Source of the DNA: a virus | UHGV virus genome: UHGV-0266139 | Reading direction: 5' to 3' (one strand) | DNA: 10,581 nt | Shown: positions 1 to 10,581 of the stretch, piece after piece | Layout of the letters: every line of letters starts with the position of its first letter | How positions within the stretch are numbered: the stretch's first letter is position 1 | Program-made: the position numbers and the translations under genes | The notes under the pieces: model-generated | What the model saw: the letters and a program-made list of their open reading frames with translations, nothing else | Database searches by the model: none | What the model was told of the DNA's origin: nothing

Positions 1-49
1 AACGCGTTATAAATAAATGTATGAAAGATGTTGAGCTGGTCAACGTCTA

Positions 50-86
50 CGGGGGAGAACATCCCCCGCTAACCTTTTTCTTATTT
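50..86 (+). terminator. Weak intrinsic terminator candidate: stem CGGGGGA (50-56) / TCCCCCG (62-68), loop GAACA, T-rich tract from 75
   Basis: Perfect 7-bp inverted repeat seen directly; the T tract starts 6 nt after the stem, which is suboptimal. It lies inside a reading frame that is open from the window edge into ORF 99..200. Confidence 0.3.
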
Positions 87-98
87 GAGGATTTACCT

Positions 99-200
99 AT
101 GGTTGAATTTTTGATTTATCTGGCTGTAGGGCTAACTATCGTATATTCACTGGCACATATTGGCGTTTCTGCTGTGTGTAACGCTTTCAAGTATCATTAA
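99..200 (+). CDS. Small hydrophobic peptide, 33 aa (MVEFLIYLAVGLTIVYSLAHIGVSAVCNAFKYH), one predicted transmembrane helix
   Basis: ATG at 99 preceded by GAGGA (88-92) at 6-nt spacing; hydrophobic core. The same frame is open upstream to the window start (ATG at 21), so the true start is uncertain. Below the size of the supplied ORF track. Confidence 0.35.
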   Translation: MVEFLIYLAVGLTIVYSLAHIGVSAVCNAFKYH

Positions 201-219
201 TTAAATCGATGAATTGAAC
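200..219. repeat. 20-bp perfect direct repeat ATTAAATCGATGAATTGAAC, copy 1 (intergenic, between the two small ORFs)
   Basis: Identical 20-mer found again at 1145-1164; hand comparison. Confidence 0.6.
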
Positions 220-253
220 TATAGATGATGGTCGTTTTCAAAGAGGATTATCT

Positions 254-427
254 ATGGATCTTTTTGTCTATTTCGCTACTCTGCTGTTTTTGACTATCGT
301 CGCTGGCATTAAATTGATTTTTATATCGCTGGTGGTGTTTTTCAAATTTCTAATCGGTACGCCTTACGGCTGGGTATGTTTAATCCTGTTTATTCTTTTT
401 AGTTGCTGTAAAAAGGATACTAAATAA
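254..427 (+). CDS. Small membrane protein, 57 aa (MDLFVYFATLLFLTIVAGIKLIFISLVVFFKFLIGTPYGWVCLILFILFSCCKKDTK), two predicted transmembrane helices, charged C-terminus
   Basis: ATG at 254 preceded by AGAGGA (242-247) at 6-nt spacing; two hydrophobic stretches and KKDTK tail; followed downstream by two plus-strand terminators. Confidence 0.45.
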   Translation: MDLFVYFATLLFLTIVAGIKLIFISLVVFFKFLIGTPYGWVCLILFILFSCCKKDTK

Positions 428-585
428 TAGTGTAATCTGCCTTTTCTCCTTATGGTTATTAACAGGGGATCTTCTTTGAGGATTCCCGATTAAAAGCCAT
501 AAAACACACTCCAGTACAGTGTTTTCATAGTCAGTGATCTATACAACATAAAAACATAACAAGTATAGATTGAGTGTTAATCCTC

Positions 586-611
586 CCGCCTCGAAAGAGG
601 CGGTTATTTTT
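586..611 (+). terminator. Intrinsic terminator: stem CCGCCTC (586-592) / GAGGCGG (597-603), GAAA loop, TTATTTTT tail
   Basis: Perfect 7-bp GC-rich stem with tetraloop immediately followed by a T tract on the plus strand. Confidence 0.6.
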
Positions 612-687
612 CTGGCTTTAAAGAATAATGTAGCATTATGTTCATTATAACCTCATCTTTGTTGTGCAAACCTAACCTAAACTTACT

Positions 688-713
688 AGGGACTCTTCGG
701 AGTCCCTTTTTTT
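688..713 (+). terminator. Intrinsic terminator, possibly bidirectional: stem AGGGACTC (688-695) / GAGTCCCT (700-707), TTCG loop, T7 run to 713
   Basis: Perfect 8-bp stem with TTCG loop and seven T on the plus strand; an A run on the other side means it may also end the minus-strand gene 720..1061. Confidence 0.6.
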
Positions 714-719
714 ATTGTC

Positions 720-1061
720 TTAAGCAACAAGACGCAATCCTTTGTTTTTCATCTTCTGTATTTTCTTTTCTTTAACGGACTTTTCTCTATACCCTTTCAA
801 TTCTTCAAGTAGTTTAATCTGTTCCCTCAATGATTTCTTGTAGTCTTCTTGCATGGCTTTAAATCCTTCACCAAGTTTTACGTAATTATCATGTAAGGAT
901 TTGTACTTTTCCATTAGCTCATTGCATTCTTTCTCTTTAATCGAAAGTTTAATGGTCAAAAATTCACACTCAGCATTAGTCTGTTTTAGCGTTTCAGAAA
1001 GAATCATGTTTTTCTCTTTCAGAGTTTTACGGGACAGTGCTTTTTCGTTTAAAGTTGCCAT
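720..1061 (-). CDS. Hypothetical coiled-coil protein, 113 aa (MATLNEKALSRK...KGLRLVA)
   Basis: Track ORF 720..1130 begins at a TTG; the ATG at 1061 has GGAG 8 nt upstream on the minus strand. K/E-rich heptad-like sequence. No family recognised. Confidence 0.6.
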   Translation of the reverse strand: MATLNEKALSRKTLKEKNMILSETLKQTNAECEFLTIKLSIKEKECNELMEKYKSLHDNYVKLGEGFKAMQEDYKKSLREQIKLLEELKGYREKSVKEKKIQKMKNKGLRLVA

Positions 1062-1086
1062 AGTAGGGTCTCCAATTAAATTAAAA

Positions 1087-2049
1087 TTAAGCTGCTTTGC
1101 GAACGTCGAACACATTTTCGAACGCATCAAAAACTTTAACTGTCATTAAATCGATGAATTGAACGGAAGAACCATTTTTCTTAATCAGGTATTTGTTCCA
1201 TTCTGCAACGTCTGCAACAGTACGCTTTTCGTTAAGCAGAATCCAAAGAGCTTGTTTGTCTTTAGATTCAACCGCTTGAGTAAAGAAGTCTTTAGATTCA
1301 ACTTCCTGATCTGCTTCAACTGCCACAGGAGCAACTTCTTTAGCTTTCAGTTCTTCAATCTCAGCTTTCTGTGCTTCGATGATCTGGTCTTTTTCTTTCA
1401 GTGCAGCTTTCAGTTCTGCGATCTGTGCTTCCAGTGCAGAGAAACGATCTTCAACAGCAACCGGAGAAACAGCATTCACCTGTGCTTCCAGTTCCAGGAA
1501 TGCTTCGCAAGATTCAATGCGTTCTTTCTCTTCACCTTCATAAGCAACCAGTTCTACAACTTCTTTTTCGGTAGCGTGGCTGTTAAAGAATACAGCAAAG
1601 TAAGGATTGCCGGATTTAGTGAAGTTCAGTTTAGCTTTTCCGGTAACTTCTTTACGACGACCAAAGGTAATGTTGCAATCAGCGGTATCCTGAAAATCCA
1701 TGTTAGGAGCGGAAACGATAGCAGTATCACCAGCAATAACCAGGTGGAACAGTTCAGAAGAGTTCTTAACGGTGAAAGTAACGATGTGGTCTACTGCAAC
1801 GTCTTTAGCAGGTTTAACGCGGTCGATTGCTTTACGAACGCCGTTAGACAGTTTACCGTCAACACCAAAGCCAGCCGCGATCAGTGCTTCACGATGTGCT
1901 TTAAAGCCAGCGAAAGCGGATTTCTGCTGCGCAAAGGAAACATGAGCAACAACTTTCGGCTGAATCTTCTTGTTTGCTTCGGTGCCAAATTTGATAACTG
2001 ATTTAGCGTTGGTTACTTCGTTAGTGAAAAAGTTAGCGGAAAATAACAT
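1087..2049 (-). CDS. Hypothetical protein, 320 aa: N-terminal domain, central A/E/K-rich coiled-coil region with an internal short repeat, C-terminal domain
   Basis: ATG at 2049 with AGGAG 8 nt upstream; long ORF whose antisense frame is F/C-rich junk. Internal DNA repeat TCTTTAGATTCAAC at about 1257-1270 and 1289-1302 (encoding VESKD twice). No family recognised. Confidence 0.7.
   Translation of the reverse strand: MLFSANFFTNEVTNAKSVIKFGTEANKKIQPKVVAHVSFAQQKSAFAGFKAHREALIAAGFGVDGKLSNGVRKAIDRVKPAKDVAVDHIVTFTVKNSSELFHLVIAGDTAIVSAPNMDFQDTADCNITFGRRKEVTGKAKLNFTKSGNPYFAVFFNSHATEKEVVELVAYEGEEKERIESCEAFLELEAQVNAVSPVAVEDRFSALEAQIAELKAALKEKDQIIEAQKAEIEELKAKEVAPVAVEADQEVESKDFFTQAVESKDKQALWILLNEKRTVADVAEWNKYLIKKNGSSVQFIDLMTVKVFDAFENVFDVRKAA
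1145..1164. repeat. 20-bp perfect direct repeat ATTAAATCGATGAATTGAAC, copy 2 (inside the 3-prime end of the 320-aa gene, encoding VQFIDLM on the minus strand)
   Basis: Identical to 200-219; hand comparison. Confidence 0.6.
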
Positions 2050-2093
2050 TATAAATACTCCTGTGGAAAGTTAGTTTTAATTGTTCATTTCAA

Positions 2094-2131
2094 GCCTCCT
2101 TTGCTGCAACAAGGGAGGCTTTTTCTTTTTT
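2094..2131 (+). terminator. Plus-strand intrinsic terminator candidate: stem GCCTCC (2094-2099) / GGAGGC (2114-2119), TTTTTCTTTTTT tail (2120-2131)
   Basis: GC stem followed directly by a 12-nt T-rich tract on the plus strand. No plus-strand gene lies upstream of it (the flanking genes are minus-strand), so its target transcript is unknown. Confidence 0.45.
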
Positions 2132-2163
2132 AAAGCCATCATATAATTCTCAGTGAAAGTGGA

Positions 2164-2343
2164 TTAACAAACTTGAACGTTAATCTTTACCTGAATTTCG
2201 TATTTCTTCATTAGCTTGTAGAATCCGCTTCTATCAATTCCTTCCTTCTTAAAGAAGTTTTCCCCGCCTCGCTCAGTGTCGCTGTAAAAGCGTTTAGCAA
2301 TATCAACAATCATTTCACGAGTGAACTTAACAGGTCTAGCCAT
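2164..2343 (-). CDS. Small HTH DNA-binding protein, 59 aa (MARPVKFTREMIVDIAKRFYSDTERGGENFFKKEGIDRSGFYKLMKKYEIQVKINVQVC); first gene of the leftward operon
   Basis: Track ORF starts at a GTG (2358); the ATG at 2343 has GAGGAA 7 nt upstream. RP..F...DIA...Y....GI..FYK.MKK pattern resembles Hin/resolvase-type or Mor/C-type HTH domains (from memory). Paralogous to 5629..5856. Confidence 0.55.
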   Translation of the reverse strand: MARPVKFTREMIVDIAKRFYSDTERGGENFFKKEGIDRSGFYKLMKKYEIQVKINVQVC

Positions 2344-2443
2344 CAGTCGATTCCTCACATGTGGATTAATAATTTCTTAAAAAAGAGCATTTCGCTCTGA
2401 ACACTTGTATTTATAAAATGATTTTCAGAAAACCCTGTAAAAC

Positions 2444-2463
2444 CACTGTATATCCGATCAGTG
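2444..2463. promoter_or_regulatory. Operator-like inverted repeat CACTG-N10-CAGTG (CACTGTATATCCGATCAGTG)
   Basis: Palindromic arms seen directly; near-identical second copy at 2529-2548; lies in the control region upstream of the leftward operon. Confidence 0.35.
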
Positions 2464-2528
2464 GGAGCACGAATTGCTAAAGAGAAGATTAATTATTAAT
2501 CAATTCGTACAATATTCAACCGAAAAAG

Positions 2529-2548
2529 CACTGTATATCTAACCAGTG
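2529..2548. promoter_or_regulatory. Operator-like inverted repeat CACTG-N10-CAGTG (CACTGTATATCTAACCAGTG), second copy
   Basis: 17 of 20 positions identical to 2444-2463, same dyad arms, 85 bp away. Confidence 0.35.
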
Positions 2549-2700
2549 CTGTATGAATTAGCAGTGAATCAGGAGATTTTCAGAAGTGAACAATCATTTC
2601 ACACATGTATTTATAACGTGGAAATTCTTGCTTATCATCTATATAGGGACTGTTTAGAAAATTTCAACCCCCACCAGTGAGAAAAAGTATAAAATAATCC

Positions 2701-2729
2701 TTGACAGTTGTCAATACACTTGACCTAAG
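2701..2729. promoter_or_regulatory. TTGACA-N13-TTGACCTAAG motif (contains palindrome TTGACAGTTGTCAA), copy 1
   Basis: Same arrangement TTGACA-N13-TTGACCTAGA recurs at 4318-4346; -35-like hexamers but no good -10 at 17 bp, so promoter versus operator is undecided. Confidence 0.3.
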
Positions 2730-2912
2730 CGAGAAATGGCTATCAAATTTTTTGTTTGAAAATGGTAGATCAGGATTATCAACCTTTATAACCTATTATG
2801 GCACGGAGACCTTTTGACAATTCTTTTTAAATCATTAACTTACGCCACTTTTTGGTGATTTTTTGATTAAATAATATACAATAATTTTCTATCAAAATAT
2901 TTGATGGGAATT

Positions 2913-3105
2913 GCCCCTGAAATTCTGAATTTTTGCCCCCGAATAAAATCCCCAAGATTCCACTATCCAATTTTTGCCCCTGAAACCTACTATTTTTGCC
3001 CCTGAAATTCTGGGAAACAGTGATTTTGCCCCTCATTTTTGCCCCTGAAATGACAATAATTGCCCCTGAAAATCTAATTTTTGCCCCTGAAATTTGCCCC
3101 CGAAA
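2913..3105. repeat. Array of about 9 same-orientation direct repeats, consensus TTTTTGCCCC(T/C)GAAA, mostly 21-22 bp apart (iteron-like)
   Basis: GCCCC cores start at about 2913, 2935, 2976, 2998, 3028, 3041, 3062, 3083, 3096 (hand-counted); a further copy at 5446-5455 sits inside a terminator stem. Confidence 0.7.
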
Positions 3106-3246
3106 GGGATTGGTGAGAAAAACCATTTATAAAACATTAACTTAGCGAGGGCAAAAGCGGGGAATCGGGCGTGCATAGATATTATATAACACATTCGCTA
3201 CGCTCATGTGTAAAACCAAAAACAACAAATAACCAAAAAGATATTA

Positions 3247-3265
3247 GGAGGGCGTAGCCCGACTG
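3247..3265. repeat. About 20-bp direct repeat GGAGGGCGTAGCCCGACTG, copy 1
   Basis: Matches 3678-3697 (GGAGGGCTTTAGCCCGACTG) with one indel; the two copies bracket the CTAG-rich module. Confidence 0.5.
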
Positions 3266-3285
3266 CGCGAAGCGCCAACCAATTG

Positions 3286-3530
3286 CTTCTAGTAACAACT
3301 AATTTAAACTAGATGATACTAGATGGTCTTAGAAGGAATTAACTAGTTTGCTCGCTCGCTTCGCTCACTCTCAAACGTCTGCGACGCCACTGCGTGGCAT
3401 CGAGAATCACTTCTGAAAGGATTTTCTCGAAAGGGATTTAAACTAGTTACTAACTGATTCTAGAAAGATAGTAATAATCACTTTGAAGATAATAGTAGTT
3501 AACTGGTTACTAGATGATTCTAGATCACTT
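3286..3530. repeat. CTAG-rich repeat module: units at 3308-3326, 3441-3467 and 3501-3527 (AACT(A/G)GTTACTA..TGATTCTAGA) flanking a GC-rich core at about 3348-3410
   Basis: Eight CTAG tetramers within about 235 bp against a handful across the rest of the window (by eye, not exhaustively counted); units 3441-3467 and 3501-3527 match at 21 of 27 positions; the core contains GCTC direct repeats and a GCCAC/GTGGC dyad. Confidence 0.6.
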
Positions 3531-3553
3531 TAATGATCATGAAAGGTATTGGT

Positions 3554-3582
3554 ATCCCTTCGGGATTGCAACCTTCGGTTGC
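3554..3582 (+). other. Two adjacent short hairpins: ATCCC/GGGAT (3554-3566) and GCAACC/GGTTGC (3568-3582), both with TTC(G) loops
   Basis: Inverted repeats seen directly; no clean T run follows, so RNA structure or processing site rather than a canonical terminator. Confidence 0.3.
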
Positions 3583-3677
3583 TAAATTGCTTCCTGATTA
3601 TTATTTCTCCAAAAGAAAGATTCTTATATTCTAAAGATACTTCTTCGTTTTGATGATGATTTAATCAAATCTATGAA

Positions 3678-3697
3678 GGAGGGCTTTAGCCCGACTG
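3678..3697. repeat. About 20-bp direct repeat GGAGGGCTTTAGCCCGACTG, copy 2
   Basis: See 3247-3265. Confidence 0.5.
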
Positions 3698-3786
3698 AAT
3701 ACAATCACCTTCTAAAAGAGATAAATTTTTCTCGTTATAAATAATAGTGAACTTACTTGATTCACTTTCTTTTAGAGGATACCACT

Positions 3787-4245
3787 ATGATCAATACTAA
3801 AACTCCTTTCGTACTTCTGGGTCTGGACTCTGAAAACTATGGTAACTTCCATATGCTAGAAGTTTTCGCTAATCGTGGTTATAACATCATTCGTCATTCC
3901 GAAGACTCCAACTACTCAACTGCTTTCTACGCTTTAAAACGAAATGGTCGTCCTACTGTGATCATCGACTGTTTTACTGATGAGGGTCGTCTTCAATACA
4001 ACGATATTCCAGCAATTATTGTTCGTGATGATCTGCCGTTTCAAGTCCGTGAGTATGACGTTGATTTAGGCTCTTACTACTCTTTAGCGGAACTTGACCA
4101 GATTATGGCTGATTACGGTAAACAACCCGCTCAGGAAGCCCCAGAACAAGATGAAGAAGATGAGGAAGACGAAGACTACGCTCCAATCTGTTTCTCTTCT
4201 CAGAATGGCTTCTACGGTTACGATGAAGGCTTAGATATGCTGTAA
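3787..4245 (+). CDS. Highly acidic protein, 152 aa (about 31 D/E against about 10 K/R), with poly-acidic stretch EQDEEDEEDED near the C-terminus; function unknown, candidate DNA mimic or other host-interaction protein
   Basis: Track ORF starts at TTG 3757; the ATG at 3787 has AGAGGA 7 nt upstream. Codon choice looks like a highly expressed enterobacterial gene (CTG, CGT, GGT, TTC, AAC, TAC), judged by eye. First gene downstream of the repeat-rich region. Confidence 0.7.
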   Translation: MINTKTPFVLLGLDSENYGNFHMLEVFANRGYNIIRHSEDSNYSTAFYALKRNGRPTVIIDCFTDEGRLQYNDIPAIIVRDDLPFQVREYDVDLGSYYSLAELDQIMADYGKQPAQEAPEQDEEDEEDEDYAPICFSSQNGFYGYDEGLDML

Positions 4246-4280
4246 GTTAGGTCAACCCTTTGGTGTCTTGTCAAGGGGTA

Positions 4281-4309
4281 TTGGCAAAAATTTATGACTT
4301 TTTTATGAT
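4281..4309 (+). promoter_or_regulatory. Near-consensus sigma70-type promoter: TTGGCA (4281-4286), 17-bp spacer, TATGAT (4304-4309)
   Basis: 5 of 6 matches in each hexamer with optimal spacing; sits between the acidic gene and the 48-aa ORF. Assumes an enterobacterial-type host. Confidence 0.45.
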
Positions 4310-4317
4310 TATCGCAC

Positions 4318-4346
4318 TTGACAAATTTTAACCCATTTGACCTAGA
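4318..4346. promoter_or_regulatory. TTGACA-N13-TTGACCTAGA motif, copy 2
   Basis: Same architecture as 2701-2729; lies just downstream of the promoter call and upstream of the 48-aa ORF. Confidence 0.3.
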
Positions 4347-4367
4347 TTTGTAAAGAGGATGTTAATT

Positions 4368-4514
4368 ATGAACACTACTAAGAAAGTTGATGGACGTAAA
4401 AACCCGAACCGCAAACCGTGGACCCCAAACCTGAATTTCTCAATGGTTGACTTCCATGAACGCCAGCGTCGCATTCAAGAAGAAATTGATCGCGCGATTG
4501 CTGAATCTAAATGA
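4368..4514 (+). CDS. Small basic protein, 48 aa (MNTTKKVDGRKNPNRKPWTPNLNFSMVDFHERQRRIQEEIDRAIAESK)
   Basis: ATG at 4368 with AGAGGA about 10 nt upstream, downstream of the promoter call; basic N-terminus, helical-looking C-terminus. Below the size of the supplied ORF track. Confidence 0.45.
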   Translation: MNTTKKVDGRKNPNRKPWTPNLNFSMVDFHERQRRIQEEIDRAIAESK

Positions 4515-4541
4515 GATAAAAATTTCTTTATAAATAAAATT

Positions 4542-4563
4542 GTTCCGGTTGAGATGCCGGAAC
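4542..4563 (+). other. Hairpin GTTCCGG / CCGGAAC with 8-nt loop immediately upstream of the Rha-like gene ribosome-binding region
   Basis: Perfect 7-bp inverted repeat; followed by TAGGAGGA, not a T run, so not a terminator; possible leader structure. Confidence 0.3.
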
Positions 4564-4603
4564 TAGGAGGATCATCACTAAACCGTTTAAGGGGGATTTT
4601 ACT

Positions 4604-5437
4604 ATGAATACTGTTACTACTATGAATACTGCTGTTAAAACTGCTTCTGTGTCTCTGGTTGTTGATAACACCAAACCGCTGACCATGTCTTCTCGTCAGA
4701 TTGCTGAATTTACCGGAAAAGAACACCACAAAGTTAAAGTTGATATAACTAAGATGTTGAATGCTCTAGGTTATGAAGATCACGCGAAGTTTCGCGTCAT
4801 CTATTTTGACCAATACGGACGCGAACAAAACGAATATCAACTAGACGAAGAAATGACTCTGACTCTTGTCACTGGTTACGATGTTAAGCGTCGAATGGTT
4901 GTTATTCAGGAATGGAAACGACTGAAAGAAGAAAATGAAAAACTGCGTTCTCAGCAAGTCAACCCATACGCAAACATGACTAAGCTCGATTGGATTCGTG
5001 AGGCAATGGAATTGGAAGCCGCAAACGAACAACTGATTCAAGAAAAAGAACAATTAGTTGATCTTCATATCCGTAAAGCTATTGATGCACACAGTCTTAG
5101 CCGCTTATTAGGCGAAAAACGAGGCTCTACGAAGGTACAAATGATTCTGAAAGGTTTATGTGCTGCTGGTGTTCTTGAGCGTCGTCTGGATGCTTCTGGT
5201 AAGCCTAAAGGCTATGATCTGCTTCCTCCTGGCTATATGTTCGCTCGTATGTCGGCACACGGTCAGATCGAGTTCACTGCTGATGCTATCCCGCATCTCG
5301 TAAAACTCGGATTGCTTGAAGAAGAAAAGGCCGCAACTTTGAAATTGCCACAGCCGAACAACTCACGAGCAATTGTCAATAACACTGCTTTGCTGATTCG
5401 TCAGAATGTTGGATCGCTAGAACACTTCGGACTGTAA
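4604..5437 (+). CDS. Rha-family phage regulatory protein (N-terminal Rha-like domain), 277 aa, with coiled-coil middle and C-terminal domain of unknown function
   Basis: ATG at 4604 with GGGGG 8 nt upstream. N-terminal SSRQIAEFTGKEHHKV...TLTLVTGYDVKRRMVVIQEW matches my recollection of the Rha domain pattern (VAE.FGK.H..V..DI, L.VMGFTG), not a database hit. A 13-bp tandem duplication ACTATGAATACTG (4601-4613, 4619-4631) gives MNTVTTMNTAV. Confidence 0.75.
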   Translation: MNTVTTMNTAVKTASVSLVVDNTKPLTMSSRQIAEFTGKEHHKVKVDITKMLNALGYEDHAKFRVIYFDQYGREQNEYQLDEEMTLTLVTGYDVKRRMVVIQEWKRLKEENEKLRSQQVNPYANMTKLDWIREAMELEAANEQLIQEKEQLVDLHIRKAIDAHSLSRLLGEKRGSTKVQMILKGLCAAGVLERRLDASGKPKGYDLLPPGYMFARMSAHGQIEFTADAIPHLVKLGLLEEEKAATLKLPQPNNSRAIVNNTALLIRQNVGSLEHFGL

Positions 5438-5445
5438 TAATTTTT

Positions 5446-5470
5446 GCCCCTGAATTTCAGGGGCTTTTTT
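5446..5470 (+). terminator. Strong intrinsic terminator: GCCCCTG (5446-5452) / CAGGGGC (5458-5464), T6 run (5465-5470); built on a copy of the GCCCCTGAA repeat
   Basis: Perfect GC-rich stem followed directly by TTTTTT, 9 nt after the Rha-like stop codon. Confidence 0.75.
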
Positions 5471-5473
5471 GTA

Positions 5474-5509
5474 TCTGTAGATGCGCTGAACTTTAAGCGC
5501 ATCTACAGA
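5474..5509. promoter_or_regulatory. Perfect 13-bp inverted repeat TCTGTAGATGCGC-N10-GCGCATCTACAGA, followed by palindrome GATGCATC (5514-5521)
   Basis: Seen directly; lies in the intergenic gap between the Rha terminator and the minus-strand cassette; candidate protein-binding site or second hairpin. Confidence 0.4.
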
Positions 5510-5587
5510 TTTGGATGCATCTATAGATCAGTCAAGATTTGGACTCAGCTTCGAGATGAGCGCAGTTTTGCGCCGATTGTTTTACAT

Positions 5588-5613
5588 ACAAAAAAGCCAC
5601 TCCGAAGAGTGGC
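5588..5613 (-). terminator. Minus-strand intrinsic terminator: GCCACTC (5596-5602) / GAGTGGC (5607-5613) with a run of T on the minus strand (plus-strand A run 5588-5595)
   Basis: On the minus strand the stem has a UUCG loop and is followed by UUUUUUGU; 16 nt past the stop codon of gene 5629..5856. Confidence 0.65.
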
Positions 5614-5628
5614 AAAGAGAATCAAAAC

Positions 5629-5856
5629 TCAAAAACCTGTTGCTTCTACGATCTGACCATCACCGATCTGAACATAGAATTTAATGTCTAACTTCTTCAT
5701 ATTCTTATAGAATTGGGCGATTGAGATCCCATGTTCACTAAGAATCTGTTCTTTCGCTTCCTTACCACGATCCGCTGTATAATAAGCGTAGGCAATATCA
5801 GCCATCTGTTCAGCGTTAAAACGGGCAGGGCGACCGCGAGTAGCTTTAGTAGTCAT
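5629..5856 (-). CDS. Small HTH DNA-binding protein, 75 aa (MTTKATRGRPARFNAEQMADIAYAYY...GISIAQFYKNMKKLDIK...), paralog of 2164..2343
   Basis: Track ORF starts at GTG 5889; ATGs at 5862 and 5856, the latter 9 nt from GGAG. RGRPARF then helix-turn-helix pattern resembles the Hin/resolvase-type DNA-binding domain (GRPR arm plus HTH), from memory. The start could be 5862. Confidence 0.55.
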   Translation of the reverse strand: MTTKATRGRPARFNAEQMADIAYAYYTADRGKEAKEQILSEHGISIAQFYKNMKKLDIKFYVQIGDGQIVEATGF

Positions 5857-5891
5857 AGTCATTTTCTCCAAATTAAAGTGAATGTTCACCT

Positions 5892-6494
5892 TTATTTAGA
5901 GGACTTACATTTTATCGGAAAAAGTTCTCCATCGTCAACCGACATAAAGAACTCTGCCTTAATCCCGTACTTCTTCAACCGTGAATAGTATGTACCCCGA
6001 CTAATATCAACCTTGCGAAGCACTTCGAAGAACTCTTTAGGATTCCTGTAATAATGGCTATAACGCACGTTAGCGAGTTCAACGAATAGTTCCCTTGTAT
6101 CACCATAGCCTTTCTTGAAAGCCTCGTTACGATAGCGTGTAATAGCGTGATTCGATCTCTTCTGTTTAAGCACTTCCCTGATCGGCTTCCACTGCAACCG
6201 ATAGATTGGACCGCCATCCACTCGATAATAACGCTTGATATCAAAATCAAACCATTCACGGACTCGCTGAAACTCTGTCTGTGATGTTCGGTGCTTCTTA
6301 AAGAAGTTATGAATATCGGTATACCCATGATCGCGATACAACTCGATTAAAATCTCTTTCGCTTCCTCACGACTAAAGCCAGATGTTGTGTAGTCGGTTT
6401 TTAAATGCTTATGCTTAACGGGTAAACGATATTCATGATCGGTACAAGACAAGGCTAATTCTAATTCATCTCTTTCTTGCTGATTAATTAGCAT
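5892..6494 (-). CDS. Basic 200-aa protein rich in R/K/Y with a C-terminal HTH module related to the two small HTH proteins; candidate DNA-binding regulator
   Basis: ATG at 6494 with AGGAGG about 4 nt upstream; C-terminal ...[26 protein letters not shown] aligns without gaps to the 75-aa protein (IS, Y, KK, IK). No nuclease motif (GIY-YIG, HNH, LAGLIDADG) seen. Confidence 0.65.
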
Positions 6495-6581
6495 ACACCC
6501 TCCTTAAATCTTAATACCCGTATTTATCAAAATATCAACAATTTAATAAATACCTTCATATTTCGTAATGAGGGTAATTAC

Positions 6582-8489
6582 ATGAAACTAATTTCTAATA
6601 AGGCCAAATTAAAAAAGATTCTCAGAAATGCAGCCAAATATATTACGCCACCGCCTAAACTCCTTCCATCGGAATGGTGCGAAGCGAATATGGTGCTGGT
6701 AGATGGTCCTCAAGCTGGGGATAAAGTTAAACTGCTGTCATTCCAGAAAGGCATGATTGATGCTCCTTTCCTTGAGAACAAGAAAAAGTATGTTCTGATG
6801 ACCAGTGCGCAGATCGGAAAGACTACCATCCTGAACGGCATCCTGTTTAACCAGATGGCTAACGATCCATGCAATATGATTATCGGACAATCAACCGCTA
6901 AAGAAATGTCTCAATATCTCGCTGGTAAGATCCGACCGTCTATCGAAGCATGTGATGCATTAAAAGACGTGGTTACAGACAAGAATGATCGCAATTCGGT
7001 TAATAACAATAACCAGCTACAGCTCAAAACGAATCACTTCCTGTACATGGTATCGCTTACCAGCCCATCAACCCTACGTGGTAAGACCGCAAAGGTTGGA
7101 TTACTTGACGAAATTGATGCTGCCACAGCCTCAGAAGAAGGTGATCCGGTGGCACTGGCTGCTAACCGTTTAACTACCTTTGGAGATGAAGGTCGATTAG
7201 TCGTATCCAGTACCCCGACCAGTAAGCTGGGAAGCATTAACCAGCAATGGTTATCAAGCGATATGCGTATGTTTTTTGTTCCGTGTCCTCATTGCGGGGA
7301 ACACCAGGTGATCGAGTGGGAAAACGTTCAATTTGAATGGCGTAACATCGATGGTAAGAACTTACCCGATCCTGATACCGCTCGTTATATTTGCCCCCAC
7401 TGTAAGAACGCATGGACAGAAGGGGAACGAATCAGGGCAGTAGCGCAAGGCGAGTGGAGAGCAACCCGTGAAAGTGAAGTAGCAGGATTCTGGATCAGTC
7501 GTCTGTATTCACCTTTCAGCACGATTCGCGCTTGTGTGGTTGATTTTAGTCATGCGTGGCAATCCTTTGATTTACAATCCTTTTTTAACACCGTGTTAGG
7601 CAAGGTATACGATGATCAGGACACGGCAGTAGAAGCAAATGAACTGGAACAACTCAAAACAGATGTTTCTATCGAGAATATCCCTGATGACGTGATTTTC
7701 TTGTGCTCAGGAATTGACCAGCAATTGGACCGCGCAGAATCTACCATCTTAGGTGTAGCGAAAGATAAGGTTTACATTCTGGATCACCGTAGCTTTTACG
7801 ATCATAACTGTGAACGATATGAATCCCCTGTATGGGATCGTCTGATTAACTTCAAGAAAACCAAATTCTATAACGTTAATGGTGAACGTGTGCCAATGCT
7901 CGCCAGCTTCCTTGATACATCGAACGGTCGATTCACTCAAGCCGGATACCGTATTTGCGGCAAGTGGAAGAACCTACACGCTATCAAAGGTAGTTCATCT
8001 GGTAATGCTCCAGTGATTCCGGTTAAACCTACCCGCACAGGTGGTCATGAATTGCTTATGCTGGGTGTTAACGTTGGTAAATCCGCTGTTCGTGAAATGC
8101 TGGTTAGAAACCTGAAAGATAATCCTCATATTGGCTTAGAAATATCAGAAACCGTTCCTGATGATTATCTCGATCAGCTTTTGAGTGAATCCATCAAGCG
8201 TACTACTACTGGCGTGCGTTGGGTGAAAAATCCAGGTAGTACCCGAAACGAGGCTCTCGACTGTCTGGTTTATAGCTATGCTGCTTCTCGCTACGTCCTT
8301 TCAAAAATGTCATGGGATAAACTCATTGCAATGAAAGACAGCTTAAACCGTGTTGTCGAAGAATCCGTAGAAGCTCCTAAATCGCAATCTGACGAGCAAA
8401 TAGAAGAAACTAAGCCAATCACACGACCACAACGTCAAAACATCGCCAGACGTCCAAATAGAGGCCGTAGCTGGGTAACATCGTTCTAA
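6582..8489 (+). CDS. terL: Terminase large subunit, lambda gpA type, 635 aa
   Basis: ATG with GAGGG 7 nt upstream. Walker A-like SAQIGKTT, acidic VGLLDEID, zinc-ribbon CPHCGEHQ...CPHC, and blocks [32 protein letters not shown] match lambda gpA (ACPHCGEEQ, YSPFTTW, AGIDSQLDR, RNEALDCFVYALAA) from memory; size matches (lambda 641 aa). Confidence 0.9.
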
Positions 8490-8495
8490 TAACTC

Positions 8496-8513
8496 GCCGT
8501 CCTTCGGGGCGGC
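8496..8513 (+). other. Stable hairpin GCCGTCC-TTCG-GGGCGGC (one G-U pair) between the terminase and the next gene
   Basis: 7-bp stem with UUCG tetraloop seen directly; no clean T run follows, so likely a partial terminator or mRNA stability element. Confidence 0.35.
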
Positions 8514-8561
8514 TTACTCCTAAATATTGTTAATCCAATAACAATTAAATAAGGGGTAATT

Positions 8562-9056
8562 ATGAGTTTAGAACTAATTCCCTTAGTAATTCGTAAAGGC
8601 GAAAAAATCACGCTGGCGAATGAAGAGGGTGTAACAATTCAGGTAGGAAATAGTAAAGGTATCATTTATCAGGTTGATGATACTCCGGCTAATCACGAGA
8701 TTAAAACCTTAGATTTTGCCGAAGGTAAATATACCATCGTAACCACGTTGGAAGATGAACTGGTATCAATGCAGGAATTAACTGTATTGCCGGTATTCGC
8801 CAAACAATCCAAAAAAGAATATCTGCGGGAAACTATCGCCACAATCGAGCAAGTTATTTTCGCCCGTTTATCTGGGGACGAAGCCGCATTATCTCAAATG
8901 ACAGTGAAAGGGAATACTTTCGCCTATGAGTCATTGGCTGTTCTCCAGCAATTGAAGACTGATTATGAACGTCAGTTATCTAAATTAATTCAAGCCGAAC
9001 GACGTAAACAGGGAATTAGCCCGATTAAAAATATTAAAGTACGTCTTACGCGATAA
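8562..9056 (+). CDS. Head-tail joining protein, gpW-like C-terminal region with an extra N-terminal region of about 95 aa; 164 aa total
   Basis: ATG with AAGGGG 5 nt upstream; stop abuts the portal ribosome-binding site. C-terminal about 65 aa (ARLSGDEAALSQMTVKGNTFAYESLAVLQQLKTDYERQ) resembles lambda gpW (68 aa) in pattern and in position between terminase and portal; the N-terminal region has no lambda counterpart. Confidence 0.55.
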   Translation: MSLELIPLVIRKGEKITLANEEGVTIQVGNSKGIIYQVDDTPANHEIKTLDFAEGKYTIVTTLEDELVSMQELTVLPVFAKQSKKEYLRETIATIEQVIFARLSGDEAALSQMTVKGNTFAYESLAVLQQLKTDYERQLSKLIQAERRKQGISPIKNIKVRLTR

Positions 9057-9066
9057 GGGGTAAATC

Positions 9067-10509
9067 ATGTTTAATCTTTTTCGACGCAAAAAGGCGGTAG
9101 AAACTCCAGTTAAAACTAATCACCGCCAGCAACAACCAAAAATTTTCATCGACAAACAAGTAGAAAAATTCCAGAAAGATTTGTCTAAGCGTTCTTTGGG
9201 CTTGGTCGGTGATCGCATTGATGGATCGCTTCAACAAGATACTATCACAGGAACCTTCAATAAGGCTCTCAAATCGAACGGTAAGCGCCTTTATGATCAG
9301 GGTCGTACTCTGGCCTTAAACACTTCCGTAGGCAGTCGCTACACGCAATACATCACCGATATGGTGGTTGGTACTGGCCTAGATCCGAAGCCGTCAGTTG
9401 TTAAATCAAATGGAAAACTTGATAGCGCACTGAATAAGCAGATCGAGAATGCTTTCTGGAAGTGGGCGCAGAATGCTAAACGCTTCTCTCGTAACGGTCG
9501 CTTTAACTTCCGTGAACTGCTGGTAATGGCTGAACGTGAGCGCGTTATGGGTGGTGAGTGCTTCATAGTTTTAACCAAAGAAAACAATGAGTTAAATGTT
9601 TCTATCCTGTCTGCTGATAAGTGCGACTGGACGCTCAACCGTGAAGTAAGCAAAGAACGTGCTATCTATCAGGGGATAGAGTATGACGTAGAAACAATGC
9701 GCCCTGTTGCATACTGGTTTCGTAAAATCAACCTACTGACTCAGACTTACACAGGTGATAACTATCGCGTAGATGCTTCGCAAGTATGCCATTATTATCA
9801 ACCACTTGCGGCTGAATCTCTGCGTGGTGTGACTGACTTCCTGCCAGTGATCAAGGATATTGCGCATCAAGACGCATTCCGCGAAACCGCGATCATCCAG
9901 AAACGTATTGCAGCTAGCTCTATGGGCTTTATCGAACGTCCGAAAGATTCTGGTGACGATTTTGATACTGGTGAAGAGGATGAACAATATCAAGCGCCGG
10001 AAGTAGTACAGGATTTTGCACCGGGTACTATTCAGGAATTGCCGGAAGGGGCAACGATCAAGAGCATCCAGGCGACGCAAAGCGGTGATGATTTCAATTC
10101 CTTCAATGATGCGATGTTTACTAGCGTATCAATGGGCTTAGGCGTGTTTAAACAGGGCTTGACTGGTGATACTTCCCAGATCAACTACTCAGCCGCGCGT
10201 TTCGGTGAACTACTTCAACGTAACCGTGTTAAATCGCTACAAAACAAATTGATTGAAACAGTGGTATTGCCAATTTTTGAAGCATATCTACGCCATTATT
10301 CCGCGCGTGGTATTGTTCCGATTCGTATTACTGCAATCCCGCATATTATCGATAACACTACTATTATTCGTCCGCGTTTTGAGTCCGTCGATGTTATTAA
10401 AGATGTGAACGCTGATATTGCTTTAATTGATAACGGACTTAGAATCTATCCCAAAAGGATTTTATTCCAGACAATGATGCTGCAAGCAAAATGCAGCATC
10501 GCCTCGTAG
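9067..10509 (+). CDS. Portal protein, lambda gpB type, 480 aa
   Basis: ATG with AAGGGG 6 nt upstream. Blocks FWKWAQNAKRF...NFRELLVMAERERVMGGECFIV and GLGV...YSAAR parallel lambda gpB (AAWKEFAED...TFTMMIREGV...GELFV; GLGVSYEQLSRNYAQMSYSTAR) from memory; correct synteny after terminase and gpW. Confidence 0.85.
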   Translation: MFNLFRRKKAVETPVKTNHRQQQPKIFIDKQVEKFQKDLSKRSLGLVGDRIDGSLQQDTITGTFNKALKSNGKRLYDQGRTLALNTSVGSRYTQYITDMVVGTGLDPKPSVVKSNGKLDSALNKQIENAFWKWAQNAKRFSRNGRFNFRELLVMAERERVMGGECFIVLTKENNELNVSILSADKCDWTLNREVSKERAIYQGIEYDVETMRPVAYWFRKINLLTQTYTGDNYRVDASQVCHYYQPLAAESLRGVTDFLPVIKDIAHQDAFRETAIIQKRIAASSMGFIERPKDSGDDFDTGEEDEQYQAPEVVQDFAPGTIQELPEGATIKSIQATQSGDDFNSFNDAMFTSVSMGLGVFKQGLTGDTSQINYSAARFGELLQRNRVKSLQNKLIETVVLPIFEAYLRHYSARGIVPIRITAIPHIIDNTTIIRPRFESVDVIKDVNADIALIDNGLRIYPKRILFQTMMLQAKCSIAS

Positions 10510-10581
10510 TTTTCGACTTTCTTCTCCCATCGCGTCAGTATGCGGCGAAAGCGATTCATCCAGCTATGTGTTCTTTCCACA
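10491..10581 (+). CDS. 5-prime end of the next gene (MQHRLVVFDFLLPSRQYAAK...), overlapping the portal stop by 19 nt and running off the window; by synteny possibly a head protease or scaffold gene
   Basis: ATG at 10491 in a different frame from the portal, open to the window end; the 19-nt overlap mirrors the lambda B/C overlap. No clear Shine-Dalgarno and no sequence match to lambda gpC, so weak. Confidence 0.3.
   Translation, partial: MQHRLVVFDFLLPSRQYAAKAIHPAMCSFH

Follow-up and report, generated by a model that had tools for sequence, protein, structure and literature searches.

Phage T4 Imm (83 aa, two transmembrane (TM) segments) and phage P22 SieA are membrane proteins of superinfection exclusion. 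The S protein of phage lambda is a class I holin whose start region is folded in the mRNA. At the RNA level, small RNAs (sRNAs) of the CpxQ type derive from 3' untranslated regions (3' UTRs), and in Staphylococcus aureus the 3' UTR of icaR pairs with its 5' UTR. HK97 gp15 is a small inner-membrane protein encoded by a prophage moron and responsible for superinfection exclusion (Cumby et al. 2012, reviewed in PMC3594210). Morons are understood here according to Juhala et al. 2000, by the definition given in PMC3594210, as extra DNA between adjacent genes with its own promoter, its own factor-independent terminator and a deviating GC content, expressed while the prophage is repressed.

The locus described in this work resembles HK97 gp15 in several respects: it encodes small, predicted inner-membrane protein(s) of a temperate Escherichia coli phage, it is dispensable for the core phage plan, and it is compact, has promoter-like and terminator elements of its own and lies among functionally unrelated genes. 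Nevertheless, gp15 belongs to the YebO family, whereas the proteins encoded here are orphans with no sequence relationship to it; there are two ORFs, or one three-TM protein, in place of the single gp15; the unit occurs in three allelic forms and not as presence or absence, its GC content equals that of its neighbours, and it adjoins a small terminase gene while gp15 lies in the tail operon. With T4 Imm and P22 SieA the proteins share the character of small phage-encoded predicted membrane proteins and a fast divergence that fits a conflict role; no homology to either was found, so that the likeness is one of size, membrane location and evolutionary pattern only. The best overall explanation, to which we incline with slightly more doubt than conviction, is a self-contained accessory membrane unit on the plus strand, for which exclusion is the likeliest role.

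The prophage and the organisation of the unit

The window, i.e. the whole stretch of DNA analysed (10,581 nt), is the left end of an E. coli prophage of about 36 kb and encodes a GpA-type terminase, a portal and a Rha-like gene. The prophage is complete, carries a serine recombinase, is inserted in ycdX or hicB and is an undescribed temperate phage of E. coli. The window DNA found no match in the phage collection searched in near and distant modes, and tblastn of the 57-aa peptide and of a 320-aa neighbour protein against phages found none either; one-genome-per-species scans with the peptide and with the small terminase found nothing, a literature search for a prophage in ycdX returned nothing relevant, and a tRNA search found no tRNA. 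The unit is placed between an upstream small-terminase-like gene (phrog_57, E 2.4e-15), the TAA of which directly precedes window position 1 in a frame other than that of ORF1, and a convergent early operon at 720-2358. The location of this operon on the minus strand, opposite to the two ORFs, was described before and is confirmed. The GC content is 35-37% in the unit, 33-38% in the adjacent early region and 42-49% in the structural genes. The features of the unit are as follows.

7-15, plus strand: promoter-like motif TTATAAATA, 84 nt upstream of the ORF1 ATG; putative promoter
50-68, plus strand: 7-bp GC-rich hairpin CGGGGGA-GAACA-TCCCCCG, with a T run from 6 nt downstream
99-200, plus strand: ORF1, ATG99 to TAA200, 33 aa, one TM helix MVEFLIYLAVGLTIVYSLAHIGVSAVCNAFKYH; Shine-Dalgarno (SD) sequence GAGGA at 87-91
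201-253, plus strand: ORF1-ORF2 spacer, nearly invariant (2 of 53 columns variable)
254-427, plus strand: ORF2, ATG254 to TAA427, 57 aa; SD sequence GAGGA at 243-247
418-426, plus strand: promoter-like motif TACTAAATA, overlapping the last codons and the stop of ORF2; putative promoter
450-502, plus strand: interrupted RNA hairpin H1 (-25.3 kcal/mol, z -6.0)
549-585, plus strand: most conserved non-coding block, nearly invariant in 17 sequences of both alleles
586-611, plus strand: intrinsic terminator T1, 7-bp GC stem, tetraloop and UUAUUUUU tail
612-687, plus strand: spacer between the terminators, with indels in 14 and substitutions in 12 of 76 columns
688-714, plus strand: intrinsic terminator T2, 8-bp stem, UUCG loop and U7

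The window contains the motif TTATAAATA six times in exact form where 0.25 copies would be expected, a number not reached in any of 200 shuffles. Its copies, in the window as well as in the rest of the prophage, are intergenic with one exception, at 2049, where a 320-aa gene of the minus strand has its start codon. Most of them face a downstream gene, while the copies at 2049 and 2416 first face a terminator hairpin. The stretch 5-32 shares 87% identity with the motif site at 2618-2589 of the minus strand, and in about half of the relatives the weaker variant TACTAAATA stands at 7-15. It may be supposed that a promoter of its own, of the TTATAAATA type, drives transcription of the unit; since the motif also precedes the large terminase gene, it cannot separate lysogenic from lytic timing. 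Downstream of it, the hairpin at 50-68 (about -15 kcal/mol), which was not called by the terminator scan, varies in relatives by A56G together with a compensatory T62C, and it is replaced in allele C (see below) by a different hairpin, GGGGAG-TTAGATG-CTCCCC, with a T run. Two readings fit it, a weak terminator belonging to the small-terminase-like gene and a stem in the 5' UTR.

The preliminary description had closed the unit with two consecutive terminators at 586-611 and 688-713, and both are upheld by scan calls on the plus strand (586-603 and 688-707, each followed by a T run), by folding energies (T1 -14.6 kcal/mol, z -4.1; T2 -14.1 kcal/mol, z -4.0) and by compensatory or whole-stem replacement changes. 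In relatives the T1 stem is held with variable loops and a change of T591-A598 to C-G, and at the T2 site some of them carry a different hairpin, AGGGAGTC...GGACTCCCT, plus a T run. A cos site at T1 was considered and rejected because loop variation together with compensatory stem changes suits an RNA hairpin and not a nicking site. T2 is located 13 nt past the stop of the convergent minus-strand gene and has plus-strand polarity only, with no T run on the minus strand; the spacer between the terminators contains no conserved ORF. Both terminators would insulate the convergent operon.

The two ORFs with SD sequences which had been read at 99-200 and 254-427 are both in place. They are genuine coding sequences under purifying selection: among 22 distinct haplotypes the in-frame pN/pS is 0.18 for ORF1 and 0.19 for ORF2 (0.38 to 10.6 out of frame), and neither contains a single indel or internal stop at a synonymous divergence of about 10%. 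Variable columns amount to 13-17% in the ORFs and to 30% in the block which follows them. The GAGGA sequences of both ORFs are strong and resemble those of other genes of the phage. ORF1 has been called as a gene in several assemblies and the exact sequence of ORF2 is found in 598 blocks of an assembly index; RefSeq annotates neither. Hydropathy agrees with the topology proposed earlier, that is one TM helix in ORF1 and two hydrophobic segments in ORF2, the latter separated by G-T-P-Y-G and followed by a basic KKDTK tail; AlphaFold2 gave ORF2 as a single helix, confident for residues 1-30 only and hence uninformative on topology. Word-indexed protein searches returned close E. coli relatives only, an exhaustive phmmer search with ORF2 of 1.84 billion representatives returned its own cluster only, and for all peptide forms nothing above threshold was found in Pfam, PHROGs, PADLOC and NCBIfam. 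Judged by these searches, all peptide forms are orphans whose distribution is limited to one prophage lineage of E. coli.

Upstream of ATG99 the reading frame of ORF1 continues without a stop as far as the window edge and includes a further ATG at 21; this extension is open in 22 of 22 type A haplotypes. The start at 99 is favoured, since the extension has no SD sequence, is read in a different frame in one relative (L034), and corresponds in alleles B and C to a region that stop codons close. Nor does ORF1 form part of a longer upstream gene, a doubt raised in the preliminary description, as the upstream TAA stands in another frame.

The spacer between the ORFs is the most conserved portion of the unit. 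A stem of 219-229 with 247-257 is predicted to bury the AUG of ORF2, with an unpaired probability of 0.03, and the spacer hairpin reaches -18.9 kcal/mol on the plus strand versus -4.4 kcal/mol on the minus strand. Of 11 real gene starts tested, those of ORF1 and ORF2 are predicted to be the least accessible, with ORF2 ranking last. A pairing of the ORF1 start region with 202-224 was predicted as well, but G113A, the sole variable position, breaks a pair and this candidate was dropped. It is conceivable that the mRNA structure limits translation, with the ORF2 AUG held in the invariant stem and the ORF1 initiation region also paired.

Three alleles of a variable cassette

Comparison with related genomes, which had been recommended as a check, revealed a variable cassette with three alleles, of which the peptide pair is one. 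Conservation covers positions 1-78 and 419-717, and 79-418 are replaced between alleles, in phages whose cassette flanks are 90-97% identical. Among 5426 complete E. coli genomes, type A (ORF1 and ORF2) was found in 30, type B (one 94-aa three-TM protein) in 31 and type C (92 aa, also three-TM) in one, and these 62 genomes are all those which carry the conserved 3' block. Allele B is free of indels and has a pN/pS of 0.26; alleles B and C share 48% identity (E 3e-22) and are homologous.

The relation of allele A to the other two is more distant: similarity is weak (E 0.10), BLASTP of allele B against ORF1 or ORF2 gave no alignment, and in profile comparison of alleles B and C with ORF1 or ORF2 the termini alone align, at the same positions. 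Nevertheless, the pair corresponds to alleles B and C in length (33 + 57 = 90 aa versus 92-94 aa) and in the number of TM segments (1 + 2 = 3). The N-terminus of ORF1 (M-x-x-F-L-x-Y) matches the N-termini of alleles B and C, the C-termini are KKDTK in ORF2, FKQTK in allele B and NKDTK in allele C, and the concatenated ORF1 and ORF2 are collinear with allele C through the KY | E/D-L-F junction, the P-x-G turn and the KDTK end. From these sequence comparisons ORF1 and ORF2 are probably a split three-TM gene, and their products would together make up the three-TM protein in divided but still functional form, the break lying in the loop that follows TM1.

The conserved 3' block and a candidate small RNA

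The 3' block (419-717, about 300 nt) is common to alleles A, B and C and starts at ACTAAATAAT; its exact left edge is the motif TACTAAATA at 418-426. The stretch 428-585, which had been taken as non-coding, is indeed so, because 19 of its 158 columns contain indels while the ORFs contain none. The fold of the block is specific to the plus strand (z -4.7 versus -2.4 on the minus strand) and well kept in relatives, with 99.7% of the cells paired, G-U pairs included, and three compensatory pairs. In hairpin H1 all 19 of 19 pairs are held in 17 sequences, two of them by changes affecting both partners, and several pairs are of the G-U type, which the minus strand could not form. Invariant sub-blocks occupy 419-441 and 549-590. 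The heptamer AAUCCUC at 579-585 is complementary to the GAGGAUU SD sequences of ORF1 and ORF2, and it is predicted to be single-stranded in the 428-612 fold, immediately 5' of T1. Pairing between the ORF1 SD sequence and this anti-SD element was rejected: its predicted probability ranges from 0.18 to 0.93 and it is not established, since shuffled interiors give a mean of 0.60, and in an anti-SD mutant the SD sequence is predicted to stay paired.

Since the fold is confined to the plus strand and a promoter-like motif stands at its start, the block is regarded as the structured 3' UTR of the unit, which may also be released as an sRNA of about 180 nt. The earlier suggestion that 428-611 forms a terminator-ended RNA has thus gained support from conservation across alleles, from the plus-strand fold and from the motif. 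A stronger version, compatible with the best explanation given above, treats the block (about 433-611) as an independent sRNA gene of about 180 nt with TACTAAATA at 418-426 as promoter and T1 as terminator, acting via its single-stranded CU-rich 5' end or via AAUCCUC beside the terminator. This is a possibility worth keeping, although we consider it rather unlikely. It is favoured by the retention of the block beside all three unrelated or diverged cassettes, beginning exactly at the motif, by the identity of TAAATAATAGTG (12 nt) with the motif site at 3738-3749, by the strand-specific fold with its compensatory and G-U pairs, by the invariant sub-blocks and by the U-rich tail of the terminator. 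However, TACTAAATA is the weaker variant of the motif, and it has no conservable -35 element, because the -35 position would fall in the variable cassette. Rfam 15 gave no match in the whole window at E up to 1, and a search of 1-760 yielded chance-level matches only, far below gathering scores. A target scan of 41 translation start regions, those of 39 annotated prophage genes and of the two ORFs, did not outperform its controls, as 31 of 100 shuffles scored equally well or better. In addition, the 3' block is more variable than the ORFs, and a plain structured 3' UTR fits the same features. A 754-nt contig carrying allele B was considered as a transcript and rejected, as it is a metagenome contig.

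In comparison with described systems, the block is similar to CpxQ-type 3' UTR-derived sRNAs and to icaR in being a structured, conserved region from stop to terminator, and to 3' UTR anti-SD elements in having a single-stranded C/U-rich stretch complementary to the unit's own SD sequences. Unlike in these systems, there is no Rfam family here, and neither the SD pairing nor the trans targets go beyond controls.

Proposed superinfection exclusion and competing readings

The preliminary description called the unit moron-like, and this stands in part. The term is fair because it is a separate accessory unit with real genes, here for membrane peptides on the plus strand, a promoter-like motif from an almost wholly intergenic family and terminators of its own, T1 and T2 both being factor-independent. 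What does not stand is extra DNA between adjacent genes, as 62 of 62 E. coli genomes and all IMG/VR relatives carry an allele, nor does the GC content deviate from that of the adjacent early region. With no relative lacking the unit, it is a replaceable cassette and not an addition. Homology searches gave no link from ORF1, ORF2 or the alleles to any function. In the explanation preferred here, the products would reside in the inner membrane and act in phage-phage or phage-host conflict, most likely in superinfection exclusion, i.e. by blocking the DNA entry of incoming phages; such a role would explain the fast divergence of the proteins between conserved flanks.

The membrane peptides had also been compared with holins or antiholins. 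By this reading the locus is a holin or a holin/antiholin pair, transcribed late together with the small terminase gene and timing lysis, with alleles B and C as class I-like three-TM holins and allele A as a split version. Like lambda S-type class I holins, the proteins of alleles B and C have about 93 aa, three TM segments and a short basic C-terminus; the pair in allele A likewise totals three TM segments with a charged tail, and the start codons are buried in RNA structure as in lambda S. The unit is on the same strand as the packaging gene and directly downstream of it, and no holin has been recognised by homology near the endolysin. Nevertheless, a holin is unlikely here, and we give this reading only a small chance. 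The endolysin (Peptidase_M15_3, phrog_894 E 1.4e-45) is at the other end of the prophage, about 25 kb off, where two small TM proteins of its own (56 aa and 92 aa) are encoded immediately before it in one operon, so the unit is not in a lysis cassette beside endolysin or spanins. Holin family models gave sub-threshold matches only, weak ones to type C-like proteins (phrog_19617 at E 0.45 for P0018; NF035928 at 13.8 bits for allele C, where the cut-off is 150). Unlike class I holins, the locus has no dual-start motif, and such hypervariability, with three very different alleles within one lineage of closely related phages, is unexpected of a core lysis gene.

Type I toxins were the other proposed identity. 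The unit would then be a type I toxin-antitoxin-like module made up of membrane-depolarising peptide(s), an mRNA silenced by fold-back and an RNA antitoxin. As in hok/sok, ldr/rdl and tisB/istR, the peptides are hydrophobic and smaller than 60 aa, the usual limit of such toxins, the mRNA is structured and its start codons are sequestered; the invariant spacer upstream of ORF2 and the 7-nt anti-SD element beside T1, conserved in all alleles and recalling the fold-back inhibition of hok, agree with this, and so do IS or transposon disruptions at three loci. However, the reading is poorly supported and we regard it as very improbable. No match to toxin families (Hok/Gef, Ldr, TisB, Ibs, ShoB, Fst and others) was found in Pfam, NCBIfam and PADLOC at E up to 1. 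The recommended search for an antisense RNA detected nothing but promoter-like sites on the minus strand that are weak, not more frequent than in shuffles and unconserved (the -10 at 558-553 becomes TGTGTT in many relatives), so that neither an antisense RNA gene nor a conserved antisense promoter of the kind known from type I systems was found. The spacer structure is specific to the plus strand, the SD/anti-SD pairing is not above controls, two tandem ORFs with strong SD sequences are foreign to these systems, and the allelic partners (92-94 aa, three TM) are outside the type I range. The IS insertions lie in the hairpin at 50-68 (GGGGG(N7)CCCCC), their site in two relatives (L006 and L037), which could presumably be a preferred IS target.

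Least probable of all is that allele A is a decaying pseudogene, a three-TM gene broken by insertion with ORF1 and ORF2 as functionless leftovers, for although its faint collinear resemblance to allele C is interrupted precisely at the spacer, a 20-mer at 200-219 recurs at 1145-1164 inside a neighbouring gene, as expected of an insertion or recombination footprint, and RefSeq leaves both ORFs unannotated, both halves are under the purifying selection described above, ORF2 has acquired a canonical SD sequence and ATG, no part of the unit is better conserved than the spacer, and alleles A and B occur in about equally many genomes.

A more far-reaching proposal is that the 3' block is an autonomous sRNA of about 180 nt which governs the adjacent membrane-protein allele via the anti-SD element and the invariant spacer stem. 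This is quite improbable; if true, an sRNA governor with a split three-TM effector would be a same-strand toxin/antidote-like module and a new kind of phage conflict system. Independently of it, an apparently functional three-TM protein divided between a one-TM and a two-TM gene, whose invariant spacer buries the start codon of the latter, would be an instance of phage gene fission. Without a phenotype the practical yield would stay modest. The prophage lineage is present in about 1% of complete E. coli genomes and is without a match in the phage collection searched, and through the unit the accessory genes of E. coli gain two small membrane proteins that lack annotation as well as an orphan family with three alleles. 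A protein diverging beyond recognition between flanks that are 90-97% identical is a signature of a conflict gene (exclusion, defence), and the three alleles therefore offer a natural experiment for specificity.

Two peptide genes within a replaceable cassette

The left end of this E. coli prophage holds a separate plus-strand unit with two constrained membrane-peptide genes, three alleles, a structured 3' RNA and two maintained terminators.

99-200, plus: ORF1, 33 aa, one transmembrane (TM) segment
201-253, plus: spacer between ORF1 and ORF2
254-427, plus: ORF2, 57 aa, two hydrophobic segments
419-717, plus: 3' block
586-611, plus: terminator T1
688-714, plus: terminator T2 (hairpin 688-707 and T run)

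The positions given in the preliminary description hold for ORF1 and ORF2, for their GAGGA Shine-Dalgarno sequences and for both terminators. The equivalent region was taken from 40 loci, and in the alignment of 22 distinct two-peptide haplotypes pN/pS was 0.18 for ORF1 and 0.19 for ORF2, as against 0.38 to 10.6 in the two wrong frames; neither ORF contained an indel or a stop in any haplotype, and indels affected 19 of the 158 columns of 428-585. Both peptides, unannotated in RefSeq ('none' under match), are therefore products of real genes under purifying selection. The ORF1 frame is open as far as the window edge, with ATG21 in frame, and the upstream extension is open in 22/22 haplotypes. 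Nevertheless ATG99, preceded by GAGGA at a distance of 7 nt, is favoured, and the longer form is less likely: it has no Shine-Dalgarno sequence, a relative locus (L034) has 28-69 read in a different frame, the homologous region of the alternative alleles is closed by stop codons, and in the window haplotype the upstream gene terminates ahead of position 1, in a frame other than that of the extension.

The main new result, which goes beyond the preliminary description, is the variability of the coding part. In many relatives window positions 1-78 and 419-717 are conserved at 88-97% and 79-418 is replaced. Allele A is the ORF1-ORF2 pair, allele B a single 94-aa three-TM protein (pN/pS 0.26) and allele C a 92-aa three-TM protein with 48% identity to B across 66 residues (E 3e-22). 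The 3' block accompanies all three and is carried by 62/5426 complete E. coli genomes (30 with A, 31 with B, 1 with C); no locus without a cassette was found among the relatives compared. Word-indexed, alignment-based and exhaustive phmmer searches (1.84 billion representatives) returned only E. coli members of the same lineage, and no Pfam, PHROG, PADLOC or NCBIfam model reached threshold on any cassette form, so that by sequence comparison all forms are orphans. In E. coli HeN100 (L043:5609-9210) an ISApl1-mcr-1-pap2 colistin-resistance segment inside the prophage has taken the place of the spacer and most of ORF2 (window 200-393 or its equivalent).

It is likely, but not proven, that allele A was derived by splitting of a three-TM gene. 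ORF1 and ORF2 total 90 aa, compared with 92-94 aa in B and C, and their concatenation is collinear with allele C (27% identity, E 0.10), the ORF1 end ...KYH facing ...KYE and the ORF2 start MDLF facing the continuing LFLGAF of allele C. The pair and allele C share a P-x-G turn separating the last two helices and a terminal KDTK, and the last two codons and stop of the cassette ORF fall within the conserved 3' block; profile comparison of A with B and C confirmed the two termini alone, at identical positions. That allele A is a pseudogene is contradicted by the selection data on ORF1 and ORF2. The split form is not in decay, since both halves are constrained, ORF2 has a canonical Shine-Dalgarno sequence and ATG, and allele A is as common as B.

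Prophage setting and promoter-like motif

The gene whose TAA directly precedes window position 1 is small-terminase-like (phrog_57, E 2.4e-15, whole protein covered), and the unit is therefore placed between this gene and the convergent minus-strand operon. The window DNA had no DNA-level match in the INPHARED phage collection, where the closest terminase to the large terminase of the window shows 42.7% identity. The exact 57-aa peptide with its surrounding DNA was found in E. coli chromosomes and in ~35-kb IMG/VR prophage contigs. The element in strain PEC41 forms a prophage of ~36 kb that splits ycdX and has tail genes, with a large serine recombinase and an M15 endolysin at its far end; in other strains hicB, not ycdX, is split (loci L041/L042, NZ_CM168023, and L043, NZ_CP044443). 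The small-terminase-like gene (L041:7438-7989, just left of the window) lies 6.5 kb from the large terminase, an unusual layout for a lambda-type packaging pair, and the gap is filled with accessory and regulatory genes on both strands.

720-2358, minus: convergent operon, including a 320-aa gene
6582-8489: GpA-type large terminase
9067-10509: portal
elsewhere in the window: head-tail joining protein and Rha/antirepressor-like gene
7-15, 2049-2057, 3735-3743, 4528-4536, plus: copies of TTATAAATA
2408-2416, 2608-2616, minus: copies of TTATAAATA
418-426, 6544-6552: variants of TTATAAATA

The six window copies of TTATAAATA compare with 0.25 expected, and more are present in the rest of the prophage. 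They are intergenic with one exception, the 2049 copy on the start codon of the 320-aa gene; most point at a gene start, as does the 7-15 copy before ORF1, and GTG usually follows after 3-4 nt. The motif stands upstream of almost every prophage transcription unit, including the large terminase gene, and contains TATAAATA, the T4 late-promoter consensus. It is probably the -10 element of the phage's promoters.

Several other elements were observed. Beyond the motif at 2049-2057, after 35 nt, comes a plus-strand terminator (2092-2121, 12-bp stem and T run), the strongest on that strand in this region. The interval 2049-2130 (+) separates the 59-aa gene from the 320-aa gene within the minus-strand operon and is a candidate source of an antisense RNA (~60-70 nt) facing the 5' UTR of the latter. 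At 2384-2416 (-) a hairpin and T run (2398-2384) begin within 10 nt of the motif (2416-2408), an arrangement like that of 7-68. TTTTTGCCCCTGAAAT is iterated five times in 2907-3099, in part with a spacing of 21 nt, within a ~1.4-kb gene-poor stretch (2400-3780), and one distant copy stands at 5440-5462; the array is iteron-like and might serve as an origin or bind a regulator. The Rha-like gene is directly followed, at 5473-5510, by an 18-nt inverted repeat that is nearly perfect and has 2 nt between its arms (ATCTGTAGATGCGCTGAA / TTAAGCGCATCTACAGAT).

RNA structure of the unit

The claim of tandem terminators was borne out. The T1 and T2 hairpins both have a folding energy near -14 kcal/mol (z about -4), and in relatives the T1 hairpin is kept despite differing loops and a T-A to C-G exchange in its stem, while T2 is in some cases swapped for a different hairpin with a T run. 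T2 has plus polarity only and would shield the convergent operon. A further hairpin at 50-68 is maintained (A56G with T62C; a different hairpin in allele C), its T run begins 6 nt later, and it was not called in the terminator scan. In two relative loci (L006 and L037) this hairpin is interrupted, at the equivalent of window 53-66, by an IS whose DDE transposase has 372 aa (gene table: L037), with a 14-bp duplication of 53-66 in both; IS elements may prefer the GGGGG(N7)CCCCC site as a target.

The spacer is the most conserved part of the unit, with 2 of 53 columns variable versus 13-17% in the ORFs. Its plus strand forms an 11-bp stem (219-229 with 247-257) enclosing the ORF2 AUG, at -18.9 kcal/mol versus -4.4 for the minus strand. 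The ensemble probability of being unpaired is 0.03 for the ORF2 AUG and 0.11-0.36 for that of ORF1, the lowest among 11 real gene starts in the window, which suggests restrained translation and a possible coupling of ORF2 to ORF1. Positions 200-219 recur exactly at 1145-1164, within the 3' end of the 320-aa gene, and this second copy is confined to one allele of the 320-aa gene; in one divergent locus substitutions on both sides spare the 22-mer. The repeat may be a footprint of the splitting event or allow an RNA duplex in trans.

In the 3' block, 428-612 folds with z -4.7 on the plus strand versus -2.4 on the minus strand. The 53-nt hairpin 450-502 reaches -25.3 kcal/mol (z -6); together with T1, 99.7% of cells are paired across 17 sequences, with three compensatory pairs and several G-U pairs which on the opposite strand would give A-C mismatches. 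From this strand-specific fold, the kept pairs and the G-U pairs, the block is read as an RNA feature of the plus-strand transcript. Its left edge falls exactly at TACTAAATA, a variant of TTATAAATA, and thus a separate RNA of ~180 nt, from about 433 to 611, is plausible but unproven. The plus-strand structure and the motif at the start lend support to the small RNA proposed at 428-611. The 3' block had no Rfam match, and a rough search for targets among phage start regions did no better than shuffled controls. AAUCCUC (579-585), a stretch left unpaired in the fold immediately 5' of T1, is the complement of the GAGGAUU Shine-Dalgarno sequence of ORF1 and ORF2, and folding predicted their pairing in all alleles (P 0.18-0.93). 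This was discarded as evidence because shuffled interiors gave a mean P of 0.60 and a predicted anti-SD mutant still had the Shine-Dalgarno sequence buried.

Presumed role of the unit

The cassette protein diverges beyond recognition between flanks of 90-97% identity, a pattern typical of arms-race genes. For a small protein of the E. coli inner membrane encoded in a self-contained prophage unit, the best precedent is the superinfection exclusion protein HK97 gp15 (PMC3594210). With modest confidence, therefore, exclusion at the membrane is ranked first among the roles suggested in the preliminary description, the others becoming rivals. The unit would be transcribed from its own promoter, with damped and perhaps coupled translation, and its products would play a role in conflict at the inner membrane. 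A holin would agree with the size and charged tail, and none is recognised by homology near the endolysin; against it, the endolysin lies about 25 kb from the unit and is directly preceded by two small TM genes, and a trimorphic form is not expected of a core lysis gene. A type I toxin, suggested by peptide size and buried starts, is opposed by the lack of any match to toxin families in Pfam, NCBIfam or PADLOC and of a conserved antisense promoter, by the plus-strand-only spacer structure and by allelic partners of 92-94 aa.

Morons are recognised by a promoter and a terminator of their own, by being extra DNA and by a GC content that differs (PMC3594210). The unit has its own terminator and a plausible putative promoter, but it is neither extra DNA nor different in GC content, and of the moron-like label proposed earlier "moron-like replaceable cassette" is the accurate form. 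The finding is real and richer than first described, but its general kind is already known; it adds new orphan members to that kind, small membrane proteins encoded by an accessory phage unit whose 3' RNA is structured.

Follow-up and report, generated by a model that had tools for sequence, protein, structure and literature searches.

What do three adjacent leftward genes of no recognised family do near the end of a prophage? The stretch of 10,581 nucleotides that we analysed (the window; virus genome UHGV-0266139) is the left arm of a previously undescribed prophage of ~35 kb that is inserted at ycdX and encodes a serine integrase; in the related locus L001, the leftward genes lie ~1.6 kb from the ycdX junction. 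An earlier note, made from the letters alone, had described three minus-strand open reading frames with good ribosome-binding sites and tight spacing as an operon of unknown function, possibly an early one. The three frames, here called HTH59, p320 and p113, are where it placed them (Table 1), each is preceded by a Shine-Dalgarno sequence (GAGGAA, GGAG and GGAG, respectively), and their ATG starts are supported because homologues have equal lengths. Tight spacing holds for p320 and p113, which are 25 nt apart, but not for HTH59 and p320, which are separated by 114 nt holding a strong conserved hairpin. As this hairpin resembles an antisense terminator and the gap is of this length, a single operon comprising all three genes is no more than plausible. 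The genes on the other side of the control region, which had been taken for the packaging operon, are p152 and Rha and are of early type.

Table 1. Positions of the genes, protein segments and control elements discussed in the text
Feature	Position	Strand	Description
Hairpin past the p113 stop codon	688..707		Strong plus-strand terminator for convergent genes
p113	720..1061	-	113 aa; ORF and Shine-Dalgarno sequence; small, highly charged, helical
p113 C-terminal tail	723..746	-	NKGLRLVA-COOH; candidate SspB XB-like motif for binding the ClpX N-domain
p320	1087..2049	-	320 aa; basic N-domain, coiled coil, acidic C-terminal "type A" domain
p320 terminal Ala-Ala	1090..1095	-	...VRKAA-COOH; candidate ssrA-like C-motif-1 ClpX degron
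VESKD duplication	1258..1302	-	Exact 15-nt repeat GTCTTTAGATTCAAC at 1258-1272 and 1288-1302
p320 coiled-coil segment	1339..1458	-	Residues ~198-237
p320 N-terminal domain	1555..2049	-	Residues 1 to ~165; pI 9.8, net charge +8; beta-rich
HTH59-p320 hairpin	2092..2121		GC-rich, 12 pairs; TTTTTCTTTTTT comes next on the plus strand
HTH59	2164..2343	-	59 aa; ORF and Shine-Dalgarno sequence
Small terminator-like hairpin	2384..2398	-	AGAGC-GAAAT-GCUCU, then U6; lies just 5' of the Shine-Dalgarno sequence of HTH59
Three LexA-like SOS boxes	2444..2566		2444-2463, 2529-2548 and 2547-2566; in the highly conserved leader
Sigma-70-like promoter	2686..2714	-	TTGACA, 17 nt, TATACT; 11 of 12 matches; strong, leftward
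Iteron array	2910..3104		8-9 direct repeats, TTTGCCCC(T/C)GAA, spacing mostly 21-22 bp

We searched Pfam, PHROGs, NCBIfam, PADLOC and the sequences of the PDB and found no family or enzymatic motif for the three products, only chance coiled-coil matches (in PADLOC, nothing for HTH59 or p320 and chance-level matches for p113), and none of the products significantly matched a known fold, so the earlier assignment to unknown function stands. No similarity to a DNA-binding, initiator or adaptor fold or sequence was found for p320 or the other proteins of the module. Neither a tblastn search of p320 against phages nor a Foldseek search of BFVD gave a match, the only nucleotide match to the window in collections of phages and plasmids was an IS5 fragment, and an Rfam scan of positions 1-4600 matched no family, C4 included. 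Related loci were sought by several routes: a scan of IMG/VR with distant p320 homologues found none, the HTH alignment recovered no genomes when used as a query, and TerL recovered one Atlantibacter relative, which lacks p320. Among 1.84 billion proteins, the p320 family forms ~12 clusters at 50% identity; homologues of HTH59 form 25 clusters, in E. coli, Salmonella and Proteus, and those of p113 form 8, all in E. coli. The comparisons below draw on at least 20 related loci, and several of the counts refer to 16 loci that were compared.

The architecture that had been proposed for p320 (N-terminal domain, coiled coil, C-terminal domain) is roughly borne out by the predicted structure, in which a beta-rich N-domain of ~160 residues, modelled with medium confidence from a shallow alignment, is followed by one long helix at residues 199-236 and a C-terminal part of low confidence. 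The heptad pattern is borderline (residues 198-226, 95th percentile of shuffles). The VESKD repeat is a genuine duplication but not a tandem one, as its copies lie 30 nt apart and not head to tail. Its copy number, which the earlier note had thought might differ between related phages, is constant: every relative examined has exactly two copies, the second of which reads VEVED or VEAKD in most. It is the length of the coiled coil that varies instead, and the natural variants P0023 and P0024 carry a deletion of 21 aa (three heptads) within it.

The N-domains of the large proteins are basic in seven of eight types (pI 9.6-9.8, charge +8 to +13), and the remainder of each protein is acidic. They include two superfamilies between which hhalign gave no signal. 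In L022, an ORF6N domain, which is predicted to bind DNA, sits in place of the N-domain, and in variant P0122, the only recombinant with ORF6N, this domain precedes the same coiled coil and C-terminus. The combination of an exchangeable N-terminal domain with shuffled C-terminal modules is reminiscent of ORF6N, KilA-N, Bro-N and Rha proteins, but the N-domain of p320 matches none of these families and is predicted to be beta-rich.

The control region between the divergent operons (1.4 kb) contains promoters, operators and several repeats, among them an array of phased direct repeats (iterons) that lies outside the p320 gene, ~850 bp upstream of it, and ~200 bp from the nearest promoter. In the window and loci L001-L036, six types of iteron correspond, one-to-one, to six types of N-domain, a comparison made within one prophage lineage and one in which the true binder could be a gene outside the compared segments. 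No product in the related loci other than the p320-type N-domain changes in step with the type of direct repeat. The clearest case is provided by L034 and L035, which have identical HTH59 proteins and ~92% identity in promoter, leader and HTH DNA; exactly two distinct blocks set them apart, one being the iteron array and the other the large gene, and these flank a conserved core of 815 bp. Similarly, L003 closely matches L025, L026 and L027 in p152 (89-92%), p74 (97-100%), TerS (92%), p64 (88-98%), p200 (93%) and Rha (95%), but the N-domains are only 22-24% identical and the iterons differ. The reverse is seen when L025 is compared with L026: the iterons are the same (the L026-type array is TAGTGTAGG) and the N-domains are 91% identical, whereas identity is down to 56-64% in HTH, p200 and Rha. 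The iteron core AGGGGCAAA is common to the window and L021, whose N-domains are 54% identical. Neither the C-terminal domain of the large protein nor the sequence of HTH59 follows the iteron type. As candidates for the iteron binder, HTH59, p152, Rha, p200, p74, p64 and TerS were rejected, each being dissociated in at least one locus pair. The link between iterons and N-domain is well supported by these comparisons, which suggest that the N-domain of p320 is likely to recognise the iterons and to set the specificity of binding.

Because we saw no other recognisable replication gene in the ~35 kb prophage, and because the array is of the kind found at origins, origin binding is the most likely function that can be proposed for p320, and we put forward a role as replication initiator tentatively, with a chance somewhat below even. 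Such a protein would have much in common with lambda O, which likewise is a phage protein of ~300 aa that owes its specificity for phased direct repeats to its N-terminal part, and whose N-terminal (DNA) and C-terminal (partner) modules are reshuffled between related phages. The two proteins nevertheless have no sequence or fold similarity, p320 does not match Pfam Phage_rep_O, the p320 system has no lambda P-like partner, and the iterons of lambda O lie inside the initiator gene, whereas the array here does not overlap the p320 gene (2910-3104 versus 1087-2049). The replication role is a candidate one, likened to that of lambda O or P4 alpha, and p320 is a relative of neither. A helicase loader was not evident in the prophage, and neither DnaA boxes nor an AT-rich unwinding element were identified in the window. 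DnaA boxes were discarded as an origin marker, as three perfect boxes are present in L021 only.

The same co-variation would serve an alternative in which p320 binds the iterons not as an initiator but as a transcriptional or architectural regulator, which might activate or silence the divergent early promoters or control its own expression. The position of the array in a control region that it shares with promoters, operators and other repeats is in keeping with this, as are the lack of origin hallmarks such as DnaA boxes in the window and the activator-like architecture of a coiled coil and an acidic tail. We nonetheless consider a regulatory function unlikely: it is origins or centromeres, and not operators, that typically have 8-20 phased direct repeats (21-23 bp or 11 bp), the nearest promoter is some distance away, and the phage would be left without any candidate initiator.

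The first gene of the module had been called an HTH protein, and the AlphaFold model of HTH59 agrees with this in having three helices (residues 9-21, 29-34 and 38-47; pLDDT 79), which follow an invariant N-terminal arm, MARPVKFTRE. The best Foldseek matches in the PDB are all HTH domains (AsnC/Lrp, NtrC/Fis, homeodomain and Mos1), but they are non-significant (E>=2); HTH59 has no Pfam match, and it matches the PHROG "HTH DNA binding protein" at E=0.084. On the strength of the model, HTH59 is a probable small DNA-binding regulator.

A crude heptad test did not reproduce the coiled coil that had been claimed for p113. The slot downstream of the large-protein gene varies among relatives, and we distinguish four families of partner protein (113 aa, 77 aa, 67-76 aa and 305-333 aa) that have no similarity beyond the last ~15 residues. 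All that the four families, p113 included, have in common is a tail of the form [KR]xPxLR[LI]V[AGS]-COOH, in which p113 has Gly where the other partners (RPTLRLVA and similar) and SspB have Pro. Of 3090 ORF ends that the fetched loci contain, 11 have the motif LR[LIV]Vx-COOH; partner genes account for 10 of these, compared with 1 of ~3080 background ORF ends. The presence of a partner is matched by the end of the large protein: 12 of the 16 loci, with six N-domain/iteron types among them, combine a partner gene with a large protein ending in -AA, and the remaining 4 lack a partner and have large proteins that end in YCQ, FMQ or NVA, three tail variants in all (as background, 26 of 3090 six-frame ORFs of the fetched loci end in AA). 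The p113 gene was found only beside -AA-tailed large proteins in these 16 loci.

The partner tail is in register with the XB peptide of SspB, RGGRPALRVVK-COOH, which binds the ClpX N-domain (PMC3983244); the pattern RP-x-LR-[VLI]-V-x-COOH is at the extreme C-terminus in both. The parallel extends to the cargo, as ssrA, a tag of the C-motif-1 degron class, in which the ClpX pore recognises a C-terminal AA-COOH (PMC12723719), ends in -AA as p320 does, and to the overall design of the adaptor, as SspB, like p113, is small and has a flexible or charged stretch ahead of its tail. For ClpXP to degrade a bound target, tethering by XB suffices on its own (PMC12373786). We therefore propose, at even chances, that p113 and p320 are a ClpX adaptor and its substrate. 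Unlike SspB, p113 lacks an SspB substrate-binding domain (no match in Pfam or NCBIfam), and the partner gene adjoins one dedicated cargo; the four partner families are related neither to SspB nor among themselves, and ClpX binding is predicted from the tail. Turnover by ClpXP, as proposed here for p320, is also known for lambda O, which binds the ClpX N-domain at a site overlapping that of the SspB XB peptide (PMC3983244), although lambda O uses an N-terminal degron and has no dedicated adaptor. Against the adaptor reading stand the Gly of p113 and the fact that the link to ClpX is dispensable, because the "type B" large protein that is common in E. coli has neither the -AA tail nor a partner. 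A single deletion could account for this joint loss.

These tails also bear on the possibility that tails and co-variation alike are by-products of mosaic recombination or shared ancestry, and that the genes are accessory cargo (a moron, or genes for defence or host takeover). Their position near the prophage end, the variable downstream slot, and the G+C content of p320 (42-47%, compared with 33-36% in the flanks) would all suit such cargo. The lack of a PADLOC match would not, and the HTH and large-protein pair is kept in every relative of the lineage, Proteus included. Exchange of two separate blocks around a conserved core, and the concentration of the tail motif in partner genes, likewise make accessory cargo very improbable. 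We found no pointer to the functions in host takeover or recombination that the earlier note had entertained; the comparison favours iteron binding and a link to ClpX.

Upstream of HTH59, the strong sigma-70-like promoter is conserved in relatives, and a palindrome, TTGACAACTGTCAA, lies over its -35 element. The leader that follows contains three LexA-like boxes. The pattern ACTGT-N9-CAGT was found twice (0.09 expected), with the dinI box in L004 as positive control, and by a position weight matrix trained on a set of E. coli boxes, the three boxes score 15.4, 22.1 and 13.2, compared with 17.5-28.1 for the training boxes. No comparable score was obtained elsewhere in the intergenic regions of the window, and one match of 13.3 lies inside p320, at 1578. 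In 14 of the 16 loci, the boxes are at fixed positions (-223, -205 and -120) upstream of the HTH gene and have variable spacers; they are absent from L021 and L023. In members of the LexA regulon, a box of the type CTGT-N8-ACAG is placed where it controls the promoter; the boxes here are downstream of, and not over, the only strong promoter that could be called, which, like their absence from two relatives, tells against simple SOS control. Judged from these motifs, control of the operon by the SOS response is somewhat more probable than otherwise. The description of the genes as an early operon fits the conserved boxes and the strong upstream promoter.

In several prophages (186 tum, N15 antC, and gfoA and gfhA of Gifsy), SOS boxes likewise precede an operon set apart from the structural genes, and the leftward module resembles these LexA-controlled antirepressor systems in having a small first gene followed by one for a protein of ~300 aa. 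Such systems, and the systems of leader-RNA termination control in P1, P4 and N15, also have a conserved leader in which a small intrinsic terminator directly precedes the first gene; the terminator-like hairpin at 2384-2398 is kept in all loci, with variants of loop and stem. The likeness raises the possibility that p320 is itself an antirepressor that is controlled by LexA, inactivates a non-cleavable repressor by protein-protein contact, and co-varies with the iterons only incidentally. That paradigm is well documented (PMC3121763), a CI-type self-cleaving repressor was not recognised in the ~35 kb prophage, and an unstable, protease-controlled product would suit a transient inducer. Among the relatives, the slot in L022 is occupied by an ORF6N protein with matches to PHROG "anti-repressor" families, and in Atlantibacter L020 a small HTH gene is followed by one for a 289-aa protein that is Rha/ANT-like by eye only. 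However, p320 matches no antirepressor family (Ant, KilAC, ORF6N, Bro-N, Rha or Tum), no repressor target was identified, and the "anti-repressor"-like protein of this phage, which is of the Rha family, is encoded by a separate gene at 4604-5437. Homology to Tum or Ant is lacking, and the joint exchange of the N-domain with a physically separate repeat array would be left unexplained; DNA binding is a better match for a basic N-domain. An antirepressor function for p320 is thus improbable.

The reading that we prefer, at slightly less than even chances, is that the three genes are an SOS-controlled switch operon in which an iteron-binding protein is kept short-lived by a dedicated ClpX adaptor; DNA binding, delivery to ClpXP, control by LexA and a replication role are what we infer from the patterns above. 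Transcription would start at the strong promoter and cross the conserved leader, and in the lysogen LexA would probably hold the module at a low level. HTH59 would be a small regulator that binds DNA and has three helices. In p320, the basic N-terminal domain would recognise the upstream iterons, the coiled coil would oligomerise the protein, and the acidic C-terminal domain, with the ssrA-like -AA end, would carry an effector or partner surface. p113 would bind p320 and, through its SspB-like tail (...GLRLVA-COOH), tether it to the ClpX N-domain, after which ClpXP would keep p320 short-lived. More doubtful is the wider idea that this temperate lineage has evolved a phage "natural PROTAC", in which at least four unrelated small proteins with only an SspB-like ClpX-tethering tail in common would each be dedicated to one adjacent cargo. 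The cargo would be a new family of origin or switch proteins that bind iterons, have interchangeable domains for DNA specificity and end in an ssrA-like -AA, and replication or induction of the prophage would become a self-limiting pulse triggered by SOS.

If this reading is correct, three "hypothetical proteins" that occur together in many genomes of E. coli, Shigella and Salmonella would become a defined control module, and a prophage family with no annotated replication gene would gain a candidate initiator. The N-domains would be new DNA-specificity domains whose six repeat-type targets can be read from genomes, providing orthogonal protein-DNA pairs. The partners would be, as far as we have searched the literature, the first phage-encoded ClpX adaptors outside the SspB fold, the only phage case that we found being a true SspB homologue in Pseudomonas phage pf16, and they would be a natural parallel to engineered XB-peptide degraders (CLIPPERs). 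Other adaptors could be sought with the tail rule [KR]xPxLR[LIV]Vx-COOH, and the proposals concerning iterons, ClpX and SOS can all be checked by standard assays.

Two further hairpins flank p320 and p113. The one between HTH59 and p320 has a predicted energy of -19.0 kcal/mol as plus-strand RNA and -17.0 kcal/mol as minus-strand RNA, and is followed by a T-run on the plus strand only. All relatives have it, L003 with a compensatory change, L007 with a perfect stem and L008 with the stem flipped. From its sequence, it reads as a plus-strand intrinsic terminator that is antisense to the operon. An antisense RNA like the sar RNA of P22 may end at this terminator: in most variants, both the T-run and the G.U/C.A asymmetry point to the plus strand, but the flipped hairpin of L008 and the perfect stem of L007 argue against such an RNA, and no convincing plus-strand promoter for it was found. 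The other hairpin, beyond the stop codon of p113, may be bidirectional.

HTH59, p320, and p113 are encoded by three minus-strand genes whose coordinates, recovered from the sequence, are those of the earlier note; its observation was largely correct and needed minor corrections. The start codons of all three are backed by homologues of equal length. The gap between p320 and p113 is 25 nt, and that between HTH59 and p320 is 114 nt and contains a strong conserved hairpin with a T-run on the plus strand only. The description of an early operon of no recognized family holds; the suggested host-takeover or recombination function found no support. Pfam, PHROGs, NCBIfam, PADLOC, and PDB sequences gave no significant match to any of the three proteins. 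When 1.84 billion cluster representatives were scanned exhaustively with HMMER, only 12 clusters of p320 relatives came up, and p113 relatives form 8 clusters, E. coli in every case. The AlphaFold model of HTH59 has three helices (pLDDT 79), and its top PDB fold matches are HTH domains, without statistical support. That of p320 (mean pLDDT 60) consists of a β-rich N-domain (the basic N-terminal part of the protein; pLDDT 63–87), a long helix at residues 199–236, and an unreliable C terminus.

Coordinates of features in the window
Feature	Position	Strand or direction	Description
HTH59	2343 to 2164	minus	59-aa ORF, own Shine-Dalgarno
p320	2049 to 1087	minus	320-aa ORF, own Shine-Dalgarno
p113	1061 to 720	minus	113-aa ORF, own Shine-Dalgarno
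Intergenic hairpin	2092-2121		between HTH59 and p320
Hairpin	688-707		3' of p113; also strong plus-strand terminator, convergent with p113
Terminator	586-603	plus	strong, convergent with p113
Iteron array	2910-3104		8-9 direct repeats TTTGCCCC(T/C)GAA, spacing mostly 21-22 bp
Promoter	2714-2686	leftward	strong, sigma-70-type; TTGAC-N4-GTCAA palindrome over -35
Small terminator-like hairpin	2398-2384		directly 5' of HTH59 ribosome-binding site, all loci
VESKD duplication	1258-1272, 1288-1302		exact 15-nt repeat
19-bp direct repeats	2824-2842, 3126-3144		bracket iteron array
TTATAAATA(C/A)..GTG motif, four copies	2049-2058, 2401-2416, 2601-2616, 3735-3750	+, -, -, +	
Small hydrophobic ORFs	21-200, 254-427	plus	59 and 57 aa
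p152	3787-4245	plus	
Second leftward pair	5629-5853, 5892-6494	minus	divergent from TerL

We retrieved the homologous region from Salmonella, Proteus, and further E. coli prophages, using HTH59 homologues as anchors. Every fetched locus has the same layout: a repeat array, a strong promoter, a conserved leader, HTH59, a hairpin, and a gene for a large protein of 305–350 aa, usually followed by a gene for a partner protein (p113 in the window). The direct repeats, or iterons, are of six types, each paired with one N-domain type of the large protein. None of the other products compared across the loci follows the repeat type, and neither does the C-terminal domain of the large protein.

Pairing of N-domain and repeat types (repeats in operon sense; TTCAGGGGCAAA is the reverse complement of window plus-strand TTTGCCCCTGAA)
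N-domain	Repeat	Loci
MLFSANFF..	TTCAGGGGCAAA	window, L001, L005-L019, L035, L036
MLFSANFFANEV.. (54% identical to window)	GAGGGGCAAAAAT	L021
MKNT(T)KRITFNLF..	TAGTGTAGG	L025, L026, L027, L029, L030, L034
MKNVKIWF..	GGAATCTAGGGGAT	L003
MNNTKFTINV..	CTAGGGAT(A/G), 11-bp phase	L023
MKQNNFTITV..	CGGGGA-rich repeats	L031-L033

L003 resembles L025, L026, and L027 in p152 (89–92% identity), p74 (97–100%), p64 (88–98%), TerS (92%), p200 (93%), and Rha (95%); the iterons are different, and the N-domains are 22–24% identical. Conversely, L025 and L026 have iterons in common and N-domains that are 91% identical, with just 56–64% identity in HTH59, p200, and Rha. L034 and L035 encode identical HTH59 proteins and are ∼92% identical in DNA over an 815 bp block (promoter, leader, and HTH gene), and similarity is lost in exactly two separate flanking blocks, one being the repeat array and the other the large gene. 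The joint exchange of two separated blocks around a conserved core is not accounted for by simple linkage but is by selection for a matched protein-site pair. From these comparisons we infer that it is most probably the N-domain that reads the repeats. That the operon is accessory cargo and these patterns are coincidental is very improbable. A role for p320 as an iteron-binding transcriptional or architectural regulator is less remote, but we regard it as unlikely.

p320 is modular. “Type B” p320 (313 aa), the common form in E. coli and Shigella, is 97–98% identical over residues 1–244, but its C terminus is unrelated to that of p320, and no gene lies downstream. In P0122, a metagenomic variant from locus L022, the coiled coil, C terminus, and downstream DNA are 98% identical to the window form, and an ORF6N domain (Pfam E-value 1e-20) occupies the N-domain position. 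In three distant homologues (P0123, P0127, and P0129), the WNKYL motif persists in the C-terminal part, and the N-domains are highly divergent. Seven of the eight N-domain types are basic (pI 9.6–9.8, charge +8 to +13), and the remainder of each protein is acidic. The coiled coil varies through a 21-residue deletion in part of the relatives. Variation in VESKD number, raised in the earlier note, was not found, since relatives always carry two copies, the second mostly degenerate.

The four partner families (p113; 77 aa in L021; 67–76 aa in the Salmonella group; 305–333 aa in L003 and L031) have no detectable similarity outside the last ∼15 residues. Their C termini are alike, examples being NKGLRLVA, RPTLRLVA, RPTLRIVA, KPTLRLVG, KPSLRLVS, VPKLRIVA, and IPKLRLVG. 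SspB, a ClpXP adaptor, binds the ClpX N-domain through its C-terminal XB peptide, RGGRPALRVVK-COOH (PMC3983244), and the partner tails match this peptide in equal register at the extreme C terminus. The motif LR[LIV]Vx-COOH is found at 11 of the 3090 distinct six-frame ORF ends taken from all fetched loci, and 10 of these 11 belong to partner genes. Large proteins that have a partner all end in -AA (KAA, EAA, RAA, YAA, or FAA), whether or not their C-terminal domains are homologous; in variants that lack a partner, the last residues are YCQ, FMQ, or NVA. The ssrA tag, which serves as the model C-motif-1 degron of ClpX, has such a C-terminal -AA at its core (PMC12723719), and tethering of a bound target to ClpX by the XB peptide suffices for its degradation (PMC12373786). 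The simplest reading of these tails is that the partner, here p113, would be an adaptor and p320 its substrate.

Between promoter and HTH59 lies a leader whose conservation exceeds that of the coding regions and which matches no known RNA family in Rfam. It may act as an RNA and terminator switch of the P1, P4, or N15 type. Three LexA-like boxes lie within the leader of 14 of the 16 loci, always at −223, −205, and −120, with CTG...CAG cores retained and variable spacers. In the window, two of the boxes (CACTGTATATCTAACCAGTG and CACTGTATATCCGATCAGTG) are similar to the E. coli dinB box. We looked for a promoter over the boxes and placed no convincing one.

Phage and plasmid collections do not contain the window, save for a fragment of IS5 at the right-hand end. 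It does match chromosomal prophages, in 70 of the 5426 complete E. coli genomes. The GN4741 element (∼35.3 kb, between two ycdX halves) begins at the left with TerS, just outside the window, and two small membrane-protein genes. HTH59/p320/p113 follow on the opposite strand; beyond a non-coding control region of 1.4 kb come p152, a small gene, a Rha-family gene, and another leftward pair, which encodes a 74-aa HTH paralogue and a 200-aa protein. The right part encodes TerL, portal, capsid, tail, and lysis proteins, an endonuclease-like protein, and a large serine recombinase. TerL of the nearest sequenced phage is only 43% identical. The whole element contains no recognizable replication initiator, helicase, primase, or CI-type repressor. 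No other gene of the phage is a candidate initiator, and the repeats show the phasing of origin iterons; we therefore tentatively rank first the reading that p320 is an origin-binding, initiator-like protein, at somewhat below even chances. A protein-targeting antirepressor is a doubtful alternative. As an initiator-like protein, p320 would resemble lambda O in being unstable, ClpXP-controlled, and matched to iterons through its N-domain, and P4 alpha in that leader termination would gate its expression, though it belongs to neither family. Taken together, the observations are consistent with a DNA-damage-responsive switch module: HTH59 would be a small regulator, p320 would bind the repeat array through a specificity domain that can be exchanged, and p113 would be the ClpX adaptor of p320. 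The finding is worth more than the earlier description suggests.

Several further observations concern the control regions. The rest of the non-coding region (3105–3757) contains a second repeat family, ACTAGATGAT(A/T)CTAGAT-like with TCTAGA inside it, along with several GC-rich hairpins, and 19-bp direct repeats bracket the iteron array; L003 and L021 have comparable features. L021 has a 66-aa ORF instead of LexA-like boxes and, alone among the relatives, three perfect DnaA boxes (TTATCCACA; 7692–7859) in a 325-nt spacer between its HTH and large genes. The intergenic hairpin is perfectly paired in L007 and, in L008 (IMG/VR), is the exact reverse complement, flipped in situ with flanks unaltered. 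Three of the four TTATAAATA(C/A)..GTG copies sit immediately upstream of genes or leader elements, and the motif could be a −10-like element. One copy lies antisense over the p320 start codon, ∼65 nt ahead of the plus-strand terminator at 2092–2121; a short antisense RNA might cover the ribosome-binding site of p320, a possibility that has no support. Along its entire length L028 (Salmonella) matches L026 at 98.8% identity, but the gene caller reports no 341-aa large protein in L028 (5184–6550), and the gene may be disrupted there.

Homology to related prophages ends at 10446, and the portal gene (9067–10509) is therefore truncated, reading into sequence that matches IS5-family elements (10438–10581); this prophage copy is probably defective. 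The small terminase gene (L001 18938–19489; phrog_57, E 9e-17) lies just left of the window at the extreme left prophage end, adjoining the ycdX junction, and lies ∼6 kb from the TerL gene (window 6582–8489), with regulatory genes of both orientations in between. Both strong plus-strand terminators follow the hydrophobic ORFs. p152 has a strongly acidic tail (DEEDEEDEDY...GFYGYDEGLDML) and no family match; its conservation extends to all relatives, and it does not follow iteron type. In the second leftward pair, which may be a regulator or repressor of the late operon, the 74-aa protein is 32% identical to HTH59 and the 200-aa protein has two similar HTH-like repeats apparent by eye; neither has a family match. 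In the Proteus relative, an extra CapR/T5orf172-type endonuclease-like gene is inserted beside p152 (L023 2763–3419), and a related endonuclease-like gene (phrog_681) lies near the integrase in the E. coli prophage (L004 27964–28962).

Follow-up and report, generated by a model that had tools for sequence, protein, structure and literature searches.

The control region of the leftward early operon carries three 20-bp dyads that, judging from their sequence, are probably operators bound by LexA, the SOS repressor of the host. The 10,581-nt stretch of DNA analysed (hereafter, the window) had been predicted to contain operator-type sites upstream of this operon, and both the match of the sites to the LexA motif and their conservation support that prediction. 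Two of the dyads had been recognized, and these are as claimed (CACTGTATATCCGATCAGTG and CACTGTATATCTAACCAGTG, identical at 17 of 20 positions; boxes 1 and 2 in Table 1). The count of two was too low, as a third site (box 3), which shares 2 bp with the end of box 2, had been overlooked. Their positions are -120, -205 and -223 relative to the first leftward start codon.

The element is an ~35-kb prophage that splits ycdX (at locus L001, the flank is ghrA/ycdX). Of 5426 complete E. coli genomes, 70 carry it, and close relatives are present in Salmonella chromosomes. With the element sitting in the chromosomes of E. coli, as well as Salmonella, the specificity of E. coli LexA applies, for which the consensus is TACTG(TA)5CAGTA (quoted in PMC12527982). 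The prophage, an integrated tailed phage, encodes a large serine recombinase as well as a terminase and a portal of the lambda type. Its nearest TerL and capsid matches are those of Escherichia phage DCP80, at only 43–45% identity, which leaves it with no characterised relative. Searches against phages with the window (megablast) and with the 320-aa and 200-aa proteins (tblastn) gave no match, Rfam and tRNA scans of the window were empty, and a literature search on the ycdX prophage returned no relevant result.

The 59-aa product of the first gene, which had been called an HTH protein, has no sequence match in Pfam, PHROG, NCBIfam or PDB; the best Foldseek hits in PDB are HTH DNA-binding domains, at E values of 1.3 or worse, which are not significant. 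For the 320-aa protein there was no family match, and sequence searches gave no function (a Bacteroidota MAG match, obtained in a search of genome contigs, was a coiled-coil false lead). The gene-2 family co-varies with the type of iteron in the adjacent gap across 13 loci, and its product is probably an iteron-binding, replication-initiator-like protein. No recognisable replication gene was found in the prophage family.

Table 1. Features of the control region and the leftward operon, in window coordinates
Feature	Position	Strand	Remarks
LexA box 1 (predicted), CACTGTATATCCGATCAGTG	2444..2463	none	starts 120 nt before the gene 1 ATG
LexA box 2 (predicted), CACTGTATATCTAACCAGTG	2529..2548	none	strongest of the sites
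LexA box 3 (predicted), TGCTGTATGAATTAGCAGTG	2547..2566	none	core CTGT-N9-CAG at 2549-2564
Gene 1, 59-aa three-helix protein	2164..2343	-	AF2 model: 3 helices, pLDDT 78
Gene 2, 320 aa	1087..2049	-	variable N-terminal domain plus coiled coil
Gene 3, 113-aa coiled-coil protein	720..1061	-	called in L001-L005; weak matches only
Iteron array, 8-10 copies of (A/T)TTGCCCC(T/C)GAA (TTTGCCCCTGAAA)	2910..3104	none	upstream of the control region
ACAC-type repeat, ACACTTGTATTTATAA	2401..2416	-	minus strand TTATAAATACAAGTGT; proximal -10-like TATAAA, 2415..2410
ACAC-type repeat, second copy, ACACATGTATTTATAA	2601..2616	-	distal -10-like TATAAA, 2615..2610
GATTTTCAGAA, copy 1	2420..2430	none	in palindrome TTTTCAGAAAA (2422-2432), which box 1 and the proximal -10-like motif flank
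GATTTTCAGAA, copy 2	2575..2585	none	within block 2574-2597
Inverted repeat, ACGAATTG ... CAATTCGT	2469..2508	none	arms 2469-2476 and 2501-2508
Dyad AGCA-CGAAT-TGCT(AAAG)	2466..2482	none	adjoins box 1; invariant in 24/24 type-A alleles
Sigma-70 promoter, TTGACA-17-TATACT	2686..2714	-	11/12 match, strong
Terminator-like hairpin, AGAGCGAAATGCTCT, then T-run	2384..2398	-	directly precedes the gene 1 RBS

Motif match, conservation and modularity of the sites

The sites had been likened to half of a LexA box only, a description that does not hold: every one of them is a full CTG-N10-CAG, a single position away from CTGT-N8-ACAG, with T, C or G in the window in place of the A. All three also fit CTGT-N9-CAG. 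In gammaproteobacterial LexA sites, the 16-bp palindromic core is CTGT-N8-ACAG, of which CTG-N10-CAG is the invariant portion. We scored them with a PWM derived from 21 E. coli SOS boxes (training range, 12.9–24.1 bits) and with an HI-type matrix, both reconstructed from literature SOS-box sequences and distinct from the published Lewis matrix. By the rebuilt PWM, the boxes score within the range of proven E. coli sites. Box 2 lies in the middle of the training range (19.3 bits) and has the best HI-type score of the window (4.9); box 1 (13.3 bits, HI-type 10.4; G+C in its spacer) and the window's version of box 3 (12.9 bits, HI-type 9.7) are weak. The boxes account for three of just four PWM matches of ≥8 bits in 10.6 kb, are the three best in the window, and are the sole intergenic matches of ≥11 bits in 66 kb of prophage and flanks. 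Their HI-type scores are likewise the three lowest of the window, the next non-box site scoring 11.3 and others >14. The motif CTGT-N9-CAG occurs six times in the window versus 0.68 expected (none of 200 shuffles gave six), with three of the copies packed in 121 bp, and CACTG-N10-CAGTG with ≤1 mismatch is found three times versus 0.14 expected.

To follow the sites across relatives, we compared 24 distinct alleles of the boxed cassette (type A), drawn from both E. coli and Salmonella; carriers of type A include E. coli GN4741, PE15 and HeN100. Boxes 2 and 3 are spaced 18 bp apart in all 24, and boxes 1 and 2 are 85 bp apart in 22 of them. CTG and CAG are intact in every allele at boxes 1 and 2, and the arms of box 3 are unbroken in 21 (natural changes are CTG to CCG in L029/L030 and the CAG equivalent to CAC, in gene orientation, in L044/L045). 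Spacers, by contrast, turn over. That of box 1 is swapped among GATCGGATAT, TGTGTAAATAT and TGTGAAAATAT, and the Salmonella boxes score 16.7–22.6 bits although their spacers are replaced (up to 21.3 bits for box 1 and 21.4 for box 3). In most E. coli alleles, site 3 is TGCTGTATGAATTAACAGTG (18.2 bits), a perfect CTGT-N8-ACAG, as are several Salmonella sites. Overall, 2 of 18 columns vary in the CTG/CAG arms versus 19 of 30 in the spacers (Fisher P = 7e-4; as the aligned alleles are related, P values are indicative only). Conservation per position follows the information content of the LexA motif (Spearman 0.54), with the positions of LexA contact being conserved.

The boxes are also modular with respect to phage genes. 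The same boxes precede at least four diverged 59-aa alleles (48–57% identity), a near-identical 59/60-aa allele is found with boxes (L025) and without them (L009), and both gene-2/iteron families are represented. A box-less sister cassette (type B), which carries TAACA repeats and AGCA-N5-TGCT dyads, stands at the corresponding position in prophages that are collinear in other respects, as would be expected of an exchangeable module for a host factor. This independent assortment, together with the replacement by type B, points to a host factor and argues against the 59-aa protein, which had been suggested for footprinting together with host factors. Co-variation with an adjacent DNA-binding protein, as for CI/Cro-type operators, is not seen. 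No CI, Cro, XRE or S24 repressor was found in the prophage ORFs scanned (Pfam, PHROGs, NCBIfam), a divergent or novel repressor being possible, and the only antirepressor-like gene, Rha (4604-5437), is without a box.

Promoters, flanking repeats and the leader

The leftward sigma-70 promoter is the only match above background in the region 2340-2780 (14.1 bits versus ≤8.1 for other candidates; shuffled sequence gives ~4 matches of ≥7 bits). It is conserved in type-A alleles and has equivalents in type B, Salmonella and Proteus, as does the terminator-like hairpin. In L027-L030, the stem of this hairpin is preserved by a G-U pair possible solely in the leftward RNA, and G-U-compatible changes preserve two stems in that RNA only. 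The single strong promoter and the leftward-only retention of stems lend support to leftward transcription. With respect to this promoter, the boxes lie downstream, at about +113 to +235, and they are also downstream of the distal -10-like motif, at about +37 to +74; box 1 is at about -41 to -60 relative to the proximal one. No convincing -35/-10 hexamer is overlapped by any box, and the first ATG is 120–223 nt away. Such positions relative to promoters are unusual for E. coli LexA repression. Candidate transcription starts would fall at 2679, ~2603, ~2485 and ~2403, with a rightward one at ~2520.

In the original prediction, the elements around the boxes were taken as a regulatory region duplicated in inverted arrangement. 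Their order is indeed mirrored, but the flanking repeats are direct, not reverse-complemented, so there is no inverted duplication; moreover, Salmonella L037-L039 have a consensus promoter in place of distal ACACATGTATTTATAA, with the boxes retained. The two ACAC-type repeats exist as 16-nt elements identical at 15 positions (ACACTTGTATTTATAA and ACACATGTATTTATAA), their ends having been set 1–2 nt too far, at 2418 and 2617. Both copies of GATTTTCAGAA are exactly where they had been placed, and the 8-bp inverted repeat is real, its coordinates having been off by one base. Among 300 shuffles of 2360-2720, a 16-mer repeat with ≤1 mismatch arose in 0.3%, an exact 11-nt direct repeat in 2.3% and an inverted repeat of 8 bp (loop, ≤40 nt) in 28%, so the last element, taken by itself, does not exceed chance. 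It can be extended, with imperfections, to 13 nt (2469-2481/2496-2508), and in Salmonella the complementarity of its arms falls to 7/8 or 6/8. One of these arms belongs to the invariant AGCA-N5-TGCT dyad, a candidate site of a second factor, which occurs twice in type B.

The flanking repeats look like two -10 regions plus a spacer palindrome. The proximal TATAAA is 28 nt downstream of box 1, and is also found in type B and Proteus; TTTATAAATA is unchanged in the 24 alleles, at a constant distance to box 1. This motif is without a well-spaced -35, TTTACA being 19–20 nt upstream. The palindrome containing copy 1 of GATTTTCAGAA is TTTTCGAAAA, a perfect palindrome, or degenerate in other alleles. 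The combination of TTTACA, 19–20 nt, TATAAA and a spacer palindrome has the look of a MerR-type promoter; spacer length is inconstant, and there is no MerR-like protein. For leftward transcription, the distal TATAAA precedes box 3 by 43 nt, with ATGATA as the E. coli equivalent of a -35. In a MAFFT alignment, the promoter of Salmonella L037-L039 (TTGACA-N17-TATAAT) falls opposite this motif, ~40 nt upstream of box 3. The block holding copy 2 of GATTTTCAGAA is invariant in 12 aligned E. coli type-A alleles and partly retained in Salmonella.

A number of other candidates were set aside. Two internal promoters, TTGAAT-16-AATAAT (2519..2492) and TTTACA-17-TTTTAT, score no better than shuffles and are not kept in all Salmonella alleles. 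GGAGCACGAATTGCT was considered as a sigma-54 promoter and dismissed on inspection (spacing 2 nt short, AG instead of GG). An SOS-induced toxin-like peptide was likewise dismissed, as neither the frame nor the stop is conserved for the 23-aa (2586-2657, behind AGGAG) or the 44-aa (2546-2680) candidate, both small rightward ORFs beneath or beside the boxes.

Alternative readings and proposed control

If the dyads were operators of a phage regulator (the 59-aa protein, the 75-/200-aa paralogues or Rha), their resemblance to LexA boxes would be incidental. The sites do lie directly upstream of a gene for a small three-helix protein, their number is reminiscent of OR1–OR3, and an extra invariant dyad adjoins box 1. 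We nevertheless regard this as highly improbable: the 59-aa allele does not co-vary with the sites and in near-identical form accompanies box-less type B, conservation tracks the LexA motif at each position, CTGT-N8-ACAG is matched perfectly in most relatives, and the scanned ORFs yielded no S24/CI-like protein. That the repeats are functionless relics of local duplication or recombination is scarcely credible. The similarity of sites 1 and 2 (17/20) and the mosaic nature of the region, with its cassette swapping, would suit such an origin, but position-specific conservation across E. coli and Salmonella, where spacers turn over and the geometry stays fixed, speaks against it, as do the chance statistics.

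Other readings concern what the boxes control and at what level they act. LexA may bind them and yet govern a rightward or antisense transcript from the core between boxes 1 and 2, one that opposes the strong leftward promoter or activates the iteron region (2910-3104) by transcription. A -10-like TACAAT (2508-2513) would put boxes 2 and 3 at about +9 to +46, the classic position just downstream; TACA(A/T/G)T is present in all E. coli and most Salmonella alleles (TTGATT-17-TACATT in Salmonella), TTGCTA-N17-TAATCA is retained in types A and B, and the iterons are on the right of the boxes. However, the rightward hexamer pairs are weak, none exceeding shuffle background, the -10 is missing in L044-L046, frameshifts and loss of stops in the 23- and 44-aa ORFs leave no conserved rightward ORF, and two stems keep pairing solely in the leftward RNA; such a transcript is distinctly unlikely to be the target. 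It is also very unlikely that the palindromes act chiefly as RNA, with helices in the ~300-nt leader governing read-through at the hairpin as an attenuator or in RNA-based immunity. RNAalifold does give a long-range fold (-56 kcal/mol) that pairs box 3 with box 1, L031 has one compensatory change (C-G to A-U) between these boxes, several changes allow G-U pairing, and the hairpin and T-run before the gene are conserved in all cassette types. Palindromes of the same family pair in any RNA fold, which makes an RNA role possible. Any like palindromes would pair in silico. Double changes affect just 2 of 69 pairs (covariation term, -1.6 kcal/mol), and a helix needs no CTGTAT...ACAG and leaves invariant arms with free spacers unexplained.

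The likeliest scheme is that leftward transcription into the operon is repressed by LexA and that the SOS response relieves this repression. In an undamaged lysogen, LexA dimers would sit on the boxes and keep leftward transcription from the operon. DNA damage would trigger RecA-stimulated self-cleavage of LexA, freeing the boxes and turning the operon on, so that early gene expression, and probably replication, would be SOS-inducible. The boxes bracket a conserved core, and since they are downstream of the sole strong promoter and the distal -10-like motif, LexA probably exerts its effect from within the first part of the transcribed region, as it does downstream of P1 in phage GIL01. Another possibility is that a weak internal promoter is its target.

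Comparison with known systems

LexA-controlled prophage genes include tum, the antirepressor gene of coliphage 186, the antirepressor genes of the Gifsy prophages of Salmonella, and antC of N15. Here, as there, boxes of the CTGT-N8-ACAG type lie in a prophage regulatory region. In those prophages, LexA controls an antirepressor directed against a CI-type repressor, whereas in the ycdX prophage a CI-type repressor was not detected, the operon begins with the three-helix protein and the probable iteron-binding protein, and the three boxes have a fixed 18/85-bp geometry with none over a clear core promoter. Host LexA boxes in a prophage imply that cleavage of LexA, rather than self-cleavage of a repressor, would link induction to DNA damage. 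'SOS-dependent prophages' are scored by PSOSP (PMC12527982). The boxes are in this sense an expected type of feature, a familiar form of control in a previously unstudied E. coli/Salmonella prophage. If LexA binds them, a prophage carried by ~1% of complete E. coli genomes, and its Salmonella relatives, would be wired directly to the SOS response, and DNA-damaging antibiotics should induce type-A copies, perhaps not box-less type-B ones. The two cassettes, in collinear prophages, offer a natural isogenic-like pair for SOS-dependent versus SOS-independent induction and for module exchange.

In GIL01, a Bacillus tectivirus, LexA sites downstream of the P1 start, in a region of tandem promoters, govern the early/replication operon (PMC4551915). 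Similarly, the boxes described here follow a strong promoter and the distal -10-like motif and precede what is probably a replication operon; the geometry is compatible with GIL01-type control, and no CI-type repressor was found in the ORFs scanned. The host phylum and LexA motif differ, however, and GIL01 is a linear plasmid-prophage that needs the small co-factor gp7, whereas the present element is an integrated tailed phage. Given this negative result, the role of maintenance repressor could fall to LexA. By analogy with GIL01, the phage might have no repressor of its own, LexA at the three leader boxes might maintain lysogeny, and cassette exchange (type A with boxes versus type B) might toggle SOS-dependence; we consider this possible, if unlikely. 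Were LexA alone to maintain lysogeny, this would be the first such case among integrated enterobacterial siphoviruses of the lambda-terminase type. The absence of a recognisable repressor or replication gene, combined with the iteron/gene-2 co-variation, makes this prophage family a tractable system in which to seek a new lysogeny/replication module.

Host LexA is a direct repressor of phage early/replication genes in Vibrio CTXphi, which, unlike the ycdX prophage, is filamentous and also uses RstR. Tandem SOS boxes are known at lexA, recN, ydjM and colicin operons. The control region resembles these promoters in having several LexA boxes, strong beside weaker, but theirs overlap or directly follow the -10, are spaced ~15–21 bp, and include no third box 85 bp away. 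Three dyad sites between an early operon and a non-coding/regulatory region also recall lambdoid OR/OL. There, the operators (CI/Cro) co-vary with the adjacent repressor, whereas the sites described here are independent of the small protein and match the host LexA motif.

Three dyads ahead of the leftward operon

Three dyads (boxes 1, 2 and 3) lie in the leftward operon's control region, and each is a complete CTG-N10-CAG box. The original prediction described operator-like sites here, a view that is supported by our analysis, and both dyads it listed are real (17 of 20 positions identical). However, box 3, which overlaps the end of box 2 by 2 bp, had been overlooked, and the suggestion that the sites resemble only half a LexA box is not supported. 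Because the host is E. coli, the relevant reference is the SOS-box consensus of that organism, TACTG(TA)5CAGTA (PMC12527982). We scored the sequence with a position matrix assembled from 21 literature SOS boxes of E. coli, which themselves span 12.9-24.1 bits. Site 2 scores 19.3 bits, site 1 13.3 bits and site 3 12.9 bits. Just one further 20-mer in the window reaches 8 bits, and no further intergenic match of 11 bits or more was found in 66 kb of prophage and flanks. By a heterology-index-type score, the three sites rank first to third in the window (4.9, 9.7 and 10.4). The window contains six copies of CTGT-N9-CAG where 0.68 would be expected, and three of them fall within 121 bp. Overall, boxes 1-3 are very likely bona fide LexA sites.

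The additional 20-mer, a perfect CTGT-N8-ACAG palindrome within the 320-aa gene (matrix score 12.6, heterology-index-type score 11.3), is also present in prophages with a box-less control cassette. This may represent a weak fourth LexA site or a chance occurrence (estimated at ∼0.14 per window).

The other repeats reported for this region were found in the sequence as well. Among shuffles of 2360-2720, 2.3% produce an 11-mer repeat and 0.3% a 16-mer repeat. As for the 8-bp inverted repeat, it is present one base away from where it had been placed, and is not above chance, since 28% of the shuffles yield one. The flanking repeats are in direct rather than inverted orientation, and hence the order of the elements is mirrored without their orientation being mirrored. 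This argues against an inverted duplication of the regulatory region, as had been proposed.

Features of the window (two dots, minus-strand features read 5' to 3')
Feature	Position	Sequence or remark
113-aa coiled-coil protein gene	720-1061	leftward operon
320-aa protein gene (gene 2)	1087-2049	leftward operon
Palindrome in gene 2	1578-1597	GGCTGTTAAAGAATACAGCA
G+C-rich 12-bp hairpin	2092-2131	AAGCCTCC...GGAGGCTT
59-aa protein gene	2164-2343	leftward operon
Motif shared by 59-aa gene and leader	2305-2318; 2589-2602	AACAATCATTTCAC
Similar pair	2351-2363; 2596-2608	CACATGTGAGGAA; ACATGTGTGAAAT
Terminator-like hairpin	2398..2384	
16-mer repeat	2401-2416; 2601-2616	ACAC(T/A)TGTATTTATAA
-10-like motif, proximal; distal	2415..2410; 2615..2610	TATAAA
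11-mer repeat	2420-2430; 2575-2585	GATTTTCAGAA
Box 1	2444-2463	CACTGTATATCCGATCAGTG
8-bp inverted repeat	2469-2476; 2501-2508	
Rightward -10-like hexamer	2508-2513	TACAAT
Box 2	2529-2548	CACTGTATATCTAACCAGTG
Box 3	2547-2566	TGCTGTATGAATTAGCAGTG
Leader hairpin	2646-2672	GGGGGTTG...CAGTCCC
Strong leftward promoter	2714..2686	TTGACA-17-TATACT
Palindrome at its -35	2701-2714	TTGACA-GT-TGTCAA
Iteron array	2910-3104	(A/T)TTGCCCC(T/C)GAA, 8-10 copies
Related; inverted iteron copy	near 3026; near 3146-3156	
Repeated motif in gap	3255; 3687	TAGCCCGACTG
G+C-rich inverted repeats	3261-3274; 3357-3370	
Second repeat family	3307-3525	ACTAGATGAT(A/T)CTAGA, AACT(A/G)GTTACTA...GATTCTAGA
Rha/antirepressor-like gene	4604-5437	
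75-aa paralogue gene	5629-5856 (-)	
200-aa paralogue gene	5892-6494 (-)	
Lambda-type large terminase gene	6582-8489	
Lambda-family portal gene	9067-10509	
IS5-family match	10438-10581	ISPrst3-like

Conservation of the boxes among related prophages

Among 5426 complete E. coli genomes, 31 carry the control cassette with three boxes (type A), which is the type found in the window. Members of the 59-aa protein family are also encoded by prophages of Salmonella enterica and Proteus mirabilis, there again beside a PHP/ycdX gene. The three boxes recur in Salmonella relatives (16.7-22.6 bits), a single Salmonella locus (L047) has the box-less sister cassette (type B), and no LexA box was found in the Proteus loci. 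The distance between boxes 3 and 2 is 18 bp in all 24 distinct type-A alleles, and that between boxes 2 and 1 is 85 bp in 22 of them. Variable columns number 2 of 18 in the CTG/CAG arms versus 19 of 30 in the spacers (Fisher P = 7e-4, only indicative because the sequences are related), and conservation per position tracks LexA information content (Spearman 0.54). Spacers have been swapped wholesale between lineages; box 1, for example, can read GATCGGATAT, TGTGTAAATAT or TGTGAAAATAT. This phylogenetic footprint excludes the idea that the repeats are non-functional relics.

The dyads might instead be operators of a phage-encoded regulator. At least four alleles of the 59-aa protein, sharing 48-57% identity, are found behind the same boxes, a nearly identical 59-aa allele is found in both type A (locus L025) and type B (locus L009), and the boxes accompany both gene-2 families. 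Judged from these combinations, the boxes are independent of the adjoining phage proteins, and the pattern is that predicted for the site of a constant host factor, not for an operator of the neighbouring small protein. Lack of co-variation with the 59-aa allele thus leaves a phage-encoded regulator disfavoured.

Type B replaces the equivalent of window 2400-2700 in loci L007, L009-L019 and L033 (E. coli) and L047, the prophage being otherwise collinear. It contains no LexA box, but TAACA repeats, two AGCA-N5-TGCT dyads (AGCA-N5-TGCTAAAG) and two tandem consensus leftward promoters; the TAACA-repeat run overlaps ATAACA-17-TATAAA. Type B is presumably a variant of the switch that does not depend on SOS.

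Leader architecture and mode of control

Between 2340 and 2780, a single promoter match exceeds background (11/12, 14.1 bits), and every relative retains this strong leftward promoter or has an equivalent of it. The module then continues leftward through the distal -10-like motif, boxes 3 and 2, a conserved core, an invariant AGCA-N5-TGCT dyad, box 1, a palindrome, the proximal -10-like motif and a hairpin to the operon. Both -10-like motifs belong to the 16-mer, which on the minus strand reads TTATAAATACA(A/T)GTGT. Exactly 28 nt separate box 1 from the proximal copy, which is downstream of it and invariant in 24/24 alleles; the distal copy is found 43 nt upstream of box 3, and in a MAFFT alignment a perfect TTGACA-17-TATAAT promoter of Salmonella loci L037-L039 stands opposite it. 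The palindrome between box 1 and the proximal motif, TTTTCAGAAAA (TTTTCGAAAA in other alleles), includes the 11-mer. The terminator-like hairpin directly precedes the ribosome-binding site in all cassette types, and two stems stay paired via G-U pairs possible only in leftward RNA.

No convincing core promoter overlapping any box was found, and for this reason we infer that LexA would block leftward transcription from the early transcribed region; alternatively, it might act on a weak internal promoter. SOS-induced cleavage of LexA would relieve the block, and the boxes probably make the leftward operon SOS-inducible. LexA might instead control a rightward or antisense transcript from the core, with the TACAAT hexamer placing boxes 2 and 3 around +9 to +46 relative to its start. 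However, the rightward hexamers are weak, some Salmonella alleles have lost them, and no rightward ORF is conserved. RNAalifold gives a fold in which box 3 pairs with box 1, and locus L031 has one compensatory change; these observations suggest a role of RNA structure, although like palindromes always pair in silico, and such pairing leaves the LexA-shaped conservation profile unexplained.

LexA boxes in prophage regulatory regions are already known, examples being 186 tum, the Gifsy antirepressors and N15 antC, and the three-box region would be a further case, in an uncharacterised prophage family. Less ordinary are the three boxes in rigid 18/85-bp geometry, distant from any clear core promoter, the lack of a detectable phage repressor among the prophage ORFs scanned, and the existence of a natural box-less sister cassette. 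In addition, the proposed control would act on a probable replication operon, not on an antirepressor. The action proposed for the leader would resemble that in GIL01, where LexA acts downstream of the P1 start (PMC4551915). Prophages can be scored for LexA boxes in regulatory regions with the PSOSP tool (PMC12527982).

Several other features of the leader were observed. In the strong promoter, the -35 element makes up one half of a perfect palindrome, which other alleles have as TTGACACATGTCAA. Just 3' of the start of this promoter is a conserved hairpin, followed by ATATAGATGATA; the hairpin is also found in type B, elsewhere in the leader. One motif from inside the 59-aa gene's 5' coding region recurs in the leader beside the distal TATAAA, and CACATGTGAGGAA resembles ACATGTGTGAAAT, so part of the leader has the look of a degenerate copy of this gene's 5' region.

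Operon proteins, iterons and the prophage

The 59-aa protein has no family match and no PDB sequence match. AlphaFold predicts three helices (pLDDT 78), and the best Foldseek matches are HTH DNA-binding domains, none of them significant; the label 'HTH' is hence plausible but unproven. Two paralogues are encoded divergently upstream of the large terminase gene, with ∼35% identity over the length of the 59-aa protein (75-aa) or over ∼54 residues (200-aa), and neither has a family match. The G+C-rich hairpin between the 59-aa and 320-aa genes has a T-run on the plus strand only, and would thus terminate rightward (antisense) transcription, not the leftward operon transcript.

The N-terminal domain of gene 2 is not conserved between lineages, and its family co-varies with the iteron type in the right-hand 1.3-kb ORF-free gap of E. 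coli, Salmonella and Proteus relatives (compared: the window, L033 and L034-L049). Family 1 goes with TTTGCCCCTGAAA (window, L033, L038, L049), family 2 with CCTACACTA (seven Salmonella loci) and family 3 with CTAGGGATA (Proteus). From this co-variation we infer that gene 2 encodes an iteron-binding protein, most simply a replication initiator, and the iterons and the 320-aa gene may represent an origin/initiator pair of a new type. The gap also contains a second repeat family, inverted repeats and repeated TAGCCCGACTG, which might be cos, partition or origin elements.

The large terminase and portal genes, together with an encoded head-tail connector, identify a tailed phage. Contigs encoding the 320-aa protein carry E. 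coli ghrA and truncated ycdX in the flank, and matches to the window were found in 70 of 5426 complete E. coli genomes (90-95% identity). Strain GN4741 carries the element as a ∼35-kb prophage that splits ycdX; a Nu1-like small terminase lies at its left end, and the opposite end has a large serine recombinase. Neither a CI, Cro, XRE or S24 repressor nor a known replication gene was detected among the prophage ORFs scanned, and comparison with phages found no close characterised relative. The small terminase gene (PHROG 57) lies at the attL end, left of window position 1 (10518-11069 in L001, 17438-17989 in L022), ∼6 kb from the large terminase gene and with regulatory and early genes between, an unusual split of packaging genes. 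The right end of the window matches IS elements of Pantoea, Edwardsiella, Proteus and Vibrio plasmids (84-98% identity), and beyond 10446 the window is no longer homologous to intact prophages. An IS therefore appears to interrupt the portal ORF of this copy; the ORF has 480 aa here and 503 aa in intact copies.

What the first reader, a model, noticed from the sequence alone, without database searches (positions are those of the whole stretch)
2913..3105. Phased array of about nine TTTTTGCCCCTGAAA direct repeats in non-coding DNA
Nine same-orientation copies within about 195 bp, mostly 21-22 bp apart (two helical turns), each joining a T tract to a GC core, which suggests phased bending and cooperative binding. 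A tenth copy forms the terminator stem at 5446-5464. No ORF explains it (the 99-aa minus-strand ORF is a translation artefact of the repeats). Possible roles: iterons of a replication origin, terminase recognition sites for packaging, a partition centromere, or a transcription-factor array.
Basis: seen in the sequence. Interest (0 to 1): 0.65.

Follow-up and report, generated by a model that had tools for sequence, protein, structure and literature searches.

The report
Prophage repeat array matched to orphan protein
A real, helically phased array of nine short DNA repeats in an E. coli prophage appears to be the docking site for a neighbouring protein of unknown family; related prophages carry at least eight matched protein and repeat pairs, most likely each phage's own replication origin and initiator.

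Summary
Eight exact and one degenerate same-strand copies of TTGCCCCYGAA lie at 2911-3104, against 0.25 expected by chance. They are helically phased and non-coding. The window is part of a ~35-kb prophage inserted in ycdX of E. coli, with relatives in Salmonella and Proteus. All relatives keep an array at the same place in a 1.3-1.7-kb gene-free gap, but the repeat sequence comes in at least eight types. In 49 of 49 loci the type matches the N-terminal domain of one adjacent orphan protein, p320 (window 1087-2049, minus strand). No other gene sorts this way, including the HTH gene lying between p320 and the array, the Rha-like protein and the Nu1-like small terminase. So the array is very probably p320's binding-site array. 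I infer that it is the phage's lytic replication origin (iterons plus initiator, comparable to λ O/oriλ). The reasons are copy number, phasing, a conserved A-rich tract and hairpins beside every array type, and the lack of any other replication gene. An activator array for the rightward early operon is the main rival. Packaging, partition and coding roles are disfavoured. The "tenth copy" is an ordinary terminator that travels with the Rha gene, independently of array type.

The parts
2906..3109 (+). Type-1 repeat array of nine units with consensus AATTTTTGCCCCTGAAAT. Cores are at 2911-2921, 2933-2943, 2974-2984, 2996-3006, 3026-3036 (degenerate, TTGCCCCTCAT), 3039-3049, 3060-3070, 3081-3091 and 3094-3104.
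   Evidence: The array is conserved in copy number and spacing in more than 25 related loci. Compared with the Salmonella type-1 array, cores are 96% identical and spacers 77%.
1087..2049 (-). p320, the inferred cognate array-binding protein. It has a β-rich N-domain (about residues 1-170) that sets specificity, a coiled coil at about 199-237, and a small helical C-domain at about 255-316.
   Evidence: The N-domain type matches the array type in 49 of 49 loci across 8 types. The lowest within-type identity (68%) exceeds the highest between-type identity (42%), and this is true of no other gene. It is an orphan: 12 representatives in 1.84 billion proteins, with no Pfam, PHROG, NCBIfam, PDB or fold match. 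The AF2 model has mean pLDDT 61.
2945..2963 (+). A single AAAATCCCCAAGATTCCAC element in the 41-bp 'skipped' in-phase slot of the array. It is nearly identical to the repeat unit of the type-7 array (L070), so it looks like a fossil of array exchange.
3105..3211 (+). Conserved segment directly right of the array. It includes CTTAGCGAGGGCAAAAG (3141-3157), the type-1 version of a GC-rich element found right of every array type (GAAAGCCAG..GAC..GGCTTAGAGGGG), and the invariant TGCATAGATATTATAT (-10-like on both strands).
   Evidence: The apparent inverted repeat copy at 3146-3156 overlaps this backbone element, so it may not be a true binding site.
3212..3246 (+). A-rich, T-poor low-complexity tract (AAAACCAAAAACAACAAATAACCAAAAAGATATTA). 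It is a candidate DNA-unwinding element or a 5' leader.
   Evidence: It holds the highest A-minus-T 50-bp window of the whole gap. Equivalent non-homologous tracts lie 26-122 bp right of the array in 7 of 9 gaps and 5 of 7 types.
3250..3275 (+). Two short GC hairpins, GGGC-GTA-GCCC (3250-3260) and GCGC-GAAG-CGC (3265-3275). Relatives have hairpins with different stems at the same position.
   Evidence: for example GCCCC-TGCG-GGGGC, GCGCCC-TGCG-GGGCGC, GCGGC-TAC-GCCGC. No formal covariation statistics were run.
2164..2343 (-). hth60, a small HTH-like protein and the first gene of the leftward hth60-p320-p113 operon. It is not the specificity partner of the array.
   Evidence: Identical alleles occur with different array types (highest between-type identity 100%).
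2444..2548 (.). Two LexA-box-like sites (CACTGTATATCCGATCAGTG at 2444-2463 and CACTGTATATCTAACCAGTG at 2529-2548), 100-205 bp upstream of hth60. They suggest SOS control of the p320 operon.
   Evidence: About 0.01 sites per gap are expected. L041 has an 18/20 match and L042 and L070 have three sites each, but about half of the variants have none.
5441..5470 (+). Solitary repeat-like copy, which is the left arm of the intrinsic terminator after the Rha-like gene. It is NOT part of the array system.
   Evidence: The same terminator is present in type-4 and type-3b prophages and absent from the type-1 Salmonella relative L041.

Best explanation
The array is the cognate binding-site array for p320, the 320-aa orphan protein encoded 860 bp to its left. 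p320's β-rich N-terminal domain reads one ~13-15-bp unit (a T tract plus GCCCCTGAA). Its coiled coil oligomerises the protein. Because nearly all units lie on one face of the helix, many p320 molecules can assemble side by side into one nucleoprotein complex.

I infer that this complex is the phage's lytic replication origin. After SOS induction relieves LexA control of the hth60-p320 operon, p320 would load on the iterons, open the neighbouring A-rich tract and recruit the host replisome, as λ O does at oriλ and plasmid Rep proteins do at iterons.

Shown: the array is real, phased and non-coding; the array sequence and the p320 N-domain are swapped together across at least 8 types; no other gene is linked to array type.

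Inferred: physical binding, SOS timing and the origin function.
For: Array and p320 are a matched pair:
- All syntenic relatives keep an array at the same place but with unrelated repeat sequences: TTTTTGCCCCTGAAA, CTAGGGATR, ATCGYAAAC, ACCTACACTA, GATGTACAAG, RGCATYYGAA, TWTCCCCGYG and TGGAATCTAGGGGATTTT.
- Array type matches p320 N-domain type in 49 of 49 loci.
- p320N is 68-100% identical within a type and at most 42% between types. TerS, hth60, p152, Rha, p74, p200 and TerL each have 98.5-100% identical alleles in prophages with different arrays.
- The hth60 gene and the left flank (window 2352-2904) lie between p320 and the array, yet are 90% identical to those of a prophage with a different array type. 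The coupling is therefore functional rather than hitch-hiking.
- Repeat cores are 96% conserved and spacers 77% between E. coli and Salmonella type-1 arrays.

For an origin specifically:
- There are 9-17 copies per array, with spacings dominated by multiples of about 10.5-11 bp.
- Every array type is followed by a GC element, an A-rich strand-asymmetric tract and GC hairpins. This resembles the lambdoid origin, described as iterons flanked by an AT-rich tract (PMC7466680).
- No replication gene of any known family was found in the genes scanned, which were the early region and the integration/lysis end; for the tail module I relied on the PGAP product names.
- p320's layout, with a type-specific DNA-binding N-domain and exchangeable C-domains, parallels λ O as I recall it.
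- LexA-like boxes upstream of the operon fit a lytic-phase function.
Against: - There is no direct evidence of binding or of replication.
- No DnaA boxes, IHF sites or strongly AT-rich (≥85%) segment are consistently placed beside the arrays.
- The A-rich tract and hairpins could equally be a 5' leader of the rightward operon, which has no recognisable σ70 promoter of its own.
- Tandem 11-bp arrays (types 2 and 3) are more typical of ParR-type centromeres or Cox/Apl-type regulators than of classical iterons.
- LexA-like boxes are missing in about half of the variants.
- p320 homologs occur on no plasmid, so there is no independent replicon context.
Confidence: 0.45

Rival explanations
1. Transcription-activator array. 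p320 is an SOS-induced early activator (or switch protein), and the array is its upstream activating sequence for a promoter just right of the array. That promoter would drive the rightward early operon (p152, the 48-aa peptide, Rha). The A-rich tract and hairpins would then be the 5' leader.
For: - The array sits in the divergent control region between the leftward and rightward operons.
- No σ70-type promoter is found on the + strand from 2638 to 4281, so the rightward operon may need an activator.
- An invariant -10-like TATTAT lies about 75 bp right of the array, and a conserved GC element with a GACA-like motif follows the other array types.
- Type-specific regulator and site pairs are a classic mosaic module in temperate phages (established knowledge).
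- The covariation evidence fits this model as well as it fits an origin.
Against: - Nine to seventeen phased sites is far more than known activators use.
- No -35/-10 pair is conserved at a fixed distance from the arrays across types.
- About 680 bp separate the array from the first rightward gene.
- This model leaves the phage with no candidate initiator or origin at all.
Confidence: 0.3
2. Packaging signal. The array is a cosB- or pac-like recognition site for terminase.
For: The phage has a λ-type gpA terminase and portal, and no small-terminase gene lies directly upstream of TerL. Terminase small subunits are known to bind repeated sites, a point I take from established knowledge.
Against: - A Nu1-like small terminase (PHROG 57, E=2e-15) lies about 3.5 kb to the left, and identical alleles of it occur with different array types.
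- TerL does not covary either: L041 and L042 share 95% TerL but have different arrays.
- A conserved GC-rich region directly upstream of the TerS gene occupies the canonical cos position.
Confidence: 0.05
3. Partition centromere or another architectural, silencing or handcuffing site bound by p320, with no origin or promoter function.
For: p320 has a coiled coil that could bridge DNA segments.
Against: All 78 matches in complete E. coli genomes are chromosomal and none is on a plasmid. The element integrates into ycdX through a serine recombinase. No ParA, ParM or TubZ-like gene was found.
Confidence: 0.07
4. The repeats are a coding or chance feature: the 99-aa minus-strand ORF is real, or the array is a random low-complexity stretch.
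For: An ORF of 99 aa spans 2827-3126 on the minus strand, and gene callers placed short ORFs there in some contigs.
Against: - Whole-unit indels of 13, 22 or about 43 bp shift the reading frame among close relatives.
- The gene calls are inconsistent and PGAP calls no gene.
- None of 200 shuffles reaches the observed copy number.
- Relatives replace the whole sequence with other repeats at the same position.
Confidence: 0.01

Closest known systems
Lambdoid phage origin: O protein with oriλ iterons
   Same: A phage-encoded initiator of about 300 aa binds several iterons, an AT-rich tract sits beside them, and a multi-protein 'O-some' forms; λ has 4 iterons and Stx phages have 6 (PMC7466680). 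From established knowledge, the N-terminal DNA-binding half of O and the iterons differ together among lambdoid phages, while the C-terminal half contacts the helicase loader. That is the same modular logic seen here: a type-specific N-domain with exchangeable C-domains.
   Different: - oriλ lies inside the O gene, whereas this array is non-coding and 860 bp from the p320 gene, with another gene in between.
- λ iterons are internally palindromic 18-19-mers, as I recall; these units are asymmetric 13-15-mers.
- p320 shows no sequence or fold similarity to O.
- No P-like loader was identified.
- Origin activity has not been tested.
Plasmid iteron origins: P1 RepA, F RepE, R6K π, pSC101 RepA
   Same: These have 3-14 same-orientation repeats with a period of about 21-22 bp (two helical turns), a single plasmid-encoded initiator and reliance on the host replisome (established knowledge). 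Here the spacings are 21-22 bp, 41-43 bp and 13 bp, with 8 of 9 copies on one helical face.
   Different: - There are no winged-helix Rep domains (no Pfam or NCBIfam hit).
- There are no DnaA boxes.
- The element is an integrated prophage rather than a plasmid, and p320 has no plasmid homologs.
- No inverted half-iterons lie at the p320 promoter in type 1.
Type II partition centromere: R1 parC with ParR
   Same: The type-2 and type-3 arrays here are 7-8 tandem 11-bp units plus dispersed copies.
   Different: There is no ParM-type or ParA-type NTPase, the element is integrated, p320 is three times the size of ParR and has a different predicted fold, and the type-1 array is not strictly tandem.
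P2 Cox and 186 Apl repeat arrays
   Same: In these systems small phage proteins bind 5-7 same-orientation repeats spaced about one helical turn apart in a divergent control region (established knowledge).
   Different: Those proteins are HTH proteins of about 80-90 aa that double as excisionases for tyrosine integrases. This phage uses a serine recombinase about 4 kb or more away, and its small HTH proteins do not covary with the array.

Membership tests
Iteron-type replication origin | Several same-orientation repeats in helical phase | tested here: met
   Nine copies; Rayleigh R=0.70, p≈0.008 at 10.5 bp per turn.
Iteron-type replication origin | A cognate initiator encoded nearby whose DNA-binding part is specific for the repeats | tested here: inconclusive
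   Covariation of the p320 N-domain with array type is complete (49 of 49 loci, 8 types). Binding and initiator activity are inferred and have not been shown.
Iteron-type replication origin | An adjacent AT-rich DNA-unwinding element | tested here: inconclusive
   An A-rich, T-poor tract lies 26-122 bp right of the array in 7 of 9 gaps. It is only about 75% AT, and no ≥85% AT segment is consistently placed.
Iteron-type replication origin | Host-factor sites (DnaA boxes, IHF) | tested here: not met
   No consistent TTWTNCACA or WATCAANNNNTTR sites were found beside the arrays. These sites are not universal among iteron origins.
Iteron-type replication origin | The initiator belongs to a known Rep or O family | tested here: not met
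   There is no Pfam, PHROG, NCBIfam or PDB sequence hit and no fold match.
Iteron-type replication origin | Supports initiator-dependent autonomous replication | not testable with these tools
   This needs a conditional-replicon assay or marker-frequency analysis.
λ-type cos site (cosB) | Repeats lie next to cosN, directly upstream of the small-terminase gene | tested here: not met
   The Nu1-like TerS gene (PHROG 57, E=2e-15) is about 3.5 kb to the left and TerL is 3.5 kb to the right. A conserved GC-rich region sits upstream of TerS instead.
λ-type cos site (cosB) | Repeats covary with the small-terminase DNA-binding domain | tested here: not met
   Identical TerS alleles (100%) occur with different array types.
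Partition centromere (parC/parS) | Adjacent partition NTPase and adaptor genes | tested here: not met
   No ParA, ParM or TubZ family was found in the genes scanned or in the PGAP product names for the rest of the prophage.
Partition centromere (parC/parS) | Extrachromosomal maintenance | tested here: not met
   All 78 places are on chromosomes and none on plasmids. The element is integrated in ycdX.
Transcription-factor site array (UAS or operator) | A promoter at a fixed distance from the sites | tested here: inconclusive
   The consensus scan reports no σ70 promoter there. A -10-like TATTAT is invariant in type 1, but no conserved -35/-10 geometry holds across types.
Protein-coding sequence (99-aa ORF 2827-3126, minus strand) | The reading frame is preserved among relatives | tested here: not met
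   Indels of 13, 22 and about 43 bp occur among close relatives, and PGAP calls no CDS.

The most novel reading that the evidence does not exclude
p320 founds a new class of phage replication initiators with a previously unseen β-rich sequence-specific DNA-binding domain. The prophage family carries at least eight naturally orthogonal initiator and origin pairs that are exchanged as split modules. At least some members, including this window, would be temperate phages whose early operon is held directly by host LexA rather than by a CI-type repressor.
Probability: 0.3. Interest if true: 0.75.

Novelty: new variant of a known kind. Interest (0 to 1): 0.6.

Why it matters
This prophage family is present in about 1.3% of complete E. 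coli genomes (70 of 5,426), and also in Shigella, Salmonella and Proteus. Its whole early region is dark matter, with no recognisable repressor, initiator, helicase or primase.

The array and p320 pairing gives the first functional handle on that region. It identifies a new sequence-specific DNA-binding domain and lays out its natural specificity repertoire: at least eight protein types, each with a known 8-15-bp target. That repertoire is a ready-made data set for working out a recognition code. If the origin reading is right, it also offers a set of orthogonal origin and initiator pairs for engineering.

The work also shows how covariation across mosaic prophages can assign a binding protein to a repeat array without any homology information.

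Tried and rejected
- Rfam scan of the window: nothing.
- Megablast of the window against deposited phages: nothing. A distant blastn matched only an unrelated 84-bp stretch.
- Pattern scan of one-genome-per-species contigs: only chance or unrelated hits, including a tight 12-nt tandem repeat in a Comamonadaceae MAG.
- The idea that the Hin-like 'RGRP arm plus HTH' proteins (hth60, p74, p200) read the T tract and GC core: the modules align only weakly, get no family hit and do not covary with the array. Rejected as the specificity partner.
- The solitary copy at 5444 as a looping or antitermination partner of the array: rejected, because the same terminator occurs with other array types.
- The inverted copy at 3146-3156 as an operator: doubtful, because it overlaps an element conserved right of all array types.
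- p320 against plasmids and phages by tblastn: no match.
- Distant p320 homologs sit in the same prophage family, so they provide no new context.
- DnaA, IHF, GATC and ≥85% AT scans: no consistent pattern.
- Literature searches on ycdX prophages, the motif string, and iteron/prophage terms: nothing on this element.
- Phage DCP80, the only deposited relative of TerL and TerS, looks like a composite record and did not help locate cos.

Full report
OBSERVATION. The repeats are real. A search for TTGCCCCYGAA with up to one mismatch finds nine matches in the 10,581-bp window, all on the + strand. Eight lie at 2911-3104 and one at 5444. Shuffles give 0.25 expected, and none of 200 shuffles reaches nine. 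A ninth, degenerate array copy (TTGCCCCTCAT) starts at 3026. The consensus unit is AATTTTTGCCCCTGAAAT, with TTGCCCC invariant in 9 of 9 copies. Start-to-start spacings are 22, 41, 22, 30, 13, 21, 21 and 13 bp. At 10.5 bp per turn, eight of the nine copies fall within one ~90° sector of the helix (Rayleigh R=0.70, p≈0.008). TRF detects only the 3' part of the array. The 99-aa minus-strand ORF is an artefact: close relatives differ by whole-unit indels of 13, 22 or about 43 bp, gene callers disagree there, and PGAP annotates nothing in the gap.

CONTEXT. The window belongs to a prophage of about 35.3 kb inserted into the ycdX (PHP phosphatase) gene of E. coli by a large serine recombinase. Seventy of 5,426 complete E. 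coli genomes carry a relative, and all 78 matching places are chromosomal. The gene order is:
- ycdX', then a Nu1-like small terminase (p183; PHROG 57, E=2e-15) and two small genes;
- leftward p113, p320 and hth60;
- a gene-free gap of 1.4-1.7 kb that contains the array;
- rightward p152, a 48-aa peptide and a Rha-like protein;
- leftward p74 and p200;
- then gpA-type TerL, a W-like protein, a λ-type portal, head, tail and lysis genes, an endonuclease and the recombinase.
No replication, CI-type repressor or partition gene of any known family was found in the genes scanned, which were the early region and the integration/lysis end; for the tail module I relied on the PGAP product names.

KEY RESULT: THE ARRAY IS KEPT BUT ITS SEQUENCE IS SWAPPED TOGETHER WITH ONE PROTEIN DOMAIN. 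I fetched divergent syntenic prophages from E. coli, Salmonella and Proteus, all inserted in the ycdX/PHP gene. Every one has a repeat array at the same place in the gap, but the unit differs:

| Type | Repeat unit | Example loci |
|---|---|---|
| T1 | TTTTTGCCCCTGAAA | window, L041, L044 |
| T2 | CTAGGGATR, 11-bp tandem | L040, L042 |
| T3 | ATCGYAAAC, 11-bp tandem | L043 |
| T4 | ACCTACACTA | 11 loci |
| T5 | GATGTACAAG | L067 |
| T6 | RGCATYYGAA | L068 |
| T3b | TWTCCCCGYG | L059 |
| T7 | TGGAATCTAGGGGATTTT | L070 |

. Array type matches the N-terminal ~160 residues of the adjacent protein p320 in 49 of 49 loci, some of which are overlapping fetches of the same contig. For p320N, the lowest within-type identity (68%) exceeds the highest between-type identity (42%). 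For TerS, hth60, p152, Rha, p74, p200 and TerL, alleles that are 98.5-100% identical occur in prophages with different arrays, and alleles as low as 24-52% identical occur within one array type (first seen). For example, L041 and L042 share 95% TerL, 93% p74 and 89% TerS, yet they differ in both array and p320.

The DNA map shows that this is not hitch-hiking. The segment between p320 and the array (the hth60 gene and window 2352-2904) is 90% identical to that of a T3b prophage and 86% identical to that of a T5 prophage, while the array and the sequence to its right (2910-3486) are shared only with T1 prophages. Repeat cores are 96% identical (111/116) between the E. coli and Salmonella T1 arrays, against 77% (62/81, plus 17 indel positions) for spacers. 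Arrays also carry fossils of other types. A T7-like unit sits at 2945-2963 inside the T1 array, and two T4 units lie in an alternative left flank.

I conclude, with high confidence but by inference from covariation, that the array is the binding-site array of p320's N-domain.

MECHANISM. The best-supported reading is an iteron-type lytic origin with p320 as its initiator. The arguments are:
- There are 9-17 copies per array, spaced in multiples of about 10.5-11 bp.
- The layout right of every array type is conserved although the sequences are not homologous: a GC-rich element, then an A-rich and T-poor tract (the strongest A-over-T window of the whole gap in 7 of 9 gaps), then GC hairpins with varying stems. 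The lambdoid origin is likewise described as iterons flanked by an AT-rich tract (PMC7466680). A palindrome beyond that tract is my own recollection, not something I confirmed in the paper.
- p320's split into a specificity N-domain and an exchangeable C-domain parallels λ O, as I recall it.
- No other candidate initiator was found in this phage.
- LexA-box-like sites upstream of the hth60-p320 operon fit a lytic-phase function. One (2529-2548) passes the ≥14/20 match cutoff and the similar site at 2444-2463 falls just below it, against about 0.01 expected per gap. L041 has an 18/20 box.

Against this reading: there is no binding or replication evidence, no DnaA or IHF sites, no similarity of p320 to known initiators, and LexA boxes are absent in about half of the variants.

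The main rival is that p320 is an activator and the array is its UAS for the rightward early operon. That operon has no recognisable σ70 promoter, and a conserved -10-like element lies about 75 bp right of the array. The two roles are not mutually exclusive.

REJECTED ROLES.
- Packaging. The Nu1-like TerS does not covary with the array, and a conserved GC-rich region with a strong promoter lies directly upstream of its gene, which is the canonical cos position.
- Partition. The element is always integrated and has no partition NTPase.
- The HTH proteins and Rha as binders. None of them covaries with the array.
- The 'tenth copy'. The identical terminator (TAATAATTTTTGCCCCTGAATTTCAGGGGCTTTTTT) follows the Rha gene in T4 and T3b prophages, which lack both a T1 array and a T1 p320, and it is absent from the T1 Salmonella relative. 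It belongs to the Rha module.

NOVELTY AND VERDICT. Arrays of phased binding sites paired with a specific protein are a known kind of system (λ O/ori, plasmid iterons, ParR/parC). What is new here is an orphan DNA-binding protein family with at least eight matched specificities, exchanged as a split module in a widespread but undescribed family of enterobacterial prophages. The literature searches found nothing on it. I rate it a new variant of a known kind, with interest 0.6. The pairing is well supported, but the function (origin versus activator) remains to be tested.

Noticed in passing
window 2444-2463 and 2529-2548: Two LexA-box-like sites (CTG-N10-CAG; CACTGTATATCCGATCAGTG and CACTGTATATCTAACCAGTG) lie upstream of the hth60-p320 operon. 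Relatives have one to three such sites, and L041 has TACTGTATATTCATACAGTA (18/20). No CI-like repressor gene is recognisable, so some members may be held directly by host LexA.
   Followed up: partly
L001 10518-11069 (just left of the window start); window 6582-8489: The Nu1-like small terminase gene lies about 7 kb from the gpA-type large terminase gene, separated by the whole early region. A conserved GC-rich, cos-like region with a strong TTGACA promoter sits directly upstream of it. This is an unusual layout for a λ-type packaging module.
   Followed up: partly
window 2164-2343, 5629-5856 and 5892-6494 (all minus strand): Three paralogous small proteins share an 'RGRP/ARP arm plus HTH plus β-hairpin' module. 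p200 carries at least two copies of the module. None matches any family. They may be the phage's regulators or repressor.
   Followed up: partly
window 3212-3275 and equivalent positions in L040-L043, L049, L059, L067, L068, L070: Right of every array type lies an A-rich tract, then AAAGAATATTA, then one or two perfect GC hairpins whose stems differ between lineages (GGGC/GCCC, GCCCC/GGGGC, GCGCCC/GGGCGC, GCGGC/GCCGC). This looks like structural conservation through compensatory change, at the level of either RNA or single-stranded DNA.
   Followed up: partly
window 3594-3677: This 84-bp stretch is about 77% identical to unannotated intergenic DNA present 2-3 times per genome in RB49/JSE-like (Krischvirus) T4-type coliphages.
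   Followed up: no
window 3288-3530: Several CTAG-containing repeats occur here (ACTAGATGAT[A/T]CTAGAT at 3308-3323 and 3509-3525; AACTAGTTACTAAC). A recurrent GAA(A)GGGATT motif is also shared by all array types. These are probably sites for a conserved backbone protein.
   Followed up: no
window 5446-5613: Three strong hairpins lie between the convergent Rha and p74 genes: the terminator at 5446-5464, a hairpin with a perfect 14-bp stem at about 5471-5508 (CTGTAGATGCGCTGAACTTTAAGCGCATCTACAG), and a minus-strand terminator at 5613-5596.
   Followed up: no
L038 and L039 (NZ_CM177112.1, 2799509-2834834); L040-L044: The prophage always interrupts ycdX in E. coli, Salmonella and Proteus. It is about 40% GC in hosts of about 51% GC, and it carries variable cargo next to the TerS gene (HicB-like and LprI-like genes in some variants).
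   Followed up: partly
PQ671644.1 (L072, L073): Escherichia phage DCP80 is filed as a 141-kb T4-like Straboviridae genome. However, it starts with about 26 kb of a λ-type TerL/portal/tail/endolysin/TerS-like module related to this prophage family and then continues with T4-like genes (motA). It may be a chimeric assembly.
   Followed up: no
L026 and L036 (Comamonadaceae MAG JANLJE01): These contigs carry a tight tandem repeat with a 12-nt period, TTGCCCCTGAAT, at contig ends. It shares the motif by coincidence and has no relation to the prophage.
   Followed up: no

Follow-up and report, generated by a model that had tools for sequence, protein, structure and literature searches.

At oriV of RSF1010, the hairpins ssiA and ssiB lie on opposite strands beside iterons, and hairpin-forming sequences likewise lie on opposite strands beside the iterons at the locus described here. 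Mini-hairpins of the C-GNA-G form are exceptionally stable as DNA. In phage lambda the R sites of cos have GAAAGGAAAC as their core, and in the O/P modules of lambdoid phages the C-terminal part shuffles separately and partly tracks the downstream gene. The PeSLs of phage RB49 contain near-perfect TTGACA-N17-TATAAT promoters (PMC4122927). A sequence-only reading of a 10,581-bp stretch of virus DNA (UHGV-0266139; the whole stretch is called the window below) had proposed positions 3286-3530 as a candidate cos/pac site with the architecture of lambda cos, a cosN core between cosB-like binding sites, and had named an origin of replication as the main alternative. Our analysis indicates that the feature is real and non-random, that it was mis-assigned as cos, and that it most likely belongs to a modular origin and early-control region.

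The window is the left arm of a temperate E. coli/Shigella prophage of ~35 kb. It corresponds to contig L005 from position 3365 onward, and we read the terS gene on L005 to the left of the window. A gpA-type large terminase gene (TerL, 6582-8489) is followed by genes for a head-tail joining protein and a lambda-family portal, and host genes adjoin an identical TerL on E. coli contigs. The region 2000-4300 was present in 58 of 5426 complete E. coli genomes (~1%), at 80-96% identity and chromosomal every time; a search of plasmid DNA gave no match. One of these genomes, NZ_CP026723, carries a complete prophage of 34.7 kb that lies within hicB and encodes a large serine recombinase at the right end; further copies were found inside ycdX or beside it. 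Among cultured phages the best relative is DCP80, whose TerL is only 43% identical. A literature search returned nothing on this prophage, and a search of phage records with 3240-3600 gave no match. Sequence searches of the PDB with the 320-aa, 200-aa and 152-aa proteins were likewise without a match, PADLOC and NCBIfam searches found nothing, and no recognisable replication gene was found in the complete 35-kb prophage.

Positions 3286-3530 form the middle of a non-coding control region (2344-3786, 1.4 kb) between two divergent early operons, and conserved LexA-type boxes stand in front of the leftward one (Table 1). Small open reading frames at 3533-3634 and an ATG at 3673 were rejected as genes, the variants showing frameshifting indels and lost start codons. 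Our comparison set comprised 30 distinct variants of the control region from related prophages.

Table 1. Features of the control region and the operons that border it (positions in the window).
Feature	Position	Strand	Description
Leftward operon			59-aa HTH protein, 320-aa protein, 113-aa protein
320-aa protein gene	1087-2049	-	Beta-rich N-terminal domain of ~170 aa, coiled coil, variable C-terminal domain; putative iteron-binding initiator
Iteron array	2911-3104	+	Eight same-strand TTGCCCC(T/C)GAA; start-to-start distances 22, 41, 22, 43, 21, 21, 13 bp
Two top-strand hairpins	3250-3275	+	GGGC-GTA-GCCC 3250-3260, GCGC-GAA-GCGC 3265-3275; GACTG in between
CTAG unit 1	3288-3347		Palindrome TCTAGTAACAACTAATTT/AAACTAGATGATACTAGA 3288-3323, then TAGA boxes every 10 bp to ACTAGT 3342-3347
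G+C core	3348-3403		Word TCGCTTCGCTCAC 3356-3368; hairpins CGTC-tgc-GACG 3376-3386, GCCAC-tgc-GTGGC 3386-3398
Best-conserved block within 3286-3530	3405-3465	+	ATCACTT, tandem boxes GAAAGGATTT and GAAAGGGATT, CTAG unit 2 (3441-3464)
Variable stretch	3466-3540	+	ATCACTTTGAAGAT (3477), CTAG unit 3 (3501-3524), ATCACTTTAATGAT (3524)
Two hairpins	3554-3582	-	ATCCC-ttc-GGGAT 3554-3566, GCAACC-ttc-GGTTGC 3568-3582; bottom-strand loops both GAA
A/T-rich module	3593-3672	+	Ends in TTCTTCGTTTTGATGATGATTTAATCAAA; holds palindrome TTTGAT-N9-ATCAAA; common to Krischvirus (RB49-like) T4-type phages
Hairpin	3681-3699	+	GGGC-TTTA-GCCC then GACTG; second copy of the 3250 element
TATAAATA	3736-3743	+	43 nt upstream of the 152-aa gene start (3787); right boundary of control region
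Rightward operon			152-aa protein, 48-aa protein, Rha anti-repressor, then terminator 5446-5475

A much stronger repeat set lies outside the segment first singled out, 180 bp to its left, and had been overlooked: an array of eight iterons, preceded by a stretch of 85% A+T at ~2850-2905. Spacings of 21-22 bp, or twice that, account for five of the seven. The iteron word has nine matches in the window against 0.17 expected; eight make up the array, and the ninth, at 5444, belongs to the terminator that follows the Rha gene. Within one complete prophage the word occurs in the array only. Relatives have unrelated repeats at the same position, namely AACCTACACTA, CCCCAAGATTCC, TCCCCG, or CCCCGGTATTAG plus GATGTACAAG.

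The type of iteron is matched by one protein. In 14 of 14 loci the N-terminal domain of a 313-343-aa protein, represented in the window by the 320-aa protein, is of a type (A, B, C or D) that agrees with the iteron type, and it is the only protein found to co-vary with the iterons. No such match holds for its C-terminal domain, the 59-aa HTH protein or the 152-aa protein (p152): all three are shuffled without regard to the type of iteron, and the C-terminal domain partly tracks the downstream gene, much as in the lambdoid modules. Variants with two arrays, such as L037, carry two tandem paralogous genes for proteins of the 320-aa type. This co-variation, together with the pairing of two arrays with two genes, identifies the 320-aa protein as the putative binder of the iterons, acting through its N-terminal domain. 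The protein has no match in Pfam, PHROG, PADLOC, NCBIfam or the PDB and no detectable homology to any initiator. Its N-terminal domain, compared with 1.84 billion representatives, returned 13 matches, the distant ones being spurious repeat proteins; the AlphaFold model (pLDDT 38) was unusable.

Within 3286-3530 itself, the observation is borne out by computation. Of the window's 19 CTAG tetranucleotides, eight lie here (at 3289, 3309, 3319, 3343, 3443, 3460, 3510 and 3520), a local enrichment that none of 1000 dinucleotide-preserving shuffles reached in any 245-bp window, seven being reached twice. A Poisson estimate gives P of ~2e-8, with the reservation that the eight occurrences are not independent because they sit within repeated units. 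The whole 10,581-bp window is CTAG-poor (19 observed, 25-38 expected). The three related units placed at 3308-3326, 3441-3467 and 3501-3527 are real by pairwise likeness: unit 2, AACTAGTTACTAACTGATTCTAGA (3441-3464), is 88% like unit 3, AACTGGTTACTAGATGATTCTAGA (3501-3524), and ACTAGATGATACTAGAT (3308) is 94% like ACTAGATGATTCTAGAT (3509). Unit 1 forms a 36-bp near-palindrome in which 15 of 18 positions of 3288-3305 are complementary to 3306-3323, a value reached by 0 of 500 shuffles. A third repeat family had escaped notice, ATCACTT(T)nAnGAT at 3406, 3477 and 3524, and so had GAAAGGnATT boxes at 3415, 3429 and 3541 and a set of six small C-GNA-G hairpins. Among the proteins compared across loci, none co-varies with the CTAG boxes as a partner would. 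By eye, a TrpR operator was rejected on spacing (7 or 10 bp between CTAG, as against 8 for TrpR), and a PurR operator was rejected on the finding that the PurR-like box of the core is missing in type B.

The claimed G+C-rich island is also present, 3348-3403 having 61% G+C compared with 29-30% in its two flanks, and so is the GCCAC/GTGGC dyad, at 3386-3398. Both hairpins of the core have GCA as their bottom-strand loop. Taken over 3250-3582, all six perfect G+C hairpins with 3-nt loops are of the form C-GNA-G, two on the top strand at the left and then four on the bottom strand at the right, with a single switch of strand; none of the window's other three perfect 3-nt-loop G+C hairpins has this form, for which we roughly estimate a chance of 1 in 16 in a random hairpin of the kind. 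The 13-mer AGGGCGTAGCCCG of the pair at 3250-3275 is found in phage DCP80 too. The element GGAGGGC-loop-GCCC-GACTG occurs twice in the region, at 3250 and 3681, each time after a TAT(T/G)A word.

Comparison of the 30 variants separates what is kept from what is exchanged. Identity to the window is 0.76-0.90 for the hairpin pair 3250-3275 and 0.84-0.92 for the block 3405-3465, and elsewhere variants differ by 20-40%; the kept parts are the hairpins 3250-3275, TCGCTTCGCTCAC, the block 3405-3465 with unit 2, and all of 3540-3700. Unit 1 occurs in 14 of the 30 variants, each of which has type A iterons; L015 has an expanded form of it, and in the variants of types B and D unrelated sequence stands in its place. 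Unit 2 is replaced in L019, L034 and L037 only. The stretch with unit 3 (3466-3540) has its full form in 10 of 30 variants and a 36-nt substitute in 13, and L034 and L037 have four ATCACTTT boxes and one CTAG. As these losses show, units 1 and 3 are dispensable. The number of CTAG tracks iteron type, being 5-8 in type A (7-8 in 13 of 14), 3-6 in type B (3-4 in 13 of 14), 9 in type C and 1-2 in the rest, and no other protein followed it. What is swapped along with the iterons is the stretch from 2907 to ~3406, which therefore takes in unit 1 and the core.

The hairpins behave differently from their sequences. Every variant has a G+C hairpin of 5-6 bp at the dyad position, formed by one or another of four unrelated sequences. 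The hairpins at 3250 and 3265 keep their stems in variants reading ACGGC-GTA-GCCGT, GGGC-TTT-GCCC and GCGC-GTA-GCGC; those at 3554 and 3568 are swapped in L015, L017, L034 and L037 for TGC-TTC-GCA and GACGCTC-AGG-GAGCGTC with their place unchanged. The hairpin at 3681 appears as GGC-GAA-GCC, GGGC-TTT-GCCC or TGGC-TTTA-GCCA, and since these variants differ by indels of 1-3 nt the element is non-coding. Across the set, the hairpins are structurally conserved while their sequences change. L034 and L037 share one core hairpin and differ in their iterons and initiator N-domains, which argues that the hairpins are not tied to initiator specificity; on the same ground the dyad was rejected as an inverted-repeat initiator operator.

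To the right, 3594-3677 has 77-82% identity to stretches between genes in 59 phage records (RB49-like). RB49 has two tandem copies of the A/T-rich module, phage KFS-EC has it between genes 35 and 36, directly before a TATAAATA late promoter, and in L017 it is inverted. The TATAAATA at 3736 is invariant in 30 of 30 variants, its flanks varying on both sides, and the word occurs six times in the window (0.75 expected). Words of the control region recur exactly in DCP80, where CTAG also clusters locally upstream of terL.

The proposal that terminase nicks the G+C core while TerS binds the flanking repeats, making 3286-3530 a cos or pac site, draws on real resemblances. The phage has lambda-type packaging genes (a gpA-type TerL, a lambda-family portal, a Nu1-like TerS), the GAAAGGGATT boxes resemble the lambda R-site core, the terS leader holds one copy of CCAATCCCTTTC, and in DCP80, a distant relative, the same vocabulary of motifs is found at the beginning of the record, within the 1.3 kb that precede terL. 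The comparison of the 30 related prophages nevertheless contradicts a cosN core with cosB-like flanks. A lambda cos module should be tied to its terminase, yet the region varies among prophages with identical TerL and 98%-identical TerS: L003 has just these proteins, but units 1 and 3 are missing from it and its dyad is another one, and L020, with 100% identical TerL, differs in core and dyad. Conversely, L009 has a TerL of only 58% identity and yet the same region as the window. With TerL identities of 58% in L015 and 90% in L017, the core type does not follow TerL; the core takes four unrelated forms across the variants, and the GAAAGG boxes in 3286-3552 do not follow the allele of the TerS helix-turn-helix. 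The position upstream of the packaging genes was correctly noted with respect to terL, 3 kb downstream, from which a terminated operon separates the segment, but does not hold for the Nu1-like terS, which ends 3.3 kb before it. Contigs from metagenomes and IMG/VR end at points equivalent to 3140, ~3473, ~3610 and 3787; as these do not coincide, they were rejected as physical DNA ends; this mapping rests on contig ends, and L033 is an integrated copy. We consider a packaging site at 3286-3530 highly improbable.

The better place to look is the leader of terS. The gene (phrog_57, E 2e-15) stops one base short of the window's first position, which puts 3286-3530 3.3 kb downstream of it, and the N-terminus of its product, TEISRLYGYTINAAKKWQERGMPF, looks by eye like the winged helix of lambda Nu1. 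The leader, ~550-800 bp to the left of the window's start, is 230 bp long, G+C-rich and conserved in all loci, has the dyad GGTCGC-TAC-GCGACT, and gave no match against phage records. It occurs as two alleles, and so does the TerS helix-turn-helix; the two agree in 18 of 18 loci, a linkage for which adjacency could account. On its sequence and position we regard this leader as the canonical cos candidate, better than 3286-3530. An inverted-repeat-rich stretch at 5481-5586 was rejected as cos, being an optional insertion missing in L003 and many other variants. A plausible-looking cos call is thus corrected, and the search for cos redirected to the leader of the Nu1-like terS.

Four readings of the segment can be ranked, with DNA of an origin flank and early-control region at the head, a structured RNA or leader next, a pure operator region after it and cos last. 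The origin alternative of the sequence-only reading fits the evidence and has indirect support from an iteron array and its co-varying protein directly to the left, with the correction that the iterons lie outside 3286-3530. Because the genome encodes no recognisable replication protein, we take the iterons and the 320-aa protein to be probably the origin of replication and its initiator. Tentatively, and as the first choice among the four, we read 3286-3530 as origin-flanking early-control DNA with an architectural role, not as a site of cleavage. In such an arrangement the N-terminal domain of the 320-aa protein would recognise the eight iterons, and the CTAG/TAGA boxes (the 36-bp palindrome plus one to three further units) would bind an accessory or regulatory protein, their number changing by unequal exchange. 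Once the initiator had opened the DNA, each displaced strand could fold its own hairpins, which would tag each strand as a place to load helicase or to prime. The hairpins may in addition insulate the rightward operon, with its 152-aa protein, 48-aa protein and Rha anti-repressor, and regulate it. That the region acts as an origin, that a protein binds the CTAG boxes and that hairpins form on single strands are all inferred.

Several observations speak for an origin flank. The eight iterons are on one strand, most of them 21-22 bp apart, and confined to one array; hairpin positions are kept while their sequences are replaced, and six of six hairpins are C-GNA-G. That the exchanged segment, the CTAG counts and the two-array, two-gene variants all follow iteron type also points this way, and the LexA-type boxes would suit a lytic function induced by SOS. 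The A+T-rich stretch at 2850-2905 is present. Against an origin, a cluster of DnaA boxes and an IHF consensus site were looked for and not found, the 320-aa protein has no detectable likeness to an initiator, and no partner protein emerged for the CTAG boxes. Direct repeats and a coiled-coil binder between divergent operons would also fit a repressor with its operators of the Mu type, unit 1 and the core may travel with the iterons through linkage only, and the folding of both strands beyond shuffles fits a structured transcript equally well.

A structured non-coding RNA of ~330 nt, or a long leader of the 152-aa/Rha operon, is possible, though we think it less probable than the origin flank. 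It would be transcribed from a weak promoter just before 3250 (-10-like GATATT at 3240-3245), start with the hairpins 3250/3265 and end at or pass the hairpins 3554/3568, with AUCACUUU, GAAAGGNAUU and the CUAG units as reiterated binding or processing motifs. Such a transcript is suggested by the top-strand fold (z -3.6 against shuffles), the keeping of hairpin structure through sequence replacement, the transcribed intergenic position of the related modules in T4-type phages, the twice-used GGAGGGC element with its TAT(T/G)A word and a varying repeat copy number like that of sponge-type RNAs, in which repeat copy number varies. The bottom strand, however, folds slightly better (z -4.6), and the GNA-loop pattern needs both strands to be read, which favours DNA hairpins over RNA. 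Rfam 15 gave no match at E<=1 across the whole window, only chance-level matches far below gathering scores over 3150-3800 and, for this 650-nt stretch, no match even at E<=10. No sigma-70-like promoter stands on the top strand in 2900-3800, none of the six TATAAATA elements points into the segment, and no T-run follows 3582. C(UUCG)G tetraloops cap the phage's true terminators, at 689-715 and 5597-5620, whereas the hairpins in question have 3-nt loops; at 3554 and 3568 such tetraloops were rejected as a marker of the RNA strand for this reason. Two specific RNA classes were set aside, repeats of a type III toxin-antitoxin system (ToxI-like), the units being degenerate and not tandem and the 152-aa protein having no match in Pfam, which includes the ToxN family, or in PADLOC defence-protein models, and a CsrA sponge, GGA motifs not being enriched by a rough estimate made by eye. 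An operator or immunity region, in which iterons and CTAG/TAGA boxes serve phage repressors or activators and set the activity of divergent early promoters, as in Mu c/ner or P22 immI, with no role in replication, strikes us as unlikely. Its appeal lies in the setting between divergent operons, one encoding a Rha-type anti-repressor, in the 36-bp palindrome with TAGA boxes every 10 bp, in a DNA-binding domain swapped together with its sites as in heteroimmune variation, and in three small paralogous proteins with a Hin-like helix-turn-helix (by eye) that are available as binders. But LexA-type boxes before the operon of the iteron-binding protein suit a lytic function better than they suit a repressor; the CTAG units have no regulator that co-varies with them; a set of eight sites on one strand, mostly at intervals of 21-22 bp, has the geometry of an origin; and the phage would be left with no candidate origin or initiator.

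Within the origin-flank reading a bolder idea, which we regard as improbable, is that the six C-GNA-G hairpins are a new, strand-symmetric landing pad at an iteron origin, recruiting host primase or helicase in both directions. Two top-strand and four bottom-strand hairpins around the CTAG palindrome would fold after the orphan initiator opened the duplex, and the GACTG that follows the hairpins at 3250 and 3681 would supply the CTG start signal used by DnaG. If true, this would explain how DNA synthesis starts in a 35-kb phage without replication enzymes. If the origin reading as such is right, the lineage offers a compact natural experiment in origin specificity, with four or more iteron types each with a matching protein domain, and a flank made up of CTAG boxes and DNA hairpins could reveal the way in which a small phage enlists the replication machinery of its host. 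The lineage has no cultured relative, and nearly all its early genes are orphans.

Set against described systems, the locus resembles iteron origins (lambdoid ori/O, the plasmids P1, pSC101 and R6K, and RSF1010), with which it shares same-strand repeats of 11-12 bp mostly two helical turns apart, an adjoining A+T-rich stretch and an initiator-like protein encoded alongside, whose DNA-binding domain is swapped with the repeats. It departs from them in that the protein is an orphan without a fold assignment, that no DnaA-box cluster was found and no phage primase or helicase is encoded, and that the hairpins are only 4-6 bp; in lambda the iterons lie inside the initiator gene, here outside it. 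The operators O1-O3 of phage Mu and their coiled-coil repressor are similar in having many short direct repeats between divergent early promoters and a binding protein with an N-terminal DNA-binding domain and a central coiled coil; here, unlike in Mu, LexA-type boxes precede the binder's operon, the sites are evenly spaced in one direction and there are no transposition genes. Lambda cos, with cosN, the R sites of cosB, Nu1 and gpA, has the same packaging-protein family and a G+C-rich element with adjoining repeats, and the purine-rich GAAAGG boxes recall R sites; the region here, by contrast, is not beside terS, does not co-vary with TerS or TerL, and has dispensable flanking units and a core whose sequence is not conserved. 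The PeSL cassettes of T4-type phages (PMC4122927) also combine short G+C stem-loops with A/T-rich promoter-like DNA, and the 80-nt module, in either orientation, is common to RB49-like phages; the stem-loops here have no sigma-70-like promoter on the top strand of 2900-3800 and are not PeSLs as the literature defines them. Lastly, all six hairpins have the C-G closing pair and GNA triloop of the d(GCGAAGC)-type C-GNA-G DNA mini-hairpins, and the one at 3265-3275 contains GCGAAGC itself. Known examples are isolated motifs, as against the strand-switched six beside iterons here, and to our knowledge no such set has been described before.

The true cos region, first proposed at the CTAG-rich repeats, is likely to be the stretch immediately left of the window, which holds a Nu1-like small-terminase gene (terS) with its leader; terS lies 6.6 kb from the gpA-type large-terminase gene (terL). 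The terS leader (230 bp) is G+C-rich and conserved, and contains a dyad (GGTCGC-TAC-GCGACT) together with TTTCC boxes; its two alleles pair with two alleles of the TerS helix-turn-helix in 18 of 18 loci. Shortly past terS are two small ORFs with good ribosome-binding sites, without PGAP annotation in the complete genomes inspected, whose highly hydrophobic products of 33 and 57 aa could be membrane peptides.

The leader/promoter region of the leftward operon carries three LexA-type boxes (CTGT-N8-nCAG), which are kept in 19 of 31 variants. Their right half-site is variable, reaching the canonical ACAG in certain boxes of certain variants. These boxes suggest that the operon is directly SOS-controlled; the prophage yielded no CI-like repressor. 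On the strand opposite to the 59-aa/320-aa operon, adjoining the 320-aa gene's ribosome-binding site, a copy of TATAAATA precedes a 12-bp hairpin with a T-run, an element that could be an antisense RNA of ~60 nt, of the type controlling plasmid rep genes.

The 59-aa protein has two paralogues, a 75-aa protein and the C-terminus of a 200-aa protein, and all three have at their end a motif (G-I-D/S-x-S-x-F-Y-K-x-x-K-K-Y-x-I-K) that, by eye, looks like a Hin-type helix-turn-helix. None of the three has a family match, and terL is always the companion of the 75-aa and 200-aa genes.

The terminator 3' of the Rha gene consists of two type A iterons facing in opposite directions (TTGCCCCTGAA-TT-TCAGGGGC, then T6), and therefore the putative iteron-binding protein might also work there. 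In some variants the putative iteron-binding gene is present as two tandem paralogues, alongside two repeat arrays that differ from each other. Many variants cleanly lack a 106-bp segment, as would be expected of a small insertion element; it contains 14-bp inverted repeats (ATCTGTAGATGCGC ... GCGCATCTACAGAT) plus a partial third copy. The prophage of strain rl0044 is reduced to a 6-kb remnant, truncated within the Rha gene, in which the non-coding control region is wholly intact.

Coordinates of the features (window positions unless a compared locus is named)
Feature	Locus	Position	Strand
Nu1-like terS and leader	L005 (source contig)	2560-3364 (window about -800 to 0)	
33-aa and 57-aa ORFs	window	100-201, 254-427	+
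LexA-type boxes	window	2446-2461, 2531-2546, 2549-2564	
Candidate antisense RNA	window	2050-2121 (hairpin 2092-2121)	+
59-aa gene	window	2164-2343	-
75-aa gene	window	5629-5856	-
200-aa gene	window	5892-6494	-
Rha-gene terminator	window	5444-5475	
Doubled iteron-binding genes/arrays	L034	2640-4682	
Doubled iteron-binding genes/arrays	L037	2225-4459	
Doubled iteron-binding genes/arrays	L019	427-2475	
Optional segment	window	5481-5586	
rl0044 remnant	L008	17201-23348	
TATAAATA	window	8-15, 2050-2057, 3736-3743, 4529-4536	+
TATAAATA	window	2408-2415, 2608-2615	-
TATAAATA	L009	37926-37933	-
TTCTTCGTTTTGATnATnATTTAATCA module	window	3593-3672	
TTCTTCGTTTTGATnATnATTTAATCA module	L002	1352-1575	
TTCTTCGTTTTGATnATnATTTAATCA module	L042	601-684	
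TTCTTCGTTTTGATnATnATTTAATCA module	L017	about 3930-4010	
DCP80	L001	1-1300	
DCP80	L045, L048		

The T4 late-promoter consensus, TATAAATA, has six copies in the window where 0.75 would be expected, a count reached in 0 of 200 shuffles. Each copy is directed towards a gene start (59-aa helix-turn-helix protein, 152-aa protein, Rha, 139-aa protein) at a distance of 35-85 nt, every copy is followed by a small hairpin, and the copy at 3736 is unchanged in 30 of 30 variants despite varying flanks. No gp55-like factor was recognisable in the prophage; TATAAATA is possibly an unusual -10 element or may instead reflect cross-talk with T4-type superinfection.

An A/T-rich 80-nt module (TTCTTCGTTTTGATnATnATTTAATCA), inverted in one prophage variant, is 77-82% identical to sequence in RB49-like T4-type phages, whose genomes each contain 2-3 copies. 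Phage DCP80 (PQ671644), the best cultured relative, has the T4-type early genes motA, ndd, rI and gp52, with ndd present twice in its annotation, together with a gpA-type terL, at 1.7 kb, and a homologue of TerS, at 25.8 kb. It is either a genuine hybrid or the product of chimeric assembly, and its late-gene order is common to this prophage.

Follow-up and report, generated by a model that had tools for sequence, protein, structure and literature searches.

What does a small, very acidic protein do for a temperate phage, and is its charge carried by a folded surface or by another part of the molecule? The question is raised by a gene in the DNA analyzed here (the window, a stretch of 10,581 nucleotides). 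A preliminary description had singled out its product, on the basis of composition and position, as a candidate DNA mimic or anti-defence protein of the kind represented by Ocr, ArdA and Arn.

The acidic gene and its family

The acidic gene encodes a protein of 152 amino acid residues, and the coordinates of the gene, of the signals ahead of it, of the parts of its product and of its surroundings are collected in Table 1. When the residues were recounted, 31 acidic (17 Asp and 14 Glu) and 10 basic (3 Lys and 7 Arg) residues were found, as had been claimed for this open reading frame. The poly-acidic run EQDEEDEEDED (residues 120-130) and the aromatic-rich tail YAPICFSSQNGFYGYDEGLDML (residues 131-152) were present as first quoted. 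The computed pI, a check proposed in the preliminary description, was 4.05, consistent with a very acidic protein, and the net charge was about -21.

Table 1. Features of the acidic gene, its product and the surrounding control module
Feature	Position or size	Strand or direction	Remarks
Promoter-like block TTTTTCTCGTTATAAATAATAGTGA	3726..3750	+	-10-like TATAAAT; no recognizable -35
Inverted repeat AGTGAA-N9-TTCACT	3746..3766	+	Between promoter-like block and ribosome-binding site; read from sequence
Shine-Dalgarno AGAGGA (core GAGG)	3774..3779	+	Ends 8 nt before ATG
CDS of acidic protein, including stop	3787..4245	+	ATG 3787, TAA 4243-4245, 152 aa
Folded alpha/beta domain (predicted), residues 1-112	3787..4122	+	Fast-evolving, mosaic
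Disordered acidic spacer (predicted), residues 113-129	4123..4173	+	Poly-Asp/Glu core, no basic residues
Aromatic C-terminal motif DYAPICFSSQNGFYGYDEGLDML-COOH, residues 130-152	4174..4242	+	Candidate short linear binding motif
Leftward operon of module		leftward	59-aa HTH gene, 313-357-aa protein, one more small gene
Non-coding gap of module	1.3-1.45 kb		Between leftward operon and acidic gene
Module genes after acidic gene			Variable small ORF, Rha/anti-repressor-like gene
Two further module genes	75 and 200 aa	leftward	

Homologues of the acidic protein were searched for in 5.8 billion protein clusters. A total of 74 clusters were recovered at 52-94% identity, all of them from Escherichia or Shigella and each named 'hypothetical protein'. 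Among 11 codon-aligned copies of the gene, the median pairwise dN/dS was 0.29, with many synonymous changes. Given the 74 homologous clusters and this ratio, the open reading frame is a genuine gene under purifying selection, and a chance ORF is excluded; the RefSeq start of the gene is identical in related genomes. When 1.84 billion representative proteins were searched exhaustively with a profile, 11 matches were obtained, and these were members or fragments of the acidic-protein family, with the exception of one repeat protein of 1270 residues (P0081), which matched positions 13-43 and looks spurious as a remote homologue.

No match was returned when the window protein was scanned against Pfam, PHROGs and NCBIfam (E <= 0.1-1) and against PADLOC, and scans of three homologues against NCBIfam and PADLOC gave only noise far below threshold. 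The tblastn search of the acidic protein against 50,697 phage records gave nothing, no relative was present in the PDB sequence set, and no plasmid relatives were found, the plasmid matches being limited to the IS5 end. A confident match to a structural or packaging protein, which would have spoken against the proposed mimic, was looked for in sequence searches (Pfam and PHROGs) and in structure searches, and none was found. The acidic family is a lineage-restricted ORFan, with an architecture that is not described for E. coli phages.

The control module and its expression signals

The window represents a chromosomal prophage. It was matched by 70 of the 5,426 complete E. coli genomes, 58 of which carried the acidic gene; every copy among these complete genomes was chromosomal, and the prophage lineage is present in about 1% of them. 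In strain GN4741, the element is ∼35 kb in length, interrupts ycdX, the integration site of this lineage, and carries a large serine recombinase at its far end. The window copy has a portal gene disrupted by IS5; intact relatives occur, for example, in strains GN4741 and 39EVA. No papers linking ycdX to this prophage were found in the literature search, and the closest isolated phage showed a TerL identity of just 43%. At its extreme left end, the prophage carries a 183-aa gene that was identified as terS (phrog_57, E = 9e-17, with a weak match to Phage_Nu1), and the acidic gene lies within a module of ∼6 kb between terS and terL. The acidic protein itself was considered as a Nu1-like small terminase subunit and rejected, given that TerS is encoded by the 183-aa gene and that the acidic protein had no small-terminase match.

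Within the control module, only the Rha/anti-repressor-like gene has a recognizable function (Pfam Phage_pRha, E = 2.7e-11; PHROG anti-repressor, E = 2.7e-17); homology and PDB searches with the 320-aa, 200-aa and Rha-like neighbors returned 'hypothetical protein' alone. No replication gene (helicase, primase, polymerase or initiator) was annotated or detectable in the ∼35-kb prophage, and no classical repressor was recognizable anywhere in the element. The non-coding gap holds eight iterons at 21-22-bp spacing together with conserved hairpins, and may be a replication origin; no known RNA was found in it by Rfam, even at E <= 1. The preliminary description had placed the acidic gene first after this repeat region, and this was confirmed, past a gap of ∼1.4 kb, for the window and the majority of the related loci (L001, L003, L007-L013, L015 and L016), with the exception of L005 and L006, where a 218-aa endonuclease-like gene separates the gap from the acidic gene.

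The gene order of the module was kept in eight further E. coli loci, and the same order was found in distant relatives from another enterobacterial genus, in which the flanking ghrA is 71% identical to that of E. coli and the prophage again adjoins a PHP-domain gene. Because the order is conserved both among E. coli loci and in another genus, the acidic gene is a core gene of the lineage and not variable cargo. Such a fixed position across genera is not typical of accessory anti-defence cargo, although it is still compatible with it.

The relation between the acidic protein and the iterons was analyzed by comparing types among loci. Each iteron type was found together with its own type of the leftward protein of 313-357 aa, without exception (five pairs in eleven loci). 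In contrast, the acidic N-terminal domains of L009 and L010 are 99% identical, yet their iterons and 320-aa-type proteins differ. The acidic protein therefore assorts independently and was rejected as the specificity partner of the iteron system, the 320-aa protein being the one that covaries with the iterons.

The promoter-like block ahead of the acidic gene was kept in all related loci, even where the acidic protein is <40% identical, and no sigma-70 promoter was called at the block by a simple scan. Transcription is predicted to begin near position 3749. Its core motif, TTATAAATANNNGTG, occurs at six sites in the window, compared with 0.12 expected, and it lies ahead of the HTH gene (twice), the first small ORF, the acidic gene and the Rha gene. 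Within the 49 kb of locus L001, the motif is confined to the control module, and none was found in the structural/late region. This distribution places the acidic gene in the early/control regulon and speaks against a virion or assembly role.

That role would be one in which the protein is virion cargo or an assembly factor, its C-terminal peptide docking on the capsid interior, the portal or the terminase in the manner of scaffold or cargo-targeting peptides, so that the protein would itself be packaged or would aid packaging. The location of the gene between terS and terL agrees with it, and the combination of a domain, a flexible linker and a conserved C-terminal peptide, which resembles cargo-loading designs, was also counted in its favor. 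However, no head or packaging family was matched, TerS is a different gene, and the promoter motif occurs only in the control module, not among the structural genes; a cargo or assembly function is thus considered very improbable.

The same promoter-like motif is common to the acidic gene and the divergent HTH gene, in whose upstream region three LexA-box-like sites were located, and the acidic gene is co-oriented with, and immediately upstream of, the Rha/anti-repressor-like gene. These features would suit a component of the phage switch that inactivates the prophage repressor or another regulator at induction, acting either as an antirepressor itself or as a cofactor for the Rha/Ant-like protein encoded downstream; to a repressor, the acidic tail could resemble operator DNA. 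A specific regulator-antiregulator pair would be expected to covary, but no covariation of the acidic protein with the HTH, small-ORF or Rha type was observed (Spearman -0.13 to 0.21), and the protein shows no similarity to known antirepressors. Moreover, sigma-70-like promoters intervene between the acidic gene and the downstream genes, so that co-transcription with the Rha gene is putative. A function in the switch is regarded as unlikely.

Between the promoter-like block and the ribosome-binding site, both arms of the inverted repeat were kept in alignment A5, and the repeat is a candidate operator or 5'-UTR stem-loop. The Shine-Dalgarno sequence is conserved across the lineage (alignments A3 and A5). 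High expression had been proposed from a strong ribosome-binding site and from codons typical of highly expressed genes. The site proved to be decent and its GAGG core conserved, but it is no stronger than the sites of neighboring genes. The codon adaptation index (CAI) of the acidic gene was 0.457, compared with a background of 0.322 ± 0.033 (z = 4.1) obtained by re-encoding the same protein with the resampled codon usage of eight other genes of the window; the weights were those of Sharp & Li 1987. Codon adaptation above the prophage background was thus upheld. The wording of the proposal was overstated, since the index is moderate in absolute terms, the neighboring 320-aa gene reaches 0.669 (z = 11.8), and the Leu, Pro and Gln codons of the acidic gene show no bias to major codons.

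A predicted folded domain and disordered acidic tail

According to two agreeing AlphaFold models, residues about 8-110 of the acidic protein are predicted to form an alternating beta-alpha domain (pLDDT 72-89), with strands at residues 8-11, 33-36, 57-62 and 76-78 and helices at residues 18-29, 43-53, 65-71 and 100-109. Residues 113-152 had pLDDT values of <50 in both AF2 models and are predicted to be disordered. The loop after strand 1 carries indels. A structure comparison had been proposed as a way to look for a DNA-mimic charge surface; when Foldseek was run against the PDB and viral models, nothing was found at E <= 0.001, and only weak, generic alpha/beta matches were returned, the best of which were kinase-like alpha/beta folds below conventional significance. 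Ocr, ArdA and Arn were not among them.

The fold-level likenesses were inspected for the motifs of the respective families. P-loop nucleotide/nucleoside kinases resemble the domain in fold, but the acidic protein lacks the Walker A motif GxxxxGK[ST] and has no Pfam match; CheY-like receivers also resemble it, but the conserved phospho-acceptor Asp is absent (D, N or G ends strand 3) and no receiver family profile was matched. The pseudo-receiver and degenerate-kinase readings were rejected, given that these key motifs are absent. A Toprim domain was considered because [ST]-D-x-[DG]-R-E, which follows strand 3, resembles a DxD motif. However, strand 1 is not followed by the catalytic Glu, and none of the searches brought up a Toprim structure or family; the idea was therefore rejected. 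The acidic domain is without catalytic motifs.

The distribution of charge was analyzed in 26 aligned members of the family. The folded domain has a net charge of -1 to -10 (mean -5.7) and seven conserved acidic columns, whereas in each of the 26 members the tail, which is 37-43 residues long, has a net charge between -11 and -16 and at most one basic residue. In the window protein, 14 of the 31 acidic residues lie in the 40-residue disordered tail. The conserved acidity of the family resides in the disordered tail and not on the folded surface.

This partition bears directly on the mimic first proposed, in which a rigid acidic surface would imitate B-DNA and block type I restriction-modification, BREX or similar systems on entry. 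T7 Ocr (gp0.3), ArdA and T4 Arn are, like the acidic protein, small and very acidic, and they too are encoded by mobile elements and expressed early; Ocr has 34 acidic and 6 basic residues and about 15 conserved acidic positions (PMC3439906). The 31 acidic and 10 basic residues and the pI of the window protein are comparable, the gene belongs to an early module with codon adaptation above background, and its fast, mosaic evolution resembles that of arms-race genes. However, the charge of Ocr, ArdA and Arn lies on a rigid folded surface, and no rigid array of this kind was found in the acidic domain, which has seven conserved acidic positions compared with the about 15 of Ocr and whose charge is otherwise unremarkable and unconserved. 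No match to the Ocr family was obtained in Pfam, PHROGs or NCBIfam at E <= 0.1-1, and no sequence or fold similarity to ArdA or Arn was detected; the absence of visible similarity to all three, remarked upon at the outset, was thus confirmed by the family, structure and profile searches. In view of the fold, the charge partition and the core-gene status, a folded mimic of the Ocr/ArdA/Arn type is unsupported and is judged improbable. DNA mimicry by a flexible tail, by analogy with SPO1 Gp44 or SSB-type tails, is possible.

The tail itself consists of two parts that differ in constraint. The acidic spacer keeps its composition in spite of indels and D/E swaps (alignments A1 and A4), and its sequence is under weaker constraint than that of any other segment (pN of 0.45-0.51 at deep divergence). 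The last 23 residues follow the consensus DYxP[IV]xF...Y[DN][ED][GA][LF]xML-COOH, and D130, Y131, P133, F136, S137, S138, Y145, G148, L149, M151 and L152 are invariant or nearly so. At deep divergence, where pS is about 0.8 and saturated, pN was 0.20-0.30 for the terminal motif, roughly half the value of 0.42-0.43 for the domain; in these comparisons, the last 23 residues are the most constrained part of the protein. Relative to L011 and L012, the terminal motif carries 3-4 synonymous and 0 non-synonymous changes. In the homologues from the other genus, the domain is about 37-41% identical, and the acidic run and DYxPVVF...Y[DN][ED][AG][LF][DQ]ML-COOH are retained; distant homologues end in DDYAPVVFSSNGCGY[YF]GYNEAFDML or DDYEPVVFYANDSYYNDGLQML. 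In one large cluster (P0054; 282 member sequences), Thr replaces the penultimate Met.

Among the E. coli variants, the pS of the tail was 0.22-0.30, compared with 0.65-0.70 for the domain, and the gene is visibly mosaic. The conservation of the tail among these variants therefore partly reflects recombination history and not constraint, and the deep comparisons are the only clean evidence for constraint on the tail. No counterpart of the tail motif was found on any other protein in 1.84 billion sequences, and the motif therefore cannot be tied to a known motif class.

Acidic tails in known systems and a proposed mechanism

Previous studies have described a comparable layout in SPO1 Gp44, in which a folded N-terminal domain is followed by a disordered region that consists of 57% D/E and has no basic residues; this region mimics DNA in a flexible form and targets RNA polymerase, and the C-terminal segment is required for full activity (PMC8208478). 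Gp44 and the acidic protein are both early phage proteins with a small folded N-terminal domain and a disordered, D/E-rich stretch without basic residues, but they have no sequence or fold kinship. The N-terminal domain of Gp44 is a 55-residue DNA-binding motif, whereas that of the acidic protein is a net-acidic alpha/beta domain of 110 residues. The acidic region comprises 67 residues in Gp44, compared with a core of about 11-14 residues here, and the C-terminal part of Gp44 is of mixed charge and lacks a conserved aromatic motif, which the acidic protein has.

Through their acidic C-terminal tails, gp2.5 and SSB bind to partner proteins, and the tails compete for basic surfaces with ssDNA (PMC10359462; for SSB-type tails also Marintcheva 2008, as cited there). 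With SSB and T7 gp2.5, the acidic protein shares a disordered acidic tail, a spacer in which composition is conserved over sequence, and a hydrophobic free C-terminal residue (L152 is invariant). Its body is not an OB fold but an alternating beta-alpha sandwich without any SSB family match; membership in the SSB type was rejected on this ground, and the likeness of the tails is one of mechanism only. The non-OB, net-acidic body also makes ssDNA binding by the acidic protein unlikely. SSB and gp2.5 terminate in P-F or D-F, whereas the acidic protein terminates in M-L, and its conserved motif extends further, over 23 residues, with abundant Tyr and Phe.

The terminus was also compared with beta-clamp-binding motifs, for which the consensus is QL[SD]LF, or Qx[DE][LM]F in the Mor/C family; MuC and Mor of phage Mu are temperate E. 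coli phage proteins that use such motifs (PMC12867686). Like them, the acidic protein is a small protein of a temperate phage with a short hydrophobic motif at the extreme terminus, but it lacks the conserved Gln, the terminal Phe and a DNA-binding domain. Its [LF]-[DEQ]-M-L is similar to the core L-[SD]-L-F / x-[DE]-[LM]-F of the clamp motif. In [GA]-[LF]-[DEQ]-[MT]-L-COOH, three of the five positions are compatible with the clamp motif, with Gln and Phe absent, and this resemblance is a lead and not a match.

A replication accessory is nevertheless a reading that has to be weighed, in which the C-terminal peptide would recruit a component of the host replisome to the adjacent iteron/hairpin region. 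The partner could be the beta sliding clamp, through a degenerate motif, or an SSB-tail client; alternatively, the protein could couple transcription to the clamp in the manner of MuC. The prophage of ∼35 kb has no recognizable helicase, primase, polymerase or initiator, the acidic gene adjoins the gap with eight iterons and conserved hairpins, [GA]-[LF]-[DEQ]-M-L-COOH fits the middle three positions of the two clamp consensus sequences, and a temperate E. coli phage protein with such motifs sets a precedent (PMC12867686). On the other hand, the motif has neither the Gln nor a Phe at its end, Met is replaced by Thr in the largest E. coli cluster, the type of the acidic protein varies independently of the iteron/320-aa-protein type (L009 and L010), and the gap is only a putative origin. 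Replication is accordingly a rather unlikely function of the acidic protein.

A related proposal is that the C-terminal peptide mimics a host hub-binding tail (clamp-binding, SSB-tip or FtsZ-tail) and thereby captures or neutralizes a central machine of E. coli, for example by loading the host replisome or clamp at the iteron/hairpin region or by coupling early transcription to the clamp as in Mu and T4. With respect to the FtsZ tail and the SSB tip, DYLDIPAF or DDDIPF compares with DYAPICF, and given that the residue order differs, these likenesses are leads only. Mimicry of a hub-binding tail is considered quite unlikely.

The analysis established that the gene is real and constrained, that its product combines a domain with a tail, that the charge is partitioned between the two, that the terminal motif is conserved, and that the gene belongs to the early module and is independent of the iterons. 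By analogy with the systems above, the reading that we favor, tentatively and with a probability of about 0.4, is that the acidic protein would bind a nucleic-acid-handling protein through a polyanionic tail that is tethered to the domain and bears a hydrophobic anchor. Encoded by the early/control module of a temperate enterobacterial phage, it would be located in the cytoplasm. Its domain of ∼110 residues carries a disordered tail whose conserved traits are a net charge near -14, the lack of basic residues and an aromatic/hydrophobic end peptide that closes in [LF]-x-M-L-COOH. The polyanionic spacer would be drawn, in the manner of DNA, to the basic nucleic-acid-binding surface of a target, the conserved terminal peptide would anchor in an adjoining hydrophobic pocket, and the target would be blocked or recruited soon after induction or infection.

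The tail presumably binds a protein, and the putative target would be one that handles nucleic acid; the outcome may be inhibition or recruitment, and the target may belong to the host or to the phage. A phage protein as the partner of the tail, or self-association through it, would be equally conceivable. The fast, mosaic N-terminal domain, which is typical of interface proteins, was counted for a tail that binds.

In weighing a binding tail, the architecture, the charge partition, the constraint on the terminal motif, its retention in the distant homologues, the promoter motif of the early module and the precedents were counted on the favorable side. On the unfavorable side were counted the Thr-for-Met cluster P0054, the share of recombination in the conservation of the tail, the absence of a counterpart of the motif on other proteins, and the alternatives of a phage partner or self-association.

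The general principle of an acidic tail as a device for binding or mimicry is already known, and it is the function of this particular family that we infer. If no tail-dependent partner or phenotype exists, the acidic protein is one more lineage-restricted phage ORFan. If the tail is a tethered binding module, it would be a compact natural example of a disordered polyanionic spacer combined with a short anchor peptide, as distinct from a folded mimic; if mimicry of a hub-binding tail is true, the family would represent a new, sequence-unrelated class of tail-mimic hijacker in a phage without replication enzymes. Structure-based and homology-based screens for anti-defence or host-takeover proteins miss such a tail-acting class by design. 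The partner of the acidic protein would provide a first handle on a life cycle that has no recognizable replication or repressor genes.

Organization of the prophage and state of the window copy

The prophage (∼35 kb in loci L001 and L002) occupies ycdX, its integration being mediated by a large serine recombinase, and no replication genes or CI-type repressor could be recognized anywhere in it in these two loci, in which a control module of ∼6 kb separates terS from terL. The TerL protein shares 43% identity with that of the closest isolated phage. In the window, related prophages with an intact portal gene can be matched only up to ∼10445, from where IS5-family sequence follows; this leaves the portal gene truncated and probably makes the window copy of the prophage defective. 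The features analyzed are listed in the table.

Features of the control module and its surroundings
Feature	Location	Remarks
terS	L001 18938-19489	far left end of prophage, adjoining attL
Portal gene end/IS5 junction	window ~10438-10581	
Motif TTATAAATANNNGTG	window 7-21, 2049-2063, 2402-2416, 2602-2616, 3735-3749, 4528-4542	
Three LexA-box-like sites (CTGTAT...CAG)	window 2446-2461, 2531-2546, 2549-2564	upstream of 59-aa HTH gene
HTH/regulator-like genes	window 2164-2358, 5629-5889, 5892-6494	all - strand
Swap slot between acidic gene and Rha-like gene	window 4359-4514	equivalent position in L001, L007-L013
218-aa CapR/T5orf172-type endonuclease-like gene	L005 9236-9892; L006 7714-8370	inserted between gap and acidic gene
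320-aa ORF	window 1087-2049	- strand; window version of the 313-357-aa leftward protein
Iterons	window 2910-3104	8 copies of TTTGCCCCTGAA, spacing 21-22 bp
Small GC-rich hairpins, fixed positions	window 3247-3710 (right half of non-coding gap)	alignment A5 (upstream region across related loci)
Hairpins GGGC-GTA-GCCC and GCGC-GAA-GCGC	within window 3247-3710	A5
Two TTCG-loop hairpins	window 3553-3585	A5

Regulatory motifs and exchangeable genes

The motif TTATAAATANNNGTG, which was enriched in the window (six sites against 0.12 expected) and restricted to the control module, resembles a -10-only (TATAAATA) promoter class that would require an activator. The cluster of LexA-box-like sites lies between the two leftward copies of this promoter-like motif, and the leftward operon may be under SOS control; no such site was found near the promoter of the acidic gene in the window. 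The 59/64-aa and 75/86-aa proteins were found to be paralogous HTH proteins (BLASTP E = 1e-9, 34% identity), and the 200-aa protein carries, as judged by eye, two similar motifs. Together, the three may represent the repressor and Cro-like regulators of the element.

At least three unrelated types were found to fill the position between the acidic gene and the Rha-like gene: one of 48-51 aa, which is that of the window, one of 110 aa and one of 59 aa. This slot is a swap hotspot. The insertion of the endonuclease-like gene was seen in one distant lineage (L005/L006), in which the promoter-like block was nevertheless kept immediately 5' of the acidic gene. Near the recombinase of the E. coli prophage lies another endonuclease-like gene, of 332 aa, that is related to the inserted one.

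Gap hairpins, iterons and the leftward protein

Between variants, the stems of the gap hairpins were swapped for fully compensatory sequences: the window has GCAACC/GGTTGC, L012/L013 have GACGCTC/GAGCGTC and L003 has GCCCC/GGGGC. Because the stems keep their positions and change in a compensatory manner, the alignment suggests either a conserved RNA or structures for ssDNA initiation; no Rfam match was obtained for this region, even at E ≤ 1.

No other ORF of the window came close to the 320-aa ORF in codon adaptation (CAI 0.669; relative to the prophage background, z = 11.8). The product of this ORF contains a coiled-coil-like segment in the middle. Matches to this protein were sought in Pfam, PHROG and PDB and none was found; its homologues were limited to Escherichia/Shigella, every one labelled 'hypothetical protein' and none with a functional annotation. 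When eleven loci were compared (the window plus L001, L003, L005 and L007-L013), each change in iteron sequence was matched by a change in leftward protein type (313-357 aa), giving five iteron/protein pairs, and the remaining genes of the control module assorted independently of iteron type. Given this co-variation, the protein and the iterons are regarded as a cognate pair of DNA-binding protein and site, constituting an initiator/origin or an immunity determinant.

Follow-up and report, generated by a model that had tools for sequence, protein, structure and literature searches.

A probable Nu1-like small terminase gene located apart from terL in a family of Escherichia coli prophages

Which protein is the small terminase subunit of this phage? 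The window, i.e. the whole stretch of DNA analysed here, comprises 10,581 nucleotides of the UHGV virus genome UHGV-0266139 and encodes a large terminase, terL. A sequence-only reading of the window had reported no recognisable small terminase gene before terL. Inside the window this is correct, as Pfam, PHROGs and NCBIfam recognise none. The gene layout is also as described there: a minus-strand cassette precedes terL, and genes for a Rha-like protein, a 48-aa basic peptide and an acidic protein are found on the plus strand further upstream.

The window is the left arm of an approximately 36 kb E. coli prophage inserted in ycdX. Positions 3365-13881 of contig L029 are identical to it (0 mismatches over 10,517 bases). 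Of 5,426 complete genomes, 58 carry a prophage of this family, which is widespread in E. coli. The window gave no match by Megablast to any of 50,697 phage records, and among plasmids the end of an IS5 element was its sole match. Scanning genome contigs with TerL peptides gave no confirmed relative, the prophage part of L029 had no match in Rfam, and a literature search on ycdX-integrated prophages returned nothing relevant. The window carries the following features.

21-200 and 254-427, plus strand: two small hydrophobic ORFs, in the same transcription unit as the gene ending at the left window edge and downstream of it; called as genes of 59 and 57 aa in L029
586-603 and 688-707 (L029 3950-3967 and 4052-4071), plus strand: two terminator-like hairpins from the terminator scan, ending that unit
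1087-2049, minus strand: 320-aa orphan protein, candidate iteron-binding and replication initiator-like
2164-2343, minus strand: 59-aa HTH protein, encoded by the leading gene of the minus-strand operon
2911-3104, plus strand: array of eight direct TTGCCCCYGAA repeats, candidate origin iterons
3787-4245, plus strand: 152-aa acidic protein, pI 4.05
4368-4514, plus strand: 48-aa basic peptide, pI 10.2, in a two-allele cassette slot
4604-5437, plus strand: Rha-like 277-aa protein, Rha-family regulator or anti-repressor-like
5446-5464 (plus strand, after the Rha-like gene) and 5613-5596 (minus strand, after the 75-aa gene): convergent terminators, from the terminator scan of the sequence
5473-5510: 38-bp palindrome (inverted repeat I7), flanked by these terminators
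5629-5856, minus strand: 75-aa HTH protein, 86 aa if started at an upstream GTG
5892-6494, minus strand: 200-aa protein with two tandem HTH-plus-hairpin repeats, divergent from terL, candidate regulator
6495-6581: divergent intergenic region of 87 bp between the 200-aa gene and terL, with presumed promoters
6582-8489, plus strand: terL, GpA-type large terminase, 635 aa
8562-9056, plus strand: head-tail joining protein, 164 aa, in the lambda W position
9067-10446, plus strand: portal gene of the lambda family, cut short near codon 460 of 503
10447-10581: end of an IS5-family element inserted in the portal gene

The terL product scores well above the Pfam cutoffs for both GpA_ATPase (193 bits, cutoff 25.6) and GpA_nuclease (150.5 bits, cutoff 22.5), and matches PHROG 15 with E=1.4e-137.

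None of the five ORFs in the region 3787-6581 (3787-4245, 4368-4514, 4604-5437, 5629-5856 and 5892-6494) reached a small-terminase model in Pfam, PHROGs or NCBIfam, and none is similar in sequence or fold to any known small-terminase family. A phmmer search with the small subunits and neighbouring ORFs of the phages FoX1, Alexa, ep3 and DCP80 against all six-frame ORFs of the window gave only noise (E>=0.9). The 87-bp gap before terL is too short for a small-terminase ORF. Counted by codon position, substitutions show a third-position excess when the 200-aa gene (307/245/987) and the 75-aa gene (193/143/472) are read in their minus-strand frames. No such bias is seen in ORF 5731-5988, which overlaps them on the plus strand (171/105/94), and we therefore find no hidden plus-strand gene there. 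The segment 5480-5585 is missing from many relatives.

The contig extends beyond the left edge of the window. Here it encodes a 183-aa protein, TerS (L029:2813-3364, window-equivalent -551 to 0), on the same strand as terL. The stop codon of terS occupies the last three bases ahead of the window, whose bases 1-20 follow directly. TerS matches PHROG 57 (phrog_57), 'terminase small subunit', with E=2.2e-15, aligning residues 1-168 to profile positions 9-190 of 199. Using hhalign, the TerS family alignment A2, which is a shallow profile (Neff 1.8), aligned to lambda Nu1 at 92.6% (E=4.6e-7, residues 4-87 against 2-105), to orf018 of Alexa, which adjoins a homologous terL, at 90.4% (E=1.4e-6, 140 columns), and to FoX1 gp01 at 65.7% (E=5.8e-5, 134 columns). 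Against Pfam Phage_Nu1 (PF07471) TerS scored 15.4 bits, below the gathering cutoff of 30, and over residues 10-31 only. Judged from its sequence, TerS is a Nu1-like relative outside the curated Pfam Phage_Nu1 family, but a member of PHROG 57.

Among weak sequence matches of TerS in the PDB, the sole terminase chains are N-domains of small subunits, 6hn7_B, 1j9i_A (Nu1) and 7lw0_A. The AF2 model predicts a winged HTH, helices at residues 40-90, 93-117 and 129-153, followed by an acidic, disordered tail (157-179). A Foldseek search of the PDB with this model placed 6hn7_B and 1j9i as the top two matches (probability 0.99 each, TM(target) 0.62 and 0.55), with E-values of about 0.23 because only small N-domains are matched. 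Both hhalign and Foldseek thus identify an N-terminal winged helix homologous to the Nu1 domain. In a BFVD fold search the best full-length matches were unnamed viral proteins, one of them labelled "DNA packaging protein".

Some NCBI and UniRef records of the TerS family already carry the name 'terminase small subunit'. PGAP calls most members "hypothetical" and annotates no small subunit in the prophage, because this Nu1-like family is not represented by a model in NCBIfam; these prophages therefore seem to lack a small subunit. The apparent absence is an artefact of the window edge and of annotation. The sequence-only reading had itself suggested inspecting the full genome, and the discovery of terS is the outcome it had named as speaking against a non-canonical subunit in the window. 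Its other proposal, that the small subunit is encoded elsewhere or supplied in trans, holds in its first part, and supply in trans is not needed.

We consider it highly probable that the terminase is an ordinary two-subunit lambda-type (Nu1/A) enzyme with non-adjacent genes, TerS being the small subunit. In brief, terS would be expressed from its own short transcription unit ending at the hairpins of window 586-707. By analogy with lambda, the N-terminal winged helix would bind a recognition site near the packaging site. The helical middle part may mediate self-association, and the acidic C-terminal tail may recruit the GpA-type large subunit, which would cut and translocate the DNA. A block of approximately 250 bp just ahead of terS is conserved also in loci with a different neighbouring gene, and includes an invariant GCGCGGTCGCTACGCGAC with a GTCGC/GCGAC dyad. 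This block is the best candidate for packaging-site recognition. The interval between terS and terL, with its iterons and 320-aa protein, HTH family, Rha-like protein and variable small cassettes, is not part of the terminase; it is probably the early and regulatory region of the phage.

The gene terS is located 6,581 bases upstream of terL and hairpins follow its transcription unit, so that it is neither immediately upstream of the gpA-type gene nor co-transcribed with it. Each of the 42 related loci holding both genes has them on the same strand, at a distance of 5.8-8.6 kb (median 6.3). Scanning viral contigs with the terS alignment retrieved the same prophage family only, and no relative with adjacent terS and terL. 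The Nu1/A-type pair is thus split throughout the lineage, and the split gene order is the only unusual feature of this terminase pair. A literature search on non-adjacent terminase genes gave nothing relevant.

The system resembles lambda (gpNu1 and gpA, cosB/cosN) in several respects. The large subunit has both GpA domains of Pfam, and the small subunit, which aligns to Nu1 residues 2-105, shares the plan of a winged helix, a helical middle and a C-terminal tail, as far as the prophage protein is modelled. A gene in the W position and then a lambda-family portal gene follow terL. In lambda, however, nu1 (191-736) overlaps A (711-2636) just downstream of cos, whereas in the prophage 6.6 kb and about ten other genes lie between the two, which belong to separate transcription units, and the small subunit falls under the Phage_Nu1 threshold of Pfam. 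Xanthomonas phage FoX1, Acinetobacter phage Alexa and E. coli phage ep3 share the order terL, a protein of approximately 100-180 aa (annotated as head-tail joining in FoX1 and ep3), portal and a large fused capsid protein, and their TerL proteins are 28-30% identical to that of the prophage. The FoX1 and Alexa small subunits align with the TerS family over the 134-140 columns given above. In these phages, by contrast, terL directly follows terS, apart from one HNH-like gene between the two in FoX1, and the divergent HTH cassette is absent.

The closest deposited phage sequence is 'Escherichia phage DCP80' (PQ671644.1), with a TerL 42.7% identical to that of the prophage. It encodes a TerS homologue (33% identity, hhalign 98.8%, phrog_57 E=9e-20), and here too terS is not adjacent to terL. 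It differs from the prophage in that terS follows an endolysin gene approximately 22 kb downstream of terL, in a record that looks chimeric (T4-like motA, rIIA) and whose true map is uncertain, and in lacking a homologue of the 200-aa protein. In phage P2 the terminase genes P (large) and M (small) are separated by O and N and belong to divergent late operons. The P2 genes are a precedent for terminase genes that are neither adjacent nor co-transcribed, although their families are not Nu1/GpA, and capsid and scaffold genes lie between them instead of the early, origin-like region seen here.

TerS could instead be an excisionase- or MerR-like protein, e.g. the directionality factor of the large serine recombinase of the prophage, with another protein as the true small subunit. 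Excisionases and MerR-type regulators have the same fold as the Nu1 winged helix; in Foldseek the RdfS excisionase, BldC and Xis rank just under the two terminase matches; terS is located near attL; and the homologue in DCP80 has an additional match to phrog_66 'excisionase and transcriptional regulator' (E=9e-5). We find this unlikely, since the small-terminase matches span the full length of the protein (residues 1-168 in phrog_57), the Alexa and FoX1 alignments include the helical C-domain, and the best matches are consistently terminase. Moreover, the rest of the approximately 36 kb prophage, when scanned, held no second small-terminase candidate, and in DCP80 the homologue follows the endolysin gene in a region of the record without an annotated recombinase. 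That the minus-strand 200-aa and 75-aa HTH proteins form a non-canonical small terminase or a packaging-specificity factor is very unlikely in our view. They are basic, predicted to bind DNA and encoded directly beside terL in 42 of 42 related loci, and the RGRP arm and HTH of the 75-aa protein presumably resemble some small-terminase DNA-binding domains, such as that of Sf6 gp1. The 200-aa protein is a candidate regulator rather than a small terminase.

The idea that the 48-aa, Rha-like or 152-aa acidic protein is a non-canonical small terminase, raised by the sequence-only reading, rested on small, charged or DNA-binding proteins encoded upstream of terL on the same strand. It found no support in similarity to small terminases, and we regard it as highly improbable. 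The 48-aa ORF is missing from most relatives: of 24 related loci 10 carry it, and in 13 the same slot is taken by an acidic ORF of 110 aa that is unrelated to it. The Rha-like protein belongs to the Rha family (Phage_pRha 44.3 bits, cutoff 29.9, residues 28-108), matches anti-repressor families in PHROGs (E=1e-14 to 3e-17), falls under the NCBIfam TIGR02681 cutoff (27.7 vs 45.95), and varies from 38 to 100% identity among loci whose terL genes are 77-100% identical. The 152-aa protein was rejected as a candidate: it matches nothing in Pfam, PHROGs or NCBIfam, has no DNA-binding signature, and occurs as two alleles unrelated to those of terL. Terminators also separate the unit encoding these three proteins from terL. 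Finally, the IS5 insertion in the portal gene of this copy and the missing PGAP annotation might suggest a satellite or defective element using the small terminase of a helper phage in trans. The probability of this is close to negligible, as intact relatives carry terS, terL, portal, fused protease-capsid, tail, lysis, helicase and recombinase genes in approximately 36 kb, and the PGAP silence is accounted for by the missing NCBIfam model.

Homologues of the 152-aa protein are restricted to this prophage family, in E. coli, Shigella and Salmonella only; substitutions in its gene by codon position are 496/259/813.

The 59-aa protein is a paralogue of the 75-aa protein (BLASTP, 35% identity, E=7e-10) and of both repeats of the 200-aa protein, and reaches 95.3% with alignment A1 in hhalign. 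The 75-aa protein consists of an RGRP arm, three helices and a beta hairpin, and aligns with repeat 1 of the 200-aa family at 93.6% (E=2e-7). The 200-aa gene adjoins terL in every relative.

The iteron motif TTGCCCCYGAA has nine matches in the window against 0.25 expected, a number reached in 0 of 200 shuffles. Adjacent iterons are mostly 21-22 bp apart (range 13-43), within a 1.4 kb non-coding stretch. We considered the array as a binding site for the small terminase and rejected this, as the iteron types track the allele of the 320-aa protein perfectly, and not those of the 59-aa, 152-aa, Rha-like or 75-aa proteins. One 320-aa allele is present in 10 of 10 loci with TTGCCCCTGAA iterons and in none of nine with AAACCTACACTA iterons, and it is the N-terminal 244 aa that co-vary with iteron type. 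We therefore read the array as origin-like, with the 320-aa protein as a candidate iteron-binding, replication initiator-like protein. For the latter, Pfam, PHROGs and NCBIfam give no family match, and a search of 1.84 billion representatives yielded just 12 relatives.

Identity to the first terL allele drops to 58% in a second one, which nevertheless retains the first 16 and last approximately 80 codons and co-occurs with the same terS. This pattern is consistent with conserved contact ends. A broader reading, taken as a whole, we offer tentatively, as possible rather than probable. In the E. coli/Salmonella/Proteus lineage and its DCP80-like relative the terminase genes would be stably uncoupled, with terS, next to a presumed cos, at one genome end in a unit of its own, and an origin-like and regulatory region between terS and terL. 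The usual place of terS would be held by a conserved, divergent pair from a previously undescribed HTH family (59, 75 and 200 aa), which might control expression of the late operon or terL, or the choice of packaging site. The basic N-terminus of TerL, conserved over 16 residues, and the acidic TerS tail could then form a portable contact that outlasts terL exchange.

Across a whole lineage, 6-8 kb of early genes lie between the nu1-like gene and the A-like gene, a departure from the textbook order cos-nu1-A. This leaves the view of how terminases function unchanged, but the lineage would be a useful test case for subunit stoichiometry and for cos recognition without translational coupling.

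Downstream of terL, the 164-aa protein matches phrog_5774 'head-tail joining' (E=4e-9), in a position that agrees with FoX1 and ep3, and the portal gene scores 215 bits with Pfam Phage_portal_2. The IS5 insertion in this gene makes the strain's own phage production uninformative. Relatives encode a portal protein of 503 aa, and their alignment with the window stops at position 10446; the remaining bases, 10447-10581, are 95-98% identical to IS5-family ends on Pantoea plasmids.

The sequence-only reading had reported no recognisable small terminase upstream of a lambda-type terL, and its gene map was confirmed by ORF listing and profile searches. The features are as follows, in window positions.

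1087-2049, minus strand, 320-aa protein whose allele tracks the iteron type
2164-2343, minus strand, 59-aa protein, a helix-turn-helix (HTH) paralogue
3787-4245, plus strand, 152-aa acidic protein
4368-4514, plus strand, 48-aa basic peptide
4604-5437, plus strand, Rha-like gene
5446-5464 (plus) and 5613-5596 (minus), convergent terminators
5629-5856, minus strand, 75-aa gene upstream of terL
5892-6494, minus strand, 200-aa gene upstream of terL
6582-8489, terL, 635 aa, with GpA_ATPase and GpA_nuclease domains by profile searches
after terL, head-tail joining protein of 164 aa, by profile searches
9067-10509, ORF of the lambda-family portal, after the 164-aa protein, by profile searches

Searched against Pfam, PHROGs and NCBIfam, none of the five upstream proteins (200-aa, 75-aa, Rha-like, 48-aa and 152-aa) reached a small-terminase model. 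In the annotated frames, substitutions among relatives pile up at third codon positions. The plus-strand ORF 5731-5988, which overlaps the minus-strand cassette, shows no third-position excess among relatives, and thus there is no hidden gene beneath the cassette. The reported absence therefore holds for the window itself. Between the convergent terminators, at 5473-5541, lie a 38-bp near-perfect palindrome (ATCTGTAGATGCGCTGAA/TTAAGCGCATCTACAGAT) and a second imperfect one; the segment 5480-5585 is absent in many relatives.

We scanned every remaining ORF of one complete prophage copy for small-terminase similarity. At its far left end, the prophage encodes a 183/184-aa protein that matched PHROG 57, "terminase small subunit" (E=2.2e-15), residues 1-168 covering profile positions 9-190 of 199. 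The gene, here called terS, is located at 2813-3364 of the E. coli contig L029, and its TAA stop forms the three bases directly before window position 1. The small subunit is thus encoded elsewhere, as the sequence-only reading had allowed as a fallback, in a gene that ends directly outside the window.

The N-terminus of TerS, MKEELTLTEISRLYGYTINAAKKWQERGMPF, is a Nu1 winged-helix motif, and the C-terminus is an acidic tail. Using hhalign, an alignment of the terS family matched lambda Nu1 (92.6%, E=4.6e-7), the "DNA packaging protein" adjoining terL in phage Alexa (90.4% over 140 columns) and gp01 of phage FoX1 (65.7% over 134 columns). Among weak sequence matches in the PDB, the sole terminase chains were three small-subunit N-domains, including that of Nu1 (1j9i). 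An AlphaFold model of TerS consists of a winged helix, a helix spanning residues 40-90, more helices and a disordered acidic tail, and its top two PDB matches in Foldseek were 6hn7_B and 1j9i. A few records of the family are already named "terminase small subunit"; most are called hypothetical, since the Pfam Phage_Nu1 score of TerS is 15.4 bits, under the threshold of 30, and no NCBIfam model exists for these proteins. In one relative (L004, 1413-3581), an insertion of approximately 1.6 kb splits terS into residues 1-63 and 58-183.

The sequence-only reading had preferred a non-canonical small subunit among the ORFs of the window. This is unsupported: no small-terminase model matches these proteins, and Rha and the 48-aa peptide are too variable. 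Rha identity among relatives ranges from 38 to 100%. The 48-aa peptide occupies a two-allele slot between the 152-aa gene and rha (window 4362-4520), where it is found in 10 of 24 loci and an unrelated 110-aa acidic ORF in 13 of 24. A fixed partner of the conserved TerL could not vary as much as Rha and the slot do.

What sets the system apart is the distance between the two terminase genes. All 42 related loci holding both have terS and terL in the same orientation, separated by 5.8-8.6 kb (median 6.3 kb), and in each of them the 200-aa gene, on the opposite strand, immediately precedes terL. The terS unit is closed by terminator-like hairpins at window 586-707. Of the deposited phage sequences, the nearest is Escherichia phage DCP80, with a TerL that is 42.7% identical. 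Its terS homologue is clear (hhalign 98.8%; PHROG 57 E=9e-20) and is also distant from terL, placed after the endolysin gene, in a record that appears chimeric. In the more distant relatives FoX1, Alexa and ep3, by contrast, terS stays beside terL. The uncoupling of terS and terL is therefore a trait of the lineage and not a single-strain accident. As a variation on a known system, the split gene order is modest and shared across the lineage.

In the 141-kb DCP80 record (PQ671644.1, L001/L034), assigned to Straboviridae, a GpA-type phage module of approximately 29 kb is joined to T4-like genes (motA, rIIA, ndd), which suggests a chimeric assembly. Judged by eye, the first 1.3 kb of the record are similar to the non-coding, hairpin-rich part of the window at approximately 3150-3700. 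In DCP80, too, a G+C-rich island precedes the terS homologue.

If TerS works as its counterpart in lambda does, its winged helix would bind near cos and its tail would recruit TerL. Upstream of terS is a G+C-rich block of approximately 250 bp (L029 2560-2790, window -805 to -575), which is conserved also in loci that have a different gene to its left, containing an invariant GCGCGGTCGCTACGCGAC with a GTCGC/GCGAC dyad. We suggest this block as a candidate cos or TerS-binding region. A second terL allele, approximately 58% identical in protein, is found in loci L036, L038, L040, L041, L043, L044 and others, paired with the same terS, 200-aa gene and portal-side genes. Its DNA is similar to the window through the first 16 codons (to 6629) and again back from 8244, the last approximately 80 codons. 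With similarity at both termini only and the same neighbours, terL is thus a mosaic with conserved ends. In lambda gpA, the N- and C-terminal regions matching these ends contact Nu1 and the prohead. The conserved block and the retention of the terL ends agree with a lambda-like mechanism, as a fit and not as proof.

The window is identical to positions 3365-13881 of contig L029 (GCA_030001495.1), and its TerL sequence is found exactly on E. coli contigs. The prophage carrying it is approximately 36 kb long with 40% G+C and is inserted inside ycdX, which is split by the insertion (L031/L032, NZ_CM184352.1 2864832-2900841). The end opposite terS encodes a 560-aa large serine recombinase and a DEAD/DEAH helicase. 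Of 5,426 complete E. coli genomes, 58 carry the prophage, and Shigella, Salmonella and Proteus also hold close relatives. E. coli ES2 (NZ_CM184352.1) and UTME-9 (NZ_CP157110.1) are examples of strains whose copy is intact. We found no literature on a phage integrated in ycdX. The end of an IS5-family element, which shares 95-98% identity with copies from Pantoea plasmids, lies in the portal gene at window 10447-10581, and position 10446 is the limit of alignment for all relatives. Approximately 460 of 503 portal codons are left, the ORF running on into the IS. Because the element cuts the portal gene short at about 10447, this prophage copy is probably defective.

Between terS and terL, a 1.4-kb non-coding stretch of the window contains eight direct TTGCCCCYGAA repeats (2911-3104), neighbours being mostly 21-22 bp apart. 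Among relatives, this iteron array is of two sequence types, TTGCCCCTGAA or AAACCTACACTA. Without exception, the type at a locus agrees with the allele that the 320-aa protein has in its N-terminal 244 aa (10/10 and 9/9 loci); alleles of the other candidate proteins show no such agreement. A search of 1.84 billion representatives gave 12 relatives of the 320-aa protein, which is an orphan. We infer its role from this behaviour, which is that of an initiator-iteron pair, and the two together look like a new initiator-iteron (origin) module.

The 59-, 75- and 200-aa proteins are interrelated (hhalign 93-95%, BLASTP E=7e-10) and hold four copies of one HTH-plus-beta-hairpin domain, two of them in the 200-aa protein. 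None matched Pfam, PHROG or NCBIfam, and the 200-aa member, the one queried, gave no tblastn match in 50,697 deposited phage records. The model of the 200-aa protein shows two three-helix-plus-hairpin modules, with matches limited to generic HTH domains. Each paralogue is encoded in a minus-strand unit adjoining a presumed divergent promoter region, for the 200-aa gene the one at 6495-6581, and we read them as candidate regulators. At 90% identity, the 200-aa protein falls in a cluster of 5,272 members, most of which are IS3 transposases, with a representative of 276 aa; the grouping is probably an artefact that arose from a fusion or chimeric sequence.

The motif GTTATAAATA, with one mismatch allowed, occurs eight times in L029 2545-9679 against 1.6 expected, a count reached in 0 of 200 shuffles. 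Copies include window 6-15, 2608-2617, 3734-3743 and 4527-4536. Most lie just upstream of transcription units, oriented as the downstream gene, and the motif may act as a promoter element or as a site bound by a regulator.

Follow-up and report, generated by a model that had tools for sequence, protein, structure and literature searches.

A swappable 48-codon gene in an Escherichia coli prophage lineage encodes a putative moron-like accessory protein

Introduction

In acr-aca operons, variable genes for small inhibitors lie upstream of a conserved gene for a DNA-binding autoregulator, such as Aca1 or Aca2. Lambdoid phages produce small basic proteins from their early genes, among them Cro, N with its arginine-rich motif, and CIII. 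Morons are independent accessory transcription units in prophages, for example gene 15 of HK97 (Cumby, Davidson and Maxwell, 2012, PMC3594210).

Here we analyzed a 48-codon open reading frame (ORF) on the plus strand of the virus genome UHGV-0266139. Throughout the text, "the window" refers to the whole stretch of 10,581 nucleotides that was analyzed, and coordinates are those of the window unless another locus is named. Like a moron, the gene is small, belongs to no known family and lies behind its own predicted near-consensus sigma-70 promoter. Its locus resembles an acr-aca operon, in architecture only, in that interchangeable unrelated ORFs of 48–110 aa are followed directly by a conserved Rha-family gene. 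As with the early products of lambdoid phages, the encoded peptide is small and basic, and its gene is the first after what appears to be an operator-controlled, early-type promoter.

Results

The window represents the left part of a ~37-kb E. coli prophage inserted in ycdX; in strain UTME-9, where the prophage is likewise ~37 kb long, ycdX is split and a large serine recombinase is encoded at the far end. Besides a Rha-family regulator gene, the window carries genes for a lambda-type gpA large terminase (6582–8489), a head-tail joining protein (8562–9056) and a lambda-family portal (9067–10509), together with several proteins without a family match. The gpA-type terminase gene has no adjacent small-terminase gene and is preceded by two leftward genes; in the UTME-9 prophage, a 183-aa protein encoded ~6 kb to the left (L001 4061–4612) gave a weak Nu1-like match below the cutoff (E = 0.0095). 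The closest phage terminase is 43% identical to that of the window. A megablast search with positions 3700–5500 returned no match among cultured phages, none of which is close at the DNA level, and no match among plasmids; among RefSeq E. coli genomes, the region holding the 48-aa ORF matched 58 chromosomes and 0 plasmids. Rfam and tRNA scans of the window found nothing, and literature searches combining ycdX with prophage, Rha with anti-defense and Rha with antirepressor yielded nothing on this prophage or on the peptide. The prophage family is a poorly studied E. coli lineage.

The ORF runs from an ATG at 4368 to a TGA at 4512–4514 and encodes MNTTKKVDGRKNPNRKPWTPNLNFSMVDFHERQRRIQEEIDRAIAESK, a peptide of 48 aa with a pI of 10.15 (~10.2) and a charge of +3.6. 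As the original prediction had it, this short ORF is preceded by a strong Shine-Dalgarno sequence, a TTGGCA-17-TATGAT promoter and a TTGACA-N13 motif, all of which were recovered at the expected positions. With a GC content of 0.442, the ORF does not deviate from its neighboring genes (0.406–0.445) or from the window overall (0.406). An AlphaFold2 model gives a helix for residues 26–47 with a pLDDT above 90, as had been suspected from the sequence, and a low-confidence coil for residues 1–25; the C-terminal helix is predicted to be amphipathic. The N-terminal arm had been described as basic and AT-hook-like. The peptide is indeed basic, but the resemblance to an AT-hook does not hold: the core Arg-Gly-Arg-Pro is absent, the peptide having D-G-R-K-N-P (GRK, and no GRP core), and there is no Pfam AT-hook match at E ≤ 0.1.

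Nor was the ORF overlooked by gene callers, as had been assumed, since NCBI PGAP already annotates it in RefSeq, as "hypothetical protein" in every RefSeq locus inspected (e.g., WP_167552671.1 and WP_001098357.1); metagenome gene callers call it too. The peptide itself is already annotated in this way and is uncharacterized. Proteins P0001 and P0003–P0005 are 75-aa metagenome calls for the ORF that begin in the promoter region and read TGA as Trp (…ESKWDKNFL); these apparent homologues were rejected as artefacts of an alternative genetic code setting (TGA as Trp, with an upstream start). An upstream in-frame ATG at 4359, which would give a 51-aa version, was also rejected as the start codon. 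It abuts the Shine-Dalgarno sequence with zero spacing, and its GGATG belongs to the flank common to other cassettes, whose ORFs begin at the position equivalent to 4368.

Whether related genomes conserve the frame, and with what dN/dS, had been proposed as a check of the ORF, a lack of such conservation counting against it. The outcome favors the ORF: the frame was intact in all 21 carrier loci examined and in 27 of 27 flank-anchored slots. At the protein level, the carriers fall into three alleles, one 48 aa long and two 50 aa long; comparisons between them give a pS of 0.33–0.44 and a pN/pS of 0.09–0.22. Between these three alleles, an excess of synonymous changes was found (binomial p of 8e-6 to 9e-4), and codon positions 1, 2 and 3 contain 5, 6 and 18 variable sites, respectively. 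The other two plus-strand frames gave no comparable selection signal. Alternatively, there might be no gene on the plus strand at all, the signal arising from an antisense ORF of 48 codons (4328–4474, minus strand) or from a non-coding element. The antisense ORF is as long as the plus-strand ORF, and its frame also shows a low pN/pS of 0.19–0.35, which is explained by the wobble positions that it has in common with the plus-strand frame. However, its ATG is lost and an in-frame stop gained in L014 and L022, a stop is also gained in L006, no Shine-Dalgarno sequence is present upstream, and the ORF extends into the flank common to unrelated cassettes, making this explanation extremely improbable. 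The conceptual translation, conservation, pN/pS, homologues, the AlphaFold2 model and the PGAP annotation all point to positions 4368–4514 (plus strand) as the gene of a small basic protein, which represents allele A of a swappable cassette. Judged by its pattern of substitutions, the ORF is a real, selectively maintained protein-coding gene, with a ribosome-binding site and a conserved predicted sigma-70 promoter of its own.

Among 1.84 billion representative proteins, a profile search recovered only two genuine distant homologues, P0010 (57 aa) and P0011 (68 aa), whose genes occupy the same genomic position in related phages, and a second profile search added no further family members. At the protein level, homologues are ~45–60% identical. 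The residues R15, K16, W18, P20, N21, L22, F24, D28, H30, R32 and R34 are invariant in the family, and their positions place the conserved core at the junction of the "disordered" arm and the helix, reaching into both. For the 48-aa peptide, nothing above threshold was found in Pfam, PHROGs, PADLOC (defence models only) or NCBIfam; tblastn against phages gave no match, and a profile search of PDB sequences gave chance-level matches only. The sole Pfam match, to PAZ_3 (E = 0.009, 17 bits vs a cutoff of 27), was taken as chance. Two Verrucomicrobiota loci from a genome-contig scan were discarded as spurious, their exact ERQRRIQEEI strings lying in charged low-complexity parts of unrelated proteins of 222 and 241 aa, and a beta-clamp-binding motif (QLxLF) was rejected by inspection, as P-N-L-N-F does not fit it. 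On the basis of these searches, the 48-aa peptide is an orphan family confined to one E. coli/Shigella prophage lineage (~37 kb, ycdX) and its sister lineage.

Upstream of the ORF, the Shine-Dalgarno sequence AGAGGA (4354–4359, plus strand) lies 8 nt before the ATG and is part of the conserved 5′ flank of all cassette types. The predicted sigma-70 promoter TTGGCA-17-TATGAT (4281–4309, plus strand; −35 at 4281–4286, −10 at 4304–4309) matches the consensus at 10 of 12 positions. Since 10 promoter-like sites were observed in the region vs 13.1 expected from shuffles of this AT-rich DNA, such a match alone is not more than chance would give, and the significance of the promoter derives from the conservation of its hexamers across relatives. 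In an alignment of 25 loci (the window and 24 relatives), 22 of the 24 relatives have TTGACA at −35, L014 and L022 having the TTGGCA of the window; at −10, all aligned loci except L001 (TATGGT) have TATGAT. The Shine-Dalgarno sequence is nearly constant in the 25 loci, and the promoter spacer as well as the stretches between the boxes are variable. Prediction plus conservation supports the view that the 48-aa gene has its own promoter.

This putative promoter is flanked by operator-like composites. Downstream, TTGACA-N13-TTGACCTAGA (4318–4346, plus strand; TTGACA at 4318–4323 and TTGACCTAGA at 4337–4346) covers the expected transcription start and the leader; upstream, TTGACA-N13-TTGACC is found on the minus strand (4250–4274), with conserved boxes and a variable inter-box sequence. 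The composites at 4250–4274 (minus strand) and 4318–4342 (plus strand) are mirror images with a common center at 4296, in the promoter spacer. A third composite of the form TTGACM-N13-TTGACM (2701–2725, plus strand) overlaps the −35 of a leftward near-consensus promoter, TTGACA-17-TATACT (2714 to 2686, minus strand), in a 1.4-kb non-coding hub. The window holds 3 copies of TTGACM-N13-TTGACM vs 0.02 expected, and neither the other 27 kb of the prophage nor a sister lineage, L029, contains any. Around the promoter of the 48-aa gene, one inner box immediately precedes the −35 and the other covers the expected transcription start, which suggests a repressor-type layout. A promoter flanked by such operator-like boxes does not imply that the gene is expressed from a repressed prophage. 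A candidate for binding the TTGAC composites is Rha, since the L029 lineage lacks both Rha and the composites; this is one evolutionary contrast only.

Between the cassette and rha, the hairpin GTTCCGG-N8-CCGGAAC (4542–4563, plus strand) lacks a plus-strand U-tract and is kept at the same position in relatives. In L003, L005 and L023, a different hairpin replaces it which pairs only with G-U pairs and accordingly forms only as plus-strand RNA. The Rha-family regulator gene (4604–5437, plus strand) was assigned by Pfam PF09669 (E = 2.7e-11) and by PHROG anti-repressor families. The next plus-strand terminator in the window after the hairpin lies beyond rha and consists of GCCCCTGAATTTCAGGGGC followed by a T-run (5446–5464, plus strand), identified as an intrinsic terminator by the terminator scan. 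Since no plus-strand terminator separates them, the small ORF and rha are probably co-transcribed, with 5446–5464 as the likely end of the transcript.

Several further features were noted around rha. A perfect AGGAGG (4565–4570) follows the hairpin, ~35 nt before the rha ATG, and no standard start codon comes after it; the frame is open from ATC 4571 into rha (4571–4603), and GGGGGA at 4591–4596 is the likely ribosome-binding site of rha. At the start of rha (4600–4631), two exact copies of a 14-nt direct repeat, TACTATGAATACTG, lie 18 nt apart, which gives two in-frame ATG AAT ACT starts (M-N-T-V-T-T-M-N-T). The 10-mer CCTGAATTTC is present in the 48-aa ORF (4430–4439, as codons for N-L-N-F) as well as in the terminator after rha (5449–5458). 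Protein P0009 (47 aa) reads like the result of a deletion between two CCTGAATTTC copies, by which rha is removed and the first 24 residues of the peptide are fused to the frame after rha.

A search with positions 4246–4603 identified 56 E. coli genomes with the flanks. The 48/50-aa ORF is present in 24 of these and a 110-aa acidic ORF in ~24, the latter count being judged from match spans and two sequenced examples; 3 genomes contain a 59-aa basic ORF. The 5′ flank alone was found in 3 genomes, the one inspected being an IS1-disrupted 110-aa copy, and the 3′ flank alone in 2, the one inspected being a deletion fusion. The 48/50-aa, 59-aa and 110-aa protein types are mutually unrelated and belong to no known family. 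Behind the same flanks, relatives encode the 48-aa peptide, a divergent 57-aa homologue, the unrelated 59-aa basic protein or the unrelated 110-aa acidic protein. Homology between the cassette types ends at the ATG and returns within ~10 nt after the stop codon; the flanks common to all relatives comprise the promoter, the TTGAC boxes, the ribosome-binding site and the downstream RNA hairpin. When IMG/VR was searched with the 5′ flank alone as anchor, all 27 contigs obtained had an intact ORF, 17 of the 110-aa and 10 of the 48/50-aa type. No empty slot was seen among these 27 contigs and, apart from the IS1 and deletion derivatives, the variation consists of replacement. The alignments indicate that the slot is a replacement locus, not an insertion, and that recombination swaps its content exactly at the ORF boundaries. 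The mean pairwise difference within allele A is 0.009 vs 0.06–0.30 in its flanks, which fits a recent horizontal spread of this allele by recombination in the conserved flanks.

No Pfam, PHROGs, PADLOC or NCBIfam match above threshold was obtained for the 59-aa and 110-aa alternatives or for the acidic protein encoded upstream of the slot. A Foldseek search of the PDB with the AlphaFold2 model of the 110-aa alternative (pLDDT 69) found no match at E ≤ 0.001 and so offers no clue to a function that the cassettes of the slot might have in common. Strains 14EC017 and PK8568 have lost the promoter and operator region through a deletion that joins the N-terminus of an acidic-protein homologue to the 59-aa cassette (L028 2248–2490). 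In L021 (2121–2935), IS1A is inserted in the 110-aa cassette, and the DNA from there to a tail-fibre gene, with rha and the packaging genes, has been lost; from its gene content, L021 is a decayed prophage.

The gene directly upstream of the slot encodes the acidic protein of 152 aa (3787–4245, plus strand; pI 4.05, charge −21), which varies independently of the cassette. Allele clusters of the acidic protein and of Rha each occur with 48-aa, 50-aa, 59-aa and 110-aa cassettes, the cassette type being shuffled. In the sister lineage L029, whose terminase is 74% identical, the peptide is kept, Rha and an acidic-protein homologue are absent, and the upstream gene is non-homologous. Although its leader is unrelated, the L029 copy again lies just downstream of a near-consensus promoter, TTGACA-17-TAGTAT, which has an upstream TG; the stop codon of the ORF is directly followed by an intrinsic terminator (5215–5236 of L029).

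These combinations bear on the functions that had been proposed for the peptide. A partnership with the adjacent acidic protein was not supported: the acidic protein is found with every cassette type, its alleles are not tracked by the cassette, and the L029 peptide is encoded beside a non-homologous gene. Since both the acidic protein and Rha combine freely with the cassettes, and L029 has the peptide without either, a dedicated partnership is unlikely. The evidence also speaks against a local DNA-binding regulator or a binder of the repeat arrays, as the same cis elements accompany the unrelated 110-aa or 59-aa protein, and the peptide has neither an HTH nor an AT-hook. No HTH family was found for it in Pfam, PHROGs or NCBIfam, and the AlphaFold2 model consists of one helix (26–47) and coil. 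Because the promoter, boxes, ribosome-binding site and hairpin stay the same no matter which protein occupies the slot, these elements are unlikely to depend on the 48-aa product; their constancy across cassettes argues against a Cro-like regulator, a repeat-array binder and an N-like factor acting on the hairpin. Regulator and operator do not co-vary: the same TTGAC boxes occur with the 59-aa and 110-aa cassettes, and L029 has the peptide without the boxes. No evidence was found for the suggested role as a packaging accessory, to which the same replacement argument applies.

The non-coding hub contains additional elements. Two LexA-box-like sites, CTGTATATCCGATCAG and CTGTATATCTAACCAG (2445–2460 and 2530–2545; CTG-N10-CAG), lie 85 bp apart upstream of a leftward gene for a 64-aa HTH-like protein (2164–2358, minus strand), and the extended motif CACTGTATAT-N5-CAGTG was found in 10 related loci; from these sites, the leftward genes may be under SOS control. 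Eight TTTGCCCC(T/C)GAA repeats, mostly ~21 bp apart, form an array (2910–3104; the TTTGCCCCTGAAA array) that looks like iterons or terminase-binding sites, and its word GCCCCTGAAAT, as a palindrome, forms the terminator after rha (5446–5464). A second repeat family in the hub, ACTAGATGAT(A/T)CTAGA-like and with internal dyad symmetry, is represented at 3307–3333, 3441–3464 and 3501–3525. Two adjacent short hairpins with UUCG-type loops (ATCCCTTCGGGAT and GCAACCTTCGGTTGC; 3540–3590) and a duplicated GGAGGGC-N2-TAGCCCGACTG element (3248–3266 and 3679–3697) suggest structured RNA in the hub; neither the hairpins nor the duplicated element matched Rfam. Three family-less proteins of 64, 86 and 200 aa (2164–2358, 5629–5889 and 5892–6494, all minus strand) have, by eye in the translations, a common C-terminal segment, ...G(I/V)(S/D)R..(F/Y)Y...KK..I..., which the 200-aa protein seems to hold twice. 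They look like paralogous small HTH-like regulators and are candidate binders of the repeat families.

Discussion

Our analysis suggests, with a probability of roughly 0.6, that the 48-aa peptide is a moron-like accessory protein acting in trans, produced from behind its own promoter in a swap slot and directed at a target elsewhere, in the host or in competing elements, rather than being a local factor. In common with morons, the gene is independent of its neighboring genes, allele A appears to have spread horizontally, being nearly identical in backgrounds that differ by 6–30%, and the L029 copy also has its own terminator. It differs from them in several respects. Its GC content of 0.442 is not deviant. 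In the lineage of the window, it has no terminator to itself and seems to be the first gene of an operon with rha, and operator-like boxes flank its promoter. The slot is a replacement locus never seen empty, whereas a moron insertion adds DNA. In view of the GC content, the missing terminator in this lineage and the ever-filled slot, we refer to the gene as moron-like and not as a moron.

According to the model that we propose, the 48-aa ORF would be the promoter-proximal gene of a two-gene transcript, the small ORF followed by rha, that ends at 5446–5464. A protein binding the four symmetric TTGAC boxes would control the promoter, and the same composite covers the −35 of the leftward hub promoter. 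The segment RK-x-W-x-P-N-L-N/D-F...D-F/Y-H-E/D-R and the single amphipathic helix would then bind a host protein or a protein of a competing phage, with host takeover, counter-defence and exclusion as possible roles, and the peptide would act neither on the neighboring cis elements nor on the neighboring proteins. A promoter flanked by putative operators and close to a regulatory hub would be equally fitting for a gene with an early regulatory role, and given its basic charge and arginine-rich helix, the peptide may bind nucleic acids.

The serious rival to this interpretation, though considerably less likely, is a small modulator of the lysis-lysogeny decision that acts in trans, for instance a small antirepressor or, like lambda CIII, an inhibitor of a host protease, made from an early promoter together with Rha. 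The ORF is located beside the regulatory hub, which contains the two LexA-box-like sites; TTGACM-N13-TTGACM is also found at the leftward promoter, the downstream gene product is Rha/anti-repressor-like, and the predicted single amphipathic helix recalls lambda CIII. Small LexA-controlled antirepressors that act in trans are known from the Gifsy prophages of Salmonella (PMC3121763). However, the LexA-like boxes lie at a distance of ~1.8 kb and are oriented toward the leftward genes, and no repressor gene was identified in the prophage. The unrelated 59-aa and 110-aa replacements occur with identical putative operators, so that co-variation of the immunity type is not apparent. A small DNA-binding regulator of the Cro-like or AT-hook-like kind, or a packaging accessory, acting on the nearby repeat arrays or operators is still less probable. 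The peptide has a pI of 10.15 and is encoded by the first gene behind an operator-flanked promoter, with repeat arrays and a terminase gene nearby, and its arginine-rich helix (ERQRRIQEEIDR) with an RNA hairpin downstream is reminiscent of lambdoid early products. Unlike these, it has no HTH and no sequence similarity to them, does not co-vary with operators or hairpin, and can be replaced by an acidic protein of 110 aa next to the same cis elements; the model of one helix plus coil, the missing GRP core, and the presence of the peptide in L029 without TTGAC composites weigh in the same direction.

That the peptide specifically serves a neighbor, either by forming a charge-complementary complex with the acidic protein of 152 aa or as a Rha cofactor or inhibitor, would agree with its position adjoining both genes, with the opposite charges (+3.6 vs −21) and with the probable co-transcription with rha. 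We nevertheless regard this as quite improbable, because the same allele clusters of the acidic protein and Rha are combined with 48-aa, 50-aa, 59-aa and 110-aa cassettes, and because L029 encodes the peptide but no Rha, and has a non-homologous gene upstream. It is very unlikely that the ORF serves as an upstream ORF whose translation, and not its product, tunes rha via the conserved hairpin, so that any ORF would do. The slot is always filled by an intact ORF of variable sequence, and the plus-strand RNA hairpin is conserved by position just upstream of rha; but the amino-acid sequence is under purifying selection, protein homologues of ~45–60% identity exist, and L029, which lacks Rha, keeps a single-gene unit with its own promoter and terminator.

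Beyond the moron-like interpretation, it is conceivable, albeit doubtful, that the slot is a counter-defence or inter-phage competition locus comparable to acr-aca, in which Rha would shut the promoter via the mirror-image composites and would act on the leftward hub promoter as well. The comparison draws on architecture alone: the strong predicted promoter is flanked by inverted repeats, the mirror-image composites centered on 4296, and composites and Rha are absent together in L029, again as a single evolutionary contrast. The comparison includes no relationship in sequence or fold with an Acr or Aca protein; only three cassette families have been seen in the slot and, to our knowledge, Rha is not a known Aca family. 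If this idea were true, the slot would hold interchangeable effectors of 48/50, 57, 59 and 110 aa behind a strong promoter, Rha proteins would form a previously unrecognized class of Aca-like autoregulators, and the 48-aa peptide would represent a novel inhibitor directed at an immune or housekeeping target in E. coli.

It is common for small phage proteins to inhibit the machinery of the host or of rival phages potently and specifically. The locus described here offers a natural set of three or four unrelated small proteins with one promoter, one set of putative operators and one ribosome-binding site, an exchangeable set that could be cloned and screened. In addition, TTGACM-N13-TTGACM represents a candidate DNA site for a Rha-family regulator, a member of a very common phage family.

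Follow-up and report, generated by a model that had tools for sequence, protein, structure and literature searches.

Between a Rha gene and the gene for the large terminase subunit (TerL), two small genes lie on the strand opposite to the packaging operon, and the locus raises the question of what their products do. The window, by which we mean the whole stretch of DNA that was analyzed (10,581 nucleotides), corresponds to the left arm of a prophage (~35 kb) of E. coli, Salmonella, and Proteus that has no cultured relative. The reading we favor, with a probability of roughly one in three, is that the two proteins (p200 and p75) are sequence-specific regulators of putative promoters that carry the motif TAAATAC and lack a -35 element, with late activation and autorepression as their effects and with DNA binding that is predicted.

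The ORF list and the sequence confirmed the coordinates of the two genes given in a preliminary description of the locus (Table 1). The strong ribosome-binding site that the description ascribed to the cassette was found as AAGGAGGG ahead of p200, and a GGAG (5869-5866) also precedes p75, 9 nt upstream of its ATG. This GGAG, together with the 73-75 aa length of the homologues, indicates that the p75 start at 5856 is correct. Because the 35-nt spacer between the genes contains no terminator, p200 and p75 constitute one operon. A terminator scan recovered both the cassette's own terminator and the one described for Rha; relatives have a different hairpin at the place of the cassette terminator. 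No LexA boxes were found near the cassette.

Table 1. Positions of the cassette, its signals, and neighboring features in window coordinates
Feature	Position	Strand	Remarks
p200, 200 aa	5892..6494	-	In ORF list; N-terminal helix and two tandem HTH + beta-hairpin modules
p75, 75 aa	5629..5856	-	In ORF list; single HTH + beta-hairpin module
p200 Shine-Dalgarno (SD), AAGGAGGG	6498..6505	-	3 nt before ATG at 6494; conserved in relatives
Intercistronic spacer, 35 nt	5857..5891	-	SD GGAG, no terminator; mosaic recombination joint (identity profile breaks at ~5845-5860)
Cassette terminator, intrinsic	5590..5613	-	GCCACTC-TTCG-GAGTGGC + T6 (terminator scan; stem 5613-5596)
Cassette -10-like, -35-less promoter-like element, GATAAATAC	6520..6528	-	25 nt upstream of p200 ATG
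Spacer between -10-like motifs	6529..6544		-2 to 34 nt across lineages; sequence unconserved
TerL late-type, -35-less promoter-like element, AATAAATAC	6545..6553	+	28 nt upstream of TerL ATG
Inverted repeat/RNA hairpin, UACCUUCAU-N8-AUGAGGGUA	6551..6576	+	-10.4 kcal/mol; pairs TerL SD (6570-6574)
TerL	6582..8489	+	Lambda-type large terminase with GpA ATPase and nuclease domains; first gene of late operon
Rha terminator, intrinsic	5446..5470	+	Convergent with cassette; scan, 5446-5464 + T6
p64, 59 aa from ATG	2164..2343	-	Fourth copy of HTH module; leads leftward p64-p320 operon

The prophage lineage was found in 70 of 5,426 complete E. coli genomes, and Salmonella and Proteus carry it too. The prophage is inserted in ycdX in strain GN4741, with a large serine recombinase at its far end, and is integrated within hicB in O55:H7 DEC5A. 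Among cultured phages, the best TerL match (phage DCP80) was 42.7% identical, tblastn gave no match to p200, and the window DNA matched only in a chance stretch of 56-64 nt; a TerL-profile search of genome contigs recovered only relatives that were ≤33% identical. An Rfam search of the window gave no match, and a literature search on ycdX prophages turned up nothing relevant. TerL matched the Pfam GpA ATPase (E 9e-57) and nuclease (E 8e-44) families and phrog_15 (E 1e-137), and is followed on the plus strand by genes for a 164-aa head-tail joining protein and a lambda-family portal (Pfam/PHROG). The intergenic region 5438-5628 was rejected as a site for cos because its palindrome (5473-5510), with ~120 nt around it, is unconserved and is absent from the closest relative.

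Both p200 and p75 are real genes under purifying selection, with dN/dS values of 0.09-0.25 and 0.04-0.25, respectively. Their homologues (45 clusters for p200, 23 for p75) are confined to E. coli/Shigella, Salmonella, and Proteus, and all carry the name 'hypothetical'. The comparison that the preliminary description had proposed, namely whether related phages lack the cassette at this position, was run on 43 loci from E. coli, Salmonella, and Proteus. p200 was absent from none of them and was in every case divergent from TerL across a gap of 85-90 nt; p75 followed p200 in 42 and was missing from one (L012). The gene on the far side of the cassette varies, being Rha, a 72-aa gene, or a DUF2158 gene. 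GC content is 0.40-0.44 over 5550-6450, compared with 0.40-0.47 toward Rha and 0.42-0.49 within TerL; only the AT-rich gap dips, to 0.33-0.35. The cassette is a self-contained operon and belongs to the core of this lineage of temperate phages.

The AlphaFold model of p200 from the family alignment (pLDDT 74) comprises an N-terminal helix and two copies of a unit of three helices and a beta-hairpin (residues ~36-105 and ~122-196), connected by a disordered linker; the corresponding model of p75 (pLDDT 80) comprises one such unit, and the p75 helix 'EHGISIAQ.YK' is unchanged in members from E. coli, Salmonella, and Proteus. BLASTP related p64 to p75 (E 8e-10) and p200 (E 6e-07), and BLASTP plus a joint alignment gave four copies of the module per phage: p75, two in p200, and p64. 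The cassette proteins have the three-helix HTH fold of the homeodomain-like group HTH_7/HTH_23/HTH_28/HTH_Tnp_1. Neither protein matched a Pfam family at E≤0.1 or a PHROG family, nor did PADLOC match the cassette; the link to the HTH group runs only through profile matches (E 1e-11 to 1e-4) to proteins carrying these domains. The cassette proteins thus belong to the Hin/IS3-type HTH group as new members specific to this lineage; their module goes undetected by Pfam, PHROGs, NCBIfam, and PADLOC, and the fold predicts that both bind DNA. The best fold matches were Tc3 transposase, CENP-B 1-129, Myb R2R3, the HTH_7 domain of Hin/resolvase, and the HTH_Tnp_1 domain of IS3 proteins, and these HTH domains were also the sole remote profile matches. 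p200 resembles bipartite homeodomain-like proteins in having two three-helix modules and a linker, which suggests that it may read two adjacent major grooves.

The gap between p200 and TerL spans 87 nt (6495-6581). The preliminary description held that TerL, lying beyond the Rha terminator, needs a promoter of its own in this gap. A consensus sigma-70 scan of 6495-6581 detected no promoter and no -35, but a conserved, -35-less TAAATAC element with its leader supports the point as a putative start signal for TerL. This element stands back to back with a similar one that faces the cassette, and the inverted pair GTATTTAT ... ATAAATAC is nearly invariant in the gap alignment across lineages. The cassette-side ATAAATAC is invariant in five aligned lineages, while a few other loci differ from it by one base (ATAAATAT), and the cassette element (TATAAATAC or GATAAATAC) is nearer the consensus than that of TerL (AATAAATAC).

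The -10-like motif is enriched (5 sites against 0.6 expected), and TATAAATA or ATAAATAC occurs eight times in the window against <1 expected; all eight sites are intergenic and seven are directed at a downstream gene. Early units have a longer common consensus, ttctcgtTATAAATA(a/c)tAGTG, that is missing from the gap elements, and the flanks of the early promoters are identical across all lineages. The intergenic enrichment of TAAATA is in part trivial, reflecting AT-richness and stop codons. No obvious common activator site beyond TAAATA was seen in the regions upstream of TerL, the cassette, and a candidate gene for the terminase small subunit (TerS, described below). In the window, the spacer between the gap elements holds an IHF-consensus match (6533-6545), the IHF pattern occurring three times in the window against 1.0 expected, which is not significant.

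The TerL leader contains an inverted repeat whose RNA hairpin would pair the SD, and the 5' arm of this hairpin begins inside the TAAATAC motif. The same architecture, running from TAAATAC through an anti-SD and a loop to the SD, was found at four further sites: two in L002, one following the capsid terminator (~31430) and one ahead of the lysis genes (47743; likewise in DEC5A); one in L012, before the 164-aa gene; and one in the more distant relative L047, before TerL and right after the Rha terminator, with a different stem sequence. Paralogous copies of the hairpin differ in sequence. In L130, TAAATAC plus the leader heads one late unit. The 13-mer TAAATACYYTCAT is restricted to late-leader sites in the family loci and occurs in none of 80 unrelated GpA loci. 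Pairing in the leader hairpin extended to 92% of cells, against 44-54% in slid controls; covariation was not statistically significant. Repetition of the leader after terminators at further late units fits the picture of a dedicated late promoter class, and from these sequences we infer a putative class whose discriminator would double as an anti-SD. Because the hairpin pairs the ribosome-binding site with sequence at or upstream of the presumed start, only read-through RNA would be translationally silent.

Identity profiles placed recombination joints at ~6480-6540, ~6600-6650, and ~5845-5860. One p200 allele (87-97% identical) occurs beside TerL alleles of 57-59% or 95-99% identity, and is also found paired with either p75 allele and with every type of p64, p150, and p320. 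The gap is the only non-coding DNA that always accompanies p200, and this constant association is the main argument for p200 acting there. The p200 alleles, which are 40-68% identical, showed no co-variation with gap sequence, and no co-varying operator-like repeats were found.

Other candidate binding sites were considered and set aside. Each lineage has its own iteron arrays in the 1.4-kb control region, and these co-vary only with the 320-aa protein p320, not with p200, p75, or p64; the cassette proteins were therefore rejected as iteron binders. Direct repeats of ACTAGATGAT with 10-bp spacing were rejected as a p200 site because these CTAG-rich repeats follow the p320-A module. The inverted repeat TGCGYA-N16-TACGCA, which surrounds the TerS promoter-like motif, was rejected as a p75 site, since L012 has the repeat without p75 and L007 has the reverse.

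The gene order in L047 is different. TerS is followed by a leftward set that reads from p200 through p75, a 66-aa gene, and p64 to p320, then by the iterons, and then by the rightward genes p150, Rha, and TerL. The cassette there heads the leftward early p64-p320 operon, ~3 kb from TerL, and its p200 carries an in-frame stop. The L047 TerL is nonetheless preceded by CTAAATAC and a stronger SD-pairing hairpin; as it retains the TAAATAC leader without the cassette beside it, adjacency of the cassette to TerL is not required. The position of the cassette in L047 also indicates that it is a relocatable leftward module.

According to the reading we favor, the first target would be the back-to-back pair of elements in the gap. 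p200, possibly with p75, would bind its own promoter and leader, a stretch that coincides with positions -35 to -65 relative to the divergent TerL promoter; it would thereby repress transcription of the cassette itself and help RNA polymerase onto a weak late promoter. Other late units with a TAAATAC leader would come under the control of these proteins as well. Because the -10-like elements are only 0-34 nt apart, transcription of the cassette and of the late operon would be mutually exclusive on one template.

We favor this reading because p200 is divergent from TerL in all 43 loci though its other neighbor varies, because the gap is essentially two -10-like ATAAATAC elements plus leaders without a -35, and because p200 reassorts yet always keeps the gap while the TAAATAC leader recurs elsewhere. 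The location of the TerS candidate elsewhere and the lack of co-variation between the cassette proteins and the iterons point the same way. The reading is weakened by the L047 cassette lying away from TerL and by the missing p75 in L012; by the leftward orientation, separate promoter and terminator, and overlapping divergent promoters, all of which are equally typical of a repressor; by the lack of similarity to Mor/C, Ogr, or any regulator family; by the lack of both p200 allele/gap co-variation and a common upstream activator site; and by the partly trivial enrichment of TAAATA. The suggestion in the preliminary description that these are HTH late-operon activators transcribed divergently from their target is therefore the best fit to the predicted HTH modules, the back-to-back elements, and the recurring leader, but its comparison with Mor/C and Ogr found no similarity to sustain it. 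Likewise, the placement of the regulators beside the late promoter that they would control describes the 43 main-clade loci but not L047, where the cassette heads an early operon.

It is possible, although we consider it doubtful, that p200 and p75 are repressors expressed in the lysogen. Binding to the two overlapping promoters, and possibly to further TAAATA promoters, would keep the late operon silent, or in L047-type genomes all of the rightward lytic operon; transcription of the cassette, antisense between Rha and TerL, would in addition keep read-through from reaching the terminase gene. The cassette is opposite in strand to all the lytic genes and has its own promoter and terminator, its -10-like element is nearer the consensus than TerL's, and the two elements are too close together for polymerase to occupy both. 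Moreover, p200 of L047 is in the classic repressor position, as the first leftward gene facing away from the p150-Rha-TerL operon; the prophage annotation includes no CI-like repressor; and the neighboring Rha matches PHROG anti-repressor families. Such a repressor would lead one to look for operator-like repeats that co-vary with the very divergent p200 alleles, and these were not found. The flanks of the early promoters are the same in all lineages, and the allele/site co-variation that an immunity or replicon determinant should show was seen for p320 and the iterons but not for the cassette. The proteins are also not of the CI/Cro type, inasmuch as Pfam detected neither an HTH_3/Cro-C1 nor a peptidase S24 domain in them and the gap has no co-varying sites.

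L047 also provides the case for an accessory role, which we judge unlikely. Here p200 and p75 would be DNA-binding proteins serving the p64-p320/iteron module, in origin function or immunity, that were relocated beside TerL in the E. coli/Salmonella/Proteus clade. In L047 the genes from p200 through p75, the 66-aa gene, and p64 to p320 are arranged as a single leftward operon, its promoter lying right next to the iteron array, and p64 is paralogous to the cassette modules. Only p320, however, co-varies with iteron type, whereas p200, p75, and p64 do not; the CTAG/ACTAGATGAT sites follow the p320-A module and not p200; and in all 43 main-clade loci the cassette is separate from the p64-p320 operon, with a promoter and terminator of its own.

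Still less probable is that p200, with its two modules and flexible linker, is a phage promoter-specificity factor, either sigma-like or sigma-appropriating, that reads the 8-bp, -35-less TATAAATA/TAAATAC promoters. Domains of sigma region 2 or region 4 (sigma-70, ECF, or gp55-like) were not detected in the cassette proteins. Were this long shot true, a 35-kb temperate enterobacterial phage would be running a transcription programme like that of T4 late genes, and the leaders that pair the ribosome-binding site would limit translation to transcripts started at phage promoters.

The preliminary description noted that the cassette sits where lambda-type phages carry the small terminase gene. This is true of its position, which is directly upstream of a GpA-type TerL like that of lambda gpNu1, but a Nu1-like TerS gene lies elsewhere in the phage. 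This candidate is a 183-aa gene (L002:18438-18989) at the extreme left of the prophage and on the TerL strand; it ends ~12 nt before the first base of the window, ~5.6 kb upstream of the cassette. It matches phrog_57, 'terminase small subunit' (E 9e-17), its orthologues have sub-threshold matches to Phage_Nu1, and its N-terminus aligns to the wHTH of lambda Nu1 (E 3e-5, with a hand-entered Nu1 query). Since TerS is left of the window, TerS and TerL are split by a ~5.6-kb early region that fills window positions 1-6581. For cos or attP, the better candidate is a GC-rich block that is conserved upstream of TerS.

We therefore reject the cassette as the small terminase, and find it very improbable that its HTH proteins mark the packaging site in a small-terminase or cos-recognition role. 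The placement beside a lambda-type TerL would suit such a role, as would the N-terminal HTH of the same broad type that TerS proteins often have and the presence of Sf6_terminase and Phage_terminase as side matches of remote HTH arrays. Unlike gpNu1, however, the cassette and TerL occupy opposite strands; p200 and p75 matched no TerS family (Pfam and PHROG, E≤0.1), and their AF2 monomer models show only HTH modules and hairpins, without an apparent oligomerization core. In addition, the HTH module was present within 10 kb in none of 80 unrelated GpA-terminase loci, and in L047 the cassette is away from TerL.

Equally improbable is the moron-like insertion that the preliminary description offered as one explanation, here taken as a defense, anti-defense, or other passenger without a role in the phage cycle: the cassette does form an autonomous unit (promoter-like element, strong SD, and terminator) and reassorts as an independent module, but p200 and p75 are present, in the same order, in 43 of 43 and 42 of 43 related loci, respectively, are under purifying selection (dN/dS 0.04-0.25), resemble their flanks in GC content, match nothing in PADLOC, and share paralogous domains with a further core gene of this phage, all of which led us to reject this explanation.

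The regulatory apparatus of this prophage lineage is wholly unannotated, and its layout is unusual: all of the early region separates TerS from TerL, no -35 accompanies the promoters, and late leaders sequester the ribosome-binding site. Knowing the targets of p200 and p75 would define late-gene timing in this phage and offer a way into this layout. No principle would be overturned, as HTH regulators beside the operon that they control are ordinary.

Among known systems, the cassette can be compared to Mor and C of phage Mu (PF08765), small HTH proteins by which a phage turns on middle and late promoters that have no -35. Each of these proteins is a dimer carrying a single C-terminal HTH, and their genes are transcribed in the direction of the lytic genes. 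The cassette, in contrast, encodes a tandem-HTH protein and a single-module protein and is divergently transcribed, and Pfam gave no match of p200 or p75 to the Mor family at E≤0.1. Pfam likewise gave no match to Ogr/Delta (PF04606); with no Cys in p75 and two in p200, the Cys4 zinc motif of that family is absent. The phage's 8-bp TATAAATA/TAAATAC elements resemble T4 late promoters in lacking a -35 and in standing upstream of transcription units. T4 late transcription involves gp55/gp33, no homologue of which was found here, and the present elements are putative promoters. The leader hairpin has a counterpart in IS10 'fold-back inhibition', in which a hairpin silences read-through transcripts only; a hairpin pairing the ribosome-binding site would do likewise here, where covariation was not significant.

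In the lambda cI/PRM-PR and TP901-1 CI/MOR switches, an HTH gene is divergent from the lytic genes and both promoters lie in a short region, and the L047 cassette occupies exactly this position. The main-clade cassette differs in facing the structural (late) operon rather than early genes; its proteins have no HTH_3 or peptidase S24 domain, and operator repeats were not recognized in the gap. LysR-type regulators provide a further comparison, in architecture only, since their fold is unrelated to that of the cassette proteins, which have no effector domain. Like the cassette, a LysR-type gene is divergent from its target operon, with overlapping promoters, and in this layout one bound protein can both repress its own gene and activate its neighbor.

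The genes for the two terminase subunits are not adjacent in this prophage: a Nu1-like small terminase gene (TerS) lies ~5.6 kb upstream of the large terminase gene (TerL), and the entire early and regulatory region (window 1-6581) is situated between them. Farther upstream, 130-300 nt from TerS, a conserved block rich in GC is a candidate for the cos or attP region. Two small hydrophobic ORFs are found directly 3' of TerS (window 21-200, 59 aa, and 254-427, 57 aa); neither had a family match, and both are unannotated in RefSeq relatives.

The region between TerS and TerL and its borders are mosaic, with sharp joints at 5845-5860, 6480-6540, and 6600-6650, and the two genes of the minus-strand cassette next to TerL, p200 and p75 (encoding 200 and 75 aa), each reassort as a single-gene module. 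For instance, in the comparison with the related prophage locus L011, TerL is 98% identical, whereas the adjoining p200 is only 54% identical. In a more distant relative, L047, the cassette is not beside TerL but heads the leftward operon that runs from p64 to the gene for a 320-aa protein (p320); the p200 homologue of this locus (7554-8354) is interrupted in frame by a stop codon located between 7979 and 7998. The sigma-70-like promoter match within p200 could drive p75 alone; it may also be a chance match, since such matches are fewer in the whole region than in shuffles. The IHF-consensus match in the gap between p200 and TerL is common to lineages with an 18-nt spacer, and is not significant alone (three window hits vs 1.0 expected). 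On the other side of the cassette, ~120 nt (window 5471-5590) separate two convergent terminators; this stretch, which contains a palindrome and a second dyad, is missing from the closest relative (GN4741) and is partly common to one Salmonella relative.

Positions of predicted sites and genes (window coordinates unless a related locus is named)
Feature	Position	Strand	Details
Nu1-like TerS gene	L002:18438-18989		phrog_57, E 9e-17; end ~12 nt upstream of window base 1
Early promoter-like consensus ttctcgtTATAAATA(a/c)tAGTG	8-15; 3736-3743; 4529-4536		
Early promoter-like consensus, same	2408-2415; 2608-2615	minus	
p320 gene	1087-2049	minus	320 aa
LexA-box-like sites CTGTAT-N7-CAG	2446-2461; 2531-2546; 2549-2564		n=3
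Iterons TTGCCCCTGAA	2907-3105		at least 8 copies, spacing 11/21-22 nt
Palindrome	5473-5510		18-nt arms
Second dyad	5506-5541		
Sigma-70-like match TTGACG-18-TAAAAT	5909-5938	minus	10/12; inside p200 3' end
IHF-consensus match TATCAACAATTTA	6533-6545		spacer between two divergent -10-like motifs
Late leader	6551-6576		
Late leader, related loci	L002 ~31430-31456 and 47743-47781; L130 48754		
Late leader, further relatives	L012 ~6012-5975; L047 ~4595-4557		

Three late units of the phage are headed by a recurrent leader, made up of TAAATAC and then a hairpin in which the Shine-Dalgarno sequence is paired. Pairing in this hairpin is kept (92%); its covariation is not significant. The leader may act by fold-back inhibition, silencing read-through transcripts.

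The iterons of relatives differ from those of the window (ATCGCAAACAC, GCTAGGGAT, TAGTGTAGG, TCACGGACA), and p320 is the only protein that co-varies with iteron type; it is probably an iteron-binding initiator or an immunity protein. The terminator of the Rha gene (5446-5464) is a palindrome built of the iteron word GCCCCTGAA. CTAG tetramers are concentrated at window 3289-3523 (8 in 250 nt vs 0.9 expected), and among them are ACTAGATGAT direct repeats with 10-nt spacing, which in relatives are found together with the p320-A/iteron-A module.

Similarity to all related prophages ends at 10446, and the portal ORF stops early, with 480 aa where relatives have 503 aa. At this end of the window (10446-10581), an ORF on the minus strand gave a weak match to the C-terminus of a DDE transposase (E 0.03). 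These findings suggest that an IS has inserted into the portal gene; the window copy of the prophage is therefore probably defective. The flanks of L002, L130, and L128 place the attachment sites of the family in at least two genes, within ycdX at most loci and within hicB in O55:H7 DEC5A and L128.

The three LexA-box-like sites upstream of the p64-p320 operon sit between and beside two promoter-like motifs, and the whole window has six such sites vs 0.7 expected. Similar boxes are present in L008 and L010 and absent from L004, L007, L011, L012, and L047, so that SOS control would be lineage-specific. The early promoter-like consensus itself, which is without a -35 element, is kept in E. coli, Salmonella, and Proteus relatives, and short hairpins (e.g., GTGAAC...GTTCAC) stand at the start of the presumed transcripts. 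Its 8-mer, ttctcgtTATAAATA, is the same as the late-promoter consensus of phage T4.

Follow-up and report, generated by a model that had tools for sequence, protein, structure and literature searches.

The window analysed here, a 10,581-nucleotide stretch of the UHGV virus genome UHGV-0266139, carries at positions 8,562 to 9,056 an open reading frame (ORF) of 164 amino acids. Pfam identified a gpA-type large terminase gene upstream of it and a lambda-family portal gene downstream, confirming that the ORF occupies the syntenic slot of lambda gpW. The initial annotation had pointed to this slot when it described the product as a gpW-like head–tail joining protein with an N-terminal extension. 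The features of the locus are the following.

6582..8489, + strand: large terminase gene (TerL), gpA type, the upstream neighbour (PF05876, E = 9e-57; PF20454, E = 8e-44)
8496..8513, + strand: stable hairpin of 7 bp with a UUCG loop and no T-run, immediately behind the stop codon of TerL (RNA fold, −14.1 kcal/mol, z = −3.3)
8551..8556, + strand: Shine–Dalgarno-like AAGGGG, 5 nt 5′ of the ATG, read directly from the sequence
8562..9056, + strand: predicted adaptor (head–tail joining) gene, 164 aa, phrog_5774 / R4C type (PHROGs, hhalign and Foldseek)
9067..10441, + strand: portal gene, lambda family (PF05136, E = 2e-63), the next gene downstream, whose product is the predicted binding partner; truncated by an IS5-family element

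The hairpin behind the terminase gene was not called as a terminator by the terminator scan, and the promoter and terminator scan around the adaptor gene found neither kind of element. The genes immediately upstream of TerL lie on the other strand and matched no family, and a small-terminase gene (TerS) was not found within the window. At approximately position 10441 the sequence leaves the intact portal gene, and the remainder matches an element annotated as 'IS5 family transposase'. Because the portal gene is truncated by this element, the prophage copy in the window is probably defective; intact portal copies exist in other strains, among them E. coli GN4741 and CFSAN061761.

Chromosomal prophages that match the window occur in approximately 55–70 of the 5,426 complete Escherichia coli genomes, and in these prophages the adaptor gene is always annotated 'hypothetical protein'. 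Their head module continues after the portal with a 669-aa protease–MCP fusion (phrog_617/4523), beyond which lie major tail, distal tail and DUF2163-type tail proteins. The order TerL, adaptor, portal and protease–MCP fusion is common to the E. coli prophage, distant metagenomic relatives and the phages R4C, FoX1, VP882, RcCronus and Mano, and relatives from metagenomes at 31–34% identity have the same head module. Among cultured phages no close homologue was found, and the only tblastn match in the phage collection was DCP80 (35.6% identity).

The ORF list contains the 164-aa frame on the + strand with an ATG start, as it was first quoted. The initial annotation held that the start codon has a strong ribosome-binding site, that the internal methionines do not and that the extension is probably translated, and each of these statements is borne out. 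AAGGGG is placed well for initiation at the first ATG, and a reading of the sequence found no comparable Shine–Dalgarno motif before M70 or M112, neither of which is kept in the alignment of relatives. A comparison of gene length, which had been suggested as a check, showed a length of 164–165 aa for the homologues carried by prophages of E. coli, Salmonella, Shigella and E. fergusonii, and that distant representatives (28–46% identity) are 155–168 aa long and align with the ORF from end to end. Across eight E. coli prophage alleles, the median dN/dS (Nei–Gojobori) was 0.13 for codons 1–77 and 0.28 for codons 78–164, and the first 26 residues are identical in all eight. Both halves are under purifying selection, the N-terminal half more strongly than the core. 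The conserved length of the homologues, the low dN/dS and the internal methionines, which are unconserved and lack a Shine–Dalgarno sequence, together establish that the N-terminal part is translated. The missing Shine–Dalgarno motifs, the poor conservation of both methionines and the purifying selection on the N-terminal half rule out an internal start at M70 or M112.

A TAAGGGGTAA motif also precedes the portal ATG at 9067. It overlaps the stop codon of the adaptor ORF, which suggests that translation of the adaptor and of the portal is coupled.

Similarity to the adaptor of roseophage R4C

In PHROGs, the ORF matched phrog_5774 ('head-tail joining') at E = 4.4e-9, with residues 48–160 aligned to positions 58–174 of the 177 in the profile. 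The adaptors of R4C, FoX1, VP882 and Mano were assigned to phrog_5774 with E-values of 1e-37 to 1e-66, and because these bona fide members score far better, the ORF is a divergent member of this family. We aligned five adaptors of the R4C type, which are 176–191 aa in length (R4C, whose genome, MK882925, was located by tblastn, Xanthomonas FoX1, Vibrio VP882, Rhodobacter RcCronus and Achromobacter Mano). Profile–profile comparison (hhalign) of the ORF family with this alignment gave a probability of 95.7% (E = 9.2e-9) over 111 columns, which run from the last strands of the N-terminal domain to the C terminus. In all five phages, the adaptor gene precedes a lambda-family portal gene and a large major head protein.

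The same relative emerged from the PDB. The ORF-family profile picked 8gtd_M from the PDB sequences (E = 0.089), whereas single-sequence phmmer against the PDB returned noise only. This chain is a 178-aa 'head-to-tail joining protein', of which the entry contains 12 chains. It was also the first and the best full-length Foldseek match in the PDB for the AlphaFold2 (AF2) model of the ORF product (E = 1.3e-5, 179 columns). All other Foldseek matches of the model cover the Ig-like half only, and the C-terminal half alone gave no specific fold match.

The entry 8GTD is the portal–adaptor complex of the Dinoroseobacter siphophage (roseophage) vB_DshS-R4C, in which, by cryo-EM, the portal is capped by a dodecamer of the adaptor (gene 004), with a backbone-only model at 4.7 Å (PMC10276861). 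Residues 1–106 of the R4C adaptor form an Ig-like 'attachment domain' that touches the capsid proteins (MCPs) round the vertex across a symmetry mismatch (PMC10276861). The rest of the chain consists of a 'tube domain' of two helices (107–130 and 149–166), an 'adaptor loop' (131–148) that binds the stopper and a 'C-terminal hook' (167–178) that forms hybrid β-sheets with the portal clip (PMC10276861).

The AF2 model of the ORF product, built from a 14-sequence alignment, has a mean pLDDT of 73 (moderate confidence). It predicts seven strands in residues 8–76, a linker, a helix (84–104), a short hairpin at approximately 114–119, a second helix (125–149) and an unstructured basic tail. The predicted parts map onto the gene as follows.

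8583..8789, + strand: N-terminal Ig-like β-sandwich, residues 8–76, the predicted capsid-facing 'attachment domain' (seven strands in AF2, block pLDDT 71–81; Foldseek)
8790..8810, + strand: predicted inter-domain linker, residues 77–83 (AF2 secondary structure)
8811..8873, + strand: predicted core helix 1, residues 84–104 (AF2; aligned to tube helix 1 of the R4C type and to stand-alone 73-aa adaptors)
8874..8933, + strand: predicted loop or short β-hairpin, residues 105–124, with the conserved motif I-N-x-K-T-[FL]-x-Y (short AF2 strands at approximately 114–119, pLDDT 55–66)
8934..9008, + strand: predicted core helix 2, residues 125–149 (AF2 pLDDT 81–86; aligned to R4C tube helix 2)
9009..9053, + strand: basic C-terminal arm, residues 150–164, QGISPIKNIKVRLTR (unstructured in AF2; predicted to sit in the portal clip)

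The loop region, together with Y122 and L128, is the most conserved block in the alignment of relatives, and by analogy residues 105–124 would be the equivalent of the R4C 'adaptor loop' and of the lambda gpW hairpin. Two residues of the C-terminal arm, G151 and I158, hardly vary among the relatives, and hhalign aligned the arm with the C-terminal hook of R4C. These boundaries also redraw the parts that were first proposed. An extra N-terminal region does exist, but at approximately 84 aa (the β-domain of residues 8–76 plus the linker) it is shorter than the 95 or so residues given for it, and the part likened to gpW is the C-terminal half (approximately residues 84–164) and not the C-terminal third.

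The ORF product and the R4C adaptor therefore have in common their place in phrog_5774, profile homology at 95.7% and the best full-length structural match. As far as the model can be followed, they also share an N-terminal Ig-like domain, two helices with a loop between them and a C-terminal hook. Both genes lie before a lambda-family portal gene and a protease–MCP fusion, with an RcGTA-like tail module. The differences are those of distant relatives: 164 aa in the ORF against 178 aa in R4C, an N-terminal domain of approximately 70 against approximately 100 aa, a Foldseek identity of approximately 16%, and an enterobacterial prophage against a lytic phage of a marine alphaproteobacterium. R4C alone has an additional gene, annotated as SSB, between TerL and the adaptor. 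'Attachment domain' adaptors have also been described in Avs-1, T5 and DT57C, and those are of another type (RcGTA g6 / HCP) with no bearing on the present case.

On the phrog_5774 match, the homology to R4C-type adaptors and the gene order, we conclude with a probability of roughly 0.85 that the ORF encodes a head–tail adaptor of the R4C type within a lambda/R4C-like head module. The functional idea of the initial annotation, head–tail joining, was thus broadly right, but its family was wrong: phrog_5774 and not gpW.

From homology to the R4C adaptor and analogy to lambda gpW, we infer a dodecameric assembly, contact surfaces for portal, stopper and capsid, and a stabilizing role for the N-terminal domain. 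After DNA packaging, twelve copies would bind under the portal, where the basic C-terminal arm (150–164) of each would enter the portal clip by β-sheet augmentation and the two helices would build a ring that prolongs the channel. Between them, the conserved loop or hairpin (approximately 105–124) would face the channel and the stopper, possibly touching DNA, and would present the surface on which the next neck protein docks. On its flexible linker, the Ig-like domain (8–76) would project outward, back to the capsid proteins round the portal vertex, and would brace the symmetry-mismatched junction.

If this identification holds, a gene annotated 'hypothetical protein' across E. coli, Salmonella and Shigella genomes can now be named as an R4C-type head–tail adaptor. 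The only structurally characterized Ig-bearing adaptor, that of a marine roseophage at 4.7 Å, would then have a relative in a genetically tractable host, and an E. coli relative would permit deletion tests of the attachment domain as well as a structure at higher resolution. The current understanding of phage necks is not overturned. The Ig-bearing adaptor has already been described structurally (R4C, 2023) and catalogued (phrog_5774), and the additions made here are modest: a series of stand-alone and fused cores, recombination located at the linker, and a faint but reproducible connection with gpW.

The N-terminal Ig-like domain

A search with a profile of the C-terminal halves identified short adaptors. 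These are recurrent proteins of 73–79 aa (P0354, P0366 and P0305) that match positions approximately 98–175 of phrog_5774 at E = 1e-13 to 1e-28, and that also match phrog_118 and phrog_2545 weakly. When they were compared with the C-terminal half of the ORF by hhalign, the alignment covered their whole length (97.4%, E = 1.6e-11). Their contigs carry a gpA-type TerL, the short gene, a PF05136 portal and a protease–capsid fusion. TerL and the short gene are separated by 2–10 nt in L019–L021, whereas in L022 they are separated by three other genes, and the portal still follows directly on the 79-aa gene. The N-terminal domain is truly absent from these stand-alone adaptors: they are homologous to the C-terminal half of the ORF and have the identical slot and neighbours, but wholly lack the Ig-like domain. 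Because related head modules manage in the same slot with a core of 73–79 aa only, the Ig-like domain is an accessory part, attached to an adaptor core of gpW size. The stand-alone cores, the Ig-fused forms and mosaics broken at the linker make up a natural series in which the contribution of the accessory domain can be compared.

The stand-alone adaptors are known from metagenomic contigs only. One further candidate for a stand-alone C-terminal module, P0131 (75 aa), is identical to residues 68–142 of P0123 and was set aside as a truncated gene call.

The mosaics come from E. coli prophages. From the end of TerL to approximately position 8800 (through the interval 8742–8801), the alleles L010 and L011 agree with the window in 95–100% of nucleotides. 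Their identity is 75% in the interval 8802–8861 and then 46–73% into the portal gene; in rounder terms, it drops from 96–100% to 60–75% and remains at 55–61% as the portal gene is entered. The recombination junction therefore lies at approximately 8800–8830 (codons 80–90), which coincides with the predicted linker. The two halves of the gene can be exchanged separately. The allele of the C-terminal half is co-inherited with that of the portal, as would be expected if the C-terminal half docks on the portal.

In the model, the N-terminal domain is a small β-sandwich with Foldseek matches to many Ig/FN3-like structures. When the N-terminal half alone was compared with the N-terminal domain of the R4C type, hhalign aligned 14 columns (E = 0.016, probability 2.9%; 0 of 200 shuffles reached the score), and these contain the common motif T-x-x-F/W-x-x-G-x-Y/W. 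The predicted position and fold class of the domain thus agree with those of the R4C attachment domain. The two domains may nevertheless be non-orthologous, and that of the ORF may contact something else. The ORF reached no Pfam threshold (the best model was RodZ_C, at 19.2 bits against a cut-off of 23.9), and the Big_2, I-set and FN3 models of Pfam had no match in it. An exhaustive search of representatives with phmmer found 21 stretches similar to ORF residues 8–63 in P0122, a protein of 3,784 aa whose repeats are SpaA/prealbumin-like domains (PF17802, E = 2e-49). The ORF itself has no PF17802 match, and the similarity to SpaA is weak and summed over the 21 repeats of P0122. A weak profile match was also obtained to the isopeptide-forming fimbrial protein 9lty_A (E = 0.45).

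Such affinities to adhesin repeats and to 9lty_A point to an alternative role for the domain, namely that of an outward-facing module for adhesion or decoration, of the kind put forward for Hoc-like and other phage Ig-like domains, which would bind host-surface or environmental glycans weakly and would not brace the capsid. That related head modules dispense with the domain, that it recombines independently of the core and that it resembles the R4C attachment domain in only part of its sequence would all be consistent with such a module. However, a single relative has been solved, and there the domain rests on the capsid at the portal vertex, a site that the authors deem unsuited to adsorption (PMC10276861), and just 12 copies would be present per virion, at the neck. 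Moreover, an N-terminal half with a dN/dS of 0.13 and 26 leading residues that do not vary among eight alleles is unlike typical receptor-binding modules, which evolve fast. We therefore regard adhesion as an unlikely role and favour a capsid-facing attachment domain, as in R4C.

The initial annotation had suggested that the extension is a fused extra domain with, for example, a decoration or DNA-retention function. The model supports the first part, a translated N-terminal domain that is predicted to fold separately on a gpW-sized core, and 'decoration' comes close to the capsid contact seen in R4C. Other structural proteins of phages carry Ig-like domains, with Big_2, I-set and FN3 domains on capsid, tail-tube and fibre proteins (PMC10276861). 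Like these, the domain of the ORF would be a small β-sandwich appendage that is dispensable in relatives and apparently exchanged horizontally, but its predicted place is the neck and not the capsid surface or the tail.

Relation of the core to lambda gpW

Lambda gpW (68 aa; PF02831; phrog_75; PDB 1HYW and 8K38) fills the same slot as the ORF, with a gpA-type terminase and a lambda-family portal. By analogy, the two would belong to the same role class, that of a dodecameric adaptor between the portal and a gpFII-type stopper. In situ, gpW consists of a helix (4–22), a hairpin (23–36), a helix (37–54) and a C-terminal arm (55–68) that augments a β-sheet of the portal (PMC10721106). This order of helix, hairpin, helix and basic C-terminal arm is common to lambda gpW, to the tube, loop and hook of R4C and to the predicted C-terminal half of the ORF. 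Lambda gpW has no N-terminal domain, whereas the ORF has two predicted domains in its 164 aa, and the helices predicted for the ORF (21 and 25 residues) are longer than those of gpW (19 and 18).

Profile search, the check on which the initial annotation had staked its assignment to gpW, found no gpW similarity, and the narrow claim of family membership therefore fails. In Pfam, neither the ORF nor any of 10 relatives, the stand-alone cores or the R4C-type adaptors matched PF02831 at E ≤ 10, whereas all 120 of the 120 listed gpW homologues carry this domain (the full-length ones are approximately 65–72 aa). NCBIfam had no match for the ORF or for its C-terminal half, and BLASTP of lambda gpW, with the query sequence confirmed against PDB 1HYW (E = 4.5e-40), did not match the ORF. 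In PHROGs, lambda gpW falls in phrog_75 and the ORF in phrog_5774. Profile–profile probabilities against a gpW alignment of 20 sequences, all with PF02831 and shallow in depth (Neff 1.7), did not exceed 10.6%: they were 0.6% for the whole ORF family, 0.3% for alignment A7 and 10.6% for the combined profile of C-terminal halves (A6). By sequence, then, the ORF is best placed outside the gpW family (PF02831).

A fainter relationship is nonetheless suggested by the last of these comparisons, in which the combined profile aligned with the shallow gpW alignment over 52 columns (E = 0.003) in a topologically equivalent register. When the columns of the gpW alignment were shuffled 300 times, no shuffle reached its score of 19.4 (mean 9.1, SD 1.8, maximum 16.6), and the reversed alignment scored 7.5. 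The similarity of the core to gpW thus appears weak, but above the shuffled controls and in matching register. An indirect bridge is offered by phrog_2545 ('adaptor Ad1'), which is matched by the stand-alone protein P0354 at 5.7e-6 and by lambda gpW at 0.002.

With the common gene slot beside a gpA-type TerL and a lambda-family portal, and with the order of elements found in in-situ gpW, these two results could also be read to mean that the C-terminal part is a true but diverged member of the gpW family (PF02831 / phrog_75) that has acquired an N-terminal fusion. Against the family searches described above, we consider this quite unlikely and retain the assignment to the R4C type. It is highly improbable that the ORF product is absent from the virion and acts, for example, as a packaging accessory or a small-terminase substitute: no TerS is recognizable beside TerL in the window, where the upstream genes are on the opposite strand and without family match, but the ORF product has a homologue that was physically resolved as part of the R4C virion, a TerS of its own accompanies the adaptor in each of R4C, FoX1, VP882, RcCronus and Mano, and Pfam, PHROGs and NCBIfam gave no terminase-small-subunit match, leaving a small-terminase identity without support from any of the three.

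For an adaptor of the R4C type, a wider kinship with gpW is conceivable, although we hold it to be doubtful. The phrog_5774 core and lambda gpW might be remote homologues within one superfamily, ranging from minimal forms of 68–79 aa to forms of 160–190 aa, in which the Ig-like N-terminal domain would be a cassette that recombination at the linker could replace without touching the portal-binding core. If so, the same portal and adaptor core could have been fitted to different capsids, or could have gained a ligand-binding function.

The comparison with gpW also bears on the DNA-retention function that had been proposed for the extension. In gpW, Arg32 in the hairpin clamps DNA (PMC10721106), and by analogy such a function would here reside in the C-terminal core and not in the N-terminal domain.

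Possible domain origin and allelic exchange of the adaptor

The exhaustive representative search with the 164-amino-acid adaptor (8562-9056, + strand) returned a giant protein of 3,784 amino acids, P0122, which is made up of SpaA/prealbumin-like repeats (PF17802) numbering in the dozens. Within the N-terminal Ig-like domain of the adaptor, residues 8-63 show weak similarity to 21 stretches of this protein. On the basis of this weak similarity at the sequence level, there are hints that the phage domain may derive from, or converge on, a bacterial adhesin-type beta-sandwich.

Comparison with prophage alleles of the locus (L010-L013) placed a recombination breakpoint within the adaptor gene itself, at the inter-domain linker (window positions 8800-8830). 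The C-terminal half and the portal fall into two allele classes, ...QGISPIKNIKVRLTR (164 amino acids) versus ...AGNYSPITPIKVRLTR (165 amino acids).

Head modules with related adaptors

Four metagenomic contigs (L019-L022) encode stand-alone adaptors of 73-79 amino acids, and their head modules do not all fuse the same protease to the capsid protein: L019 and L022 carry Peptidase_S78, and L021 carries ClpP with NfeD. L022 also has three additional genes between the large terminase gene and the adaptor gene, including those for a GDSL lipase and a Gp77-like protein.

An adaptor homologue of 161 amino acids (35.6% identity) is encoded by Escherichia phage DCP80 (PQ671644.1), a 141-kb genome classed as Tevenvirinae/Gaprivervirus. 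Its gene lies within the first 6 kb (positions 1734-5735), together with an annotated large terminase and, in the portal position, another ORF annotated only as 'hypothetical protein'. This gene order is surprising in a T4-like phage and may reflect a chimeric assembly or misclassification.

Terminase–adaptor boundary and portal truncation

A stable hairpin follows the gpA-type large terminase gene (6582-8489, + strand), next to which the window contains no recognizable small-terminase gene.

8496-8513: 7-bp hairpin with a UUCG tetraloop (-14.1 kcal/mol, z = -3.3), directly 3' of the terminase stop codon

The hairpin has no T-run and the terminator scan made no terminator call here; it may serve RNA stability or processing at the boundary between the terminase and adaptor cistrons.

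Further downstream, the portal gene (from 9067, + strand) diverges from intact alleles at approximately position 10441 and runs into the end of an IS5-family element (10441-10581; 100% match to a region annotated as 'IS5 family transposase' in another E. coli genome). Because the portal is cut short near residue 458 of 503, the prophage copy in the window is probably defective.

Minus-strand ORFs and a repeat array

Three ORFs on the minus strand end in a similar motif, (G/A)-[FQT]-[FY]-Y-x-x-[ML]-K-K-[YL]-x-I-[KQ], which apparently occurs more than once in the 200-amino-acid member.

2164-2358, minus strand: ORF with the terminal motif
5629-5889, minus strand: ORF with the terminal motif
5892-6494, minus strand: ORF with the terminal motif

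Family searches returned no match for any of the three, which may constitute a small prophage-specific family of HTH-like DNA-binding proteins.

The window also contains repeats of a short word, TTGCCCCTGAAA.

2911-3105: eight direct repeats of TTGCCCCTGAAA with 0-2 mismatches each, in an apparently non-coding stretch
5444-5466: inverted pair of the same word, TTGCCCCTGAAT / TTCAGGGGCTT, directly after the Rha-like gene

Adjacent copies in the array are spaced 13-63 nt apart, mostly approximately 21-22 nt. The array resembles a set of iterons or operators, making it a candidate replication origin or regulator-binding array; the word has 10 matches where 0.94 would be expected, and 200 shuffles all gave fewer than 10.
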